Sequence record: SRR31156797_3873
Length of the DNA: 63,626 nt
Strand: one strand, 5' to 3'
In this document: positions 1 through 63,626 of the stretch, piece after piece
How positions within the stretch are numbered: the first letter of the stretch is position 1
How the letters are laid out: each line of letters begins with the position of its first letter
The notes under the pieces: model-generated
Databases searched by the model: none
What the model was told of the DNA's origin: nothing
Seen by the model: the letters and a program-made list of their open reading frames with translations, nothing else
Position numbers and translations under genes: made by a program

Positions 1-66
1 TCTAAAACTTTCGGAGGCTAGTGAATTTTTTTACAAAAAAAAGTTGTTGCCAATGAGTTAGATTCA

Positions 67-1659
67 TTGTTGCTGGAATTGGAGCAGGCTATGGCAATGA
101 AATCGAAGTACGATAATGAGAAAGAAGTAAGAATAGCAAATCTTAAAGCTTTATTAAATAAAGCAGGAACAGAGCCTGAACAGCACTTTTATGTTTATGA
201 TCAGCTTATAGAGGAATATAGAACGTTTACTTTTGATTCTACCTTACATTATATTTCGTTAAGTGTAGAGTTGGCTAAGAGTATCAATAAGCCTGAATTA
301 ATTTATAAAGCAGATTTAAAATTGGCCAGATTGTTGGCTTCGTCGGGCAGATATTTAGAGGCAGTAGATGTTTTAAAAAGAGTAAATGCTATTCATTTAT
401 CAAAGGTTCTATTGGTTGATTATTATACTGATTTATTAAAAGTATATTCCGATTTAAGTATTTATACCCCTTCCCAGGAAAATCACGATAAATATGACGC
501 TTTAGCGAAGAATTATGCAGATTCTTTATTAACGCTTGTGGAGCCAGAATCAGAAATAGCACTTTCTTTATTAGAGAAAAGGTATCGCGATGATCGTAAA
601 ATAGATGAAAGTCTCGAAATAAACTCACAAAGACTTGCAAAAGTTAAAATGGGCACCCCTTCGTATTCCGTGATCACTTTTGAGCGAGCTTTGAATTATC
701 GATTGAAATCGGATACAGAAAATGAGAAGAAATATCTTATTCTGTCTGCTATTTCAGATATTAAAGCATCAGTTAAGGATAATGCCTCATTGTCGAATTT
801 GGCACTGCTATTACACAAGGAACGAAATATTGACAGAGCACATGCGTATATCAATTTCTCTTTTGAAGATGCATCATTTTATAATTCTCGTTTAAGGTTT
901 ATTGAGATATCCAATATTCTGCCAGTCATCAATGAGGCCTACCAGCTTAAAAATGAAAGACAGAGGCAACGGTTAAAGCGATATCTGATAATAATAAGTG
1001 TATTAAGTATTATCTTGGCCTTTGCTATTTTCTATATTCAGCGACAAATCAAAAAGTTATCTACAGCCAGAAATGAGTTGCAAGATGTGAACCAGCAACT
1101 CAACCAATTAAATTCAACCCTTTCAGATACCAATCAAAGTTTAAGTAAACTGAATGGGGAGTTAAGCGAAACAAACCATGTAAAGGAGCATTATATTGGT
1201 AATTTTCTTTCTATATGTTCTGATTATATTGATAAACTGGAAGCCTTTAAAAATATGGTTAAAAAGCAAATTTTAGCCGGAAAGGTGGAGGAATTGCTAA
1301 AAACCACTAAATCGAATAAATTAATCGAAGAAGAAACAAAGGTTTTTTATCAGAATTTTGATTCTGTGTTTTTACATATATTTCCAAACTTTGTTCACAA
1401 ACTAAATCGTCTACTTTCTCCCGAAGAACAAATTATCCTAAAAAAAGATGAAATGCTGAATACTGAGTTAAGAATTTTTGCATTGATCCGATTGGGAATT
1501 AACGATAGTTCTAACATTGCAAAATTGCTTCGATACTCCGTGAATACCATTTACAATTATCGTGTAAAAATTAAAAATAAGGCCATTCATCGCGAAGATT
1601 TTGAAAAGCAGGTGATGCAAATTGGTGCCATTATTCAGAGCTCAAAAAACGAGAAATAA
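67..1659 (+). CDS. SusR-like (DUF6377/TPR) membrane-anchored transcriptional regulator of the PUL; 5' end uncertain
   Basis: TPR-like periplasmic region, one TM (YLIIISVLSIILAFAIFYI), coiled coil, C-terminal HTH 'LNTELRIFALIRLGINDSSNIAKLLRYSVNTIYNYR' typical of SusR-like regulators; directly upstream of susC/susD. In-frame stops at 19-24 and no signal peptide visible. Confidence 0.85.
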   Translation: MLLELEQAMAMKSKYDNEKEVRIANLKALLNKAGTEPEQHFYVYDQLIEEYRTFTFDSTLHYISLSVELAKSINKPELIYKADLKLARLLASSGRYLEAVDVLKRVNAIHLSKVLLVDYYTDLLKVYSDLSIYTPSQENHDKYDALAKNYADSLLTLVEPESEIALSLLEKRYRDDRKIDESLEINSQRLAKVKMGTPSYSVITFERALNYRLKSDTENEKKYLILSAISDIKASVKDNASLSNLALLLHKERNIDRAHAYINFSFEDASFYNSRLRFIEISNILPVINEAYQLKNERQRQRLKRYLIIISVLSIILAFAIFYIQRQIKKLSTARNELQDVNQQLNQLNSTLSDTNQSLSKLNGELSETNHVKEHYIGNFLSICSDYIDKLEAFKNMVKKQILAGKVEELLKTTKSNKLIEEETKVFYQNFDSVFLHIFPNFVHKLNRLLSPEEQIILKKDEMLNTELRIFALIRLGINDSSNIAKLLRYSVNTIYNYRVKIKNKAIHREDFEKQVMQIGAIIQSSKNEK

Positions 1660-1701
1660 TCTCTGAAATTTCGGTTTTTTATCCAAAACTACTTCAAAAA
1701 G

Positions 1702-1790
1702 TATCCACTTTTTAAAAAGTGTTTAAAAATGTTAATGCACACATTTTCTGTGTGATACATTTTTTATGCCTCTCATTTTATCCACTTTTT
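1702..1790 (+). promoter_or_regulatory. Direct repeat TATCCACTTTTT x2, candidate binding site for the SusR-like regulator
   Basis: Exact 12-bp copies at 1702-1713 and 1779-1790 (77-bp spacing) between the regulator and susC. Confidence 0.55.
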
Positions 1791-2148
1791 GTCTATATGG
1801 ATTATTAAATCCATGAGTTTCTTGCTCTATTTGTTCAAGCGATAAAATCAATTGAAAAGATTGCTTTATAGGAAAATAATACTGCAGATATTTTTCTACA
1901 CAACAAATTAAAATTAGCGAGCAATGAAAAAACATCTATTAAAAATTTTACAAGTAAGTCCGAGCAGGTTTTCAGGATATTTTCAAAAACTACTGGGATT
2001 TTTCTAGTCAATTATCCCAAAGTTATAGAATAAGCTGCTTCAATATATGAAGGGTGAAATAGGAGGGTGATATAAATGAAGAAGCGTATGGTGTCATGAT
2101 ATAAAAACTATGCGCTCACAAGAATTATAACAGTTAAAAAATATTCAA

Positions 2149-5106
2149 ATGCGAATAGATTATTCAATACAAAAGGCAGGTAAAATTGGCTTATGGCTAT
2201 TGATGCTTGTTAGCCTGTCAATAAATGCTATGGCTCAGCAATCAAATGTAAGTGGAGCTGTAGTTGATCAGGCGGGAATCGGAATTCCCGGAGTTTCGGT
2301 AATGCTTAAAGGTACCAGTGTTGGTACGATAACTGATGTAGAGGGGCGTTATAACATACCTGTAAACGATGTGAATGAAGATGTGCTGGTATTTAGTTTT
2401 ATAGGGATGGATACACAGGAAATCCCTGTGGCGATGAAAAAAGAAATCAATGTAACATTAAAAGAATCAGTATTAGGATTGGATGAGGTGGTAGTTGTCG
2501 GTTACGGAACTCAGGAAAAAAAGGATATTACCGGTTCGGTAGCACTCGTTGGATCAGAAGAGTTAGAATCCCGACCTAATACGCAGCTGGGGGCGTTAAT
2601 TCAAGGACGTGCAGCAGGTGTTCGTGTAGCTTCCAGTTCTGGAAAGCCTTCTCAAGGTTTAAGCATTAGAGTAAGAGGAACCAACTCTATTACAGCGGGT
2701 AGTGAGCCCTTATATGTGATTGATGGAATTCCAACTTCTGATACACGCTCTATTAACCCGGCTGATGTAGAAACAATGACTGTGTTAAAGGATGCCTCGT
2801 CGGCAGCTATTTATGGTGCGCAAGGAGCAAACGGAGTTGTATTAATTACGACTAAAAAAGGGAAATCAGAAAAGCCTACCATTAGCCTGGATACCTATTG
2901 GGGATTTTCTGAAGTTTGGAAAACCCTGGATGTATTAAATGGTGAGCAATATCGCGATTTAATGACAGAGATGGGGCAGAATACAGACTGGAGTTTGTAT
3001 AATAAAAATACAGATTGGCAAAATAAGCTATTTCAAAGAGGAACTTCTCAGAATTACCAGGTTTCTATTTCCGGAATGAAGGATCAAACTTCATATTATG
3101 TTTCCGGTGGATGGGTGCAGCAAGCTGGTGCTGTAAGAAGTTCTGAAATGAACAGAGCTAACTTTAAGGTTAATTTAGATCAGGATATTAATGATTGGAT
3201 CAAAGTAGGAACCAGAATATCATATACAAAATATACCGATACGGATGTAAATGATAATGCAGCTATTAATCAGGGAGGTGTTATTACCGGAGTTATTAAT
3301 ACGCCATCTGTAATAGGGGTTTACAATGAAGATGGAACATTTACAAGCAATCCGTTTCAAAATTGGGAAAATCCAATGGCTAGTACTGATGGATCTGATA
3401 GAGAGTATAATCAGGAGCGCTTTTTAGGAAACGTTTATGTGGATGTGAAATTTCTAAAAGATTTCAAGTTCAGATCTAATTTTGGAATTGATCAGAGTCA
3501 TGGCATGTATGATTACTTTTTAGATCCGTACAGAACAAGTTATGGTCAAGCAAAAAGTGGAATTGCAACGAACAATACTAATAAAAGTAGTTTTTGGATT
3601 GCGGAGAATACCTTATCGTTTAATAAAAAAATAAGTAAGCATTCTGTTGAGGCATTAGTTGGGTCAGTTGTTCAAAAGTATCGATGGGAAAATAGTAATA
3701 TAACAACCGAAAATTTTGCCAGTGATGGAATCATAACCACTAATGCAGGATCGGTTATAGCTACGGCAGAGAATAATAAATCTGAAAAAACCAATGTATC
3801 GTATTTAAGTAGATTGAATTATTCCTTTGATGATAAATATCTGGTAACTGCCAATTTTCGGGCAGATGGTTCCAGTGTATTTGGACCTAAAAACAGATGG
3901 GGGTATTTTCCTTCGTTTTCATTAGGATGGCGTTTGTCTCAGGAATCATTTCTGGAGCAAGTTGCTTTTCTAAATGATTTAAAGGTTCGAGCTGGATGGG
4001 GAGTCGTAGGGAACGATCAAATAGGTAATTATGCTTATTATGGATTGGTTGGTTCTAATAACTATCCTATAGGTGGCGTTTTGCTTCCAGGTACATATCC
4101 TGCGTCTATTGATAATTACACTTTAAAATGGGAAGAATCTGAGCAAACAAATATCGGACTGGATTTAAGTGTGTTAAATGGTCGTATTACATTTACCGTA
4201 GATGCTTATTTACGTAAAACACGTGATTTGTTATTGGATGCGCCACTTCCAACTACTACTGGATTTAGTTCTGCATTGCAAAATATCGGAAATCTTGAAA
4301 ATAAAGGTTTAGAGTTTAGTTTAAACACTGTAAATGTTGATAAAGTCATTAACTGGAATACAACATTTAATATTTCCTTCAATAAAAATAAAGTTACTAA
4401 CCTGGTAGTTGAAAGTTTAGCTATGGGAGATGTTGCCGGAAGGGGAGAAGCTATTTTGCTTGAAGAAGGAAGGTCGCTTGGAACATTATATGGTTATATC
4501 TGGGGTGGTGTTGATCCGGAAACGGGAAATGCCTACTATGTTAACAAAGATGGTGAAAGCACATTTGAACCGACTCCGGAGGACAGAACGGTAATTGGAA
4601 ATGCCAATCCTGATTTCTTTTATGGATTGAACAACAGTGTAAGCTATAAAAATATAGGCTTGACTGTATTCCTTGAAGGTACGTATGGAAACGATATGTT
4701 GAATGCAACCAGAATTGATTCAGAAGGCATGACGGATCCTAAAAATCAGTTATTAACAGTGAATAATAGATGGCGTCAACCGGGTGATGTTACCGACATA
4801 CCCAAAGCCAGCTGGGCTGTTAAAGACAACTCTCGTATTTCAACCCGATTTATTGAGGATGCCTCTTATTTAAGAGTGAAAACTATCACGCTAAGCTATC
4901 AATTACCTAAAAGTTTATTGGAAAAAGTTGGCATTAGTCAGGCCAAAGTATATGCAACCGGAGAAAATCTTTTCACGATCACAGATTACTCAGGTTTTGA
5001 TCCGGAGGTAAATGCATATGGAGGTTCAAATACCATGCAGGGTATTGATTATGGAACCTATCCGCAAACAAGAAACATGATTTTTGGTATTAATGTGGTT
5101 TTTTAA
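2149..5106 (+). CDS. susC: SusC/RagA family TonB-dependent transporter
   Basis: Signal peptide, carboxypeptidase-regulatory-like N-domain, 'LDEVVVVGYG', plug 'LKDASSAAIYGAQGANGVVLITTKKG', C-terminal 'YPQTRNMIFGINVVF'. Confidence 0.96.
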   Translation: MRIDYSIQKAGKIGLWLLMLVSLSINAMAQQSNVSGAVVDQAGIGIPGVSVMLKGTSVGTITDVEGRYNIPVNDVNEDVLVFSFIGMDTQEIPVAMKKEINVTLKESVLGLDEVVVVGYGTQEKKDITGSVALVGSEELESRPNTQLGALIQGRAAGVRVASSSGKPSQGLSIRVRGTNSITAGSEPLYVIDGIPTSDTRSINPADVETMTVLKDASSAAIYGAQGANGVVLITTKKGKSEKPTISLDTYWGFSEVWKTLDVLNGEQYRDLMTEMGQNTDWSLYNKNTDWQNKLFQRGTSQNYQVSISGMKDQTSYYVSGGWVQQAGAVRSSEMNRANFKVNLDQDINDWIKVGTRISYTKYTDTDVNDNAAINQGGVITGVINTPSVIGVYNEDGTFTSNPFQNWENPMASTDGSDREYNQERFLGNVYVDVKFLKDFKFRSNFGIDQSHGMYDYFLDPYRTSYGQAKSGIATNNTNKSSFWIAENTLSFNKKISKHSVEALVGSVVQKYRWENSNITTENFASDGIITTNAGSVIATAENNKSEKTNVSYLSRLNYSFDDKYLVTANFRADGSSVFGPKNRWGYFPSFSLGWRLSQESFLEQVAFLNDLKVRAGWGVVGNDQIGNYAYYGLVGSNNYPIGGVLLPGTYPASIDNYTLKWEESEQTNIGLDLSVLNGRITFTVDAYLRKTRDLLLDAPLPTTTGFSSALQNIGNLENKGLEFSLNTVNVDKVINWNTTFNISFNKNKVTNLVVESLAMGDVAGRGEAILLEEGRSLGTLYGYIWGGVDPETGNAYYVNKDGESTFEPTPEDRTVIGNANPDFFYGLNNSVSYKNIGLTVFLEGTYGNDMLNATRIDSEGMTDPKNQLLTVNNRWRQPGDVTDIPKASWAVKDNSRISTRFIEDASYLRVKTITLSYQLPKSLLEKVGISQAKVYATGENLFTITDYSGFDPEVNAYGGSNTMQGIDYGTYPQTRNMIFGINVVF

Positions 5107-5116
5107 ACAAGAGAAG

Positions 5117-6598
5117 ATGAGAGCAATAAATTTTAAATTATATATACTTAGTTCCTTATTTGTTTTGGGATTAAGTTCGTGCGATGACTTTTTGGATCTG
5201 GAACCTATCTCAGAAGAAACATCAGCCAGTGCATATCGAAAGGTAAGCCAGATTGAAGCAGCTTTAACAGGAGCATATGAAACTTTTCAGTCGGATGCTT
5301 ATGTTTGGAATAATATTATTTTTCAGGATGTAAGATCCGATAATTTTTATGCCGGAGGAGATAATCCAAATGTTTATGAAGTGGATTATTTAAAGATAGC
5401 GGCCACCAATGGTAAGGTAAATCAATCGTGGGGAAATCTGTTTAATGGAATACTGAAAGCCAATGTGGTTATGGAAAGAGCAAAGGCTTCTGATGATCCA
5501 CAATTTACTGATGAGCGAAGAAATCAGATCATTGGAGAAGCTTTTTTTCTTAGAGCCTATCACTATTATAATTTGGTGAATCTATTTGGAGGTGTACCTA
5601 TCATTTTAGAAGCGACAAAATCAACGGAAGCTTCAGATGTAAATGTTACTAGGGCAACAGCAGAGCAAGTGTTTGCTCAGATCATAAAAGATTGTGATGA
5701 TGCAGCAGCTTTATTGCCCGAAATTTACGGAAGTGAAGCCAATGTGAATAAAGCCAGAGCTACCAGTGGAGCTGCATATGCCTTAGCGGCTAAAGCATGT
5801 GCCCAGAAACCAACTCCGAATTACAGTTTAGCCTTGGATTATATTCAAAAAGTGGAGGAGAGTGATGCCAATTACAAATTGATTGATTATGCCGAATTAT
5901 TTGATGGAGCGCATTACAATAATGCAGAATCTATCATTGAAATTCAATATTTATCAGGTAGTGATGGGAACTGGGGTCCCCAAATGTTGTTACCACCATC
6001 AGTTAGTAAAGATACCTGGCGCAAGTTTGTTACACCATCTCATGACTTAATCAATGCTTTTGATGCAGAAGGTGATGTGGTTCGTAAAAATGCCTCAGTT
6101 CTTTTTGAGGCCGTTGACTGGGTTGATGAATATTGGGGAAATGCCGTTGGAAGTAGTATTCCTTTTGCTTATAAATGGAAAAATGCCGATGGCTGGTCAA
6201 GTGCCAATCGTCAATACTTATTACGCATGGGTGATATTGTTCTTTTAAAAGCAGAAGCGCTTAATGAGACCAATCAATTGAATCAGGCTGTAGTAGAGGT
6301 TAATCGTATAAGAACAAGAGCTGAGCTACCAGAATTAACTGTAGAGCAAAAAGCTTCAAAAGAAGTGCTTAGAAATATAATACTGAATGAGCGACGTCTG
6401 GAGCTGGCTCAGGAAGGTCAGCGCTGGGATGATTTAGTAAGATATGGTGTAGCTGTGGAAACGATGAATAATCTGGAGGAGATTGATTTAAGAACCGGAA
6501 CGGCTACTGATTATGCCATGACAGAGGCTAAAATATTATTACCTATTCCTCAACAGGAGTTAGATCGAAATCCTAATCTAGAACAAAATCCTTTATAA
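5117..6598 (+). CDS. susD: SusD/RagB family glycan-binding lipoprotein
   Basis: Start moved to ATG 5117 (MRAINF...LSSC lipobox); 'GEAFFLRAYHYYNLVNLFGGVP', 'ERRLELAQEGQRWDDLVR', 'LLPIPQQELDRNPNLEQNP'. Confidence 0.95.
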   Translation: MRAINFKLYILSSLFVLGLSSCDDFLDLEPISEETSASAYRKVSQIEAALTGAYETFQSDAYVWNNIIFQDVRSDNFYAGGDNPNVYEVDYLKIAATNGKVNQSWGNLFNGILKANVVMERAKASDDPQFTDERRNQIIGEAFFLRAYHYYNLVNLFGGVPIILEATKSTEASDVNVTRATAEQVFAQIIKDCDDAAALLPEIYGSEANVNKARATSGAAYALAAKACAQKPTPNYSLALDYIQKVEESDANYKLIDYAELFDGAHYNNAESIIEIQYLSGSDGNWGPQMLLPPSVSKDTWRKFVTPSHDLINAFDAEGDVVRKNASVLFEAVDWVDEYWGNAVGSSIPFAYKWKNADGWSSANRQYLLRMGDIVLLKAEALNETNQLNQAVVEVNRIRTRAELPELTVEQKASKEVLRNIILNERRLELAQEGQRWDDLVRYGVAVETMNNLEEIDLRTGTATDYAMTEAKILLPIPQQELDRNPNLEQNPL

Positions 6599-6606
6599 GA
6601 AGCAAA

Positions 6607-8307
6607 ATGAAAAAGATAAATATACAATGGCTATGGGCGCTTATGCTATTGCTGGCTGCCTGGGGATGTGCCGAAGAAAGTAATCTTGAACCTGAAGGAC
6701 AATGGGAATTATCTTCACCAACCTTACTGCAGGTTAGCAATATTGTACTGAATGAAGAAACGCCTAATGAGTTGGTTTCCATAGAGTGGGATAAGGCTTA
6801 TTCGTCGGCTCGTTATGGTGTTTATTATACTGTGATCATTGATTCAGTTGATGCTTCAGACTCTTCAAACCCAATTCTGGAGCTTAAATCTGATGAAAGC
6901 GGAAAGGCAACAAGAGCTAGTTTACCTTATGTAGATTTAAATGATGCCTTATATATGGCAGGTTTTGATCCTGAAGTTGAAATTCCACTTGTAATAAAAA
7001 TTAAAGCAGCATGTTTATCTCGAACAACTTATGATGAGCAGGAATTAACTGTTGTGCGATATGACGATGATAAATTATTTATGTCAGGTAGTGCAACTGA
7101 GGTAGGAGATAATGTGAATACAGCCATTAAATTTAATCGATTAAAAAATGGTATTGGAGAAAAGCTTAAGCAATATGAAGTATTTACGTCTCTAAAGGCC
7201 GGAGAGTCATTTAAAATTTATAACGGAAGAAGCTCTAAAGCTATTGCTTATGGTTTGTCAGAAGAGGGCGCTTTGGAGCGAGATGGTTCTGCACTGTCAG
7301 TAGAAGAAGAAGGAGTTTATCAAATCAGTGTTGATTTTGAAGCTAAGACAATTCAATATTATAAAATAAACCGATTAGGACTAATAGGAGATGCGCTTAC
7401 TTCAGGTTGGGATGCTGATGAAGAAATAAGTTACCAGGGAATGGGTGTATGGCAGGCTGATATCAGCTTTGTAAATGCAGGAAGTTACATTATTAGAGCA
7501 AATGATAATTGGGAAGGTATTTTAAAAAGAGCGGTAGGAACAGACAATAATGTAGTGGCCGAAAATTTTGCCAATGCAAATGATATTGCTATCGAAAACT
7601 TTACGATAGATGAGGCTGGTTATTATACCGTTACTATAGATCTGCAAGCCGATCATTATACGATTGAAATGGTAAAAGCTCCCGAAGAACGAATGTATTT
7701 GATTGCAAATGGTACCGATACATATGAATTAACCATGGTGGGTGATGGTGTTTTTGCAACTACATCGTATATCGCACTGCAAACTACAGATGAGATTATC
7801 ATTAATACAGAGAGTGATGGATTAGGAATGAGTTATTCCATTGCTGAATTGATAGGTGAAGGAACTGGAGATAAGGTGGAAGGATCTGCAACAGTATCGG
7901 AGGCTACAACGCCATTCTCAGTTGCAAAAGATCAGGCATATGGATTCAGAATTGATGTGAATGCCGGAACCTTAAACTGGTATTATTATAACCTAAAACT
8001 TTTCCATTGGGATGATGATGCCGAAGGTGGCTGGGATGATAAGATTGAAGCAGAAATGACCTATGTTCACCCATACACATTTACCGTTACTGCTGATTTA
8101 ACTGCTGATTTCGAAAGTAAATTTTTCTCTCCCTGGGATATTCAGTTTGGGGCAGGTGCCAATGATGATGCAACTGCGCTGACAGGTACAATGACTAACG
8201 ATGGAGGAGCAAGCAATTTTAAGAATATAGTGGCAAGTGATACCTATACTATAACCATTGAGATTTCAGCAGATTTTGCTACTGCTAATTACGAGTTTAT
8301 TCAATAA
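6607..8307 (+). CDS. SusE/SusF-like surface glycan-binding lipoprotein
   Basis: Lipobox 'AAWGC', SusE-like N-domain, repeated beta-sandwich modules ('LIGDALTSGW', 'GVYQISVDF', 'GYYTVTIDL'); located after susD. Confidence 0.8.
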   Translation: MKKINIQWLWALMLLLAAWGCAEESNLEPEGQWELSSPTLLQVSNIVLNEETPNELVSIEWDKAYSSARYGVYYTVIIDSVDASDSSNPILELKSDESGKATRASLPYVDLNDALYMAGFDPEVEIPLVIKIKAACLSRTTYDEQELTVVRYDDDKLFMSGSATEVGDNVNTAIKFNRLKNGIGEKLKQYEVFTSLKAGESFKIYNGRSSKAIAYGLSEEGALERDGSALSVEEEGVYQISVDFEAKTIQYYKINRLGLIGDALTSGWDADEEISYQGMGVWQADISFVNAGSYIIRANDNWEGILKRAVGTDNNVVAENFANANDIAIENFTIDEAGYYTVTIDLQADHYTIEMVKAPEERMYLIANGTDTYELTMVGDGVFATTSYIALQTTDEIIINTESDGLGMSYSIAELIGEGTGDKVEGSATVSEATTPFSVAKDQAYGFRIDVNAGTLNWYYYNLKLFHWDDDAEGGWDDKIEAEMTYVHPYTFTVTADLTADFESKFFSPWDIQFGAGANDDATALTGTMTNDGGASNFKNIVASDTYTITIEISADFATANYEFIQ

Positions 8308-8318
8308 AGTATACTAAC

Positions 8319-8500
8319 AGAATCTGTATCATAAGTCAGCGGTTTTAAGCCAATAAACAGCTTGTTAGATCTTTAAGCACTTCCCTATTTCCTTGAGGAA
8401 AAGGGGATGTGCACCCCAACAATAAAAAGATGGGATGTGGATTTAATTATCCTTGCACTTGCAATTTGTATGCTGAGATAAACGCTTTTGAACAGATTCT
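8319..8500. mobile_element. MITE-like 182-bp element with imperfect terminal inverted repeats
   Basis: AGAATCTGT(atcataagt) at 8319 and (gcttttga)ACAGATTCT ending at 8500; non-coding interior; fills most of the SGBP-GH30 spacer. Confidence 0.4.
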
Positions 8501-8517
8501 TATAAATCATTTTTTCA

Positions 8518-9963
8518 ATGCAGATGAAACGTATTTTTGCACCTATTTTAGTGTTTTTGATTTTTGGTTTGACTGGTGCACAGTGTAAAAAAGAAAACGA
8601 TCCGGCTCCTCCACCTCCTCCTGCAAAGGAAAATGAGTTAGAGGTTACAAGATATCTCTCAACTTTTGATGGAGCAGCTAAATTTGCTAAGCAAGAGGAT
8701 AAATATTATAAAACCGAAACCAACAGTTTCCCTTCAATTCAGGTGGACGTAAATACGACCTATCAGGAAATGGATGGTTTTGGATTTACCTTAACCGGAG
8801 GAAGTGCCATGCATTTGTATAACATGTCCTCGGCTAAAAGGGCTGCGATTCTGGAGGAATTGTTTGCTTATGATGAGGAAAATATTGGGATCAGTTATTT
8901 ACGGATAAGTGTTGGAGCTTCAGATTTAGATCCTGAACCTTTTTCGTACAATGATCTTCCTGCCGGGCAAACAGATCCAGATATGGAGAAGTTTTCTATT
9001 GAACCGGACAGAGCTTATTTAATTCCGGTACTGAAAGAAATTTTGGCTATTAATCCGGATATTAAAATTTTAGGTTCTCCATGGTCACCTCCAACATGGA
9101 TGAAAACAAATGGAGAAACGAAGGGCGGTGAGTTAATGGAAGAATATTATGAAGCTTACGCGAAATACTTTGTAAAGTATATTCAGGAAATGGCTAAGGA
9201 AGGTATTGTTATAGATGCTATTACAGTTCAAAATGAGCCGCTTCATCCAGGAAATAATCCAAGCTTATATATGGTACCGTCAGCGCAGGCAAATTTTGTA
9301 AAAAGTGCATTGGGGCCAGCATTTGAAGCAGCAGGTATCGAAACCAAGATCATTATTTATGATCACAATGCTGATAATACGGATTATCCTATTTCAATTT
9401 TAAATGATGCTGAAGCTAAAAAGTATATCGATGGATCAGCTTTTCATTTATATGGAGGTACAATCGATAATTTAAGTAAAGTGCACAATGCACATCCCGA
9501 TAAAAACTTGTATTTCACAGAGCAGTGGATAGGTGCGCCGGGTAGTTTTGGAAACGATCTGGTTTGGCACGTTAATAACTTAATTATTGGAGCTTCTCGC
9601 AACTGGTGTAAAACCGTATTAGAATGGAACCTGGCTGCAGATTCAAATCTGGAACCACATACTGATGGGGGTTGTACGCAGTGTCTGGGAGCTTTAACTA
9701 TAGATGGAGATGATATTCAACGAAATCCCGCTTACTATATAATTGCGCATGCTTCAAAATTAGTTCGTCCGGGATCTGTTCGAATTGAATCAAACCAACC
9801 GGATGGCTTGCCTAATGTGGCATTTTATACTCCGACAGGAGAAATTGTTGTGGTTGTATTAAATAACTCCGATAGTGAGAGAAAATTCAATCTTGACAGA
9901 GGAGGAGAGATGTTCATTTCTAAACTAGCATCAAATTCTGTGGCAACTTATAGCTGGAAATAG
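8518..9963 (+). CDS. GH30 glycoside hydrolase lipoprotein, likely endo-beta-1,6-glucanase (GH30_3-like)
   Basis: Lipobox 'GAQC', Pro-rich linker, 'SPWSPPTWMK', acid/base 'VQNEP', nucleophile 'FTEQW', 'EWNLA'. Confidence 0.9.
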   Translation: MQMKRIFAPILVFLIFGLTGAQCKKENDPAPPPPPAKENELEVTRYLSTFDGAAKFAKQEDKYYKTETNSFPSIQVDVNTTYQEMDGFGFTLTGGSAMHLYNMSSAKRAAILEELFAYDEENIGISYLRISVGASDLDPEPFSYNDLPAGQTDPDMEKFSIEPDRAYLIPVLKEILAINPDIKILGSPWSPPTWMKTNGETKGGELMEEYYEAYAKYFVKYIQEMAKEGIVIDAITVQNEPLHPGNNPSLYMVPSAQANFVKSALGPAFEAAGIETKIIIYDHNADNTDYPISILNDAEAKKYIDGSAFHLYGGTIDNLSKVHNAHPDKNLYFTEQWIGAPGSFGNDLVWHVNNLIIGASRNWCKTVLEWNLAADSNLEPHTDGGCTQCLGALTIDGDDIQRNPAYYIIAHASKLVRPGSVRIESNQPDGLPNVAFYTPTGEIVVVVLNNSDSERKFNLDRGGEMFISKLASNSVATYSWK

Positions 9964-10114
9964 AAGGGTAAAATAGATTCTTTTAGTCTGATTTATATAA
10001 AAAGCACATGGAGCGAGTCATGAAAATAGTTTTCTCGCTTGTCAATCCAAGATCAGTGTAGTCAACAATTAAATTGTCGAGTTCCATGTGGTAATTAAAA
10101 GAAAATTTGAGCAT

Positions 10115-11575
10115 ATGAAAGTAAAATTTTGGGCAGCGTTTGGCTTAGCTTTAATGGCTTGTTCAACGCAAAATCATACAGATAAAGAGGAGCCGTTTAA
10201 TGTTTTTAAAACAGAGGGAAAAACGGCAGTTATATACGAAACATCAGAAGAAACAAACGATAGGTTAGCCTTAAAGGATAATTTAAAGTTTTCCTATTCA
10301 CGCCAGCCAACCGAAACAGAAGTGAGTGTGTTTGTAAATACGCAAAAGAGATTTCAGAAACTATTGGGTATAGGAGGAGCTGTAACAGATGCCGTAGCAG
10401 AAGTTTATAGTAAATTGTCGACAGAAAAACAAAGACAGTTACTTGATGCATATTATGGAGATTCAGGAATTGATTATACGCTTTTACGAACTACTATTCA
10501 TAGTTGTGATTTTAGTAGCGAAAGTTATACGTATGTTGATGAAGGAGATACTGCCTTAGTTTCTTTTTCTATTGATAGGGATAAGCAATTACGTTTGCCG
10601 CTTATTAAAAAGGCCATAGCTCAGGCTGATGATTCACTGCAGTTTTATGTAAGCCCATGGAGTCCTCCTGCTTTTATGAAGGGTAGGGAAAATATGTTAC
10701 AGGGAGGTAAGCTATTACCGGCGTTTTATGAGTCGTGGGCCAGATATTATGCCAAGTTTATAAAAGCTTATGAAAAAGAAGGTCTTTCTATTTGGGGATT
10801 GACCATTCAAAATGAGCCAATGGCAGTGCAAACCTGGGAATCTTGTATTTATACTGCAGAGGAGGAACGGGATTTTTTAAAGAATTATTTAGGACCTGTT
10901 TTACAAAAAGAGGGATTAGGAGATAAAAATATTGTGGTTTGGGATCATAATCGCGATTTAATTTCGCATAGAGCGAATACTATTTTTAATGATTCGGAAG
11001 CTGCAAAATATGCATGGGGAATTGGTTTTCATTGGTACGAAACCTGGAGAGGTGGAGAATCTAAATGGGATAACCTTAATAACGTAAAAGAATCATTTCC
11101 GGATAAAAACTTGTTGTTTACTGAGGGATGTAATGAAAAGTTTGATCCAGAAGCTTACCAAAGATGGTCGAACGCAGAACGTTATGGAAAATCAATGATT
11201 AATGATTTTAACTGCGGAACTGTAGGATGGACAGACTGGAATATTTTGTTGGATCATACCGGAGGTCCCAATCATGTTGGTAATTTTTGTTTTGCTCCTA
11301 TTCATGCGGATACCAGAACAGATGAATTAATTTTTACACCATCTTATTTTTATATAGGTCATTTTTCCAAGTTTATTCGACCGCATGCACAAAGGGTAAG
11401 TACTACTTGTAGTTTTAGTAAGTTAATAGCTACTTCTTTCTTAAATGTAAATGGTGAAATGGTAACCGTTGTAATGAATGATTCAGATGAGGCCATGGAT
11501 TATAATTTGATTGTAGATGATTCGAGGGTGAGTTATAGCATAAACGCGCATTCTATTCAAACAATCATATACTAG
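10115..11575 (+). CDS. GH30 glycoside hydrolase lipoprotein (glucosylceramidase/beta-glucosidase-like)
   Basis: Start moved to ATG 10115 (MKVKFW...LMAC); 'SPWSPPAFMK', 'IQNEP', 'FTEGC', 'WTDWNILLD...GGPNHVGNFC'. Confidence 0.9.
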   Translation: MKVKFWAAFGLALMACSTQNHTDKEEPFNVFKTEGKTAVIYETSEETNDRLALKDNLKFSYSRQPTETEVSVFVNTQKRFQKLLGIGGAVTDAVAEVYSKLSTEKQRQLLDAYYGDSGIDYTLLRTTIHSCDFSSESYTYVDEGDTALVSFSIDRDKQLRLPLIKKAIAQADDSLQFYVSPWSPPAFMKGRENMLQGGKLLPAFYESWARYYAKFIKAYEKEGLSIWGLTIQNEPMAVQTWESCIYTAEEERDFLKNYLGPVLQKEGLGDKNIVVWDHNRDLISHRANTIFNDSEAAKYAWGIGFHWYETWRGGESKWDNLNNVKESFPDKNLLFTEGCNEKFDPEAYQRWSNAERYGKSMINDFNCGTVGWTDWNILLDHTGGPNHVGNFCFAPIHADTRTDELIFTPSYFYIGHFSKFIRPHAQRVSTTCSFSKLIATSFLNVNGEMVTVVMNDSDEAMDYNLIVDDSRVSYSINAHSIQTIIY

Positions 11576-11615
11576 GAAATTAAGATGCACAGGCAGATAA
11601 TTTAGATCTGAAAAG

Positions 11616-11652
11616 CTGATTCTAACCAAAGTAGTAACTTGGTTAGAATCAG
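11616..11652 (+). terminator. Stem-loop at the end of the PUL
   Basis: Perfect 14-bp inverted repeat CTGATTCTAACCAA / TTGGTTAGAATCAG about 40 nt after the GH30 stop; U-tract is weak. Confidence 0.6.
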
Positions 11653-11814
11653 TAATTTTACTTAGATTCAATGTTTGGATATTTATAATATCTATAAGTA
11701 TATAGGGATTATATATTTGATTGATAAGTTGAGTTTCACAATCTTTGTATTGTCATCATAACTGAATGGTTGATGATTAAAAAAAATGAAGTTTAATTAT
11801 TAAAACAAAGAATT

Positions 11815-11958
11815 ATGAAAGATTGTCCAAACTGCTGGGGATACCAGGAATACAACGGAGAGATGAAATCGGTTACTGTAGGAACTACTTACAATCGAAA
11901 AATGCCAACTGCTGATATGAATAATACAATGAATAAGGAAAAAGAACAGAAAATATGA
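11815..11958 (+). CDS. Small protein (47 aa) with CxxC motif, absent from the ORF track
   Basis: ATG 11815 to TGA 11956-11958: MKDCPNCWGYQEYNGEMKSVTVGTTYNRKMPTADMNNTMNKEKEQKI; preceded by an A-rich Bacteroidota-type translation initiation region. Confidence 0.6.
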   Translation: MKDCPNCWGYQEYNGEMKSVTVGTTYNRKMPTADMNNTMNKEKEQKI

Positions 11959-12027
11959 GCAGTTTTAATAAGCTAAGTTTATCCGACTAAAATGAATCCA
12001 GACTGTGGAAAGCATTTTAATCGGATT

Positions 12028-12369
12028 TTATTTTTTAATGAGTTGATCAATTTGTTGCGCAGCCACTTTAACGCACTCTTTGCAGCTAATGGATTTTAAC
12101 TTTTTAATCTCTCTGCAATATGGACTTCCACTAATGGCGGTAAAGCCTTGGTTTATTTTTTGGATTAAATCAGCATTTTCAAGCAACAAAGAACCGGCAA
12201 ACAAAGCACCGCAAATTCCTTCATCAGCTCTTCCTCCTCCATATTTTTTAGCTTCCATAATTTTGTGATCCGCAATATCAAATTCATCCTGAAATGTCTT
12301 TAATATAGCTTGTGCACAATTATATCCTTCAGCACCATGATAAAGGTTTTGAGCAGTTTGTACCTTCAT
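12028..12369 (-). CDS. C-GCAxxG-C-C family putative redox protein
   Basis: 'YNCAQA', 'GGG...GICGAL', 'PYCREIK', 'SCKECV'. Confidence 0.85.
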   Translation of the reverse strand: MKVQTAQNLYHGAEGYNCAQAILKTFQDEFDIADHKIMEAKKYGGGRADEGICGALFAGSLLLENADLIQKINQGFTAISGSPYCREIKKLKSISCKECVKVAAQQIDQLIKK

Positions 12370-12371
12370 CC

Positions 12372-13493
12372 TTACTTTCTTCGGATTTGTTTAAAACTGA
12401 TACCTAAGGTTTTTTCAAACCATCTGATTTGTTTAATCTCTTTTGGAGTAACCAAAGCAAGAGAGGTTCCTCTGTTACCAGCACGAGCTGTTCTTCCACT
12501 TCTGTGAGTGTAATATTCATCTTTATCCGGCAACTGATAATGTACTACAAAAGATAAGTCTGCAATATCAATTCCTCTGGCAGCCAAATCAGTTGCAATT
12601 AAAACTCTAAGGCTTTCGTTTTTAAAAGCGCGCATTACCTTATCTCGTTCCACTTGTTTTAAATCTCCCTGAATGGCATCAGTCGCAAAGTTTTTGGCAA
12701 TAAGTTGTTTGGCTAAAGTTTGAGCTGCGGCTTTCGTTTTACAGAAAATAACACCACGGGCATTGGGATCTGAGTTTAGCATTTGAATGAGAATGTGTAG
12801 TTTCTCACTTTCTTCGCAGACTAAAAACTGATGATTGATATTGCGGTTAACTTGCTGCTTTTTGTTGATTTCTATTTTAACCGCTTTTTTATCTAAATGA
12901 ATTTTTACAATTTTTCGGATACCATCCGGCATGGTTGCTGAAAAAAGCCATTTGTTTTGAACCGAAGGAAGCATTTTTAAAATTTCGTCCAGTTCTTTTT
13001 TGAAACCCATGCTCAACATTTCATCGGCTTCATCTAAAATAACCGTTTCTACTTTTCTTAAATCAACAGCCTTTCGTTTAACTAAATCAATTAATCGTCC
13101 AGGTGTTGCCACAATAATATGCGTTGTTCTTCTTAGAGCATTAATTTGAGGGTCAATTTGTGCACCTCCAAATACAGCTTCTGTAAATATTTTTTGATCA
13201 CAATATTTTGTGAATTTAAATAATTGCTTGGCTATTTGTTGACCTAATTCTCTTGTTGGGCAAAGGATTAATCCTTGTACATCTTTTTTCTTAGGTTGAA
13301 TGCGATGTAATAAAGGAAGTCCATAAGCTGCCGTTTTACCAGTACCTGTTTGAGCCTGGCCAATTAAGTCTGTATTGTTTTGCAACAATAAAGGAATTAC
13401 CTCTGCCTGAACGTTGGTAGGGGTAACAATATTCATTTCGTTGATGGCTTTTACAAAGTGCTTTTTAACACCTAACTGATCGAAACTTTGCAT
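12372..13493 (-). CDS. DEAD-box ATP-dependent RNA helicase (core only)
   Basis: Q motif, 'AQTGTGKT', 'PTREL', 'TPGR', 'DEADEM', 'SAT', 'ARGID', 'HRSGRTAR'. Confidence 0.95.
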   Translation of the reverse strand: MQSFDQLGVKKHFVKAINEMNIVTPTNVQAEVIPLLLQNNTDLIGQAQTGTGKTAAYGLPLLHRIQPKKKDVQGLILCPTRELGQQIAKQLFKFTKYCDQKIFTEAVFGGAQIDPQINALRRTTHIIVATPGRLIDLVKRKAVDLRKVETVILDEADEMLSMGFKKELDEILKMLPSVQNKWLFSATMPDGIRKIVKIHLDKKAVKIEINKKQQVNRNINHQFLVCEESEKLHILIQMLNSDPNARGVIFCKTKAAAQTLAKQLIAKNFATDAIQGDLKQVERDKVMRAFKNESLRVLIATDLAARGIDIADLSFVVHYQLPDKDEYYTHRSGRTARAGNRGTSLALVTPKEIKQIRWFEKTLGISFKQIRRK

Positions 13494-13502
13494 GATATCT
13501 TA

Positions 13503-14912
13503 TTATCTGTGTTCTAAAAGTACTACATTTTCAACATGATGAGTATGTGGAAACATATCTACCGGTTGAACTTTGGTTACTTTGTATTTTTCATCCATTA
13601 AACTAAGGTCACGTGCCTGAGTGGCCGAATTACAACTCACATAAACAATTTTTGGAACGTCTGTGGTCATAATTGTTTTTACTACATCTTCGTGCATTCC
13701 GGCTCTCGGAGGATCAACAATGATGACATCCGGGGCACCGTTTTCTTCAATAAATATTGGATTCAGCACATCCTTCATATCACCAGCATAAAACGAAGTG
13801 TTTTCAATTTGGTTATTGGCTGAATTAATTTTCGCATCCTCAATTGCCTCGGGAACATATTCCACACCTACTACTTTTTTAGCCTTTGAGGCTACAAAAT
13901 TGGCAATGGTTCCCGTTCCTGTATATAAATCGTAAACCACTTCGTTACCAGTTAATCCGGCGAAGTCGCGGGTTACTTTATATAGTTCGTAAGCTTGCTC
14001 AGAGTTTGTTTGATAAAATGACTTAGGACCAATTCTGAACTGAAGCCCTTCCATCTCTTCTATAATAAACTCTTTGCCATGAAAACAAATAATATCCTGA
14101 TCAGCAATTGTGTCGTTGGCTTTTTCGTTAATTACATACAATAGTGCTGTAATTTCAGGAAATTTAGCCTTTAGGTGATTTAATAATCCTTCTCTTTTTT
14201 CAACATCTTCATGATAAAAAGAAACAATCACCATTACTTCACCTGTTGAAGTAGTTCTGATGATAAGGGTTCTTAAAAATCCTTCATGATTTCGAATATC
14301 AAAGAAAGTTAGGCCATTTTCTAATGCGTATTTTTTAATGGCTAACCTGATACTATTTGAAGGTTCCTCTTGTAAATAGCATTGTTCAATATCAATTACC
14401 TTATCAAACATGCGAGGAATATGAAAACCTAAACCATATCTTTCCTTTGAACCTGGCTCAATATCCATTTCATGCTCTTCAACCCATCGGTTATTAGAGA
14501 AAGTATATTCCAGTTTATTTCTGTAGAACTTATCTTTTGCTGAACCAAGAATAGTTGATATTTCAGGTAATTCAATTTTACCTAATCTTTTCAGGTTGTT
14601 CTCAATTTCTCTTTGCTTAAAATTCAATTGTTCGGAGTAGGGAAGAGCCTGCCATTTACATCCTCCACATTTACCAAAATGACTACAAAAAGGTTCAACT
14701 CTTATATCAGATAGTTTATGATATTGTATAACATACCCTTCGTAAAAGTTTTTTCTTTTTTTGTTGACTTGCACATCAACAATATCTCCCGGCACAGCAT
14801 TTTGCACAAATAGTACTTTTTCATCTATTTTTGCTAATGCTTTTCCTTCCGCAGCAACGTCAATAATTTCGACTTGCTCAAACAGAGGTTTTCTTTTTCT
14901 GGATCTTCCCAC
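13503..14912 (-). CDS. rlmD: 23S rRNA (uracil-1939-C5)-methyltransferase RlmD
   Basis: TRAM domain, Fe-S motif 'CSHFGKCGGC', 'SFYQTN', 'DLYTGTGTI', 'DPPRAG', 'YVSCN', 'DMFPHTHHVE'; GTG start. Confidence 0.95.
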   Translation of the reverse strand: MGRSRKRKPLFEQVEIIDVAAEGKALAKIDEKVLFVQNAVPGDIVDVQVNKKRKNFYEGYVIQYHKLSDIRVEPFCSHFGKCGGCKWQALPYSEQLNFKQREIENNLKRLGKIELPEISTILGSAKDKFYRNKLEYTFSNNRWVEEHEMDIEPGSKERYGLGFHIPRMFDKVIDIEQCYLQEEPSNSIRLAIKKYALENGLTFFDIRNHEGFLRTLIIRTTSTGEVMVIVSFYHEDVEKREGLLNHLKAKFPEITALLYVINEKANDTIADQDIICFHGKEFIIEEMEGLQFRIGPKSFYQTNSEQAYELYKVTRDFAGLTGNEVVYDLYTGTGTIANFVASKAKKVVGVEYVPEAIEDAKINSANNQIENTSFYAGDMKDVLNPIFIEENGAPDVIIVDPPRAGMHEDVVKTIMTTDVPKIVYVSCNSATQARDLSLMDEKYKVTKVQPVDMFPHTHHVENVVLLEHR

Positions 14913-14946
14913 CTTGATTTCGTTTTACAGAATTTTTTTCAGGCTG

Positions 14947-14954
14947 CAAAGATA
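14947..14954 (-). promoter_or_regulatory. Bacteroidota primary-sigma -7 element (TATCTTTG) for the rlmD operon
   Basis: Minus strand TATCTTTGCAG about 35 nt upstream of the rlmD start; matches TAnnTTTG. Confidence 0.7.
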
Positions 14955-14985
14955 AAAAAAAGACCGCCAATTTACTGACGGTCTT
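14954..14985 (-). terminator. Intrinsic terminator after the small peptide gene
   Basis: AAGACCGCCA / TGACGGTCTT stem with an A-run at 14954-14961 (U-tract on the minus strand). Confidence 0.75.
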
Positions 14986-14990
14986 ATATA

Positions 14991-15185
14991 TTATTCTCCA
15001 AAAGGATTTTCGTTAAAACTATTTTGTTTTGTAGCGCTCTTTTCGGATGCAGCTGCTGCTCCAGGAACTGGAGGTGGAGGAGTATCCGGGTCTGTATATG
15101 TCATCATAACCAAAGATATTTCACTATCAATGATTTCTTCAGTTATGCTTGGTTTATGATATGTTCTTTTACAAACTTGATTCAT
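14991..15185 (-). CDS. 64-aa hypothetical peptide with a YxKP leader-like N-terminus and Pro/Ala-rich tail
   Basis: MNQVCKRTYHKPSITEEIIDSEISLVMMTYTDPDTPPPPVPGAAAASEK...NENPFGE; 33 nt downstream of the T9SS cargo and followed by a terminator. Confidence 0.7.
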   Translation of the reverse strand: MNQVCKRTYHKPSITEEIIDSEISLVMMTYTDPDTPPPPVPGAAAASEKSATKQNSFNENPFGE

Positions 15186-15218
15186 CGAGCCAAAAATAAT
15201 TTAAAGAATTTTAAATGA

Positions 15219-18200
15219 CTAATTAATTACTACTTTTTTTGTGCTAAGTTGATTGTCCTGAATCACTTTAATTATATACACTCCTGTTTGTTGAATTTGT
15301 ATTTCATTAAGTGTTCCGGAATTCAGTTTTCCTTGTTTGATCAGTTTTCCTTCAGTATTCAGAATACTAAAATTGGCATCCTCAGAACCGAATGTTTTAA
15401 TAAATATATTCTTCTTAATGGCATAAATTTCAGCCAACTTAGTTGCTGGTTTTACGTCTGTGTTTGTTGTAAATCCATTAATGAATTCAATATCAAATCG
15501 GGTTGTTGAATTAGTTTTCTCCGATGTAAATTCATAAAACTTATCGATCGTAAGATCTACTGTAGTATTAGGTATATTATTATCAGTTAGTAAAACTTGA
15601 ACGTTTTCATCAATACCTTGAATATCTTCTAGCGCAATTTGAAAAGTACCGGCTTTTGATGTTTTGTAGCACAGTGGAATAATCATATTTGAGACTAAAT
15701 CCGGATAAGTGTTAATGGTTAAATTATAGCCATCAACAATAGAATATAATTCTATCAAATCACTATTGTTACCAAATTTCTTTTTCGAATCATAAGCTTC
15801 GTAAGATTCAGCTGCTTCAGGGCTAAAAGCAATTACTTTTTCATCCTTTGTACCGTTGTGTATTCCAGCTAGTCGAATATGCGGGATCACTTCTTCAGTG
15901 CTCGCAGACTTTAAGTAAGAAGTATGATTATGCGCTAAGTGCGATTTCCTAACCGTAAGGTTACCTGATACGGTTTGACCAGATTCCCAGGTTGCCTGAA
16001 TCCAGAAACCATGGTTGCTTGGAATAAGGGATTCATCACCTTCAAGGTTAGTTCCAACGCCAGTAGTTCCATTATAAGTTCCATATTGACTGGTGGTTAA
16101 CCAGATCCAGAATTCGTTATCTATACCAACTCTGTCGCTAGCATCGATTAAGTCCCAGTCAATTGCAGCTGGGAAAGGATTTCCTGCTAATGTAAATCCG
16201 GAATTTTTAGGCGTTCCGTTTGCTGTAATACTGTAACTGCTATTATTGTTAATCGCTCCGGAAAATAATAAGTCGTTGGTGCTTGATAAAATGTAACCTT
16301 CTAATGGTGTCCAATCAGTATCCGAACCATATGCATCCCAACTTCCTGTAATATTATTCCAGCTATAAATATTTCCGTCAGAACCAATGCTTGTTAAGGT
16401 AGCACTTTGAACAGGAGAACTTATGAAATTGTATATGCTTGGATTTGAGATGTTCTGTTCTATTTTGATGTTAGAATTATTTACCGTTAACGAACCATCA
16501 ACTATAAGGGAACCATTTCCTGTTGCATCACTCTTAAGAGTTAAACCTTCGGTTATCGTAAGCAAAACACTGGAATTAATTGTAACACTTCCTAAAGGTT
16601 CGATTACCATATTTGGTAAGGAAGTATTGGAGCCAATAATTACTTCCGGAGTTCCGGCAGGGATAATAGCACTAGCCCCCGGAACATAACCGGCTTCCCA
16701 GTTAGCCGCATTAGTGAAATCGTTATCTCCAGCGTCACCAGTCCATGTATTAAAAGCAGCCGTAGTAAAATCAATAGAAGAGGCGCTGGATTGTTCATTT
16801 CCAAGAATATCTTCAACTTGATTAATTGTTAGTGTATAAGTTGTTTCAGAAGATAACATATCACTAGGTGTGATGGTTATGGCATCTGCACCTGCATTAA
16901 TGGTTGCTGTAAAAGTTACCGCAGGACTAAATGAAACAATGGTTTGTAAATCCAATTCCGAAATTTGTGATCCATCGAGGTTTCTGACTGCTTCATCGAA
17001 ACTTACTTCCAACGGAGCACCTACAGAAACATCAGTTTGTCCATCAGTTGGTGAATCAAATGATGTTATTGGGGCAGAAACATCAGCTATTGTAAAACTC
17101 CATTGCGTGTAATTCTGCAAACTGTTGTAATATTGACCATCTACCTGAATAATATTGCTATTAGGAACATAAACGGCATATTCATTTTCTGCCAGCAAAG
17201 TTTCTCCGGATAAGTCAATGGATAAAACATTTCCGCTTGTGTAAACTTCTGCAGAATTTGTGTTTAAAATTAATTCATTGGATGAAGTGGTTATGTTATA
17301 GATTACAATGTTTTCTAAATCAGCCAAAGAAACAGCAGTGTAAGCATCAAATGTTGCTGTTAAAAAAGGAGATGAAGAAACATCAACGGCATCATCTAAA
17401 GGTGAAAATGTAGGATCAGATACAGGATCAATAGTTGTAAAACTCCATGTAGTATAATTCTGTAATCCATTATAATACTGACCATCCACTTGAATAACAT
17501 CATTGCCAGGTATGTATACTGCGTATTCATTACCTTCAATTAATGTTTCACCAGAAAGATCAATTGTAATAACATTTCCACTAGTGGATACTTGTGCTGT
17601 ATTTGTAGATAAAATGATTTCATTTGCGGAAGTGGTTACATTTCTTATTACCATATTTTCTAAGTCGCTTAAAGTCAAAGTGGAATAACCTTCGAAAGTA
17701 GCAGTTAAAGTAGGCGAAGTACCAACGTCTGCTGCATTATCTAACGGAGAAAATGTTGGATCCGGTAGTGGGGTGACGGTTGTAAAACTCCATTTAGTAT
17801 AGTTCTGTAATTCATTATAGTATTGTCCGTCAACATTAATCACATCTGCGTTGGGAACATAAATTGCATATTCATTTCCTTCTAACAACGTTTCACCAGA
17901 AAGATCAATTGTTAGTACATTACCCGAAGTAGAAATCTCAGATCCACTTGTGCTAAGTATTATTTCATTACTTGAGGTCGTGATGTTTCTAACAACAATA
18001 GATTTGAAAGCAGTTAAAGAAACAGAGGAGTAGGCATCAAATGTAGCAGTTAAAGTAGGTGATAGACCAACACCTGTTGCATCATCTAACGGAGAAAAAG
18101 TGGGGTCAGTCAAAACACTCGTAGTTGTAAAGCTCCACTTGGTATAATTTTGTAATTCATTATAGTATTGCCCATCAACATTTACTACATCGCTACTTGG

Positions 18201-19892
18201 TATATAAATAGCATATTCATTATTACCGAGAAGCGTTTCTCCTGAAAGGTCAATAGTAAGTACGTTGCCAGAAGTGGATACTTCAGAACCACTGGTGCTA
18301 AGGATGATTTCATTAGATGCAGTTGTTACATTATATACCACAATAGACTTAAAGGCAGCAACAGAGACTGAAGAATAGCCATCAAAAGTAGCCGTTAATA
18401 TAGGGGAAGGTAAAATACCTGTTGCATCATCTAACGGAGAGAATGTTGGATCAGTAAGAGGTTCAACAACTGTAAAACTCCATTTAGTGTAATTTTGTAA
18501 TTCATTATAGTAATTTCCATCATAGCTAATCACATCATTATTCGGAATATAAACAGCATATTCATTTCCTCCAGTCAAGGTTTCTCCCGAAAGGTCAATC
18601 GTAAGGACATTGCCGGAAGTTGAAATTTCAGAGCCACTTGTACTAAGTATTATCTCATTTGAAGCTGTAGTTACATTATAGATTACGACAGCATTAAAAG
18701 CAGCCACAGAAACAGAAGAATATCCATCAAAAGTAGCTGTAAGTACTGGAGACTGTGAAACACCCGTAGCATCATCTAAAGGAGAAAAAGTTGGATCGGT
18801 TGCTGCAGTTGTAAAACTCCATTTAGTATAGTTTTGCAATTCATTATAATATTGCCCATCTACATCGATTACGTCATTATTTGGGATGTAAATAGCATAC
18901 TCATTACTTCCCAGTAAAGTTTGTCCAGACAGGTCAATGGTTAGAACATTACCTGAAGCAGAAACTTCCGACCCACTGGTGCTTAATATTATTTCATTGG
19001 ATGCGGTTGTTACATTGTAAATAACAACACTTTCAAAATCAGTTAATGTGACATTTGAGTAGCCATCAAACGTAGCGGTTAGAATAGGAGATACAGAAAC
19101 TTCGGTAGCGTCATCCAGTGGTGAAAATGTTGGGTCGGAGACCCCAGCCGAGGTAGTAAAACTCCATTTGGTGTAATTTTGTAATTCATTATAATATTGC
19201 CCATCCACATTAATTACATCATTATTTGGAACATAAACAGCATATTCATCTCCTCCCGATAAGGTTTCTCCAGTAAGGTCTATGGTAAGTACATTGCCTG
19301 CAGTTGATACTTGAGAACCACTTGTGCTTAAAATATATTCATTTGTAGACGTTGTAACATTTCTTATTACAATGCTCTCGAATTCAGTTAAAGAAACTGA
19401 AGAATAAGCATCAAACGTAGCTGTTAATGTTGGCGAAATTGAAACATCAGTCGCATTATCTAATGGCGAAAATGTAGGATCAGAAAGTGGTTCAACTGCT
19501 GTAAAGCTCCATTTGGTATAGTTTTGTAGTTCGTTGTAGGAAGTTCCATCTACATCAATAACATCGAGGTTGGGAACATAGACAGCGTATTCATGCCCTT
19601 CATTTAATGTTTCTCCAGATAAATCAATGGTTAAAACATTTCCACTAGTGTATACTTGAGCGGTATTGGTAGTTAAAATAATATCGAAACTTGATGTTGT
19701 AATATTCCTGATAGCTATATTTTGAAAATCTGTAAGAGTAACAGCTGAATAACCATCAAATGTAGCTGTCAAAACAGGAGAAAGGGAAACACCAGTAGCA
19801 TCATCTAATGGAGAAAAAGTAGGATCTGTTACTTGTGCAAAAGAAATAGAGCTTATAAGCAATGTCGCTAATAATGAAAATAAAGTTTTCAT
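15219..19892 (-). CDS. T9SS type-A-sorted surface protein/adhesin with tandem SbsA-like Ig domains
   Basis: Signal peptide; 8 repeats of about 115 aa ('DPTFSPLDDAT...YNELQNYTKWSFT') plus a ninth divergent Ig domain; 'TWTG...NW' and 'AGNPFPAAIDW' modules; CTD 'ILNTEGKLI...GVYIIKV...TKKVVIN'. Confidence 0.88.
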   Translation of the reverse strand: MKTLFSLLATLLISSISFAQVTDPTFSPLDDATGVSLSPVLTATFDGYSAVTLTDFQNIAIRNITTSSFDIILTTNTAQVYTSGNVLTIDLSGETLNEGHEYAVYVPNLDVIDVDGTSYNELQNYTKWSFTAVEPLSDPTFSPLDNATDVSISPTLTATFDAYSSVSLTEFESIVIRNVTTSTNEYILSTSGSQVSTAGNVLTIDLTGETLSGGDEYAVYVPNNDVINVDGQYYNELQNYTKWSFTTSAGVSDPTFSPLDDATEVSVSPILTATFDGYSNVTLTDFESVVIYNVTTASNEIILSTSGSEVSASGNVLTIDLSGQTLLGSNEYAIYIPNNDVIDVDGQYYNELQNYTKWSFTTAATDPTFSPLDDATGVSQSPVLTATFDGYSSVSVAAFNAVVIYNVTTASNEIILSTSGSEISTSGNVLTIDLSGETLTGGNEYAVYIPNNDVISYDGNYYNELQNYTKWSFTVVEPLTDPTFSPLDDATGILPSPILTATFDGYSSVSVAAFKSIVVYNVTTASNEIILSTSGSEVSTSGNVLTIDLSGETLLGNNEYAIYIPSSDVVNVDGQYYNELQNYTKWSFTTTSVLTDPTFSPLDDATGVGLSPTLTATFDAYSSVSLTAFKSIVVRNITTSSNEIILSTSGSEISTSGNVLTIDLSGETLLEGNEYAIYVPNADVINVDGQYYNELQNYTKWSFTTVTPLPDPTFSPLDNAADVGTSPTLTATFEGYSTLTLSDLENMVIRNVTTSANEIILSTNTAQVSTSGNVITIDLSGETLIEGNEYAVYIPGNDVIQVDGQYYNGLQNYTTWSFTTIDPVSDPTFSPLDDAVDVSSSPFLTATFDAYTAVSLADLENIVIYNITTSSNELILNTNSAEVYTSGNVLSIDLSGETLLAENEYAVYVPNSNIIQVDGQYYNSLQNYTQWSFTIADVSAPITSFDSPTDGQTDVSVGAPLEVSFDEAVRNLDGSQISELDLQTIVSFSPAVTFTATINAGADAITITPSDMLSSETTYTLTINQVEDILGNEQSSASSIDFTTAAFNTWTGDAGDNDFTNAANWEAGYVPGASAIIPAGTPEVIIGSNTSLPNMVIEPLGSVTINSSVLLTITEGLTLKSDATGNGSLIVDGSLTVNNSNIKIEQNISNPSIYNFISSPVQSATLTSIGSDGNIYSWNNITGSWDAYGSDTDWTPLEGYILSSTNDLLFSGAINNNSSYSITANGTPKNSGFTLAGNPFPAAIDWDLIDASDRVGIDNEFWIWLTTSQYGTYNGTTGVGTNLEGDESLIPSNHGFWIQATWESGQTVSGNLTVRKSHLAHNHTSYLKSASTEEVIPHIRLAGIHNGTKDEKVIAFSPEAAESYEAYDSKKKFGNNSDLIELYSIVDGYNLTINTYPDLVSNMIIPLCYKTSKAGTFQIALEDIQGIDENVQVLLTDNNIPNTTVDLTIDKFYEFTSEKTNSTTRFDIEFINGFTTNTDVKPATKLAEIYAIKKNIFIKTFGSEDANFSILNTEGKLIKQGKLNSGTLNEIQIQQTGVYIIKVIQDNQLSTKKVVIN
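17085..19830 (-). repeat. Intragenic tandem repeat, 8 x ~345 bp
   Basis: Units encoding DPTFSPLD recur every 345 bp (one interval is 339 bp). Confidence 0.9.
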
Positions 19893-20058
19893 TTTTTAAA
19901 ATTTTTATACCGTATTTAAGTATAAAGCAATACGGTCATTTAAAGTTTATTATAAGTTGATTAATTCAAAATTGTGTGTGTCAGGTAAAAATACCTATAA
20001 TTTTAGTATATGTACTAAGTTATTTGTAAATGTCTGACATAATTTGATAGAAGGAGAA

Positions 20059-20775
20059 TTACACAACAGTAAGTTTGGCTAAATAATCATAATGATCCCC
20101 CTCTGCTACCTTCTCCATTTTTAAACCGTTTTTTTCGGCGTAAAAACCGAGTAATTCATCATCAATAAACAACCATTTAAATGATTTGCCTTTTATGTCC
20201 CCGTAATCCATTTTGTACGAGATTTCACCGTAGTAGGTTTCGTTAAGATTTATTAAAATACTGCCGTCATCCTCTTCAAATAAATACCTTATGTCGGAGC
20301 TGTCTACAATTAATGAACCTCCTGGTGATAATAGTGATTTTACCTTATTGAAAAAACGATTCAGATTAGCTGTTTCTTCAGCTAAACCAATACCATTCAT
20401 CAACATTAAAATGGTATCGTACTTATTTTCTTCGGGTAAATTATAGAAGTCTTCGTTAATAATGTTTTTTACTCCTCGCTGATGCATAATACTACAAGCT
20501 TCGTTGCTTATTTCATTTGCAACTACTTCCTTATTGGATTGCTGTAAGTACAAAGCATGACTGCCAACTCCGGCTCCCACATCCAAAATTTTACCTTTGC
20601 ATATGGTTAGGGCTTTCTTTTCAAGGTCGGGCATTTCGTTGAACGATCTAAACAGGTATTCCACCGGCAACACGTCGTCTTCAACAATATTTGATTTTAC
20701 TATAATTTGAGCCTTTTTATTGCCATTTAAAAAATCGCGGCAAGCTGCTCCAAGGGCGTCTGTCGTTTTATTCAA
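20059..20775 (-). CDS. Class I SAM-dependent methyltransferase
   Basis: 'ILDVGAGVGSH', 'YDTILMLMNGIG', 'DSSDI', 'YYGE'. Start moved to TTG 20775 because a TATTTTTG -7 element lies at 20793-20800 (minus), inside the longer ORF. Confidence 0.85.
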   Translation of the reverse strand: MNKTTDALGAACRDFLNGNKKAQIIVKSNIVEDDVLPVEYLFRSFNEMPDLEKKALTICKGKILDVGAGVGSHALYLQQSNKEVVANEISNEACSIMHQRGVKNIINEDFYNLPEENKYDTILMLMNGIGLAEETANLNRFFNKVKSLLSPGGSLIVDSSDIRYLFEEDDGSILINLNETYYGEISYKMDYGDIKGKSFKWLFIDDELLGFYAEKNGLKMEKVAEGDHYDYLAKLTVV

Positions 20776-20841
20776 TGTTATATGTTTTGATGCAAAAATA
20801 CTAAAATACCGCTTCATATAATGTTGTATCGTAATATTTTG

Positions 20842-20922
20842 TACATTTGTGTTCATAAAATCCGTCATTGGGAAATAGACTTAAATTTTTAAAAGCAGTT
20901 TGGCGGATCTGCTTTTTTTGTT
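20842..20922 (+). promoter_or_regulatory. Promoter -7 element followed by an attenuator-like structured 5' leader of dus
   Basis: TACATTTG at 20842-20849; hairpin GTCATT-GGGA-AATAGAC (20864-20880); terminator AAAAGCAG/CTGCTTTT plus U-tract (20891-20919); ATCCGTCA (20860-20867) complementary to TGGCGGAT (20901-20908). Confidence 0.6.
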
Positions 20923-21834
20923 TTGGATACTTCAGTTTATTTTGCTCCGCTGCAGAGCTACACTACGATACCATATTTTTTAGCATTTAATCAGATTGTT
21001 GGAGGAATCGATAAGTATTTTACGCCTTTCTATCGAGTAGAAAAGAATGGGTTATTCAATTTAGAGAATGAGCTTCGCCATTATGATGATATATGTATCA
21101 TTCCTCAGGTGTTATGTAATTCCGGAAGAGAACTCATTCAGTTTGCCCAACAATGTGCCGATAGAGGTTTTGAGGAAATCAATCTGAATATGGGTTGTCC
21201 GTTTCCAATGGTAGTTAATAAAAAGTTAGGGTCTGGAATATTACCATTCCCGGATATGGTTAAGGCAATGTTGGAAACATATTGTATGCAGAATTCAACC
21301 ATAAAACTCTCTGTTAAGTTAAGGTTAGGTTTGCAAAGTACTCTGGAGATGGAATCAATTATTAAGCTCCTAAAAACTTATCCATTGAAAGAAATAATTA
21401 TGCATCCTCGCCTTGGGGTTCAGAAATATAAGGGTAGTCCTGATTGGAATATTTATGAGGAATTAATATATCATTATCCGATGGTAGCCAATGGAGATAT
21501 GCTGAGTTTATATGATATTCAAAGTTTAAAAAACAGATTTCCTGGATTACATACTTTTATGATCGGAAGAGGACTATTAATGAATCCTTGCTTGTTGCAG
21601 CCTGAATTGGATTGGTATCAAACTATAAACCAATTGCATGATGCATTTTTTAGTAATCTGCAGAATATGGGTTTAAGTGAGCATCAGCTATTAAACCAAT
21701 TAAAATGTTTCTGGGAATATCCTTCGCTTAGAGTAGAAAATGGTAAACGAATCTTACGTAAAATGAAAAAGGCAGGGAAGTTAGATGAGTTATTTCAGCT
21801 TAAGAGTCAATTGTTGAATCAGGATTTAGCTTAA
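20923..21834 (+). CDS. tRNA-dihydrouridine synthase (Dus) family protein
   Basis: 'FAPLQSYT', 'PQVL', 'INLNMGCPFPMV...GSGIL', 'SVKLRLG', 'HPR', 'ANGD', 'MIGRGLL'; TTG start. Confidence 0.9.
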   Translation: MDTSVYFAPLQSYTTIPYFLAFNQIVGGIDKYFTPFYRVEKNGLFNLENELRHYDDICIIPQVLCNSGRELIQFAQQCADRGFEEINLNMGCPFPMVVNKKLGSGILPFPDMVKAMLETYCMQNSTIKLSVKLRLGLQSTLEMESIIKLLKTYPLKEIIMHPRLGVQKYKGSPDWNIYEELIYHYPMVANGDMLSLYDIQSLKNRFPGLHTFMIGRGLLMNPCLLQPELDWYQTINQLHDAFFSNLQNMGLSEHQLLNQLKCFWEYPSLRVENGKRILRKMKKAGKLDELFQLKSQLLNQDLA

Positions 21835-21838
21835 ACTA

Positions 21839-22747
21839 TTACAAAGAAAAACCAGTATCAACATAATTATCGTAGGATTGGCAAACGGCCGAAGAGAATC
21901 GAATACCGCAATTGATCAGGTAGTCCCATTGGGATTCATTAAGTGTTTCCAAATTCTTTTTTAGGTAGTTTTGTTGCAGTAAACCATGAATAATTCCGGC
22001 ATTAAAATTATCGCCTGCGCCAATGGTACTCACAGTTTTAATTTGTGGTACAGCATAATGTTTTTTTACGAGAGGTGTTTGAACAAAAACTCCATGCGCA
22101 TTGGCTGTATAAACCAAATTTTGGCATTGATCTTGGACGTTCAGGTAAGCATTTTCGGAATTGGAGGCTTTATGAATATTCTCAAAATCCTCGTTACTTC
22201 CACGGACAATATCAGCCAGTTTAAAATTCTCCCGCATAAAGCTTAAGTACATGTCTTTGTTTTGATCATGTACCTTTCTGAAGTTGGGATCATATAAAAC
22301 AATACAACCACTTTGGGCAGCATGTTCTGCAAATTTGAGTACTTGCGATCTAATTTCAGGAGCAATAGTGTAGGTAGAACCAAACAGGAATATATCCCCT
22401 TCTTGGAAATCAGGAAGAGTTTGGTTTAATCTGTCTTCCGGGTAGTTTTTATAGAAGTTATATTCAGCGTCGTTTTGTTCGTTTAAAAAGGCCAAAGCTA
22501 TGGCGCTCTGGCCTTTTGTATATTGCTGAATATACTGCGTATTTAGTTTATTCTCTTTTAAAAAGCTAAGAATTGTTTTACCAGCTAAATCATCTCCTAA
22601 CTCACTAATCATATAACATTCATGCCCCATTCTGGCCAAAGAAATCAATGCATTTAAAACGGATCCGCCTGCTTTGGCTGATGCAGGTTGGCCATCTTTA
22701 AAAATGATATCATATACAATTTCTCCTATTCCAAAAACGCGACGCAT
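21839..22747 (-). CDS. PfkB family carbohydrate kinase (fructokinase-like)
   Basis: 'GIGE', 'AGGSVLN', 'YDPNFR', 'STIGAGDNFNAG'. Confidence 0.92.
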   Translation of the reverse strand: MRRVFGIGEIVYDIIFKDGQPASAKAGGSVLNALISLARMGHECYMISELGDDLAGKTILSFLKENKLNTQYIQQYTKGQSAIALAFLNEQNDAEYNFYKNYPEDRLNQTLPDFQEGDIFLFGSTYTIAPEIRSQVLKFAEHAAQSGCIVLYDPNFRKVHDQNKDMYLSFMRENFKLADIVRGSNEDFENIHKASNSENAYLNVQDQCQNLVYTANAHGVFVQTPLVKKHYAVPQIKTVSTIGAGDNFNAGIIHGLLQQNYLKKNLETLNESQWDYLINCGIRFSSAVCQSYDNYVDTGFSL

Positions 22748-22779
22748 ATAATTTAGATTATTAGATGTTAGTCATTAGC

Positions 22780-23322
22780 TTATTTTACCAGTTTAGAAAT
22801 CGCTTTAAATTCAGCACTTCCTGCAAAACGGCAAAGCTCAAATAAAATTGACTCGTAGCTGGTAACAATAATGCCTTCCTGTAACATTCTATTAATGGCA
22901 ATTCTTTTGTTTTCCGGATTGCGGGAACCCACGCAATCTTCAATGATAACTGGTTGGAATCCTTCCGTTTTTAAATCGATGGCTGTTTGCATTAAGCAGA
23001 TATGCGATTCGATGCCGAAAAGGATGGCTGTTTTATACTCTTCTTCTTCAAACTTGTGACGGAAGTCTTCATCATCCCAACAGCTAAAAGCAGTTTTTTC
23101 GAAGGCAGGATATTCCTCAATCTTTTCTCTGATGCCATCAATAGTTTCCCCAAGTCCTTTTTTATATTGCTCGGTAACCAACATAGGAACACCCAATACT
23201 TTTAAACCCTCCACTAATATTTCAATGTTCTTTTTTAATTGTTCGTGCCCGTGAATATGTGGAAATAATCTCTCTTGAATATCAACCACTAATCCAACGG
23301 TGTTTTCTTTTAATATTCTCAT
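22780..23322 (-). CDS. Isochorismatase-family cysteine hydrolase
   Basis: 'VVDIQERL', 'TEQYKKGLG', 'KTAFSC', 'GIESHIC', 'YESILFEL'. Confidence 0.92.
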   Translation of the reverse strand: MRILKENTVGLVVDIQERLFPHIHGHEQLKKNIEILVEGLKVLGVPMLVTEQYKKGLGETIDGIREKIEEYPAFEKTAFSCWDDEDFRHKFEEEEYKTAILFGIESHICLMQTAIDLKTEGFQPVIIEDCVGSRNPENKRIAINRMLQEGIIVTSYESILFELCRFAGSAEFKAISKLVK

Positions 23323-23341
23323 TGTATTTATTTTGTATGTT

Positions 23342-24106
23342 TTATTCTGTCAGTTCAATTACTTCTGTGGCATCATACCTCGAAGTAGCATGGATATGAT
23401 ATTGGGTGCTCAGATGTTTAAAAGCCTCCATTGCAATATCTATCCGGTTATTATCCTCTGAAATATGAGACAAAAATATAGTTTTTAATTGATTTGAGGC
23501 ATGCTTTTCGACTAAGTCTACCGCTTGTAAATTAGATAAGTGCCCCTTATCACCAGCTACTCTCTTTTTTAAATAGGCCGGGTATTTACCCGCTTCGAGC
23601 ATGGCATCGTCGTAATTGGATTCCAGGAAAAGGAAATTACATTGGGATAAATGAGCAGTTACATTATCGCAGGCAGCACCAATATCGGTAAAAACACCAA
23701 TGTTATGCTTGTTTACCGAAACCCGAAAACTGCAAGGCTCTGCTGCATCGTGCTGCTTTAAAAAGCTGTGAACGGAAAAGGAACCGATTTCAATGGTATC
23801 ACCAGGCGTAAAAGTTCGGATGCTTTCAGGGCGCATGGTGTAATGGCTTTTTTGCAAAGTCTCATTCGACAAATAAAAGGGAATACCTAGTTTTTTGCTA
23901 AGCACTTTGGCTCCCCGATAATGATCCTGGTGCTCGTGAGTAATAAATCCGGCTTTTATTTTAGATGGATTTAAACCCCTGGCTTTCATTCGTTCCATTA
24001 TTTTACGTCGGCTTATTCCTGCATCAATTATGATGGCTTCTTCTCCGTTTTCAATGTAATAGCAGTTGCCATTACTGCCCGAAGCTAACGCACAAACTTT
24101 AATCAT
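23342..24106 (-). CDS. MBL-fold metallo-hydrolase (YycJ/WalJ-like)
   Basis: Start moved to ATG 24106; 'LASGSNGN', 'DAG', 'THEHQDH', 'ESNYD', 'GHLSN', 'HIS..NN'. Confidence 0.9.
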   Translation of the reverse strand: MIKVCALASGSNGNCYYIENGEEAIIIDAGISRRKIMERMKARGLNPSKIKAGFITHEHQDHYRGAKVLSKKLGIPFYLSNETLQKSHYTMRPESIRTFTPGDTIEIGSFSVHSFLKQHDAAEPCSFRVSVNKHNIGVFTDIGAACDNVTAHLSQCNFLFLESNYDDAMLEAGKYPAYLKKRVAGDKGHLSNLQAVDLVEKHASNQLKTIFLSHISEDNNRIDIAMEAFKHLSTQYHIHATSRYDATEVIELTE

Positions 24107-24111
24107 TAATT

Positions 24112-24771
24112 TTATATATAGTAGGTTTTTATATTTTCTGCACAAGCATATTGACTCAATAGTTGGGCGGTTTCTTCCAGGGCTTCTTTTAAAGGAGCAT
24201 GCTCATCTAAGCCGATAAAAATAAACAGAATGTTGTAGGTTTGGGAGCTAATCATTGTTCGGGTTGAATCGCTGGTGGGTGTACCAAAAGCACCTTTGTT
24301 ATCTCTGAAAACCGGAAGACGTTCAATATTTAACTGGCCTCTGCCAATACCTTCGTAAGGTTCGTTTTCTTCTCCAATGCCTAAACTAATATCGCCTTCA
24401 ATTAATTGGGCATCATACCCACAAATAGAGAAACCAGTTTTAATAGAAATAAAATTCAGGATATCCACCGCATTGGAAATTTGGTATAAATCTTTACCAT
24501 TGGCAATTCTGCGCATCAAGGCTTCTGCAGCGGGGCGATAACGATTAGGATCTTTACCTAAAGCCCGATAAGCATCTTTAGTAGCCTTTACCGTTTCGGT
24601 TTGTCGGATGGTTTCCGGAGTTAAAGCCACCTCAATACGACTTAATTCCTGATTAATCCATTGGTTTAATTCGGTGCTGCTATCCTCAATTTGGATTTGC
24701 GCTTCGAGACACCCCAACTTAATATGAGGCAATAACTGTTTTATTTCGGCATTGATAGAAATAAGAGGCAT
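24112..24771 (-). CDS. Stand-alone B3/4 domain protein (related to the PheRS-beta editing domain)
   Basis: 'YRALGKDPNRYRPAAEALMRR', 'ISNAVDILN..S', 'GYD', 'GTPTSDSTRT'; start at ATG 24771, with TAACTTTG -7 at 24792-24799 (minus). Confidence 0.88.
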   Translation of the reverse strand: MPLISINAEIKQLLPHIKLGCLEAQIQIEDSSTELNQWINQELSRIEVALTPETIRQTETVKATKDAYRALGKDPNRYRPAAEALMRRIANGKDLYQISNAVDILNFISIKTGFSICGYDAQLIEGDISLGIGEENEPYEGIGRGQLNIERLPVFRDNKGAFGTPTSDSTRTMISSQTYNILFIFIGLDEHAPLKEALEETAQLLSQYACAENIKTYYI

Positions 24772-24931
24772 CGTACATTTTTTTGCTTGCACAAAGTTAA
24801 ATAAAAAGGTAAGGTAGAAATGGTGTTTGGGAATTAATTGTTGGGAAGCTTGGGTAAGTTACATATTAGAGTTACTAACCTATTGCAGTTTTAAATAATT
24901 TCAAATATCTAACTCTAATACATGAAGTAAG

Positions 24932-26071
24932 TTATTTATTCATCTCTTTTATTAATTCAATTAATTCAGTGTTCAGGCTTCTTTTTCTATCCTGATTAAT
25001 AATTGGTCGGGGTACATTTTTATGAATTAGATTTCCGTTTTTATCAATCAACATATAAAAAGGATATCCAATAGCATTATAGTTCAGTTCTGCATCTTTA
25101 GCTAGTTCTTTAGTAAGAAAATAATGATTGCCTTTCATATCTAATTTGTTAACGTAGTAATCAAATTCCTTTTGAGGGGAAGTCCTACATAAATAAACTG
25201 TGTTAACATTGTATTTTTTGAAAATTTCATCTAATCCTAATTCTTTTCTGTGCTTAATATCTAATAAACAGCCAGGACACCAAGTGCCCCACAAATCTAG
25301 GAATACAGTATTGCCGGCATTGTCTTTTTTTATACGCTCGATTAAATCTGTAAAGTTTTTAAATTCATCATCATGAATTACAATAGAATCATGATGTAAG
25401 CCAGACATGCTTGTAAAGTCATTGAACTCATTTTCTAAAGTAGATTTTAAGTTTGAGTTATAATTTAATGCCTTAGGATATGTACTCATAATCTGCCAAA
25501 AAGCTAAAAACTTTAATTTCTGATCTTTTATCGAAACCTTATTTTGATTTAAATAAGACAGATATTGAGTTGCAAAAAACGACTGCTCAATCGTTGATGC
25601 ATTATTAATCTGGTCTTTTATAAAATTGATACCAGCATCATCATTCTTACATTCTTGTTGGTTTTTGTTAAGTTCATATATTAGAGAATCCGTCTTAAAT
25701 GTAGATTTTGAATGGTATTTTAAAATGTCCTCCAATTTTTTTTCTTCAGTTGAAACATCTATAGTCAGCTTAATTGTATCATTAGGATACACAGGAAGAT
25801 ATATCACATGTTTGTACCAGCCTATTTGTATTAAAGTAGGGTAGTCGATTTTTCCTGAAAAAGAAAACTCACCCTTATTGTTGTATAGTTCATTATTGTA
25901 GCCAAAACTAAAGTGTGAAACAGGCTTTAAAATATTACAATTCACCCGATAATAGTTAAGATCCTGAAATTCTTCAAAATTCTTAAATTTCATCTCTACA
26001 TATACAGATCCTTGAGAATAGCCTGAAATTATATGGACAAAGACGAAAAATGTTATTAATAAAAACTTCAT
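24932..26071 (-). CDS. TlpA/redoxin-domain exported protein
   Basis: Signal peptide; C-terminal thioredoxin fold 'VFLDLWGTWCPGC', 'GYPFYMLIDKNG'. Confidence 0.85.
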   Translation of the reverse strand: MKFLLITFFVFVHIISGYSQGSVYVEMKFKNFEEFQDLNYYRVNCNILKPVSHFSFGYNNELYNNKGEFSFSGKIDYPTLIQIGWYKHVIYLPVYPNDTIKLTIDVSTEEKKLEDILKYHSKSTFKTDSLIYELNKNQQECKNDDAGINFIKDQINNASTIEQSFFATQYLSYLNQNKVSIKDQKLKFLAFWQIMSTYPKALNYNSNLKSTLENEFNDFTSMSGLHHDSIVIHDDEFKNFTDLIERIKKDNAGNTVFLDLWGTWCPGCLLDIKHRKELGLDEIFKKYNVNTVYLCRTSPQKEFDYYVNKLDMKGNHYFLTKELAKDAELNYNAIGYPFYMLIDKNGNLIHKNVPRPIINQDRKRSLNTELIELIKEMNK

Positions 26072-26180
26072 AATACGATAGATTAAAATTGATTAAAGGA
26101 TTGTTAGTTTTCGAATTGTATTGTAATACTTTAAAGCTGAAAATTACCAAGTCTCCCCACATTACATTTGTGGTTGGGGT

Positions 26181-27101
26181 TTATTCATAATAACCCACCT
26201 TTACCCGATATGGTAAACTATAGCCACGATCCTGATGTATAAGCCATTTATTATTATCTGGAAAAACAGTTTTCTCTCCGTACTTCTCAAAACCTCCAAG
26301 TTGAGAAAATTTAGCAGCTGTTATAGAATTTTCATTTACACTGCCTAGTTGGATATCATTATATGTGGTAACCCACCTGCCTTGAGCATCTTTTGCCCAA
26401 CTGTCTTTATCAATTATAACAGATTCCAGACCTATAAAAAAGCCCTGCTTAGGTATTGAAATTCTATATTGGGTAAGGTCTACTGTATTCCAACCATATT
26501 TAATATTCTTTATTATCAGGTTACTACTTAGTAAATTGTGATCAGGCAATTGCGTTAGAGAGTCTACATTGTAAATTCTAATGCGAGCCGATTTATTTCC
26601 GTGCTCAGTAGCAGCCACATAAAAACTAAATTCTTCTATATAGCTGGAATAATGATAACCATTAAAAAAGCGCATAATTTGTGAAGCAAAATAAAGTGGA
26701 ATATAATGCGATTTCTTCCTGCCACGTTTTCCTATAGTCATAGATTTCTTAGTCAACTTATCACTAACAATTTCTAATACGTCAAGTTGCACTTCTTTTT
26801 CATTCAATTGAATAACAATGCTCTTAGGAGTACTTATTGTTTCTTTATAAATCTTTTTGCTTTGATAACCAACACAAGAAATCATTAAAGAATCTGGAAT
26901 TGCATTTAAATTATTCAATTCAAAGCGTCCAAGAGAGTCGCATATGGCACCTATGTTTGTACCTTCTTTATGTATAGTGGCATATTCAATTCCTTTACCT
27001 GTTTGCGAACTTTTAATCTGTCCTTTTATCGAAACTTGAGCCTTGATATGGCATGTAATTAGGAATATCATAAACGCTATTAAACTTATTTGCTTAACCA
27101 T
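26181..27101 (-). CDS. Carboxypeptidase-regulatory-like domain exported protein
   Basis: Signal peptide; 'IKGQIKSSQTGKGIEYATI...GAICDSLGRF...ISCVGYQSK'; C-terminal 'WNTVDL...FFIGLE' domain. Confidence 0.8.
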   Translation of the reverse strand: MVKQISLIAFMIFLITCHIKAQVSIKGQIKSSQTGKGIEYATIHKEGTNIGAICDSLGRFELNNLNAIPDSLMISCVGYQSKKIYKETISTPKSIVIQLNEKEVQLDVLEIVSDKLTKKSMTIGKRGRKKSHYIPLYFASQIMRFFNGYHYSSYIEEFSFYVAATEHGNKSARIRIYNVDSLTQLPDHNLLSSNLIIKNIKYGWNTVDLTQYRISIPKQGFFIGLESVIIDKDSWAKDAQGRWVTTYNDIQLGSVNENSITAAKFSQLGGFEKYGEKTVFPDNNKWLIHQDRGYSLPYRVKVGYYE

Positions 27102-27303
27102 TTTTCTTATTCAGTTTTGTTTGCTTATATGTTAGCAAGATATTCAATTAATTATACCGTTTGGTATATGTAAACGAATATACATAATAATTATTGAGTG
27201 ATTTGTTTGGTTTTATGATAAAAAAGCTAGGGTGTGTTGATAAGTATTTGGTGTATAGAATGTAAGTGCTATTTTTTGAATCCTGTTTAAACCCTCTGGA
27301 ATC

Positions 27304-27411
27304 AGGGCTTACTATCTATTATCCTTAAGGGTTACTACCCCTTATTGTTAGGGATTACCACCTCTTGTTATTAGGGGTTACTACCCTTTATTGTTAGGGA
27401 TTATAACCCCT
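27304..27411. repeat. Tandem repeat A, 23-bp unit x ~4.7
   Basis: agggcttactatctattatcctt / aagggttactaccccttattgtt / agggattaccacctcttgttatt / aggggttactaccctttattgtt / agggattataacccct. Confidence 0.85.
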
Positions 27412-27421
27412 GAATGTATGA

Positions 27422-27500
27422 CCTTACCCTCCCAAAGCGTTTGGGCTTACCTGCCCAAGGTGTTTGGCCTTATCTACCCAAGATGTTTGGGCTTAACCTA
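27422..27500. repeat. Tandem repeat B, 23-bp unit x ~3.4
   Basis: ccttaccctcccaaagcgtttgg / gcttacctgcccaaggtgtttgg / ccttatctacccaagatgtttgg / gcttaaccta. Confidence 0.85.
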
Positions 27501-27599
27501 AGCATAATGCCATAGAATTGTTGATTCTGCATTTTTTTCTTTTCCTTTGTGAGCCTTATTAATAAAAGACTTTGGGTCAATTATTGGAAAAAACCGAAA

Positions 27600-28286
27600 A
27601 TGATGAGTAAAATAGTTATACCGGAAGATTTAAAGTGCGTGATATTTGATATGGATGGGGTATTGTACGATTCTATGAAGAATCATGAAATTACCTGGTC
27701 GGGAAGTTTTAAAGCGGAAGGGATTGATTTTCCGGCTTACGAAGCTTATATGCACGAGGGAAGACCTGGACATGAAACTATTGCTTATGTGTTTCAACAA
27801 TATTTGAACAAAGAAGCTACACAAGAGGATAAGGAGCGCGTGTATAACGAAAAGGTGCGCTTAATGAGTCAGGCTCCCAAAGCCGAAAAGATGCCTCAAA
27901 TGGAAAATTTGATTCAGATGCTAAAAGATAAGGGAATAGAGACCTGGGTTGTTACAGGTTCGAAACAACCTACTTTACTGGATCGTTTGCACGATGATTT
28001 TGGATTTCCATCGAATCAAATTATCAGTGCTAAGGATGTAAAAAAAGGAAAGCCTGATCCGGAACCTTATTTGAAAGCTGTCGAGGGTTGTGGTTTTAAA
28101 GCCGAACAATGTATGGTGGTGGAAAATGCACCGCTTGGGGTTCGCTCGGCTAAAGCAGCCGGAATTACAACTATAGCTGTAAATACGGGCGTATTAGAAG
28201 ATGAGGTGTTGGCTAAAGAGGGGGCTGACTTGGTTTTACCGGATACGGTCAGCTTATTTCCTTATGTTCAGTCGTATTTTATTTAG
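27600..28286 (+). CDS. HAD-IA family phosphatase (beta-phosphoglucomutase-like)
   Basis: 'IFDMDGVLYDSM', 'VVTGS', 'GKPDPEPY', 'VENAPLG'; start moved to ATG 27600. Confidence 0.92.
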   Translation: MMSKIVIPEDLKCVIFDMDGVLYDSMKNHEITWSGSFKAEGIDFPAYEAYMHEGRPGHETIAYVFQQYLNKEATQEDKERVYNEKVRLMSQAPKAEKMPQMENLIQMLKDKGIETWVVTGSKQPTLLDRLHDDFGFPSNQIISAKDVKKGKPDPEPYLKAVEGCGFKAEQCMVVENAPLGVRSAKAAGITTIAVNTGVLEDEVLAKEGADLVLPDTVSLFPYVQSYFI

Positions 28287-28317
28287 TATCTGCAGGAAAT
28301 CTAACGCAAAAGACAAA

Positions 28318-28725
28318 CTACGAATAAATCGTGGCTACCAGATTTCTGTGTCCGCCAAAATTTCTGAACTCACAAAAGTAAATACCCTGCCAGGTTCCCA
28401 GGTTTAACTCGCCATTGGTAATGGGAATATTTAGCGAACAGCCCACAATACTCGATTTAACGTGAGAAGGCATGTCGTCGCTTCCTTCCAGCGTATGCGT
28501 ATACTCCGGTCTGTTCTCCGGTATCATACTATTCATGATGGTTTCAAAATCAACTCTTACCGATGGATCCGCATTTTCGTTGATAGTTAAACCGGCTGAG
28601 GTATGTTGTATAAACAAATTTAGAATGCCTGTTTCGGGTAAGTTAAGATTTGATTCGATAAAAGAGGTAATCAAATGAAAACCGCGTCGAAATTCAGGTA
28701 ATCGTAATGTTTGTTGTTTAATCAT
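28318..28725 (-). CDS. yjbQ: YjbQ/UPF0047 family protein
   Basis: 'HTSAGLTINENADPSV', 'HTLEGSDDMPSHVKSS', 'LGTWQGIYFCEFR'. Confidence 0.92.
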   Translation of the reverse strand: MIKQQTLRLPEFRRGFHLITSFIESNLNLPETGILNLFIQHTSAGLTINENADPSVRVDFETIMNSMIPENRPEYTHTLEGSDDMPSHVKSSIVGCSLNIPITNGELNLGTWQGIYFCEFRNFGGHRNLVATIYS

Positions 28726-28768
28726 TGTTTTACTTTTCTATTATTTATTCAGGTGCCTAAAGTATAAA

Positions 28769-29194
28769 TTATTGCAGGATGTTAAAGTTTTTCATGGCAA
28801 ATTCCATGGCATAATCTTCAATCTCATTGCATACTTCTCTGTACGCTAACAGTTTCTCCTGATCCGACCCTTCTGCTAAAGCTGGATCTTTAAAAGGGTG
28901 ACAAATGATTTTTTCCGGCTCATTTTTTAAAATGAGAGAATCAGCTGAGGTTTCATCTACAATAATCAGGTAATCATACACTTCGTTCAGGTAATCAGAA
29001 ATATTGGCTGACTTATATTTATTAATATCAATGACAGATTCCATCATGGCTTTTTGCGCCAGCATATTGATAGGTTCAATATGGTTACCGGCACTGTGAA
29101 TCTCTGCTTTTCCTTTTAAATAGTAGTTTAACCAGCCTTGTAGCATTTGCGATCGGGCAGCGTTTTTTTCGCTGTAGACAAGAATTTTCTTCAT
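28769..29194 (-). CDS. LMW-PTP/ArsC-fold protein with a degenerate catalytic P-loop
   Basis: 'ILVYSEKNAARSQM', 'SAG', 'FKDP', 'YREVCNEI'; no CX5R cysteine. Start at ATG 29194. Confidence 0.75.
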   Translation of the reverse strand: MKKILVYSEKNAARSQMLQGWLNYYLKGKAEIHSAGNHIEPINMLAQKAMMESVIDINKYKSANISDYLNEVYDYLIIVDETSADSLILKNEPEKIICHPFKDPALAEGSDQEKLLAYREVCNEIEDYAMEFAMKNFNILQ

Positions 29195-29240
29195 AGGTGC
29201 TTCTTTCAAATGTGAATTCTATATGTAAAAATACACGACT

Positions 29241-30197
29241 TTATGAATTTACAATGTTTTTTGTTAATTCTCCTTTAAAAAACTCAAGGATATTTTGGCT
29301 GACAGTTCGACTCATTTCTTCCCTGGTTTCTAATGTGGCTGTTCCGGTATGCGGTGTAAGTACCACATTATCCATGGCTAATAATTCCTCAGGGATATGT
29401 GGTTCGTTGGCATATACATCTAAACCGGCACCTCTAATTTCATGGTTTTGTAATGCTTCTATCAACTCTTCCTGCTGAATAACACCACCACGAGCGGTAT
29501 TAATTACGAAAGCTGAACTTTTCATTTGAGCAAACTGTTTTTTACCCAATAAGTGTTTGGTTTCGGCCGTCATAGGTGTATGAATAGAAACCACATCGGA
29601 TTTTTCCAATAAATCATGTAAAGGCAGATAAGTAGCATTGTATTGCAGTTCGGTTTCTTTGGCAAGCTGACGACGATTGTAATACACTACATTCATACCA
29701 AAGGCAATGGCTCTTCGGGCTAATGCTCTGCCAATTGCTCCCATGCCAATAATACCCACCGTTTTGCCATATAGCGTGGTGCTTAAATTTTTCATTACCC
29801 CGGTAAGCACACCTTCTTTTGAGCGAAGCTGACAGTTTAGCGAACCTATTTTTCGGGCAACAGCAACCATTAAACCCATGGCCAGTTCTGCAGTAGGTTC
29901 TGTTACAGGATCTGGTGTGTTGGTCACTGTAATTCCTTTTTGAGTAGCATAATCCACATCCACATTATCATAGCCAACACCAAAATTGGCAATGATTTTA
30001 AGATACGGAGCTTTATCAATAACTTCTCGTGTTAGCTTTTGTCCAAATACCGAAACAATAGCATTTGCTGATGGGAGAAATTGGTTTAATTCATCTTCTG
30101 ATATTTGATCTTCTTTGGGAAATATCACTTCGTATTCCTCCGGTAAATCGGTAAATCCACATTGGGGAATTCTATAGGTAACAAGTACTTTTATCAT
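29241..30197 (-). CDS. D-isomer-specific 2-hydroxyacid dehydrogenase (glyoxylate reductase-like)
   Basis: 'GVGYDNVD', 'GIIGMGAIG', 'INTARG', 'GLDVYANEP', 'LTPHTG'. Confidence 0.93.
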   Translation of the reverse strand: MIKVLVTYRIPQCGFTDLPEEYEVIFPKEDQISEDELNQFLPSANAIVSVFGQKLTREVIDKAPYLKIIANFGVGYDNVDVDYATQKGITVTNTPDPVTEPTAELAMGLMVAVARKIGSLNCQLRSKEGVLTGVMKNLSTTLYGKTVGIIGMGAIGRALARRAIAFGMNVVYYNRRQLAKETELQYNATYLPLHDLLEKSDVVSIHTPMTAETKHLLGKKQFAQMKSSAFVINTARGGVIQQEELIEALQNHEIRGAGLDVYANEPHIPEELLAMDNVVLTPHTGTATLETREEMSRTVSQNILEFFKGELTKNIVNS

Positions 30198-30354
30198 AAC
30201 TAATTGATGAAATAAAAAGGTAAAACTAGCGTTTTCTTAGAGACTAAGTTAATACAAGTAAAATCAATAGCTCTTTAAAATGTTGTAAAATTAGGCATTA
30301 GGTTAGTCATTTTTTAAATAAAATAAATGACGAATTTTTATCGTTTGTTGCATA

Positions 30355-30612
30355 ACGCCCTCAGCTGAAGAGCCAAAAAACAAGGTTGAATTGACGGTTA
30401 AAAATCGTTTTTGTTTGAGCTGAGTGAAGCCAGCGAGTTTAAACGATTTCAGTCAATTGACCGTAGTTTTTTGAGCGAGTCAGGTGTAGCCTAGACTTTT
30501 TTTGCTTCGTTTTTTGTGTCATGACAATTCGGCAAAGCCTATATCATGAAGGCAAATAAAAACGAACTTAACTGAATAAAAAATGAAGTCGGGTTTGGGT
30601 GAAACGCCAAGA
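30355..30612. repeat. Structured non-coding REP/MITE-like element with a nested 51-bp insertion
   Basis: Long imperfect hairpin 30374-30473; second hairpin CTTCGTTTTTT...AAAAAATGAAG (30505-30588) split by the insert at 30527-30577. Confidence 0.55.
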
Positions 30613-30716
30613 GAGAAAATTAATTAGGACAGAATAGGCAGTATGCTTACTTTTGTTTGACCATTTATCGGCATAAGCAGGATAAATAGGGGAGCTTACA
30701 TTTATATATTGGTTTC

Positions 30717-33146
30717 ATGTTCAAAAAGATATTTTTATTATCCATCATATGTGTTTTTTCGTTAGCTATTTTGGCGCAGAAAAAGCTGGAAGTGAATGGA
30801 GTAGTTCAATCGGCAGAGGGAGAGTTATTGGAGTTGGTAAATGTTTCGGTATTGGGTTTTCCTGGCGGAACAACGACCAACGAAAAAGGTGAATTTACGC
30901 TCGAGATTCGGGCAAACTTGCCCTTAACACTCCTATTTAGTCGGATTGGATTTCAGGTGCATGAGCTGAAATTAACAGATATCAATCGCCTGGAAAATTT
31001 GAAGATTACCTTAAGCGGGAAAACAGAATCATTAGAAACTGTTGATGTAAAAGGGAAACAAGAGAATAATCAGAATTTTACTTCCATTGATTCAAAGCTA
31101 TCTGCCAATTTACCCGATGCGAGTGGGGGAAGTATAGAAGCGCTGGTGAAAACACAAATGGGTGTTTCTTCCAATAATGAATTGAGTTCGCAGTACCGTG
31201 TGCGTGGTGGTAATTTCGACGAAAACCTGGTGTATGTTAACGATATTGAAGTATACAGACCTTTTTTGATCAGAGCAGGTCAGCAGGAAGGTTTGAGCTT
31301 TGTGAATCCGGAATTGGTGTCGGATATTCAGTTTTCATCCGGAGGATTCGATGCCCGATATGGCGATAAAATGTCTTCGGTGTTGGATATTAAATATAAA
31401 CGACCCACCGAATTTGCAGGTAGTGCTGCCGCTAGTTTACTAGGTGGAAATATACATTTGGAAGGCGCTTCAAAGGGTGGACGTTTTACGCATATTACAG
31501 GTGTTCGCTACAAAACAAATAAGTATTTAATGGGAAAATCGGATATATCCGGAGATTACCAACCTTCGTTTGTAGATATTCAGTCGTATCTGACTTATAG
31601 AATTAATGATAAATGGCGTTTGGGATTTCTGGGGAATTTATCTCAGAATGTTTACCAGTTTAAGCCAGTCGATCGGGAAACCACTTTTGGAACTATTCGG
31701 GAAGTAAAGAAGTTAATGATTTATTTTGAAGGACAGGAGGAAGATCGTTTTTTAACTGGTTTTGCTGCCGGAACGGTTGATTTTTCTCCCAACAACGATC
31801 ATAATTATAAACTGATCGTTTCAGGATATCGAACCTCAGAAGATGAGCGATATGATATTTTGGGGCAATATTGGCTTCAAAGTTTAGAAGATGAAGAAGA
31901 TCCAACTGCGGTTCCTGATTTTGCCAGTGGTATCGGAGTTGGTTCATATCTGGAGCACGCCCGCAACTATTTGTATGGTGTGATAAGCAATGTGGCAATG
32001 AGAGGAGCGCATCGTTTGGGAGCAAATCATTTAGAGTGGGAACTAAAATACCAGTACGAGCGTTTTTCAGATATTATTAATGAGTGGGAATTAAGAGATT
32101 CTGCTGATTTTAATTTGCCCATCAGCGATGATAAACTGGAACTTATTTATGCCTATAATACCGATCATGATGTTTCTTCCAATCGTTTTACTGCTTTTGT
32201 ACAGAATAACCGACATTTTGAATGGGGAAATAGTGATGTAAATTTAGCTGTAGGAGTAAGAACTAATTATTGGGATTTTAATGATGAATTACTGATTAGT
32301 CCGCGATTAAGTTTGTTGATCAACCCTAATTGGGAGAGAGATTTTCAGTTTAAGCTGGCAAGCGGTGTTTACTATCAATCGCCGTTTTATAAAGAATACA
32401 GGGCACAAGGTTTAGGTATAAACGAGAATATTAAAGCACAAAAATCTATTCATGTTGTAACTGGATTTGATTACTATTTTACAACAAAAGAAAGACCATT
32501 TAAATTTTCTACAGAGCTTTATTATAAAAAGATGAGTGATTTAATTCCTTATCAGATAGACAATGTACGCATCCGATATTCAGCCTTAAATAATGCCAAA
32601 GGTTATGCTGCCGGTATTGATATGAAAATTAATGGTGAGTTTGTGAAAGGAGTAGAATCCTGGGCGAGCCTTTCGTTAATGCAAACCGAGGAAGATATTG
32701 ATGGTGATTCCTATCAAAAAAATGGAGAAACAATTTATCCGGGATATATTCCCCGCCCATCCGATCAAAGATTGAATTTTAGTTTGATGTTTCAGGATTA
32801 TTTCAGGAACAATCCATCCTTTAAAGTAAACCTGAACTTTTTATATGGCACCGGTTTGCCCTTTGGTCCTCCTCGCTCAGAACGTTATCTGGCTGTAAAC
32901 AGAATGCCATCTTATAGAAGAGTGGATATAGGTTTCTCTAAAGAAATGACCGGAACACAACTAAATCCGAACAAAACAACCGGAGTGTTTAAAAACTTAT
33001 GGATAGGTTTAGAGGTTTTCAATTTATTCAACATCAACAATACCATTTCTTATTTCTGGGTAACGGACGTCAATAATCGTCAGTATGCCGTTCCCAATTA
33101 CCTAACTTCCCGAAGATTGAATCTGAAGATTGTAACGAGGTTTTAA
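30717..33146 (+). CDS. TonB-dependent receptor with a carboxypeptidase-regulatory-like N-domain
   Basis: 'SSNNELSSQYRVRGGNFDENLVYVN', 'GGFDARYGDKMSSVLDI', C-terminal aromatic beta-signal '...LNLKIVTRF'. Confidence 0.9.
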   Translation: MFKKIFLLSIICVFSLAILAQKKLEVNGVVQSAEGELLELVNVSVLGFPGGTTTNEKGEFTLEIRANLPLTLLFSRIGFQVHELKLTDINRLENLKITLSGKTESLETVDVKGKQENNQNFTSIDSKLSANLPDASGGSIEALVKTQMGVSSNNELSSQYRVRGGNFDENLVYVNDIEVYRPFLIRAGQQEGLSFVNPELVSDIQFSSGGFDARYGDKMSSVLDIKYKRPTEFAGSAAASLLGGNIHLEGASKGGRFTHITGVRYKTNKYLMGKSDISGDYQPSFVDIQSYLTYRINDKWRLGFLGNLSQNVYQFKPVDRETTFGTIREVKKLMIYFEGQEEDRFLTGFAAGTVDFSPNNDHNYKLIVSGYRTSEDERYDILGQYWLQSLEDEEDPTAVPDFASGIGVGSYLEHARNYLYGVISNVAMRGAHRLGANHLEWELKYQYERFSDIINEWELRDSADFNLPISDDKLELIYAYNTDHDVSSNRFTAFVQNNRHFEWGNSDVNLAVGVRTNYWDFNDELLISPRLSLLINPNWERDFQFKLASGVYYQSPFYKEYRAQGLGINENIKAQKSIHVVTGFDYYFTTKERPFKFSTELYYKKMSDLIPYQIDNVRIRYSALNNAKGYAAGIDMKINGEFVKGVESWASLSLMQTEEDIDGDSYQKNGETIYPGYIPRPSDQRLNFSLMFQDYFRNNPSFKVNLNFLYGTGLPFGPPRSERYLAVNRMPSYRRVDIGFSKEMTGTQLNPNKTTGVFKNLWIGLEVFNLFNINNTISYFWVTDVNNRQYAVPNYLTSRRLNLKIVTRF

Positions 33147-33151
33147 AATAA

Positions 33152-33185
33152 ACAAAGGCTGTCCAATTCGTTGAACAGCCTTTGT
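33152..33185. terminator. Bidirectional terminator
   Basis: ACAAAGGCTGT / ACAGCCTTTGT between convergent genes. Confidence 0.75.
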
Positions 33186-33204
33186 ATATCGTCTAAATTT
33201 CAGA

Positions 33205-34173
33205 TTATTGAATTTGTGGAACTCCTGTAGTTGTTCTCACAACTTTTTTAATCTTTCCGTTTTCGTCATACTCTAGTTTGTCTACACAAACACTTCTTCT
33301 AAATGGACCTCCATCGGCTAAACCGGCATTGTGATAAATGAAATAGTCATTTCCTTTAAACGTAACAATTGCCTGGTGGTTGGTAGGAGAATTGTGTAAG
33401 GTATCGTTAATTACGCCTTGATATTCCCAAGGTCCCATAATGTTCTTACTGGTTGAGTACTCAGTAGTTGATGGGTAATGAGCTGCGTACGATAAATAGT
33501 AAGTGTCATTTCTTTTGTGAATCCATGGTGCTTCAAAAAAGTTTTTAGCTTCAACAGTGTGCACAGGACCATCAGTTTCAATCATGTTATCCTTTAGTTT
33601 TACAACACGGGCTGCATTCCACGATCCCCAGAACATATACACTTGATCATCATCATCTACATAAACAGCAGGGTCAATATTTAAAACAATAGAATTAGCA
33701 GTCGTATCTGCAATAATTGGTTTTCCCGAAGCATCTTTATATGGCCCAAGTGGGTGATCAGCAACGGCTACACCAATCGCAAAACCTTCGTGTTTTCTGG
33801 CTGTAGAATCTTTATGAACCATTGGTACGTACCACCAGAATTTACCGTGGTTCTCAACACAGTGACCAGCAAAAGCATTGGCTAATGCCCACTCAAAATC
33901 TTCCACTTGTAGTTTTACACCATGATTGGTCCAGTTAACCATATCAGGCGTTGAAAAAACATACCATTTTTTCATTAAAAAACCATCTTTGCCTAATTCC
34001 TGCTCATCGCTACCTGTAAATAAATATAAGGTGTCGTCATGAACCAAAACACAAGGATCAGCAGTTAGTGGTGATTTAAAAAGAGGGTTTCCACTGTACT
34101 TTACCTCTTTAGGCGTACATGCTGCAAACAAAATAATGGCAGCGGTAAAAAAGAAAAAAACTACTTTTTTCAT
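33205..34173 (-). CDS. GH43 glycoside hydrolase lipoprotein
   Basis: Lipobox 'FAAC'; 'TADP' (base), 'NIDPAV' (pKa modulator), 'FEAPW' (acid), 'TNHQAI'. Confidence 0.9.
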   Translation of the reverse strand: MKKVVFFFFTAAIILFAACTPKEVKYSGNPLFKSPLTADPCVLVHDDTLYLFTGSDEQELGKDGFLMKKWYVFSTPDMVNWTNHGVKLQVEDFEWALANAFAGHCVENHGKFWWYVPMVHKDSTARKHEGFAIGVAVADHPLGPYKDASGKPIIADTTANSIVLNIDPAVYVDDDDQVYMFWGSWNAARVVKLKDNMIETDGPVHTVEAKNFFEAPWIHKRNDTYYLSYAAHYPSTTEYSTSKNIMGPWEYQGVINDTLHNSPTNHQAIVTFKGNDYFIYHNAGLADGGPFRRSVCVDKLEYDENGKIKKVVRTTTGVPQIQ

Positions 34174-34478
34174 TTGTTTTTAGTTTAGTAAAACCTGAAT
34201 ATGCAGTGCAAGATTAAGGAATAACCTGCGTGTTCTAATTGCTTGCTCCGAATATGTCGGTTTTTTGATTTTAAAATTTATGTGTTGAATAATAATACTT
34301 TCTTTTTATTCAAAGGCTAAAATAGATAATCCATACATAAAAAAGATAGTAATAATCGTCATTATTAGTGGACGGATTGACAAATTAAAATATACACTTA
34401 TCCACTTGATACAGGAACTGTCTGATATTGAATACTTCGTTTATGATTAAATTCAAGTTTTTCATTTTTCAGTTTTCG

Positions 34479-34486
34479 TATCTTTG
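34479..34486 (+). promoter_or_regulatory. -7 promoter element for rocD
   Basis: TATCTTTG about 40 nt upstream of ATG 34526. Confidence 0.65.
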
Positions 34487-34525
34487 TCATACTTGATAAA
34501 AAATAATTAAAAAGATAATCATTTC

Positions 34526-35752
34526 ATGAGTAGTATTCAAATGACCCAACAGGAATATATAGATAGAGAAGATCAGTTTGGAGCACATAATTATCATCCA
34601 CTGCCAGTGGTTTTAGATAGAGGAGAAGGGATTTTTGTGTGGGATACGGATGGAAATCAGTATTACGATTTTCTTTCGGCTTATTCTGCGGTGAACCAAG
34701 GGCATTGTCATCCTAAAATTATTAAAGCTTTAACAGATCAGGCGCAAAAGTTAACGCTTACTTCAAGGGCTTTTTATAGCAGTGTGTTGGGTGAGTTTGA
34801 AGAATACATTACTACATATTTTGGTTATGATAAGGTTCTGCCTATGAATACAGGAGCCGAAGCGGATGAAACGGCTATCAAATTATGTAGAAAGTGGGCA
34901 TATACTAAAAAAGGTATCGCTGAGAATAAAGCCAAAATAGTAGTTTGCGAAAATAACTTCCATGGAAGAACGATTACGATTATTTCTATGTCAACTGATC
35001 CGGATTCCTATGCTGGTTTTGGTCCTTATACGCCAGGTTTCGAGGTGGTGCCTTACAATGATATTACCGCACTTGAAAAAGCATTGCAGGATCCTGATGT
35101 TGCCGGATTTTTAGTTGAGCCTATTCAGGGAGAAGCTGGTGTTTATGTACCGGAAGATGGATATTTAAAAAAGGCTTACGACTTGTGTAAGGCGAATAAT
35201 GTGCTATTTATTGCTGATGAGGTTCAAACCGGAATTGCGCGTACAGGAAAAATGCTAGCTTGCGATTATGAAGAGGTTCGTCCGGATATTTTAATTCTGG
35301 GAAAAGCAGTTTCCGGAGGTGTATTTCCTGTATCTGCTGTGTTAGCTGATGATGAAATTATGCTTTGTATTAAGCCTGGTGAGCATGGTTCTACCTACGG
35401 TGGAAATCCTTTGGGATGTAAAGTAGCTATTGCTGCACTGGAAGTAATTAAAGAGGAAAAACTGGAAGAAAACGCTACCCGTTTAGGTGAAATATTCAGA
35501 AAAGAATTAAGTAGTTTTCGATCGGATATGATCGAATCGGTTCGAGGTAAAGGTTTATTAAATGCTGTGGTTATCAAACCTAAAAACGGAAAAACAGCCT
35601 GGGATGTATGTGTGGCTATGAAAGAAAATGGTTTAATTGCCAAGCCGACACATGGTCATATTATTCGTTTTGCACCTCCATTGATTATTACCGAAGAGCA
35701 ACTAAGAGCGGCTATTGAAATTATAAAAAAGACTTTGCTTTCTTTTGAATAA
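34526..35752 (+). CDS. rocD: Ornithine--oxo-acid aminotransferase
   Basis: '[11 protein letters not shown]', '[16 protein letters not shown]', 'EPIQGEAG', 'DEVQTG', PLP lysine 'LGKAVSGG', '[10 protein letters not shown]'. Confidence 0.97.
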
Positions 35753-35772
35753 TTAGAAAGTTTAAAATATTG

Positions 35773-35808
35773 AAAGGCTGTCCTCATGCATTTGCGGACA
35801 GCCTTTTT
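35773..35808. terminator. Terminator between rocD and the hydrogenase-MCP gene
   Basis: AAAGGCTGTCC / GGACAGCCTTT followed by Ts. Confidence 0.78.
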
Positions 35809-35814
35809 AGTTTA

Positions 35815-37629
35815 TTAATTCTGCTTTAAGCTTAATGATTCCCCTAAGGCAAATTCATTGGTTTTTCTACTTAAATCCTGCATTACGTTGTTCATATCTT
35901 CAACAGCTTCCGATACATTTAGAAACAGGGTTGAGGCCTTTTCGAACTGTAATGTAGAAGAGCTGATTTGTGAGCTGGTATGATTAAAGTAATGCTGAAT
36001 TTCCTTGGCGTTATCACTTATTTTTTGCGTTTCAAAAGAGGTGTTTTCAGATAGTTTTTTGATTTCGGTAGCCACTACACCAAAACCTTTTCCCATTTGG
36101 CCAACTCTAGCAGCTTCAATGGAAGCATTTAAGGATAAAATATTAGTTTGTTGCGAAACATTATGAATGGTTTTAGCTATCTGATCAAACTTTTCAAGGA
36201 GTTTGCTTTGTTCGGCAAAAGCATTTTCTAACTCATTAAAACCACTTCTTAAATCTTTAAAAATAGACAACATTTTACCTATGGATTCAAACTTGTTGTT
36301 TAATGCCATAATTGTTTCCGAAACAGAACTGGTTAATTCCAGAATAACACTGCTTTTGTAATAGTGACAGTTTTCCTTTTTGTTGAGTCCGTTGAAAATA
36401 GCCGTGGCCATATCTTCACATTTTCCATAGCCGCACGATGAGCAATCAAAAATTTCCTTGGGCGAGTTTTTTTTCATCGATCGAAATATTTCCCATCGTT
36501 CCTCTTCGCTTGGAATTTGAATCTTTTTTAATAGACTTCTGTCGGTGTATTTTCGGTTGTATATTCCGGGTTTCCAATATTTGTCAATATTTGAACTGAG
36601 CTGCTTTTGTCCTTTTTTGTTGGTGTAATTTTTAGATGTTGCCAGACTGCGTTCTTGTATCAGATATTCGGTTTCATCTATGTTTTGATCGTGATTAATA
36701 GTCGCCGTGCCCTTGTTGCAACCATGCTCGCAGTTAAGGCAGTCAATAAGTAAAGGTGCGTATCCTTTTTGAATAGAATCGTTCAAACCTTTTAAATAAT
36801 CATACACTAATTCTTTGCCCTCTATTTTTCGGGTTAAGGTATGGATGTTTGCATTTTCGCGCAGTGCAGTTTGTAACAATCCTCCCGGAGTGGAAAACAG
36901 TACTGCTCTTTCGGCAGGAGGGTTGTTGAATTTAACTTCTTCGTAGGACTTTAAATCAACTTTTTCTTCTTCTATCATTTTTTGAATGGAAGGAAAAGTG
37001 ACATTTAAAACCTTTACTTCAGAAGTATCAAACTCTTTGGCTTTAGCCAGACAAGGAGAAATGGCCACAATTCGATGTTTTTGATATTCGGGATAAAAGT
37101 GTTTTATCATTTGAATGGTATGCATCATCGGGCTGTGAACCGGAGCTAAATAGGGCAACAGTTCCGGAGCATATGTTTCAATGTAAGATACAATAGCAGG
37201 GCATGGCTGCGCAATAATAGTTTGTGGATTGTCTTTAATATGATTTAAATAAGATTTAATGGTTAGTTCAGCTCCGAAACTAACATCGAAAAAAGCATCA
37301 ATACCTTTTGTTTTAAGGTATCCGTTAAGGTTTAGGTAAAGATTGGGAAAGCTGGCAGCAATAGCCGGAGCTACAATAGCGACCATAGGAACAGCGTTGT
37401 TTTGAAGTTTTTTAAACTCGGTATAATCGTCAACGGGAATCCTGGCCTCATGGTGACAGCCTTCGATGCAGCTTCCGCAGGCTATACACAAGTCGCCGTT
37501 AATAGACATATGATCGCCCATATCGATATTGCAAAATTTAACCGGGCAAACCGTAATACAAGCATGACAGTTAACGCATTTTTCTTCATCAACGAAGATG
37601 ACTTTTTTTAGGGAGGAATGATGTGTCAT
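35815..37629 (-). CDS. Sensory [FeFe]-hydrogenase-like (group C/HydS-type) protein fused to an MCP signalling domain
   Basis: Ferredoxin motifs [12 protein letters not shown] and [12 protein letters not shown]-domain-like motifs [27 protein letters not shown]; FeS motif '[10 protein letters not shown]'; MCP tip '[35 protein letters not shown]'; no TM segment. Confidence 0.85.
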
Positions 37630-37832
37630 AACGCTAAATTTAAGGGTTTGTATTAATGTATTGAATTTAAGTAATTTATGGAGTAATTCCTAATGTTAAA
37701 AAATGACGCCTAGATGAATGAATTGAAAAAATGTAGAATGGCTTGTTTAAAATCAGTGAAATGATTGGGTTAGGAGTAGGGGATAGTTTGGCTTAAAATA
37801 TTTATATTTAGTTAGCATAAAAACTTCACATA

Positions 37833-38336
37833 ATGGAAAAAGAACTTCAATTGTTGCATTCTCGACTTCAAAAAATAGAGGAGCGTAATTTCGATTTAAA
37901 TAGCTGGAAAAAAGGAACTATAGCTGTGCTGGATTCAATACTTGGGCAGGATAATCTAAAAAGAAAATTAATTGAGGATATTGATTTCCAGAATAACAGC
38001 TGGTCGTTAAGGGATACAACCGGAGATGTTGATTCTGTTAAAAGAACTTGTGCCGATGTACTAGAAACCATTATCCTTGAACTGGAGACTTTGGGTATGG
38101 CAGAGAAAATAGTTCCTGATTCGAAACCTGAAGTAAGTAAAGGCGCAGAAATCATTAAAGAAGCACTTAGTCAGGAATTAAGTCAATCGCAATTAGATGA
38201 TGTTTTGAAGGTATTACACGATGAAAATGTGAGTGCAGACATGTTGGTGGATAAGTTTAAGCGTTTAGGTTATGAGGTGGCACCAAGGATTTTAGCCAAA
38301 CTATTATTGAATTCGGAAGTGAAAAAGAGTCTTTAA
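37833..38336 (+). CDS. Hypothetical protein
   Basis: 167-aa ORF with ATG and an A-rich initiation region; no family recognised. Confidence 0.7.
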   Translation: MEKELQLLHSRLQKIEERNFDLNSWKKGTIAVLDSILGQDNLKRKLIEDIDFQNNSWSLRDTTGDVDSVKRTCADVLETIILELETLGMAEKIVPDSKPEVSKGAEIIKEALSQELSQSQLDDVLKVLHDENVSADMLVDKFKRLGYEVAPRILAKLLLNSEVKKSL

Positions 38337-38436
38337 AGCCATAAAGAAATATAGGATCGCTTCAACGAATATGGTTTGCCGCTAAGAAAACAGTCATATT
38401 ATATACAGGCAACACTTTCCTTCCAATAAAATATGC

Positions 38437-38580
38437 TTTGTACATACGAACAAAGTTTCCCTGACGATTTTTGGGGCTTTGTACATATGAGCAAAACCAA
38501 AAAACTGAAGAAATCATGGTTTGTACATATGAGCAAATAAAGAAATCTTTTGTTTTTAAGGCTTGTCTATTGGGATAAAA
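38437..38580. repeat. Array of 18-bp imperfect palindromes with 23-24-bp unique spacers (41-42-bp period)
   Basis: TTTGTACATACGAACAAA (38437), TTTGTACATATGAGCAAA (38478 and 38520), degenerate fourth copy at 38562. Confidence 0.8.
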
Positions 38581-38617
38581 TAGGTTTGAAAGAGGAGTTT
38601 ATTTTTTTGAGTAGGAA

Positions 38618-38917
38618 TTACCCTTTCATTTTGTCAGGATCTTGTCTGGAGTCAAAAATATCGGTGATATAAATATAGTCATCGATAATTCTGTATATAA
38701 TTTTATAATGGCTTACAATTAATCTACGATGTTGTAGGTTTAGATGCGCAAGTAGCGGTTCGGTGGAACCTGCTAAGGGATGCTCGATAAGTGTATCCGC
38801 AGCGTCCAATATATTGCTTTTTATTTCGTTAAGTTTTTTAAATGAAACTTTGGGAGCAATAAAGTATAGAGCTTCTTCAAGACTAATTAGCGCTTGCTCT
38901 GTATAGATAAGCTTCAT
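38618..38917 (-). CDS. Type II TA toxin, RelE/ParE family
   Basis: 'MKLIYTEQALISLEEA', 'LIEHPLAG', 'HRRLIVSHYKIIYRI', 'ITDIFDSRQDP'. Confidence 0.9.
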   Translation of the reverse strand: MKLIYTEQALISLEEALYFIAPKVSFKKLNEIKSNILDAADTLIEHPLAGSTEPLLAHLNLQHRRLIVSHYKIIYRIIDDYIYITDIFDSRQDPDKMKG

Positions 38918-39129
38918 TAGCGACCTATATTGGCAATTCTTTTTTCAATTTCCTCCCTTGAGTATCCTCTTCCTTTTAGTATATCTTCTTCTGCTTTTAA
39001 AGCTCTACTCTCCAGTTTTTCACGTAGCGAATCTTCTTTTAAAAGCTTATTGTAGAATTCATCAATCGTCTTATCATTTGCCAAATGTAAGTGACTGTGT
39101 ATAAAATCTCTTTTTTCAATTACGTTCAT
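38917..39129 (-). CDS. Putative cognate antitoxin
   Basis: 70 aa, TAATG overlap with the toxin start, 'RALKAEEDILKGRGYSREE'; TAACTTTG -7 at 39154-39161 (minus). Confidence 0.8.
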   Translation of the reverse strand: MNVIEKRDFIHSHLHLANDKTIDEFYNKLLKEDSLREKLESRALKAEEDILKGRGYSREEIEKRIANIGR

Positions 39130-39230
39130 AACTTATGCTCTTAACATTATTTACAAAGTTAAGGATTTATATCAAGTCTTGTTTAATAAGAATAATAAAA
39201 GAGAGGTAAGCTAGGGGGGTAGGAATTAAC

Positions 39231-39914
39231 TTATTTTGTTACCAACTGATCTAATAGCGTGTGCATTGCTTGTTTGTTGGCTTCAAAATGCTTTTTGTTA
39301 GCTATAATTTGATCAACTGTTTGAATCTTTTCTCCTTCTTCAGATAGTTCCTGACCACAGTTTTCAATCATACCTAGGATGGTTTTTTCTGTTTGTTCCA
39401 GATGAAATTGTAGTCCAATTACCTTTTTGCCAATAGTAAAAGCCTGGTTTGTTACCTCAAATGTTGACGCGATGCGTTGAGCATTTATAGGTAGGTCAAA
39501 TGTATCACCATGCCAGTGAAAAACAATAGGAGAGCTATCGTTAAGTTTTAATATATCGTTCTGAATCACCTGAATTGGAAACCAACCAATTTCTTTCATT
39601 GGACCAGGATACACTTTGGCACCCATAGCAGCAGCTATAAATTGGGAACCTAAACAAATTCCCAAAACCACTTTGTTATTTTGAATAGCAGACTGGATAA
39701 ATTCCAGTTCACTTTTCAGCCAGCTGTATTTATCCGTATCGTACACACCCATTGGACCACCCATCACAATAAGCATGTCAAAGCTATCGATAGAAGGAAG
39801 CGCTTCGTTTTTATACTGTCTGGTGCAGGTTAACGAATGTTGATTGACGTCTATCCATTCCTGAATATTACCTAATCCTTCAAAAGCTACGTGTTGAATC
39901 CAATGAATATGCAT
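39231..39914 (-). CDS. Type 1 glutamine amidotransferase
   Basis: 'QHVAFEGLG', 'MGGPMGVYD', 'LGICLGSQ', 'EIGW', 'FHWHGDTF', 'LQFHLE'. Confidence 0.92.
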   Translation of the reverse strand: MHIHWIQHVAFEGLGNIQEWIDVNQHSLTCTRQYKNEALPSIDSFDMLIVMGGPMGVYDTDKYSWLKSELEFIQSAIQNNKVVLGICLGSQFIAAAMGAKVYPGPMKEIGWFPIQVIQNDILKLNDSSPIVFHWHGDTFDLPINAQRIASTFEVTNQAFTIGKKVIGLQFHLEQTEKTILGMIENCGQELSEEGEKIQTVDQIIANKKHFEANKQAMHTLLDQLVTK

Positions 39915-39931
39915 GGTATTATTATAAAGTT

Positions 39932-39980
39932 AAAGACGAAAGTATAAAGCTCATTCTATTGTCTTTATACTTTCGTCTTT
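39932..39980. terminator. 18-bp perfect stem-loop downstream of argS
   Basis: AAAGACGAAAGTATAAAG / CTTTATACTTTCGTCTTT. Confidence 0.55.
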
Positions 39981-40002
39981 TATCTTTTTTCTGAATTATT
40001 TA

Positions 40003-41922
40003 TTACATCTTTTCAGGAACATCAATTCCTAAAAGCCACATGGCATTTTTAATTGTTTTTCCTACTGATTTACAAAGTACCAAACGCATCATACGTTTGT
40101 TTTCGTCTTCTTCAAACAGTATAGGACAATCATGATAGAATTGATTATATTCTTTAGCTAAATCGTAAGCAAAGTTGGCAATTACAGCAGGAGAATATAC
40201 TCTGCCAGCTTCTTCCACAACATTCGGGAAATTGGCAATCATTCGTATCAGGTTGTTCTCTTTTTCTCCAATTTCTACATTGGTTGGTGCTTTATCAGCC
40301 ACCTCAATACCTTTCTCTGCAGCTTTACGGAAAATAGATTGAATCCTTGCGTGTGTATATTGAATAAATGGTCCGGTGTTTCCATTAAAATCAATTGATT
40401 CTTCCGGATTAAATGTCATATTTTTACGAGGATCAACCTTTAAAATAAAGTACTTTAAGGCGCCTAAGGCAATCATTCTGAAAACAGCTTCAGCTTCTTC
40501 GTCGCTATATCCATCTAATTTTCCTAACTCTTTTGACATTGTTCGAGCTGTACTCACCATTTCGTCTACCAGGTCATCGGCATCCACCACCGTTCCCTCT
40601 CTCGATTTCATTTTACCATGAGGTAATTCAACCATTCCGTAAGAGAAGTGAACCAAGTCTTTACCCCATTTAAATCCAAGCTTATCCAACAATAAAGCTA
40701 GCACCTGAAAGTGGTAATCTTGTTCGTTTCCTACTACGTAAACCATTTTATCAATGCTGTAGTCATCAAAACGAAGCTTAGCCGTACCAATATCCTGAGT
40801 CATATAAACTGATGTTCCATCCTTACGCAAAAGAAGTTTTTCATCCAGCCCTTTATCTTCAAGATTAGCCCAAACACTACCATCTTCTCTTTTGTAAAAA
40901 AGGTTTTTCTCCAAACCTTCCAGAACCATATCTCTACCTACCGTATAGGTGTCCGACTCGTAATATATTTTGTCAAAGTCAACGCCTAGTTTTTTGTAGC
41001 TCACATCAAATCCGGCATATACCCATTGGTTCATCATTTCCCATAAGGCATAAACTTCAGGATCTTTTGCTTCCCATTTTCTGAGCATCTCGCGCGTTTC
41101 CAGAATTAGAGGAGCGTTGTTTTCGGCATATTTACTAAGCTCTTCACAAGCTTTAAATTGTTCGTTTTCTTCGTCGTTTAAACCTTCTTTGGTTTTCTTT
41201 TTGCTTTTTAAAGCTGCAAATGTTTTTTTGAAATCATCTACATCTTTAATAGCCGGGTATTCCGAAACTTTTTCTTTGATAATAGTATCAATCTCGGATT
41301 TATATTCCTGATCGAATTTTACATAAAAGTCGCCGACTAAATGATCTCCTTTTTTACCTGAAGATTCCGGAGTTACGCCTTCTCCCCATTTTTTCCAGGC
41401 CAGCATCGACTTACAAATATGAATACCTCTGTCGTTTACAATGTTGGTTTTAACAACCTTGTTTCCATTGGCAGCAGCAATACGTGATAATGAATATCCC
41501 AACAGGTTATTTCGAATGTGTCCTAAGTGAAGTGGTTTGTTGGTATTAGGCGAAGAATACTCAATCATCATTAAAGGTGAGTTTTCACCTGCTGTTTTAT
41601 ATCCATACTTCTCCTGAACTACAATATCATTAATCAGATTTAACCAATAATCAGCAGCGAGTTCAAGGTTTAAAAAGCCTTTTACCACATTAAAATTAGC
41701 TACAGCGGGTTCCTGTTGTTGAATATATGCACCAATTTCGTTAGCTGTATCTTCGGGTGACTTTTTAGAGACTTTTAAAAGTGGAAAAACTACAATGGTA
41801 AAATCGCCAGTTAAATCTTTTCGTGTGATTTGAACCTGAGCTTGATTTTCGTTTATTTCCTGACCATAAAGTTCTTTTACGCCGGCAATCAATATGCCTT
41901 TTAGCTGCATTTCAATATTCAT
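40003..41922 (-). CDS. argS: Arginine--tRNA ligase
   Basis: 'EYSSPNTNKPLHLGHIRN', 'NDRGIHICK', 'KMKSREG', 'GNTGPFIQYTHAR', C-terminal 'PEKM'; TATCTTTG -7 at 41954-41961 (minus). Confidence 0.98.
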   Translation of the reverse strand: MNIEMQLKGILIAGVKELYGQEINENQAQVQITRKDLTGDFTIVVFPLLKVSKKSPEDTANEIGAYIQQQEPAVANFNVVKGFLNLELAADYWLNLINDIVVQEKYGYKTAGENSPLMMIEYSSPNTNKPLHLGHIRNNLLGYSLSRIAAANGNKVVKTNIVNDRGIHICKSMLAWKKWGEGVTPESSGKKGDHLVGDFYVKFDQEYKSEIDTIIKEKVSEYPAIKDVDDFKKTFAALKSKKKTKEGLNDEENEQFKACEELSKYAENNAPLILETREMLRKWEAKDPEVYALWEMMNQWVYAGFDVSYKKLGVDFDKIYYESDTYTVGRDMVLEGLEKNLFYKREDGSVWANLEDKGLDEKLLLRKDGTSVYMTQDIGTAKLRFDDYSIDKMVYVVGNEQDYHFQVLALLLDKLGFKWGKDLVHFSYGMVELPHGKMKSREGTVVDADDLVDEMVSTARTMSKELGKLDGYSDEEAEAVFRMIALGALKYFILKVDPRKNMTFNPEESIDFNGNTGPFIQYTHARIQSIFRKAAEKGIEVADKAPTNVEIGEKENNLIRMIANFPNVVEEAGRVYSPAVIANFAYDLAKEYNQFYHDCPILFEEDENKRMMRLVLCKSVGKTIKNAMWLLGIDVPEKM

Positions 41923-42053
41923 ATCTATATCTCTGCTTTTTTCAATAAGACTGCAAAGATAAAAAAGTTAACATTAGAATTGGGATTTAATTTTTAGGAT
42001 GTTTGTTGAAATCTGGTTATATTTAGTTAAATGTTCATCTTTAACCTAGAGTT

Positions 42054-44090
42054 ATGAATAATCTGATATCGATCTTATTAATACTTACTGAACAAAAAAT
42101 ATCCGTTTATTACCTCTTTTTTCTTATTGTTTTCTTGGTGGTTGTATTCACTTCCATCGTAAGAATAAAAGAACTTTCCCATAAAAAACATAAAGCAGAA
42201 CTGAATAAAAAACGCGAAGAAAACAGGAATTTGCATAAGAATATTCTTTATGCATCTGAATGTTATGATGTCATTCCAATACCTATGTGTACAGTTAATA
42301 TGGTGGGTGTTATCAAATCGAGTAATAGTTGTTTCAGAGAGCTTTTTGTAACACAGGATAGCTCGTTTGAATATGTTGGATTGGAAGATATTTTTCCGGA
42401 GGCTATGCTTTCTTCCTTTAAGGAAATGTGCATGGGGGAGAAAGGAGAAATGTGGTTAAAGGGTAAGTTTTCTATTAAAAAGACTGTCTATAGAGTTAAA
42501 GTAAATCAAATCCCAAAAGATAAGGATCAGTTAAGGGAATATTTGGTTTGTTTTAAGCCCTTTGTTGAGATAGAATTAAAAGATGAGCATTATTTAACAG
42601 CGAGAGGTGTATTGGAAACTTTAATTCGAAAATCGACAGTGCCTATTATGCTCATTAACAACAATGGAAAAATTTTAGTTGGAAATGAACCGCTTTGTAA
42701 AATATATGGATCATTTATGGGTAGTTTGGATGGAAGAAATATTAGTGAGATACTGCCTGTGGAATTTCAGGAAGGGATCAAGAACAGTTTTTCTGAACTT
42801 TTATCCATGTCGAAAATGAATTTCAGGGGTGCATTTTCAAGTAATAGCGGACGTTTAATTCCGGTTACAGTGGGAGTTGTGAAGGTAAATCTGGATGGAA
42901 CGGAAAATGTTGTAGTATTTGTTGATGATGTTTCTTTATTGATTAATTCCGAAAATCGATTGATTGAAGTACAGAAAAAAGCCAAACATTCAGATTTGTT
43001 GAAATCATCTTTCTTGGCAAATCTATCCCATGAAATACGAACACCTTTAAATGCCATCCTTGGTTTTAGTGAGTTGTTAAATGATCCTAGTGTAGAAGAT
43101 GCAGATCGGACAGGCTTGTTAGGTCAAATCAAGCAAAGTGGAGAATCGCTTCTGGATTTAATGACAAGTATTATCACTTTTTCACGCATATCATCCGGAG
43201 AAGTAGGGATACAAACTTCAGAGATTGAAATGGACGAATTAATGGAACGTGTGAAGAGATTCGCATCAAAAACAAAGGGATTAACTGGTAAACTGATAAA
43301 TATAAATTCTTATCACATTGATTTGCCAAAAAAAGTAAAAATAATTCTGGATGAAGATAAATTGTTTGTTGTGCTAAAAAATTTAGTGGATAATGCCATA
43401 AAGTTTACTTTTAGCGGAAGTGTAGAGTTTGGAATTGAAGAAAGGAGTGAAAGCTTTTTAAAGTTTTACGTTAAAGATACAGGCGTAGGAATACCAATTG
43501 AAAGTCGTAAAACAATTTATGAAAGGTTTGTTCAGGCTAACTTATCCAGTACAAGGGAATTCGGAGGTACAGGTATTGGCTTGACTTTGGCAGCTGAATT
43601 GGTGAGATTATTAAGAGGTTTCTTATGGATAGAGTCAACAGTTGGCGTTGGATCTTGTTTTAATATTGTTTTGCCCAAAGTGTATAGAGAAGTTGATAAT
43701 AATGGAGCGATTAAGATATTAGGTGGTGATTGTTGCAAGAAATCAATATTAATCATTGATAATAGTGAAGATGCTTTCTGTGACTTACAGGAAATTACCT
43801 GTTGTAAATCGCAACAATCTTTTTGGGCTACAAATATTAATGAAGCAGTGGATATTTTTTATTCCAATTATATTGATCTGATAATGATTAATGGAGCAAT
43901 ACCTTGCAATGAAGAGCATCGAAATCGTTTTATATCTCTGGCACAGAAAGAAGTTCCGGTATTGTCTTTTAATAAGCGAATTGAAGAGGTTAGTAACAGC
44001 AGGCATTTTAGTTACTATCCATTTACAGAGAAAACCTTAATGGGTATTTATAAAACTTATTTCTCAGTTCATAGCGTGGCCGGAAATTAA
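42054..44090 (+). CDS. PAS-domain hybrid sensor histidine kinase with a degenerate receiver
   Basis: N-terminal TM, two PAS-like regions, H-box 'FLANLSHEIRTPLNAILG', 'NLVDNAIKFT', 'DTGVGI', 'GGTGIGL'; receiver-like tail. Confidence 0.92.
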   Translation: MNNLISILLILTEQKISVYYLFFLIVFLVVVFTSIVRIKELSHKKHKAELNKKREENRNLHKNILYASECYDVIPIPMCTVNMVGVIKSSNSCFRELFVTQDSSFEYVGLEDIFPEAMLSSFKEMCMGEKGEMWLKGKFSIKKTVYRVKVNQIPKDKDQLREYLVCFKPFVEIELKDEHYLTARGVLETLIRKSTVPIMLINNNGKILVGNEPLCKIYGSFMGSLDGRNISEILPVEFQEGIKNSFSELLSMSKMNFRGAFSSNSGRLIPVTVGVVKVNLDGTENVVVFVDDVSLLINSENRLIEVQKKAKHSDLLKSSFLANLSHEIRTPLNAILGFSELLNDPSVEDADRTGLLGQIKQSGESLLDLMTSIITFSRISSGEVGIQTSEIEMDELMERVKRFASKTKGLTGKLININSYHIDLPKKVKIILDEDKLFVVLKNLVDNAIKFTFSGSVEFGIEERSESFLKFYVKDTGVGIPIESRKTIYERFVQANLSSTREFGGTGIGLTLAAELVRLLRGFLWIESTVGVGSCFNIVLPKVYREVDNNGAIKILGGDCCKKSILIIDNSEDAFCDLQEITCCKSQQSFWATNINEAVDIFYSNYIDLIMINGAIPCNEEHRNRFISLAQKEVPVLSFNKRIEEVSNSRHFSYYPFTEKTLMGIYKTYFSVHSVAGN

Positions 44091-44708
44091 CTCAAACTCA
44101 ATATCAATTAGATATTCACTATTAATATTTTGTCCGTTATAAGTAGCCGGTATCCATTCCCAATTGTTAGGAAAAGTTTTGGCTACTTTCATTACTTCTT
44201 TATCTAATAATGGATGAAGTTTTTCTTTAATAAATAAACTGGTTATCTGACCTCTTTGGTTGATTCCAATAGCTAAAACAACTTTGCCGGTAATATCTTT
44301 GGTTTTGGCCTCAACCGGATAATTAATGTGACTCACCATATACAAGTATGGTATAATTGGGCTACCATGAAATAAAACAGGAGTCTCCACATATTCTTCA
44401 GGATTGTTTTTATCCGATATCCGAACAACCTTATGATTGGTGTAGTCATATTCAAATTCAAAGTAACCTTCAAGAGAGAAATAAGCCCAACGTCCTGTTT
44501 TTTCGCCTTTGCTATATGCTCCTTGCTCAATAATAAAGTCTTTGTATTTTCTAATGTACCGTCCGTTTTTGATAGATACATCCTCTTTTAGCGCCGTGTA
44601 TTCTTCATAAAAAGCACCGTTTGTTTTGCGTATGGTTTTTAACTCCTGACAAAATACAGAAGAATAGCTAACAAGAATGAATAGTAATATAATTGTAAAG
44701 ACTCTCAA
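44064..44708 (-). CDS. TonB C-terminal domain protein (energy transducer TonB-like)
   Basis: Signal peptide; 'INYPVEAK..ITGKVVL', 'LDKEVMKV', 'WIPATYNG'; TTG start; 27-bp convergent overlap with the kinase. Confidence 0.8.
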   Translation of the reverse strand: MRVFTIILLFILVSYSSVFCQELKTIRKTNGAFYEEYTALKEDVSIKNGRYIRKYKDFIIEQGAYSKGEKTGRWAYFSLEGYFEFEYDYTNHKVVRISDKNNPEEYVETPVLFHGSPIIPYLYMVSHINYPVEAKTKDITGKVVLAIGINQRGQITSLFIKEKLHPLLDKEVMKVAKTFPNNWEWIPATYNGQNINSEYLIDIEFELISGHAMN

Positions 44709-44840
44709 CTTAAAAATATTTGAGTTATTTATCGATATATGAGGAAAAAAGACTCAAAGGCTTTAATTTCTGTGTATTATAACGTATTGAATGCTCAAAA
44801 GGTTTCCTAAACCCTTTAAGCATTCAGTAAATGACATTTT

Positions 44841-47030
44841 TTATAAATTCTTTTTAAGATAATCGCTCATCATTTGATATAAGTGCATTCTGGTATTACC
44901 TCCAAAAATGCTGTGATTTCGGTTAGGGTATACAAACATATCAAATTGTTTACCTGACTGAATCAGTTGTTCTACATATTCAATGGTATTTTGAAAATGT
45001 ACATTGTCATCCGCAGTTCCGTGAATTAAAAATAATCGTCCACTTAAGTTCTCCGTCATATTAATTGGCGAGTTTTCATCGTAACCTTTTGCGTTCTCCT
45101 GAGGTTTGCGCATATATCTTTCTGTATAAACAGAATCATAATAACGCCAATTTGTAACCGGAGCAACGGCAATCCCAACTTTAAAAATACCGTCTCCTTT
45201 ACTTAAGCAGCTTGAACTCATAAATCCACCAAAACTCCATCCCCAAATTCCAATTCGGGAAGCATCGCAATAATCCAGAGAACCAATGTATTTAGCAGCC
45301 TCAATTTGATCATCAGATTCAAACTTACCCAGATTCATATAGGTGCATTTTCTGAATTCTTCACCTCTGGCTCCAGTTCCTCTAGGGTCAACACAAGCAA
45401 CAACATAGCCTTCTGAAGCTAAATACTGTTCCCAGCCTATCTGCCACTTGTCCAGAACTTGTTGTGAATTGGGACCGCTATATTGTGTCATTAAAACAGG
45501 GTACTTTTTATTAGCATCAAAATTTAAGGGTTTTACCATCCAGCCGTTTAGTTGTATGCCCTCACTGGTTGTAAAACTAAAGAACTCTTTTGGTGAAATT
45601 TGGTAATTCTTTAATTGCTTTTTTAATGCAGTATTGTCTTCAAGAGTTCGGATTAGTTTTCCGTTTTGATCGTGAAGCGTAACCGTATTCGGAGTTGTCG
45701 TACTTGAAAAATAATTAATAAAATATTTAAAGTTCTTACTGAATATGGCAGAGTTGGTTCCTTCTTCTTGAGTTAATTGATGCTGCTTTTTTCCATCAAG
45801 ACTCACTGCATATATTTCGCGTTGCATAGGCGAGGATTTGGCAGCTTGATAATAAATTAATTTCTTTTTGCTATCATAACCATAATAATGCATTACATCC
45901 CAATCTCCTTTAGTTAACTGACGAAGCTTTAAACCGGCCATTGAAAACAGATGGATATGATTATATCCATCCATCTCACCTACGTAAATAAAATGTTTAC
46001 CGTCCTCTAAAAAGGTAAGGTTGTCTAACACTTCCTCCGAAACAAAATACTTGTTTCTATCTGTAAAGATATTTCGGCATACACCACTTGCTGTATTGGC
46101 AATGAGTAAATCAAATTGAGTTTGAAGACGGTTCATTTTAAAAATACCCAATTTACTCTCTTCGTGTGTCCATCTGATTCTTGGAATATAATACTCTTCT
46201 GAATCTTCAATTTTCATGGTTTTGGTGGTGCGGTTTTTAATATGAAACACATTTACACTCACCGTAGAATTGGTTTCTCCTGCTTTGGGATACTTGAAAG
46301 AATATTTTCCGGGATATAAAGCGAACTCATCGTAGCTTGGGTTAGATCCCTTGTACATAGGAAAAGAAAACTCTTTTACATTGGTTTCATCAAAACGAAC
46401 AAAAGCCAGTTCCATGCTATTGGGAGACCACTCGTAAGCTTTATTGTAGCTAAACTCTTCTTCGTAAACCCAATCCGGAATACCATTAATAATATGGTTA
46501 AATTCTCCATCGGTTGTAACCTGGGTAATGGTTTGGAACTTAAGTTTGTTGATGAAAATATTGTTGTTTTTTACAAAAGCTACCATCTCCCCATTGGGAG
46601 AAAAGGAAGCCATTTGTTCTTTACCTCCTTCAGAAAGAGGGGTGATTTCTTTACGAGTGATGTCATAAATATAATAATCAGCCAAGAATGATCGTCGGTA
46701 GATACTTTTTCGGTTGCTGTAAATCAATATTTTCGATTCATCTTTATTTAACTCATAACCTTGGATCTGAGTAATTGGACAGTCTTCAATGGTTGAAATA
46801 TCAACTAATACATCAACTTGTTTTCCTGTAGAATAAGCATATTTTATAATTTGGGTACCTTTGTTTTCTATGGTTGTGTAATGAAGTCCATCTTCAGTAG
46901 AAACCAAACCTCTAACCGTTTTAGGATAAAAGGTGTATTTCTTATTTAAATCTTCTAGTGATACCGTTTTCTTTTGGGCAAGTAAAGTTAACGGAAGCCA
47001 AAGGGCAATTATTATTAATATCTTGTTCAT
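44841..47030 (-). CDS. Dipeptidyl-peptidase IV (S9B)
   Basis: 'DWVYEEEF', 'YPKAG', 'GWSFGG', 'HGTADDNVH', 'NRNHSI'. Confidence 0.95.
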   Translation of the reverse strand: MNKILIIIALWLPLTLLAQKKTVSLEDLNKKYTFYPKTVRGLVSTEDGLHYTTIENKGTQIIKYAYSTGKQVDVLVDISTIEDCPITQIQGYELNKDESKILIYSNRKSIYRRSFLADYYIYDITRKEITPLSEGGKEQMASFSPNGEMVAFVKNNNIFINKLKFQTITQVTTDGEFNHIINGIPDWVYEEEFSYNKAYEWSPNSMELAFVRFDETNVKEFSFPMYKGSNPSYDEFALYPGKYSFKYPKAGETNSTVSVNVFHIKNRTTKTMKIEDSEEYYIPRIRWTHEESKLGIFKMNRLQTQFDLLIANTASGVCRNIFTDRNKYFVSEEVLDNLTFLEDGKHFIYVGEMDGYNHIHLFSMAGLKLRQLTKGDWDVMHYYGYDSKKKLIYYQAAKSSPMQREIYAVSLDGKKQHQLTQEEGTNSAIFSKNFKYFINYFSSTTTPNTVTLHDQNGKLIRTLEDNTALKKQLKNYQISPKEFFSFTTSEGIQLNGWMVKPLNFDANKKYPVLMTQYSGPNSQQVLDKWQIGWEQYLASEGYVVACVDPRGTGARGEEFRKCTYMNLGKFESDDQIEAAKYIGSLDYCDASRIGIWGWSFGGFMSSSCLSKGDGIFKVGIAVAPVTNWRYYDSVYTERYMRKPQENAKGYDENSPINMTENLSGRLFLIHGTADDNVHFQNTIEYVEQLIQSGKQFDMFVYPNRNHSIFGGNTRMHLYQMMSDYLKKNL

Positions 47031-47237
47031 TATGAAGTGTTTTGAAATTAATAGTTTTAGTAACTGGGCAAAACTAACAAAAACAAGACCTAAATCAAAT
47101 GAAGTTTCTCAGGAAGAAAGAACCTTGCTTTTCAATATTTATATCATTTTAAAAGTTCTTTATGTTCAGGGATTGAGAATTAAAGGACTTACTCGTTAAA
47201 AATTAATCATACTTATAATCTACTAGTAAATAATACT

Positions 47238-47245
47238 TATCTTTG
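47238..47245 (+). promoter_or_regulatory. -7 promoter element for the thrS operon
   Basis: TATCTTTGCCG about 85 nt upstream of the thrS ATG. Confidence 0.7.
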
Positions 47246-47330
47246 CCGCAATTTTTTAATATAAATTATAAACACTTGTTGAAGTTTGGGTGTTCGTATA
47301 ATCTGAATTCAGCAAATAATTTAATAAAAT

Positions 47331-49283
47331 ATGGTTAAAATAACCTTACCAGATAATAGTGTAAGAGAATACGAAGCCGGCGTTACAGGCTTGGAAATTG
47401 CCAATAGTATTAGTCCTCGTTTGGCCAAAGAAGTTTTATCAATTTCTGTAAATGGTGAAACATGGGATCTTACACGTCCTATTAGCACAGATGCTTCTAT
47501 CCAGTTATACAAATGGGAAGATGAGGAAGGAAAACATGCTTTTTGGCACTCATCGGCGCACTTATTAGCAGAAGCACTGGAATCTCTTTATCCAGGTATG
47601 AAGTTTGGAATCGGCCCATCAATCGAAAACGGATTCTATTATGATGTTGATCCGGGTGATGATGTGGTTTTAAGAGATGCTGATATGCCAAAGATTGAAG
47701 CTAAAATGAAAGAATTGGCACGTCAGAAAAATGAATATGTTAGAACAGAAGTGAGTAAAGCTGATGCATTAGCATATTTTACAGATAAGAATGATGAGTA
47801 CAAGTTAGAACTTATCAATGAGCTAGAAGACGGAACCATTACTTTTTATAAACAAGGTGAGTTTACTGATTTGTGTAGAGGGCCTCACTTGCCATCAACC
47901 GCAAATATTAAAGCAGTTAAGGTATTAAGCATTGCCGGAGCATATTGGAGAGGAGACGAAACACGTAAGCAGTTGACAAGGGTGTATGCCATCACTTTTC
48001 CAAAGCAAAAAATGTTGGATGAGTACTTAGTTAGGTTGGAGGAAGCACAAAAACGTGATCATAGAAAAATTGGTAAAGAGCTTGAGTTATTTGCCTTTTC
48101 TCAAAATGTAGGTCAGGGATTACCGTTGTGGTTACCTAAAGGAGCTAAGCTTCGTGAGCGTTTGGAGAACTTTCTAAAGAAAGTGCAGGTTCAGTATGGA
48201 TATCAGCAGGTAATTACACCGCATATTGGAAATAAACAGTTGTATGTTACTTCTGGCCACTATGCTAAGTATGGTAAAGATTCATTTCAACCTATAAATA
48301 CACCGGCTGAAGGAGAAGAGTTTTTGTTAAAACCAATGAACTGTCCTCACCACTGCGAAATATATAAAGTGAAGCCTCTTTCTTATAAGGATCTTCCTTT
48401 ACGTATGGCTGAATTTGGTACAGTATATCGTTATGAGCAAAGTGGAGAGCTCCATGGATTGACAAGAGTAAGGGGTTTTACACAGGATGATGCTCACATT
48501 TTCTGTACGCCGGATCAATTAAAAGATGAATTTAAAAAAGTAATAGATATTATTCTTTACATTTTTAAAGCGCTTGATTTTAAAGATTTTATTACGCAGG
48601 TTTCCTTACGAGATAAAGAGGATAGAAGCAAGTATATTGGAAGTGAAGAAAACTGGGAGAAAGCAGAGTCGGCTATTATAGAGGCTTGTGAAGAGCGCGG
48701 AATGGAAACTATAGTAGAGTATGGAGAAGCGGCTTTTTATGGTCCTAAGCTTGATTTCATGGTGCGAGATGCTATTGGTCGTAGATGGCAGTTAGGTACT
48801 ATTCAGGTAGATTACAACCTTCCGGAGCGTTTTGAGTTAGAATATATGGGGGCTGATGGAGAAAAGCATCGTCCGGTAATGATTCACCGAGCGCCTTTTG
48901 GAAGTATGGAGCGTTTTGTGGCCGTTTTAATTGAGCATACAGCAGGAAAGTTCCCGCTTTGGTTAACTCCTGAGCAAGTGGTTATTCTGCCAATCAGTGA
49001 AAAATATAATGATTACGCAAAAAAAGTTTCAAATGTCCTGAATAATTCCGATATTCGCACCGTTTTAGACGACCGTAATGAGAAAATCGGACGTAAAATT
49101 CGTGATAATGAACTGAAACGCATACCTTTCCTTCTTATTGTTGGAGAAAAAGAAGCTGAAACAAATTCTGTTTCAGTGCGTAAGCAGGGCGATGGAGATA
49201 AAGGATCCATGTCGATCGAAGAATTTGCAGAGTTTATAAACAAAGAAGTTGAAGATCAACTATCTGCAATTGAAACAAATTAA
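47331..49283 (+). CDS. thrS: Threonine--tRNA ligase
   Basis: TGS domain, 'HSSAHLLA', 'DLCRGPH', 'KPMNCPHH', '[23 protein letters not shown]', '[11 protein letters not shown]'. Confidence 0.98.
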
Positions 49284-49313
49284 GTTATTAATTAATTAAA
49301 GGAGGATTTCACA

Positions 49314-49874
49314 ATAGCACTCAAAAGAAGAAAAAGTTTCGGCCCGCCGAAAAAGGATACACCAGAATTTCGAGTAAATAACGAAATAAGAATTCCAAAA
49401 GTAAGACTTGTTGGTGATAACATACAAGAACCGGGAGTTTATTCCACGACTGAAGCTTTAAAAATAGCTGATAGCTTGGATTTGGATTTGGTGGAGATTT
49501 CTCCTAAAGCTGATCCTCCGGTTTGTAAGGTAATTGATTACCAAAAGTTTTTGTATCAGCAAAAACGTAAACAAAAAGAGCTTAAGTCAAAAGCTGTAAA
49601 AGTAGTGGTTAAAGAAATTAGGTTTGGACCTAATACTGATGATCATGATTACAACTTTAAACTAAAGCACGCTGAAAAATTCCTTAATGAAGGATCTAAA
49701 GTAAAGGCGTACGTGTTTTTTAAAGGGCGTTCTATTTTGTTTAAAGAGCAAGGTGAAATTTTATTATTAAGATTTGCTCAGGATTTGGAAGAATTAGGAA
49801 AAGTTGAACAACTACCTAAGCTTGAAGGAAAAAGAATGACAATGTTCATTTCTCCTAAAAAAGTGAAAAAGTAG
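49314..49874 (+). CDS. infC: Translation initiation factor IF-3 (non-canonical ATA start)
   Basis: The frame of the 49476 ORF extends upstream through '[16 protein letters not shown]' to ATA 49314, preceded by GGAGG at 49301-49305; 186 aa. Confidence 0.9.
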
Positions 49875-49909
49875 TTTCAATTATAATAAACCATTTTAAT
49901 AATAGTACA

Positions 49910-50107
49910 ATGCCAAAAATGAAGACGAATTCCAGTGCGAAAAAACGTTTTACTATCACTGGAAGCGGTAAGATTAAAAGAAAGCATGCTTTTAAAAGTC
50001 ACATCTTAACTAAGAAGACTAAAAAGCAAAAAAGAAATCTTACTTACGCAGGACTTGTTCACAAGTCAGATGAGAGCAACGTAAAGTTGTTATTAAACAT
50101 GAAGTAA
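49910..50107 (+). CDS. rpmI: 50S ribosomal protein L35
   Basis: '[14 protein letters not shown]', 'HILTKK'. Confidence 0.98.
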
Positions 50108-50142
50108 TAGGGGAAACCTTGTTATTGTATTAATTATTAACC

Positions 50143-50190
50143 GAATGAAAATAGCCGAAAGATTCGTCAGAGGACGGACGCTATTCATTC
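50143..50190 (+). promoter_or_regulatory. Structured RNA between rpmI and rplT (candidate ribosomal-protein leader)
   Basis: GAATGAAAATAGC / GCTATTCATTC outer stem, CGAAAGA internal loop, TTCGTC-AGAG-GACGGA inner hairpin; ends 15 nt before the rplT ATG. Confidence 0.5.
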
Positions 50191-50205
50191 TAAAAACAAT
50201 TTAAA

Positions 50206-50562
50206 ATGCCAAGATCAGTAAATGCTGTTGCTTCAAGAGCAAGAAGAAAAAGGGTTCTAAAGCAAACGAAAGGTAGCTTTGGAAGAAGAAAGAACGTGTG
50301 GACGGTTGCGAAAAACTCCTACGAAAAAGGTTTAGGTTACGCGTACCGTGATAGAAAAAGAAAGAAAGGTCAGTTTAGAGCGCTTTGGATTCAAAGAATT
50401 AACGCTGCTGCCCGTTTAGAAGGAGTTTCTTACTCTAAACTAATGGGATACATGACAAAGCAAAATATTGAGATTAACAGAAAAGTTTTAGCTGACTTAG
50501 CTGTAAATCATCCTGATGCTTTTAAAGCGGTTGTAAAAAAAGCTTTAGAAGCAGCTAAATAG
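50206..50562 (+). CDS. rplT: 50S ribosomal protein L20
   Basis: '[15 protein letters not shown]', 'YAYRDRK', '[11 protein letters not shown]', '[10 protein letters not shown]'. Confidence 0.98.
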
Positions 50563-50582
50563 ATTAAGATAAAAACTAATTG

Positions 50583-50616
50583 AAGGCAGAAAGGTTATGA
50601 CTTTTCTGCCTTTTTT
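50583..50616 (+). terminator. Intrinsic terminator after rplT
   Basis: AAGGCAGAAAGG / CTTTTCTGCCTT plus T-tract. Confidence 0.85.
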
Positions 50617-50789
50617 ATTTGTGCCCGGAAAGAATTCTGATAATCAAACTATCTTTATATCTTTGCTTCTCTTTTTTTGAAATGATTATTTTTAATTACT
50701 AAGGTTAATGTTAGGTTAAAGTGCGAATGATATGCATAGGCATTCATATGTACTCATATCTTTATATCACCAAAATAAACACAAAACAA

Positions 50790-51506
50790 ATGAATATTGC
50801 ATTGATTGGGTATGGCAAAATGGGAAAAGAAATTGAAAAAATTGCCATTGACAGAGGACACAAAATAACTGCTAAAATAGATATGCAAAGTGAAGATACA
50901 TTTGATGGCGAAGGATTTGCTCTGGCAGATGTAGCTATTGAATTTACAATGCCGGATGCTGCATACGGAAACTTTGTAGAATGCTTTAAAAGAAATAAGC
51001 CAGTAGTTTCCGGAACAACAGGTTGGTTAGATAAAATGGAAGAGATCAAAGATCAATGTGAAAATAAAGGTCAGACTTTCTTTTATGCCTCTAATTTTAG
51101 TGTTGGCGTAAATGTATTTTTTGAAATCAATAAAAAGTTAGCTCAATTAATGAATGGTGTTTCTGATTATGAAGTGACCATGGAAGAAACTCACCATATT
51201 CATAAAAAAGATAGTCCTAGTGGTACAGCTATTACCTTAGCTGAAGGTGTTATTGAGAACCTGGATAGAAAGTCAGGATGGGTTGAAGGAGAAGAAGCTA
51301 AAAACGACCAAATTCATATTGAAGCTTTCCGTAGAGATGAAGTGCCTGGGATTCATACCATAAAATATGATTCAGAAGTAGATGAGATTATTATCCATCA
51401 CAGTGCGAAATCAAGAAAAGGGTTTGCTCTGGGAGCTGTTTTAGCTGCAGAATTTACAGCTAAAAATAAAGGCTACCTTGGAATGAGCGATATGCTAAAA
51501 TTTTAA
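50790..51506 (+). CDS. dapB: 4-hydroxy-tetrahydrodipicolinate reductase
   Basis: 'IALIGYGKMG', 'SGTTG', 'ASNFSVGVN', 'ETHHIHKKDSPSGTA', 'GFALGA'; start moved to ATG 50790; TATCTTTG at 50658-50665. Confidence 0.96.
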   Translation: MNIALIGYGKMGKEIEKIAIDRGHKITAKIDMQSEDTFDGEGFALADVAIEFTMPDAAYGNFVECFKRNKPVVSGTTGWLDKMEEIKDQCENKGQTFFYASNFSVGVNVFFEINKKLAQLMNGVSDYEVTMEETHHIHKKDSPSGTAITLAEGVIENLDRKSGWVEGEEAKNDQIHIEAFRRDEVPGIHTIKYDSEVDEIIIHHSAKSRKGFALGAVLAAEFTAKNKGYLGMSDMLKF

Positions 51507-51515
51507 ACTATAATT

Positions 51516-53372
51516 ATGAGTTCTCTATTTAAAAAGAAAAATTTAGTTGCGGCATCTCCGAAGAAAAGGGGTATTGCAAATTTATTTGATTTGTTTGCTT
51601 TTTTGATTATTGCTTTGGTGATGGCTAGTTTTAAACTTGAGCCTATTTATAAAATTGTCATTGTTTCATCATATATAGTAATATATCTACCATTTTCTTA
51701 TGCATTTGGAGCTACAATTGGTCAATTAATTGCTGGGGTTAGAGTTCGTAACTATTCTGACTATGATAAAAAAGTATCATTAATTGAGGGTTATACTCGT
51801 ATGTTACTTTTATTTGTTAATTATTGGTTAGGTATTTTTTCTTTTTTTAGTCAAAGAAAATTTCTTTATGACAAGCTTAGTAATACCATTTCTGTCGAAC
51901 TCAATATCAATGAAAATGATGATGAAGAATTAAATCTTCAGAAAAAAACAGGACTTATAAGGGCTATTATTTATGGGTTGATCTATTCATTATGGGCAGT
52001 GTGGGTTGGTAATTATTGGCTTTTAGTAGGTAATGTCGTAATTTATGATATTTTTATAACCAAGAAAGTACCTTGGGATTTTTGGAAGAAGACAAAGGAT
52101 GGTAAAAAACCAAAAGCCTGGGTTGAATGGGTTGATGCCTTAGTGTTTGCATTGGTGGCCGTTTATTTTATTAATCTTTTCTTATTTCAGAACTATAAAA
52201 TTCCTACCTCTTCATTGGAGAAATCTTTACTTGTAGGTGATCATTTGTTTGTCAGTAAAGTAAGTTATGGACCTCGTATTCCTAATACACCTTTATCGTT
52301 TCCATTGCTTCAAAATACAGTGCCCATATTAAACACCAAATCTTATATTGAGTGGCCTCAATGGGATTACAGACGTTTAAAAGGTTTTGGACACGTAGAA
52401 AATGACGATATTGTTGTTTTTAACTTTCCAACAGGTGACACTGTTCCTGTTAAGTATGTAAATCCTGATATTTATGTTACAAGCAGGTTAATTGGTTTAG
52501 CATATGCTAATCGCGATAAAAGTATGTTAGCCGGGATGGAGAATGCCAGTCAATGGGAAATTAACGAAAAGCTAAGAGAGATTGGTAAACAACAGATATA
52601 CTTGAATCCGGAAGATTATGGAGAAGTAGTTTATCGTCCGGTGGACAGAAGAGATAATTATGTAAAAAGATGTATTGCCATTGCAGGCGATTCATTGGAA
52701 ATCCGTCATAACCAGGTTTATATTAATGGCGAAAAGGTAAAAAATCCAGAAGGGCTTCAGCATTGGTATAATATTATTACAGATGGAACTAATTTAAGCT
52801 CTCGTTATTTAGATAAGCTTGAGATATCTAATGAAGATGCGGCCAATATGATGGCTGGTCCCGGGCGTTATCGTATTCCATTAACAAAGGAAAAAGCTGA
52901 GATTATGAAATCATTTTCCTTTGTTCGCCAGATGATAATGGATGAAGAAGTTGCAGATTCAACACAATTACCAGATGTGTGGCCGTATAGTACTGATTAT
53001 ATGTGGTCGAGAGATAATTTTGGGCCTTTGTATATTCCTCAAAAAGGAGCTACGGTACAGTTAAATATGGAGAATTTGGTATTATATGATCGAGTTATTA
53101 CTGCATACGAAGGCAATAAGCTAGAGGTGAAGGATAATTCCATCTATATTAATGGCGATATAGCTACAGAGTATACTTTTAAGATGGATTATTACTTTAT
53201 GCTTGGAGATAACAGACATCAGTCGGCTGATTCCAGATATTGGGGTTTTGTTCCTGAAGATCATATTATAGGTAGACCAGTTTTAGTTTGGCTGTCTCTT
53301 AATAAAGATAAATCACTATTTGGAGGAAAGATTCGCTTTGATCGTTTCTTCAAGTGGGTACTGGATGAATAA
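51516..53372 (+). CDS. lepB: Signal peptidase I (S26) with an N-terminal RDD-like domain
   Basis: 'IPTSSLEKSLLVGDHLFVSK', 'NYVKRC', 'GDNRHQSADSRYWGFVP'; the first ~130 aa look RDD-like. Confidence 0.92.
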   Translation: MSSLFKKKNLVAASPKKRGIANLFDLFAFLIIALVMASFKLEPIYKIVIVSSYIVIYLPFSYAFGATIGQLIAGVRVRNYSDYDKKVSLIEGYTRMLLLFVNYWLGIFSFFSQRKFLYDKLSNTISVELNINENDDEELNLQKKTGLIRAIIYGLIYSLWAVWVGNYWLLVGNVVIYDIFITKKVPWDFWKKTKDGKKPKAWVEWVDALVFALVAVYFINLFLFQNYKIPTSSLEKSLLVGDHLFVSKVSYGPRIPNTPLSFPLLQNTVPILNTKSYIEWPQWDYRRLKGFGHVENDDIVVFNFPTGDTVPVKYVNPDIYVTSRLIGLAYANRDKSMLAGMENASQWEINEKLREIGKQQIYLNPEDYGEVVYRPVDRRDNYVKRCIAIAGDSLEIRHNQVYINGEKVKNPEGLQHWYNIITDGTNLSSRYLDKLEISNEDAANMMAGPGRYRIPLTKEKAEIMKSFSFVRQMIMDEEVADSTQLPDVWPYSTDYMWSRDNFGPLYIPQKGATVQLNMENLVLYDRVITAYEGNKLEVKDNSIYINGDIATEYTFKMDYYFMLGDNRHQSADSRYWGFVPEDHIIGRPVLVWLSLNKDKSLFGGKIRFDRFFKWVLDE

Positions 53373-53391
53373 AATATTATTTGCTAATATT

Positions 53392-53430
53392 AAAAGCAGG
53401 GGTAGTCTATAACTCCTGCTTTTGTATTTT
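53392..53430 (+). terminator. Terminator-like hairpin between the two lepB paralogs
   Basis: AAAAGCAGGGG / CTCCTGCTTTT followed by a T-rich run. Confidence 0.6.
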
Positions 53431-53436
53431 TATAGT

Positions 53437-54663
53437 ATGAGTAATAAAAATGTTATTAAACTGATCATTTCCATTCTCATTTTTATATTGGGGATATGGA
53501 CTGAAAGTTTATTGCCTTTTCTATTAATTGGGCTTATCGCAGATTCTGCTCGTAGAAAACCTTTCTATGTTATACTTTGGCAAAAACTTAAAGGGCTCTT
53601 GGGTAGATGGTTTAAGTGGTTTGAATGGTTTTTAGCATCCACATTGGCTGTGTGTTTTGTTTTTTTTATTCAAACGAATATTGTTGGCTTATACACTTTT
53701 CAAACATCTTCGATGCACGAAACCTTGCAGGTTGGAGATGTGCTGTTGGTTAACAAGTTAATTTCCGGTGTAAGACATGATGAGGGCAGTGTTAAAACAT
53801 ATCATAGAAGTAAAGGTTATGCCGAGATTGCATATAAAGATATTATTGTATTTAATTTTCCGGAAGGAGATTCGTTATTGAAAAACAGGCCAACTGAAAG
53901 TTATTATTATCTAAAAAGGTTATATGGGGATAATAATTTCTCACTTAAAGAAGGTTTGCAGTATCATAAAGTTAAAGATAGACCACGATTTATAAAGAGA
54001 GTGTTTGGTTTGCCCGGAGATAGTATTGTAATTGATAATGGACTTTTTTATGCCAACAATAAATTAGTATCGTATTCGGAGAATTCTATTGATAGATATA
54101 TTGTAGAAAAGGAGTCCGCGGATATGCTAAAAAGTAGAGGAGTACTTCCTTATACAGAACATTTAAAGGACGGTGTTTTAAGTTGGGAATTGAAGCAAAA
54201 AGATTATGATGCTATAAAAGATGATGTTAAGGGAATTAAAGCGGATTATATGTTAAAAAACTTTCCTGATCCAATGGTTTTTCCTTTTAATATTCATTTA
54301 TTGTGGAATATGCATCATTTGGGACCGATTTATATTCCCAAAAGAGGAGATGTTATTCAATTATCATCTAAAAACATTGAGTTCTACAAAAGAATTATAG
54401 AAACTTTTGAAGAAAACGAATTAACTATAAAAGGAGAAGAGATTCGGGTGAATGGAAAGAAAGTGACAGATTATGTCTTTAAGATGGACTATTATTGGGT
54501 TCAGGGAGATAATAGGCCACATTCGTTCGATAGTCGCTTTTGGGGATTTGTGCCCGAGAATCATATTATAGGAAAAGTGGAGAAGGTCTTATTTTCAAGA
54601 GATCTCAATAGAAAAGGATGGTTGTATTTTAGAAAAAACAGATTTTTGTTAGATGTAAAATAA
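53437..54663 (+). CDS. lepB: Signal peptidase I paralog (S26)
   Basis: 'QTSSMHETLQVGDVLLVNK', 'RFIKRVFGLPGD', 'GDNRPHSFDSRFWGFVP'; start moved to ATG 53437. Confidence 0.9.
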   Translation: MSNKNVIKLIISILIFILGIWTESLLPFLLIGLIADSARRKPFYVILWQKLKGLLGRWFKWFEWFLASTLAVCFVFFIQTNIVGLYTFQTSSMHETLQVGDVLLVNKLISGVRHDEGSVKTYHRSKGYAEIAYKDIIVFNFPEGDSLLKNRPTESYYYLKRLYGDNNFSLKEGLQYHKVKDRPRFIKRVFGLPGDSIVIDNGLFYANNKLVSYSENSIDRYIVEKESADMLKSRGVLPYTEHLKDGVLSWELKQKDYDAIKDDVKGIKADYMLKNFPDPMVFPFNIHLLWNMHHLGPIYIPKRGDVIQLSSKNIEFYKRIIETFEENELTIKGEEIRVNGKKVTDYVFKMDYYWVQGDNRPHSFDSRFWGFVPENHIIGKVEKVLFSRDLNRKGWLYFRKNRFLLDVK

Positions 54664-54759
54664 GACTTAAGATAGATATTTTGTGATATTTGTAATACAT
54701 CTGTATTTTGGTGGATTAGATGTTAAACAACTACATTTGAACCAGTAATTAAAAGTCTT

Positions 54760-55059
54760 ATGAAAAATTCATTTTGGGTATTATTAATTTTAGCTGTTTT
54801 TGTTGTAATATTTTCCGTTCAGAATGCTGCTCCGGTTGATTTTTCTTTGTTCATCTGGAAAGGACAAGTTTCATTGGCGGTTTTATTGATCTCTACTTTT
54901 ATTATTGGGGCCATAGTTGGAGCTGTTTATTATGGATTAGCAATAAAGAGATCACGAAAGAGAAAAAAGGAAAATATAGCAAAGGATATTCCTTTTGAAG
55001 TTGATAAAGAAGAGTTAGAGGAAAATGAATCAGGCGATATAAAGGCTGGTGAACAATAG
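54760..55059 (+). CDS. LapA/DUF1049 family membrane protein
   Basis: 'VIFSVQNAAPVDFSLFIW...SLAVLLISTFIIG', two TMs and a charged tail. Confidence 0.85.
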   Translation: MKNSFWVLLILAVFVVIFSVQNAAPVDFSLFIWKGQVSLAVLLISTFIIGAIVGAVYYGLAIKRSRKRKKENIAKDIPFEVDKEELEENESGDIKAGEQ

Positions 55060-55091
55060 TATTGTATTGAATTTAGAATTGTAGGAATAAA

Positions 55092-55742
55092 GTGGAAAAA
55101 AATACTTTGTTTAGTATTGCCTATTTGCCTCCTGTGCAATATATGGCACATTTATTAAATGCCGATCGGGCTATTATTGAAAGAAATGATAATTACACAA
55201 AACGCACATATCGAAACAGATGTGATATTTTAGCCGCAAATGGTGTAATTCCTCTTACCGTTCCTGTAGTTAAAGGAGGTCGGCTTAAGGTAAAAACAAA
55301 AGATATTGAAATTTCTTATGATGAGCGATGGCAGGCTTTGCATTGGCGTTCTATTGTATCAGCTTATAATTCATCTCCGTTTTTTGAGTATTATATGGAT
55401 GATTTTAAGTCGTTTTATGAAACTAAATATCGGTTTTTACTAGACTTTAATTTAAAAATACTCGAAGTAGTTTTTGAAGCATTAGATGCTCCAATGCAAA
55501 TAGAATTGTCGGATGTTTATATAAATAATCAAGGCGAGGAAATGCTTGATTTGCGACAACTTGTTCATTCTAAAAATGATTACAAGCTTGATGCTGATTT
55601 TACAGAGTTGCCATATCGCCAGGTTTTTAGTGATCGGTTTTCTTTTTGTCCTAACCTGAGTGTGATTGACTTAATTTTTAATAAAGGACCGGAGGCTATT
55701 GATTATTTAGAGGATAGTATTGTTTGTAAAAAAATGATTTGA
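55092..55742 (+). CDS. WbqC family protein
   Basis: 'AYLPP', 'KRTYRNRC', 'HWRSIVSAYNSSPFFEYY', 'YRQVF...NLSVIDLIFNKGP'; the usual Bacteroidota dapB-lepB-wbqC context. Confidence 0.9.
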   Translation: MEKNTLFSIAYLPPVQYMAHLLNADRAIIERNDNYTKRTYRNRCDILAANGVIPLTVPVVKGGRLKVKTKDIEISYDERWQALHWRSIVSAYNSSPFFEYYMDDFKSFYETKYRFLLDFNLKILEVVFEALDAPMQIELSDVYINNQGEEMLDLRQLVHSKNDYKLDADFTELPYRQVFSDRFSFCPNLSVIDLIFNKGPEAIDYLEDSIVCKKMI

Positions 55743-56143
55743 TGCGATTCTTAAAAAATAAAAGGGCTCTGGGTTTATTTCTTTTTTTACTGTTTTTAGA
55801 GGCACTTTATTTTTTGAATAGAGATTATCTACGGCCAACCTATCGATCTAATTATTATGTAGTTTTACTTTTAGGGAGCCTTCCGAATTTTCTTGCATCA
55901 TTAGGAGCCGGGTTGTTTTTTAATTTTCCAATATTGTTATATATATCTGCTTTAAAGCAACTCTGGTTTGTTTATGTAATAACCATTATCACATTACTCT
56001 TATTAATATTAGAAGAGCTTACTCCCTGTATGTTTGGGAGTAGGGTAGGCGATATAAATGATATGATTGCCAGTGTAATTGGCTCAATTATTTCATTATT
56101 ATATTTTGAAAAACTAAGGAGAGGATCTGAATTAGATCGTTAG
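55742..56143 (+). CDS. Hypothetical membrane protein (VanZ-like)
   Basis: Four hydrophobic segments, 'GSLPNFLA', 'EEL', 'DINDMIAS..G'. Confidence 0.65.
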   Translation: MRFLKNKRALGLFLFLLFLEALYFLNRDYLRPTYRSNYYVVLLLGSLPNFLASLGAGLFFNFPILLYISALKQLWFVYVITIITLLLLILEELTPCMFGSRVGDINDMIASVIGSIISLLYFEKLRRGSELDR

Positions 56144-56566
56144 TTTAAGATGAGCCTTGATATCAGCCAATATTTCATCATGATCAAATGCCATTTCTGG
56201 AGTTTGGCTGATTGGAAACCATTGAGCATCGCAAGCATCATCTGCTGCCCGAGCATTTTTAATTTCGTCTAATTCGGCATAAAAGACAACGGAAATAGTT
56301 CTTCCTCGAGGATCCCGACCTGGTGAACCATAAGTCTTAAATTGGAGTAGTTTCTCAATATCAACCAGAGTTTCTTCTTTTAATTCTCTAATGGCAGCTG
56401 TTTCTAAATCCTCATCCATATCTAAAAAACCTCCAGGGAATGCCCAGTGATTTTTAAACGGATCATTTTTGCGTTTTATTAGCAGTATTTTCTGTGGGCT
56501 GATTTTTGAAATTAAAATAACATCAACCGTTACTGCTGGTCGTGGATAGTCGTATTCAAACGGCAT
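56132..56566 (-). CDS. NUDIX hydrolase
   Basis: 'WAFPGGFLDMDEDLETAAIRELKEET', 'RDPRGR', 'AFDH'. Confidence 0.93.
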   Translation of the reverse strand: MPFEYDYPRPAVTVDVILISKISPQKILLIKRKNDPFKNHWAFPGGFLDMDEDLETAAIRELKEETLVDIEKLLQFKTYGSPGRDPRGRTISVVFYAELDEIKNARAADDACDAQWFPISQTPEMAFDHDEILADIKAHLKLTI

Positions 56567-56567
56567 T

Positions 56568-57347
56568 TTATTCAGGAATGACTCTTTTAATAACTCTTAG
56601 TTTGTGAGAATACTTGTTTGTATCATGATTGAAAATTCCCTGGTGATCCAAGGTGTCAATCTTAACTTCTCCGTTGGCATGAATAATTTTTCCTGCACCT
56701 AAGCAAATACCCACATGAACTATATTGCCATCCTCATTGTCAAAAAATGCCAAATCCCCAATCTTAGCTTCTTCTACAAAGCTCACAATATTACCGAGTT
56801 CAATTTGCTGATAAGCATCCCGGGGTAACCAAGTACCGTTAATTTTATAAACAATTTGGGATAAGCCGGAACAATCAATACCAAAAGTAGATCTTCCTCC
56901 CCATAAATAAGGTGTATGTAACAATAAAGTAGCTACTTCGCGAATTCCTAACTCTTTATCGGCAGGTAGTTTTCCGGATATAAAATAGTCGTTTTTACCA
57001 ATGGAAAAACTGTTTCTCTCGTGTCCGTTAAATACAATTCTACTTCCCGCAGGAATGCTAATTGGAGCACTGGAGCCATCTTTTACAATACTTATTCTGG
57101 GAACAGGAACCATCCAGGCATCTGCATTTTTCCATAATTCATATTCGGTTGCAGCTACCGGGAAAATTAGTTTGGCATCTATCCATCCCTCATAGCCATC
57201 AAAATCCATCTTAATTTTAGCCCACTTGTTATCTTTTTCCAAAATAACAAAAGTCTCTCCAAATAAAATCTGAGTTACTAATTCAGATCTTTCAGAGGGT
57301 TCTTTTCTAACTGGAATAAAACCATATACGCTTATAGAGCCACTCAT
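56568..57347 (-). CDS. NlpC/P60 (C40) peptidase with an SH3-like N-domain
   Basis: 'PVRKEPSERSELVTQILFGE', 'PYLWGGRSTFGIDCSGL', 'HVGI', 'IIHA'. Confidence 0.93.
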   Translation of the reverse strand: MSGSISVYGFIPVRKEPSERSELVTQILFGETFVILEKDNKWAKIKMDFDGYEGWIDAKLIFPVAATEYELWKNADAWMVPVPRISIVKDGSSAPISIPAGSRIVFNGHERNSFSIGKNDYFISGKLPADKELGIREVATLLLHTPYLWGGRSTFGIDCSGLSQIVYKINGTWLPRDAYQQIELGNIVSFVEEAKIGDLAFFDNEDGNIVHVGICLGAGKIIHANGEVKIDTLDHQGIFNHDTNKYSHKLRVIKRVIPE

Positions 57348-57724
57348 ATACCTTAAAAATTTAGTGCTGCGAATATACCAAAATATAGGAATATAGCATA
57401 TTTGAGCTCATGTTTTTGCGATTAAAGCAAGGCGTAATGTGCTATATGTCTACTATTTTGTTCATATTTGCTATAGCTTAAAGATAAAGATAAATTGTAA
57501 ATGAAGTGTCTTAATTTTTTATAAGCAGAGAGTAAATGTTTTGATATATAAATGGTTATTGGTTTAATAGAAATGTGCTTGAACCATTTAAGAGAAAAGA
57601 GATCTGATTATATCATTTAAGCTAATGTATATAGTTTAGAATAAGTCTATAATATTGAAAGCTTGAAATAGATTGGTAAATTGAGTATTGTCGATTTGAT
57701 AGAAAAAGTAAAGTAATTGGAGTA

Positions 57725-59848
57725 ATGAAAGAGTTTTTACATAGTTTTAAAAAGTATTCAAAAGCAACTTATCGGGTATTGTTGTTTCTTGCAGCAACTG
57801 CGTTAATTGCATATTTACTTCCTCGTGAGCGTACATTTCGGTATGAATATAACAAAGGAGAACCTTGGCGATATGAGGTTTTGATTGCCCCATTTGACTT
57901 TAGAATTTACAAAACTCAGAATGAAATAGCGCAGGAAAAAGATAGTATTCTTAGAAATTTCAGGCCTTATTTTAATTTTGATAGTACAATAGTGGCATCA
58001 GTTAAGAGTGGAATGCTGAATTCTTATGAGGGAAAACTACCAAGCTATAAGCAGAAATATTCATTTCTTTCCCGAAAATATAAAAGTACATTAAATCATG
58101 AGCTAGTAGCTAATTACCTGGATACTGCATTGACTAATATTTATAGTAAAGGAGTAATTGCTGTTCCCGAAGAATATATTGAGAAGCAGAATGAGCTTGA
58201 ATTAATGTTAGTTCGGAATAACCTTGCAGAGCCATTTTTAGCCAGTGAGTTTTTTACTTTACGTTCCGCGTATCAATATTTGACCAAGGAAGTTGCAAAA
58301 GGTCTGGCTTATTCTACAAATGACTTTAAGAAGCTGGAGAGTTTTATTTCGGAGCTGCAATTGAATAAATATTTACAGGTTAATGTGGAGCTGAACGATT
58401 TAAGAACCAGCAAGGAAAAGGAATTGGTTCTTGAAAACATGGCATTAACAAATGGTATTGTTCTGGCAGGGCAGAAAGTAATTGATAAGGGTGAGATTAT
58501 TGATCAGAATGGAGTAAAGAAACTGGATTCCTATAAAAAGGAATATGAATCCAGGGTAGGAACATTATCTGAATACAACATCATTTTTGCTGGACATACT
58601 TTAATTACCTTATTGTTTTTAGCCAGCTTGTTTTTATTTATGTACTTCTACCGTAAAGATGTTTTTTATAATCTGAATCATATTACATTTTTATTGTTGA
58701 TGCTGACTACGGTTATATTTTTAGCATATATATCATACCGCATTCCCGACATCCCGATTTGGGTTATTCCATTTACAATTTTACCATTAATTGTAAGAAC
58801 GTTTATGGATTCTCGATTAGGATTCTTCTTTCATGTTATTGCCATGGTATTGGCTTCGTTTTTTAGCGATAATAGCTTTGAGTTTATATTCCTGCAGATT
58901 CCAGCCGGTGTTACCGGAATATTTAGTTTATATAAAATGGCAAGAAGAGCTCAGATAGTGAGGTCTGCCATCTTCATTTTTATGACTTATAGTGTTTTCT
59001 TTACAGGATTGCATCTGATTCAAGAGGGAGATATTCAAACCATTAATTATAACTATTACATGTATTTTGCTATTAATAGTGTTCTAATATTTATTGTATA
59101 TCCGTTAATCTATATTTTTGAAAAACTGTTCGGCTTTCTTTCTGATGTTACTCTGGTTGAATTATCGGATACGAATCATCCATTATTACGAAAATTAGGA
59201 GAAAATGCACCTGGAACTTTTCAGCATTCAATACAGGTTGGAAATTTGGCTCAGGAAGTAGCCTATAAATTAGAAGCGAATCCTTTACTAGTAAGAGCGG
59301 GTGCCATGTATCATGATATTGGTAAAACTGCTACCCCAATGTATTTTACCGAGAATCAGACTTCAGGTATAAACCCTCATGATAGTATGGATTTTGAAGA
59401 AAGTGCAAAACGTGTAATCGAGCATATTGAAAGAGGAATCAAAATTGCACGTAAACACAAACTTCCGGAAAAAATAATTGATTTTATAGCCACACATCAG
59501 GGAACTACAAAAACAAAGTATTTTTATAATTCATTTATTAATAAATTCCCGGATAAAGAGCCTAATGATGCTAATTTTACTTATCCTGGACCAACACCTT
59601 TTTCAAAGGAAACAGCTATTTTAATGATGGCAGATTCGATTGAGGCAGCAAGTAGAAGTTTGAAAGAATACTCGGATGAAGCGATTGATAAATTAGTAGA
59701 GAATATTGTTAATTCGCAAATTAAGGACGGTCAGTTTTTTAATGCCCCAATTACATTTAAAGAAATTACAAAGGCAAAATTGGTATTTAAGCAAAAGCTT
59801 AAAAATATTTACCACGCCAGAGTTTCTTACCCGAAAATTAAGAAGTAA
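57725..59848 (+). CDS. 7TM-HD phosphohydrolase (PgpH-like, possible c-di-AMP phosphodiesterase)
   Basis: 7TMR-HDED extracellular domain, 7 TMs, 'APGTFQHS', 'YHDIGK', 'FTENQ', 'MMADSIEAASRSL'. Confidence 0.9.
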   Translation: MKEFLHSFKKYSKATYRVLLFLAATALIAYLLPRERTFRYEYNKGEPWRYEVLIAPFDFRIYKTQNEIAQEKDSILRNFRPYFNFDSTIVASVKSGMLNSYEGKLPSYKQKYSFLSRKYKSTLNHELVANYLDTALTNIYSKGVIAVPEEYIEKQNELELMLVRNNLAEPFLASEFFTLRSAYQYLTKEVAKGLAYSTNDFKKLESFISELQLNKYLQVNVELNDLRTSKEKELVLENMALTNGIVLAGQKVIDKGEIIDQNGVKKLDSYKKEYESRVGTLSEYNIIFAGHTLITLLFLASLFLFMYFYRKDVFYNLNHITFLLLMLTTVIFLAYISYRIPDIPIWVIPFTILPLIVRTFMDSRLGFFFHVIAMVLASFFSDNSFEFIFLQIPAGVTGIFSLYKMARRAQIVRSAIFIFMTYSVFFTGLHLIQEGDIQTINYNYYMYFAINSVLIFIVYPLIYIFEKLFGFLSDVTLVELSDTNHPLLRKLGENAPGTFQHSIQVGNLAQEVAYKLEANPLLVRAGAMYHDIGKTATPMYFTENQTSGINPHDSMDFEESAKRVIEHIERGIKIARKHKLPEKIIDFIATHQGTTKTKYFYNSFINKFPDKEPNDANFTYPGPTPFSKETAILMMADSIEAASRSLKEYSDEAIDKLVENIVNSQIKDGQFFNAPITFKEITKAKLVFKQKLKNIYHARVSYPKIKK

Positions 59849-59849
59849 T

Positions 59850-59885
59850 AAAAAAAGAGCCACTTTAAGTGGCTCTTTTTATTTA
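59850..59885. terminator. Bidirectional terminator
   Basis: AAAAAGAGCCAC / GTGGCTCTTTTT between convergent genes. Confidence 0.85.
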
Positions 59886-59893
59886 TAACATGA

Positions 59894-61810
59894 TTAGAAT
59901 TTTTCGTATTCTTCTTTGTCCAATTCTTTGTCTAAATCTATGATTGGTTTCTGAACTTTATGCGTAATGGGCTTATTGAGTTTTACTCCATTATCTTTTG
60001 GGTGAGGATGCTTATTCTCGCTTTTAATATTTTCATTTTTCTGATCAACATTAAAAACAGCAATAGATCTATTTAACATACCGGATAATTGCTCCAGTTC
60101 TTTTGCTGCAGCATTAATTTCTTCTGAGTTTGATGCATTACGCTGTGTAATTTGGTTTAACTGCTGTAATGCGTTATTAATTTGTTCTACTCCGGCAACC
60201 TGTTCTAATGAGGCAGAGGTAATTTCCTGAACTAACATAGCTGTCTTTTCAATTTCAGGAGTAATTTGTTTGATATTTTGGTTTGCTTCATCAGAGCTTT
60301 CAATGGTTTTGTTTGATGCCTCGTTAATTTCATTGGCAGCATGTTGACTTCTTTCTGCAAGCTTGCGTACTTCTGCAGCCACAACCGCAAAGCCTCTTCC
60401 TTCCTGGCCGGCTCTGGCAGCTTCTACCGCAGCGTTAAGAGCAAGAATGTTAGTTTGGAAGGCAATATCTCCAATAATAGAAATCTTCTCGGTAATATTA
60501 TCAAGGTATTTTTTTGCTTCTGCTGAACTGTTATTACTGATTTGAATTCCCTCAACAGCATTAACTGCAATTCGCTCTGTTTCTTTTGAATTTTCAGTAT
60601 TTTGTTGAATATTGGCGTACATTTCTTCCATAGAAGAGGATACTTCTTCTGCAGCAGAAGCTTGCTCGTTAGCGCCTTCACTCAATTCTGTAGATTCTTT
60701 CGCTAACTTTTCACTAGCATTGGTCATCTTCTGAGCACCAATTCTAATCTCGTCAACAACTGTTTTAATATTTTTAACCATTGTGTCTAATGCTGCAGCT
60801 AATCGGCCTACTTCATCTTTACTGTTTGTGGCAAATGAAACAGAAAGGTCTCCTTCTGCTGCTTTTTCTGCTAAAGCAATACCTTTAACCAATGGACGGC
60901 TTATGGATGTTGCAAGTGCGTAACTAAGCGTAACACCCAACAATAAAACGACTATAATGGAAATGATAAGAATTTGCTTTTCGTGATAAACAATATCAGA
61001 ACTTCGATCTCCCATTTGTATTAGATAGTCTAATCCAACTTCCGAAGATTTGCGAACCTCCCACATCACATGTTTAGCTTGTTCATATTTTTTTAATTCT
61101 AACAAACGCGCTTCTTTCGAGCTGGTAATAAAAGTAGGAATCAAAGAGGTGATATCACCTAAAATAGCTCGCAAAGAGGAGGGAGCGGAAGATTGTAATT
61201 TCTCCAGTTCACTATTGATTTGTTGGATATCGTTCAGTTTTAGTACGTTCTTATTGTGATTATAATCCAATAGTTTACTATAAAGTAAGTTGGATTGAGC
61301 CATTGTTTTTTGAACGCTATATGAATTCCCAGCTTCAGATGCTTGTTGTTGTAATGATATAAAATTGGCATTAATTTTCGACCATGAGGATTGACAGTTT
61401 TGTTCCTTAACGGTATAGTCATTTTTTACCTTAATAAAACCTGCAGTTAATTTTCTTAGCTTAGCTAAATCTATTCCTCTTAAGGCTTCGTTATTACTGG
61501 TATCACTTAGTTCTATTAAATTGTCTAGAGCTTGTGTAAAGCTAGATAATTGTTGGTCTGCAACCTTATTAAAATGATTATTTCCGGATAAATCGGTAGC
61601 ATTAAGTAGTCCATTTGCACTTTCCCAAAAATGATCCATTTTAGAGGATTCATTTACGGAAGGAATATACCGGTCAGATAATTGAGTTATTTCTGTTTCA
61701 ACCTTTAAAAGGTTAAATAATAGGATTGCACTGGATACCATGGTTAATAATACCACGATACCAAATCCGGCGCCAACCTTGTCTCTGATTTTAAGATCTC
61801 TCCAAGTCAT
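59894..61810 (-). CDS. Methyl-accepting chemotaxis protein (two TMs, large periplasmic helical sensor, HAMP)
   Basis: TM1 near the N-terminus, HAMP '[14 protein letters not shown]', '[40 protein letters not shown]', C-terminal pentapeptide-like 'EYEKF'. Confidence 0.95.
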
Positions 61811-62335
61811 AAAGTTCTTATATAAAGGTAGTTGTTTTCCAAATTAAGTTTACCCAATTGGTTTGGGGGCTGAGTGATAGTACGCACAATATTACGTAAA
61901 GGTTATGAAAAAGTCAATGAATTTTTTGTTTTTTTGTTAATAGCAATAAATCCTAAAAAAGTATTTAAATGCCTTATTTTATTGATGTTTAAATTTTATA
62001 GATTTGCATGTTTTAAAACCTTATTTGTCATAATTATGATAGTTTGAGAAAAACTGAATCAATCAAATTTTAAGCAAAAAAAAGAGGGGTAGTTGATTAA
62101 TATTGTCTCTATTTTGAAAATTACTATTAAAAAATAAGGAGGGTAATTGATAAAATATATTTATGAAATTGAAAATATGTGTATTAATCATTCATATGAA
62201 TAGAATGCTCAAAATGGAATTGACGAATTTGCGTTTGATTACTTGCTAAAAATATTACTTTTATAAAATTATTGTACCGTGTTTTAATAATAAGAAAGAG
62301 TTTGTAACAATTCTCTCACTGAAAAAATATAACAA

Positions 62336-63343
62336 ATGAATAAGAATCTTAGACTTGTGTTATTTATTTTGCTTGCTATTGTTAGCATAACAGGTTGTAA
62401 GCAGGAAGAAGGTTTGAAAATAGCGTTTTTGTATCCAGCAGAAGAGTGGGTTAGGTTTAATAAGGAAGCTCATTTTTTTAAGAATTATGCGGAAAAAAAA
62501 GGGGTAGAAGTAATATTGGAAACCGCAGATAATGATGAATCTATACAAATTCAAAGAGCAAACGAACTTTTTGAGAAAGGTATTGATGCTTTGGTACTTA
62601 TTGCGGTGAATGTAAATACTGCTGCGGCAATAGTTAGAAATGCTCATGATGCAGATGTGCCTGTAATGGCATATAATAGAATGATACAAAATAGTGATGT
62701 TGATTTCTTTGTTGCAAGTAGTAATGACCTAATTGGTAAATTAATGGTTGAAGCACTTATTAAAGAAAAGCCTAACGGTAATTATGTATTATTAGGAGGT
62801 GATTTGTTCGATAAAAACGGGGAACAGTTGCAAAGTGCAGTTAAAAAATATTTAGATCCGCATATTAAAAATGGATCTGTTAATTTAGTATATGAAACTT
62901 TTATTGAGAAGTGGAGTGGTGAGGTTGCTGCTTTTGAAATGGAAAAAGTTATTTCTTTGTATGGTGATGATATTGATGCTGTAATTGCAGGATATGATGG
63001 TATGTCAGGTTCTATTATTGAAGTGCTTAAGAAATATAACCTGGAAGGAAAAGTAGCTATTTCAGGACAGGATGCAGAAATTAATGCCTGCAAAGATATT
63101 TTAAATGGATATCAGACCATGACTGTTTTTCATCCTTTAAAAACGATTGCAGAAAAAGGAGCCGAAATAGCTATTGAAATGGCTAAAGGTAAAAAACTGG
63201 ATGATTATAAAAATAGCTCTGATTTTAACGGTACTTATGATATCCCTACGCATCGTGTAAACTCGATAATGGTTACAAAAGATAATATGGAGGAAGTTCT
63301 TGTTAAGTCAGGTTTTTATAAGAAAGAGCAGTTATTTGATTAA
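62336..63343 (+). CDS. Periplasmic sugar-binding lipoprotein (XylF/ChvE-like)
   Basis: Lipobox 'ITGC'; 'VMAYNRMI', 'GNYVLLGG', 'ISGQDAE', 'QTMTVFHP'. Confidence 0.88.
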   Translation: MNKNLRLVLFILLAIVSITGCKQEEGLKIAFLYPAEEWVRFNKEAHFFKNYAEKKGVEVILETADNDESIQIQRANELFEKGIDALVLIAVNVNTAAAIVRNAHDADVPVMAYNRMIQNSDVDFFVASSNDLIGKLMVEALIKEKPNGNYVLLGGDLFDKNGEQLQSAVKKYLDPHIKNGSVNLVYETFIEKWSGEVAAFEMEKVISLYGDDIDAVIAGYDGMSGSIIEVLKKYNLEGKVAISGQDAEINACKDILNGYQTMTVFHPLKTIAEKGAEIAIEMAKGKKLDDYKNSSDFNGTYDIPTHRVNSIMVTKDNMEEVLVKSGFYKKEQLFD

Positions 63344-63358
63344 GCTGAATTTATAGAT

Positions 63359-63394
63359 AAAAAAAAGCGGATGGTTGAATCATCCGCTTTTTTT
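63359..63394. terminator. Bidirectional terminator
   Basis: A-run-GCGGATG / CATCCGC-T-run between convergent genes. Confidence 0.85.
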
Positions 63395-63400
63395 GTGTCT

Positions 63401-63626
63401 TTATTTTTTTATTAATCCGCTTCTTTCCATTAATGCATCCAGAGTTGGTTCTTGTCCTCTGAAGGCAATAAATAAATCCATAGGGTGTTTGGTACTTCCT
63501 TTAGATAAAATGTGCTCTCTAAAAGATTGTGCTGTTTTCTGATCAAAAATGCCATTTTCTTTAAATACACTAAATGCATCTGCATCTAATACCTCAGCCC
63601 ATTTATATCCATAATAACCGGCTGCA
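63401..63626 (-). CDS. M3 family metallopeptidase (Dcp-like), 3' fragment running off the window
   Basis: Minus strand translation AAGYYGYKWAEVLDADAFSVFKENGIFD...FRGQEPTLDALMERSGLIKK*; stop at 63401-63403. Confidence 0.92.
   Translation of the reverse strand, partial: AAGYYGYKWAEVLDADAFSVFKENGIFDQKTAQSFREHILSKGSTKHPMDLFIAFRGQEPTLDALMERSGLIKK

Follow-up and report, generated by a model that had tools for sequence, protein, structure and literature searches.

The preQ1-I, SAM-II, and fluoride riboswitches are small pseudoknots with an integrated terminator; a tRNA-modification pathway is among the targets of the preQ1 classes. The thrS operator and the ribosomal-protein leaders are autoregulatory mRNA leaders of RNA-binding proteins and act mostly on translation. 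Regulation of bacterial dihydrouridine synthases is largely unexplored; our literature searches found no RNA leader or riboswitch reported for any dus gene, and three candidate structured-RNA catalogues contain neither “dihydrouridine” nor “dus” in their main text. Here, we examine a compact leader lying between a promoter and a dus-family gene in a stretch of DNA of 63,626 nucleotides (the window; sequence record SRR31156797_3873). On balance, we favor the view that this leader RNA is conserved, acts in cis, and serves as an attenuator of transcription into dus.

Layout of the leader and its neighborhood

The features of the locus are listed below in window coordinates.

20059 to 20775, minus strand: divergent class I SAM methyltransferase gene, 238 aa, TTG start (Pfam domains; PDB 5bp9, 1.1e-65)
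20800 to 20793, minus strand: the methyltransferase gene's own -7 box, TATTTTTG (from the sequence)
20842 to 20849, plus strand: TACATTTG, a candidate -7 promoter box of Bacteroidota type for dus (position conserved in orthologues)
20853 to 20859, plus strand: predicted transcript 5′ end, including AAAA at 20856 to 20859 (start inferred from the spacing to the -7 box)
20860 to 20867, plus strand: 5′ strand of the long-range helix P1, ATCCGTCA (partner, 20901 to 20908)
20868 to 20878, plus strand: invariant 11-nt box, TTGGGAAATAG (no conserved pairing partner found)
20879 to 20890, plus strand: variable A/U-rich linker, 11 to 12 nt (differs in length and sequence across orthologues)
20891 to 20898, plus strand: 5′ strand of the terminator hairpin, AAAAGCAG (8-bp stem with 20909 to 20916)
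20899 to 20900, plus strand: short U-rich linker, 2 nt here and 2 to 5 nt in orthologues (anchored alignment)
20901 to 20908, plus strand: 3′ strand of P1, TGGCGGAT, within the terminator loop (covariation, RNAalifold)
20909 to 20916, plus strand: 3′ strand of the terminator hairpin, CTGCTTTT (pairs with 20891 to 20898)
20913 to 20924, plus strand: U-tract (T7, G, T4) reaching into the TTG start (read from the sequence)
20923 to 21834, plus strand: dus-family gene, 303 aa, TTG start, monocistronic (Pfam Dus, 1.8e-26)

Primary-sigma promoters of the Bacteroidota have a -7 element (TAnnTTTG) and, about 19 to 21 nt upstream of it, a -33 element (TTTG). The -7 box that an earlier note on this sequence had placed at 20842 is indeed there, and in all 10 element-bearing sequences a TAnnTTTG box lies 6 to 7 nt 5′ of a conserved AAAAT(C/T)CG, of which the AAAA is invariant (alignment A1). 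The motif alone is not enriched across the whole window (84 matches versus 92.2 expected); the box carries weight because its position is conserved in orthologues. Only a partial -33 element (TTG, 15 nt upstream of the -7 box) was seen in the window, L002, and L006. Promoters of the sigma-70 type numbered 8 versus 12.3 expected, and none was relevant.

The downstream gene had been called a tRNA-dihydrouridine synthase gene. Family membership is clear (93.5 bits versus a Pfam Dus cutoff of 20.4), and the product aligns with DusB (6ei9) and TM0096 (1vhn), with its INLNMGCP segment opposite IDINMGCP of 6ei9; assignment to a named enzyme did not follow, as all NCBIfam equivalog cutoffs were missed (DusB, 77 versus 293 bits; DusA, 52.1 versus 269; DusC, 39.3 versus 395). 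The TTG start proposed at 20923 is kept in 10 of 10 element-bearing loci. The same divergent methyltransferase gene lies upstream of dus in all 10 clade loci tested; the ORF listed for it at 20059 to 20868 is over-extended. Of the 14 clade loci examined (L001 to L014), 11 have a convergent gene next on the 3′ side, the exceptions being L006 (next gene on the same strand), L011 (no downstream DNA), and L010 (convergent, with a different, larger ORF). In the window, this neighbor is pfkB, part of a minus-strand operon, whose stop codon lies 4 nt from that of dus; in L002 and L009, the two overlap.

Conservation of the leader

Directly after the TAnnTTTG box, the same leader was found in the window and in 9 of the 80 dus loci examined (L001, L002, L003, L004, L006, L011, L012, L013, and L014), which bears out the idea of a conserved, structured, promoter-proximal leader between the -7 box and the dus start. 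The carriers are Saccharicrinis, Labilibacter, Plebeiibacterium, and Marinilabiliaceae metagenome-assembled genomes, and their Dus proteins are 48 to 57% identical to that of the window (L001, 92%). The dus genes of Saccharicrinis fermentans, S. carchari, and strain GN24d3 were covered at the protein level. Averaged over 36 pairs of 9 distinct sequences, pairwise identity reached 0.86 in the leader core, compared to 0.70 in the opening 300 nt of dus and 0.65 in the 60-nt upstream stretch. The Dus proteins of all 10 element-bearing loci group within a single 15-row clade (support, 98/93). Clade members L008, L009, and L010 lack the element, and L005 and L007 have a diverged version without the box; since the element is missing in some clade members, the control it exerts would be dispensable. 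In the sister pair L013 and L014, the parts are decaying together, and L013 is altered in P1, the box, and the stem.

In 576,878 bases searched, no second leader copy was found, and the element occurred only before dus. A covariance model of the leader matched just its 10 training sequences in these bases (80.9 to 94.1 bits); the next best match scored 18.9 bits (E = 0.33), and the orthologous site of L007 scored 16.1 bits (E = 2.2). Additional copies suggested in L041 and L042 by a loose pattern search were not confirmed by the model.

As the earlier note had anticipated, the leader matches no known riboswitch class. With membership defined as a covariance-model score at or above a family's gathering cutoff, Rfam 15, across all its described classes of riboswitches, leaders, and sRNAs, gave no family match anywhere in the window; between 20700 and 21000, there were just three chance-level matches (E = 0.9 to 8.1; 14.5 to 19.8 bits against cutoffs of 49 to 141), and the five weak matches in 10 orthologous loci were all away from the leader. 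The Rfam tRNA model had no match between 20700 and 21000, and no tRNA genes were found in the window or in 32 loci scanned; that the leader mimics tRNA is speculation.

Pairing within the leader

P1 joins 20860 to 20867 with 20901 to 20908 and contains one G-U pair, as expected from the earlier description of a 5′ segment complementary to the terminator loop. Helices of this quality (at least 8 bp, at least 4 G-C pairs, and at most one G-U pair) arose in only 9 of 2,000 dinucleotide shuffles of the 71-nt leader. Covariation analysis, which the earlier note had proposed as a check, gave different answers for the different helices. In P1, three of the eight pairs had changed on both sides (CG, UA, and UG types), a score reached by 1 of 500 shuffles, although this sample comprises only 9 distinct, related sequences, and relatedness by itself can lift a score above that of shuffles even where no structure exists. 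Pairing was seen in 90.3% of P1 cells, or 93.1% when all cells were counted, compared to at most 50.7% with slid partners. RNAalifold recovered P1 unaided from truncated sequences, with two compensatory pairs, and P1 was present in the minimum free energy (MFE) structure of four of four truncated orthologues. The terminator stem had no covarying pair, and the GNRA hairpin (hairpin 1) behaved like its slid controls. On the opposite strand, the G-U cells that P1 has in the window, in L014, and in the L003 group would turn into A-C; P1 therefore points to an RNA on the plus strand and disfavors a minus-strand RNA.

The letters of hairpin 1 (GTCATT/GGGA/AAT(A)GAC) are present at 20864 to 20880, as had been noted, and there the agreement ends. 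Its predicted stability (-2.2 kcal/mol; z = -0.12) was equaled by 75 of 200 shuffles. In an ungapped alignment anchored on box TTGGGAAATAG, 68.8% of its cells pair versus 65% in slid controls with an equal covariation score, and the column 6/15 pair is formed in just 2 of 8 distinct rows; we rejected it as a conserved stem. What is conserved in this region is the 11-nt box, with no stem flanking it. The box is identical in 9 of 10 sequences and has three changes in L013; in L005 and L007, whose leaders are related, it has been lost or has diverged. Nor is the 71-nt leader as a whole unusually stable (z = -0.44; 60 of 200 shuffles). Two further candidates were discarded. An additional inner helix, pairing the box with the U-run, varied in register between groups in single-sequence folds and was not predicted by RNAalifold. 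For a leader peptide, the only conserved start-like codon is the TTG of the box, and neither a common frame nor a common stop was present; the linker after the box has a length of 12 nt in four sequences (the window, L001, L002, and L006) and of 11 nt in the remaining six, so the orthologues share no reading frame.

The intrinsic terminator reported just ahead of the start codon was confirmed in its sequence shape and is kept in orthologues. The strands AAAAGCAG and CTGCTTTT form an 8-bp stem, three pairs of which are G-C, around a loop of 10 nt (-8.4 kcal/mol; z = -2.46; stability equaled by 2 of 200 shuffles), followed immediately by a U-tract of seven T, a G, and four T, as is expected of a Rho-independent terminator. 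The stem is nearly invariant (six of eight pairs never vary and two are broken in L013 and L014), so complementarity is the whole basis for its pairing. The strongest terminator-like hairpins of the window (-14 to -21.4 kcal/mol, at 14960, 33152, 35772, 50582, 53391, 59853, and 63363) are likewise built of an A-tract, a stem, and a T-tract. The leader hairpin is far weaker (-7.9/-8.4 kcal/mol) and was missed by the standard terminator scan because its loop is 10 nt and the limit of the scan is 8. Those hairpins follow genes, whereas this one lies between a promoter and a start codon, keeps an invariant stem from genus to genus, and has a loop that pairs with the 5′ end of the leader.

These properties bear on three other explanations of the locus. 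One is a constitutive damper, in which a leaky terminator or a 5′ stabilizing structure joins the TTG start in holding dus expression down, without effector or switching. Such a damper would suit the weakness of the hairpin, the retention of TTG, and the three clade members that do without the element, and the gene context offers no ligand clue, as only dus follows the element. We nonetheless regard it as unlikely: at ~50% Dus identity, a generic terminator would not have kept the stem identical, the 11-nt box invariant, and the long-range helix covarying, and the leader is conserved above the coding sequence.

A second explanation is a stand-alone, trans-acting small RNA of ~65 nt, for which read-through into dus would be secondary. 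The unit does run in full from promoter to terminator, and its invariant, apparently unpaired box resembles a seed region. However, it is always joined to dus: in all 10 copies, a U-rich tail of 6 to 20 nt separates the stem from the start codon, too little to hold a dus promoter of its own. We think this explanation improbable.

The third, which we consider the least probable, places the function in the DNA, with the 8-N10-8 inverted repeat acting either as a transcription-factor operator at the divergent promoters or as a bidirectional terminator that shields the methyltransferase gene from pfkB-operon read-through. P1 spans ~40 nt, with G-U pairs possible only on the plus strand, which argues against a DNA-level element, even though an invariant inverted repeat without covariation is the pattern of an operator. 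The minus-strand hairpin (-7.5 kcal/mol; z = -3.83) and the close convergence of pfkB and dus speak for this explanation; the minus-strand tail, however, is only four U followed by A, whereas the U-rich tail of the plus strand is kept in all 10 sequences.

A proposed model for control of dus and its relation to known RNAs

We return to the attenuator as the reading that best accommodates these observations; such a leader probably throttles the dus gene. Transcription would begin a few bases 3′ of the TACATTTG box, and the first ~65 nt would fold, with P1 tying the 5′ end to the loop of the 8-bp, A/U-rich hairpin, whose U-tract would run on into the TTG start. Because the interval from hairpin to start codon is too short for a promoter, every dus transcript would have to pass this weak terminator. 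The invariant box TTGGGAAATAG and the invariant stem would be the likely points of contact for an effector that sets the frequency of termination.

The earlier note had proposed competing folds, and the geometry does not support this as described. The 3′ strand of P1 lies wholly in the terminator loop and not in the stem, so P1 and the hairpin have no nucleotide in common and may coexist as a pseudoknot. The loop linkers (2 to 5 nt on the 5′ side; on the 3′ side, P1 adjoins the terminator strand with 0 nt between in 10 of 10 sequences) are compatible with P1 stacking on the hairpin in an H-type pseudoknot. In the pseudoknot model, which we favor at roughly even chances, the weak terminator would be strengthened while the pseudoknot is folded (OFF), and polymerase would pass once it unfolds (ON). 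A mutually exclusive model, with P1 as an antiterminator, is a possible second choice. The folding calculations used here allow only nested pairs and place either P1 or the hairpin in the MFE structure, never both together. Since a conventional antiterminator helix shares nucleotides with the terminator stem and P1 shares none, any exclusion would have to be steric.

A temperature- or chaperone-controlled switch had also been suggested, and dihydrouridine is linked to cold adaptation. In such a thermosensor or cold-shock antitermination device, temperature or a Csp-type chaperone would shift the balance between P1 and the terminator, and the two states are indeed similar in predicted stability (-9.6 kcal/mol for P1 and -11.7 kcal/mol for the terminator at 37°C). 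However, constrained folding with a nested-only energy model showed the terminator state to be preferred by 0.7 to 3.2 kcal/mol throughout 4 to 45°C, with no crossover. Moreover, nothing requires the helices to compete, thermometers do not typically show strict sequence invariance, and no cold-related gene context was found. We therefore consider this mechanism improbable.

As to what the leader might sense, the most natural candidate is an RNA-binding protein, and feedback by the Dus-family enzyme itself would account for the finding that only dus carries the element; we put this forward tentatively. A small molecule, which would make the leader a riboswitch, is less likely, as is a fixed expression damper with no effector, and temperature is the least plausible input. 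It is conceivable, at a somewhat speculative level, that the leader represents a new effector-sensing class and the first RNA switch on a gene of the dihydrouridine synthase family, in which the 5′ end clamps the terminator loop into a pseudoknot and the box reads the Dus enzyme, its tRNA substrate pool, or a small molecule.

With its testable architecture, this compact leader would offer a handle on how cells set their tRNA-modification capacity, and it would add an orphan RNA regulator from a little-studied family of marine Bacteroidota. If the pseudoknot reading is true, it would be an unusual case of terminator tuning via the loop instead of the stem.

Among known systems, the dus leader resembles the preQ1-I, SAM-II, and fluoride riboswitches in being a short 5′ leader that combines a long-range pairing of pseudoknot topology, highly conserved unpaired bases, and a terminator directly after them. 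It differs from them in that it has no covariance-model match at any threshold tried, the putative pseudoknot is made with the loop of the terminator itself, the gene encodes an enzyme that acts on RNA instead of one belonging to a metabolite pathway or a transporter, and its distribution is confined to one sub-clade of Marinilabiliaceae. In its narrow distribution, its sequence constraint, and its place before one gene for a structured-RNA-binding product, it is like the thrS operator and the ribosomal-protein leaders; unlike those mostly translational systems, the dus leader ends in a terminator.

Gene context and conservation of the dus leader

The leader occupies ~65 nt between a TAnnTTTG (-7 promoter) box and the start of dus, in DNA of a Saccharicrinis-like bacterium of the family Marinilabiliaceae (phylum Bacteroidota). 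It is placed between two divergent genes, a methyltransferase gene on the minus strand and dus on the plus strand, with the following features.

20059..20868 (-), class I SAM methyltransferase, listed ORF of 269 aa; the longest ORF, over-long and entering the dus leader
20800..20793 (-), methyltransferase -7 box (TAnnTTTG), TATTTTTG, 17 nt ahead of TTG 20775
20842-20849 (+), promoter box of the leader
20860-67 with 20901-08 (+), helix P1
20868-20878 (+), 11-nt box
20891-98/20909-16 (+), terminator stem
20923 (+), TTG start of a Dus-family protein of 303 aa; Pfam Dus, 1.8e-26

The true start of the methyltransferase is the TTG at 20775; its orthologues are 238 aa long, and the 238-aa reading from this codon matches the uncharacterised structure PDB 5bp9 at 1.1e-65. 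The downstream protein had been called a tRNA-dihydrouridine synthase. Family membership stands, and the protein aligns with DusB (6ei9) and TM0096 (1vhn), INLNMGCP segment included, but its scores fall well short of the NCBIfam thresholds for DusA, DusB, and DusC, so “Dus-family, subtype unassigned” is the accurate label. Relatives are named “tRNA-dihydrouridine synthase family protein” in the databases; the closest is from a Saccharicrinis MAG chromosome (L001; 92% identity), followed by proteins of Labilibacter, Saccharicrinis, and Plebeiibacterium species (47-57% identity).

By genome scan, 80 dus loci (L001-L080) were fetched, and the upstream 180 nt were inspected in the first 32. The window's leader was also present in nine of these (L001, L002, L003, L004, L006, L011, L012, L013, and L014), and all ten sequences share one layout, from 5' to 3':

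TAnnTTTG box, then 6-7 nt, then AAAAT(C/T)CG
3-5 variable nt, then TTGGGAAATAG, then 11-12 A/U-rich nt
AAAAGCAG, then a loop of 10-11 nt ending (A/G)CG(G/A)AT, then CTGCTTTT
U-rich tail of 6-20 nt, then the TTG start

With L001 left out, its leader being identical to the window's, 9 distinct sequences gave 36 pairs, and mean identity was 0.86 in the leader core versus 0.70 in the first 300 nt of dus; it was 0.65 over the 60 nt upstream of the TAnnTTTG box. Because the leader is non-coding yet better conserved than its gene, across genera, it is under selection. TTG is the dus start in all 10 element-bearing sequences and in L005, L007, L008, and L010. The methyltransferase likewise starts with TTG, and S. 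aurantiacus (L009), which is without the leader, uses ATG for dus.

A tree was built from 41 Dus proteins (the window's and those of L001-L040, with L041-L080 set aside); in it, all 10 element-bearing sequences fell within one 15-row clade (support, 98/93). Inside this clade, L005 and L007 have leaders colinear with the element, without the 11-nt box and with a poorer hairpin, and L008, L009, and L010 have no element. The diverged leaders (L005:2914-3003 and L007:2913-3003) keep the promoter box, first bases, and U-rich end, providing a natural “box-less” variant for comparison. The divergent methyltransferase-dus pair was kept in 10/10 clade loci tested; outside the clade, the gene upstream of dus was Amidohydro_2 in 4 loci tested, and elsewhere dus lay behind DeoR, ABC-F, adenylate kinase, LipB, or Ham1 genes. 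When a covariance model trained on the 10 sequences was run over the window and the 80 loci (576,878 bases), no additional copy turned up. Most simply, the element would have arisen in the clade's ancestor and then been lost or decayed in some lines. The L013 copy (2917-2994) is decaying relative to that of its close sister L014. That P1, box, and stem changed together in L013 suggests that the leader parts work as a unit; the changes comprise 3 in the box, 1 in P1 (a C-C mismatch), and 2 broken stem pairs.

dus is monocistronic. In the window, the next gene is a convergent one for a pfkB-type kinase, with stops 4 nt apart (21834/21839). Of the 14 clade loci examined (L001-L014), 11 have a convergent gene after dus; in L006 the next gene is on the same strand, the L011 sequence has no DNA downstream of dus, and L010 also has a convergent gene there, a different and larger ORF. 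In L002 and L009, the dus and pfkB-type genes share 11-14 nt. The two genes have no terminator between them, and their transcripts must therefore overlap in antisense. A strong A-tract/stem/T-tract hairpin at 22486-22517 (+) (-16.0 kcal/mol; within the pfkB coding region, which is on the opposite strand), ~650 nt beyond the dus stop, might be the dus transcript end, although its tail is not U-rich.

Pairing within the leader

All features that the earlier note described were found in the window at their positions, and they differed in how far they exceeded chance. The terminator hairpin did so (-8.4 kcal/mol; z, -2.46; 2/200 shuffles folded as well), as did the 8-bp P1 pairing of ATCCGTCA with TGGCGGAT (an equal helix in 9/2000 shuffles). 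The leader as a whole is not unusually stable (z, -0.44). TAnnTTTG is not enriched in the window (84 occurrences versus 92.2 expected), and a single match therefore means nothing by itself. In 15219-19892 (-), especially 18038-19764, matches on both strands are spaced ~345 nt apart, revealing near-identical tandem domain repeats; the protein encoded there (1557 aa) has nine Big_5 Ig-like repeats and a T9SS C-terminal sorting domain.

The proposed pairing of the 5' segment with the terminator loop, P1, was borne out by the alignment of element-bearing leaders. Both sides change at 3 of its 8 pairs (C-G, U-A, or U-G at one; U-A, C-G, or U-G at the second; A-U or C-G at the third), and RNAalifold predicted P1 unaided, with 2 compensatory pairs, from sequences truncated ahead of the terminator's 3' strand; P1 was in the MFE of 4/4 truncated orthologues. 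Over P1 and terminator stem combined, 93.1% of cells pair, versus at most 50.7% with partners slid, and the covariation score was reached by 1/500 shuffles. From the G-U cells in P1, the RNA is assigned to the plus strand. In all sequences the two strands of the terminator stem are complementary, apart from one or two broken pairs in L013 and L014, but the stem is nearly invariant (6/8 pairs never vary); its pairing is therefore plausible but not demonstrated by covariation.

The GGGA-loop (GNRA) hairpin at 20864-20880, also in the earlier note, is present in the sequence but no more stable than chance (z, -0.12; 75/200 shuffles). In an ungapped alignment anchored on the 11-nt box, 68.8% of its cells pair, and slid controls gave 65%, their covariation score being as high or higher; it was rejected as a conserved stem, and the feature kept is the 11-nt sequence.

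Proposed terminator topology and control of dus

The leader hairpin (-7.9 to -8.4 kcal/mol) shares its A-tract/stem/T-tract shape with the window's strongest terminator-like hairpins, which are far stronger (-14 to -21.4 kcal/mol):

14960, 33152, 35772, 50582, 53391, 59853, 63363

Perfectly symmetric hairpins at 11616-11652, 59853-59879, and 63363-63391 score as terminators whichever strand is read (-14.5 to -19.6 kcal/mol) and are likely bidirectional terminators. The 6-20 nt between leader stem and dus start are too short for a promoter, and dus transcription from the conserved box therefore has to cross the hairpin. We favor, with some reserve, a cis-acting attenuator gating transcription into dus.

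The two pairings had been thought to form competing folds. Both are present, but they share no nucleotide because P1 pairs with the hairpin's loop and not its stem. On the 5' side of the loop, 2-5 nt are unpaired; the 3' strands of P1 and of the stem abut, with 0 nt between them (10/10 sequences), and the ~27-nt stretch carrying the box is long enough to span both helices. From general pseudoknot geometry, the loop layout would locally fit a coaxially stacked H-type pseudoknot. P1 would then clamp and extend a weak hairpin into a better terminator, and read-through would depend on an effector acting to stabilise or to disrupt the fold; we give this model an even chance. Somewhat less probable is steric exclusion, the antiterminator of the earlier proposal, in which P1 forms first during synthesis and makes the loop so rigid that the stem cannot close. 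At 37 C the P1 state is at -9.6 and the terminator state at -11.7 kcal/mol, in nested-only folding that cannot discriminate the two models.

As to what might act on the leader, our tentative preference is for a protein, most naturally the Dus-family enzyme itself acting in feedback, because the gene encodes an RNA-binding enzyme, the gene context is single, and the sequence constraint is extreme. A small-molecule effector (a riboswitch) seems unlikely, and a fixed damper without an effector equally so. Temperature sensing, suggested earlier, is highly improbable: the terminator state is favored throughout the range of 4 to 45 C in nested-only folding, and the data offer no support for such sensing.

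The leader, matched to no riboswitch class in the earlier note, also matched no Rfam family: cmscan of the whole window gave nothing above gathering, 20700-21000 gave chance-level Rfam matches only, and leaders of 10 orthologous loci gave none. Motifs from the catalogues of candidate structured RNAs considered here are reportedly deposited in Rfam. Literature on Marinilabiliaceae and riboswitches yielded nothing related, and the available portions of that on dihydrouridine synthase and riboswitches held none on a dus leader. “Dihydrouridine” and “dus” were absent from the main text of those catalogues (PMC6429828, PMC2864571, and PMC5737381). The leader RNA is real, conserved, and uncatalogued. 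It is one of the terminator-based 5' leaders, a familiar class, within which its loop-clamping architecture, as proposed, and its target gene are unusual.
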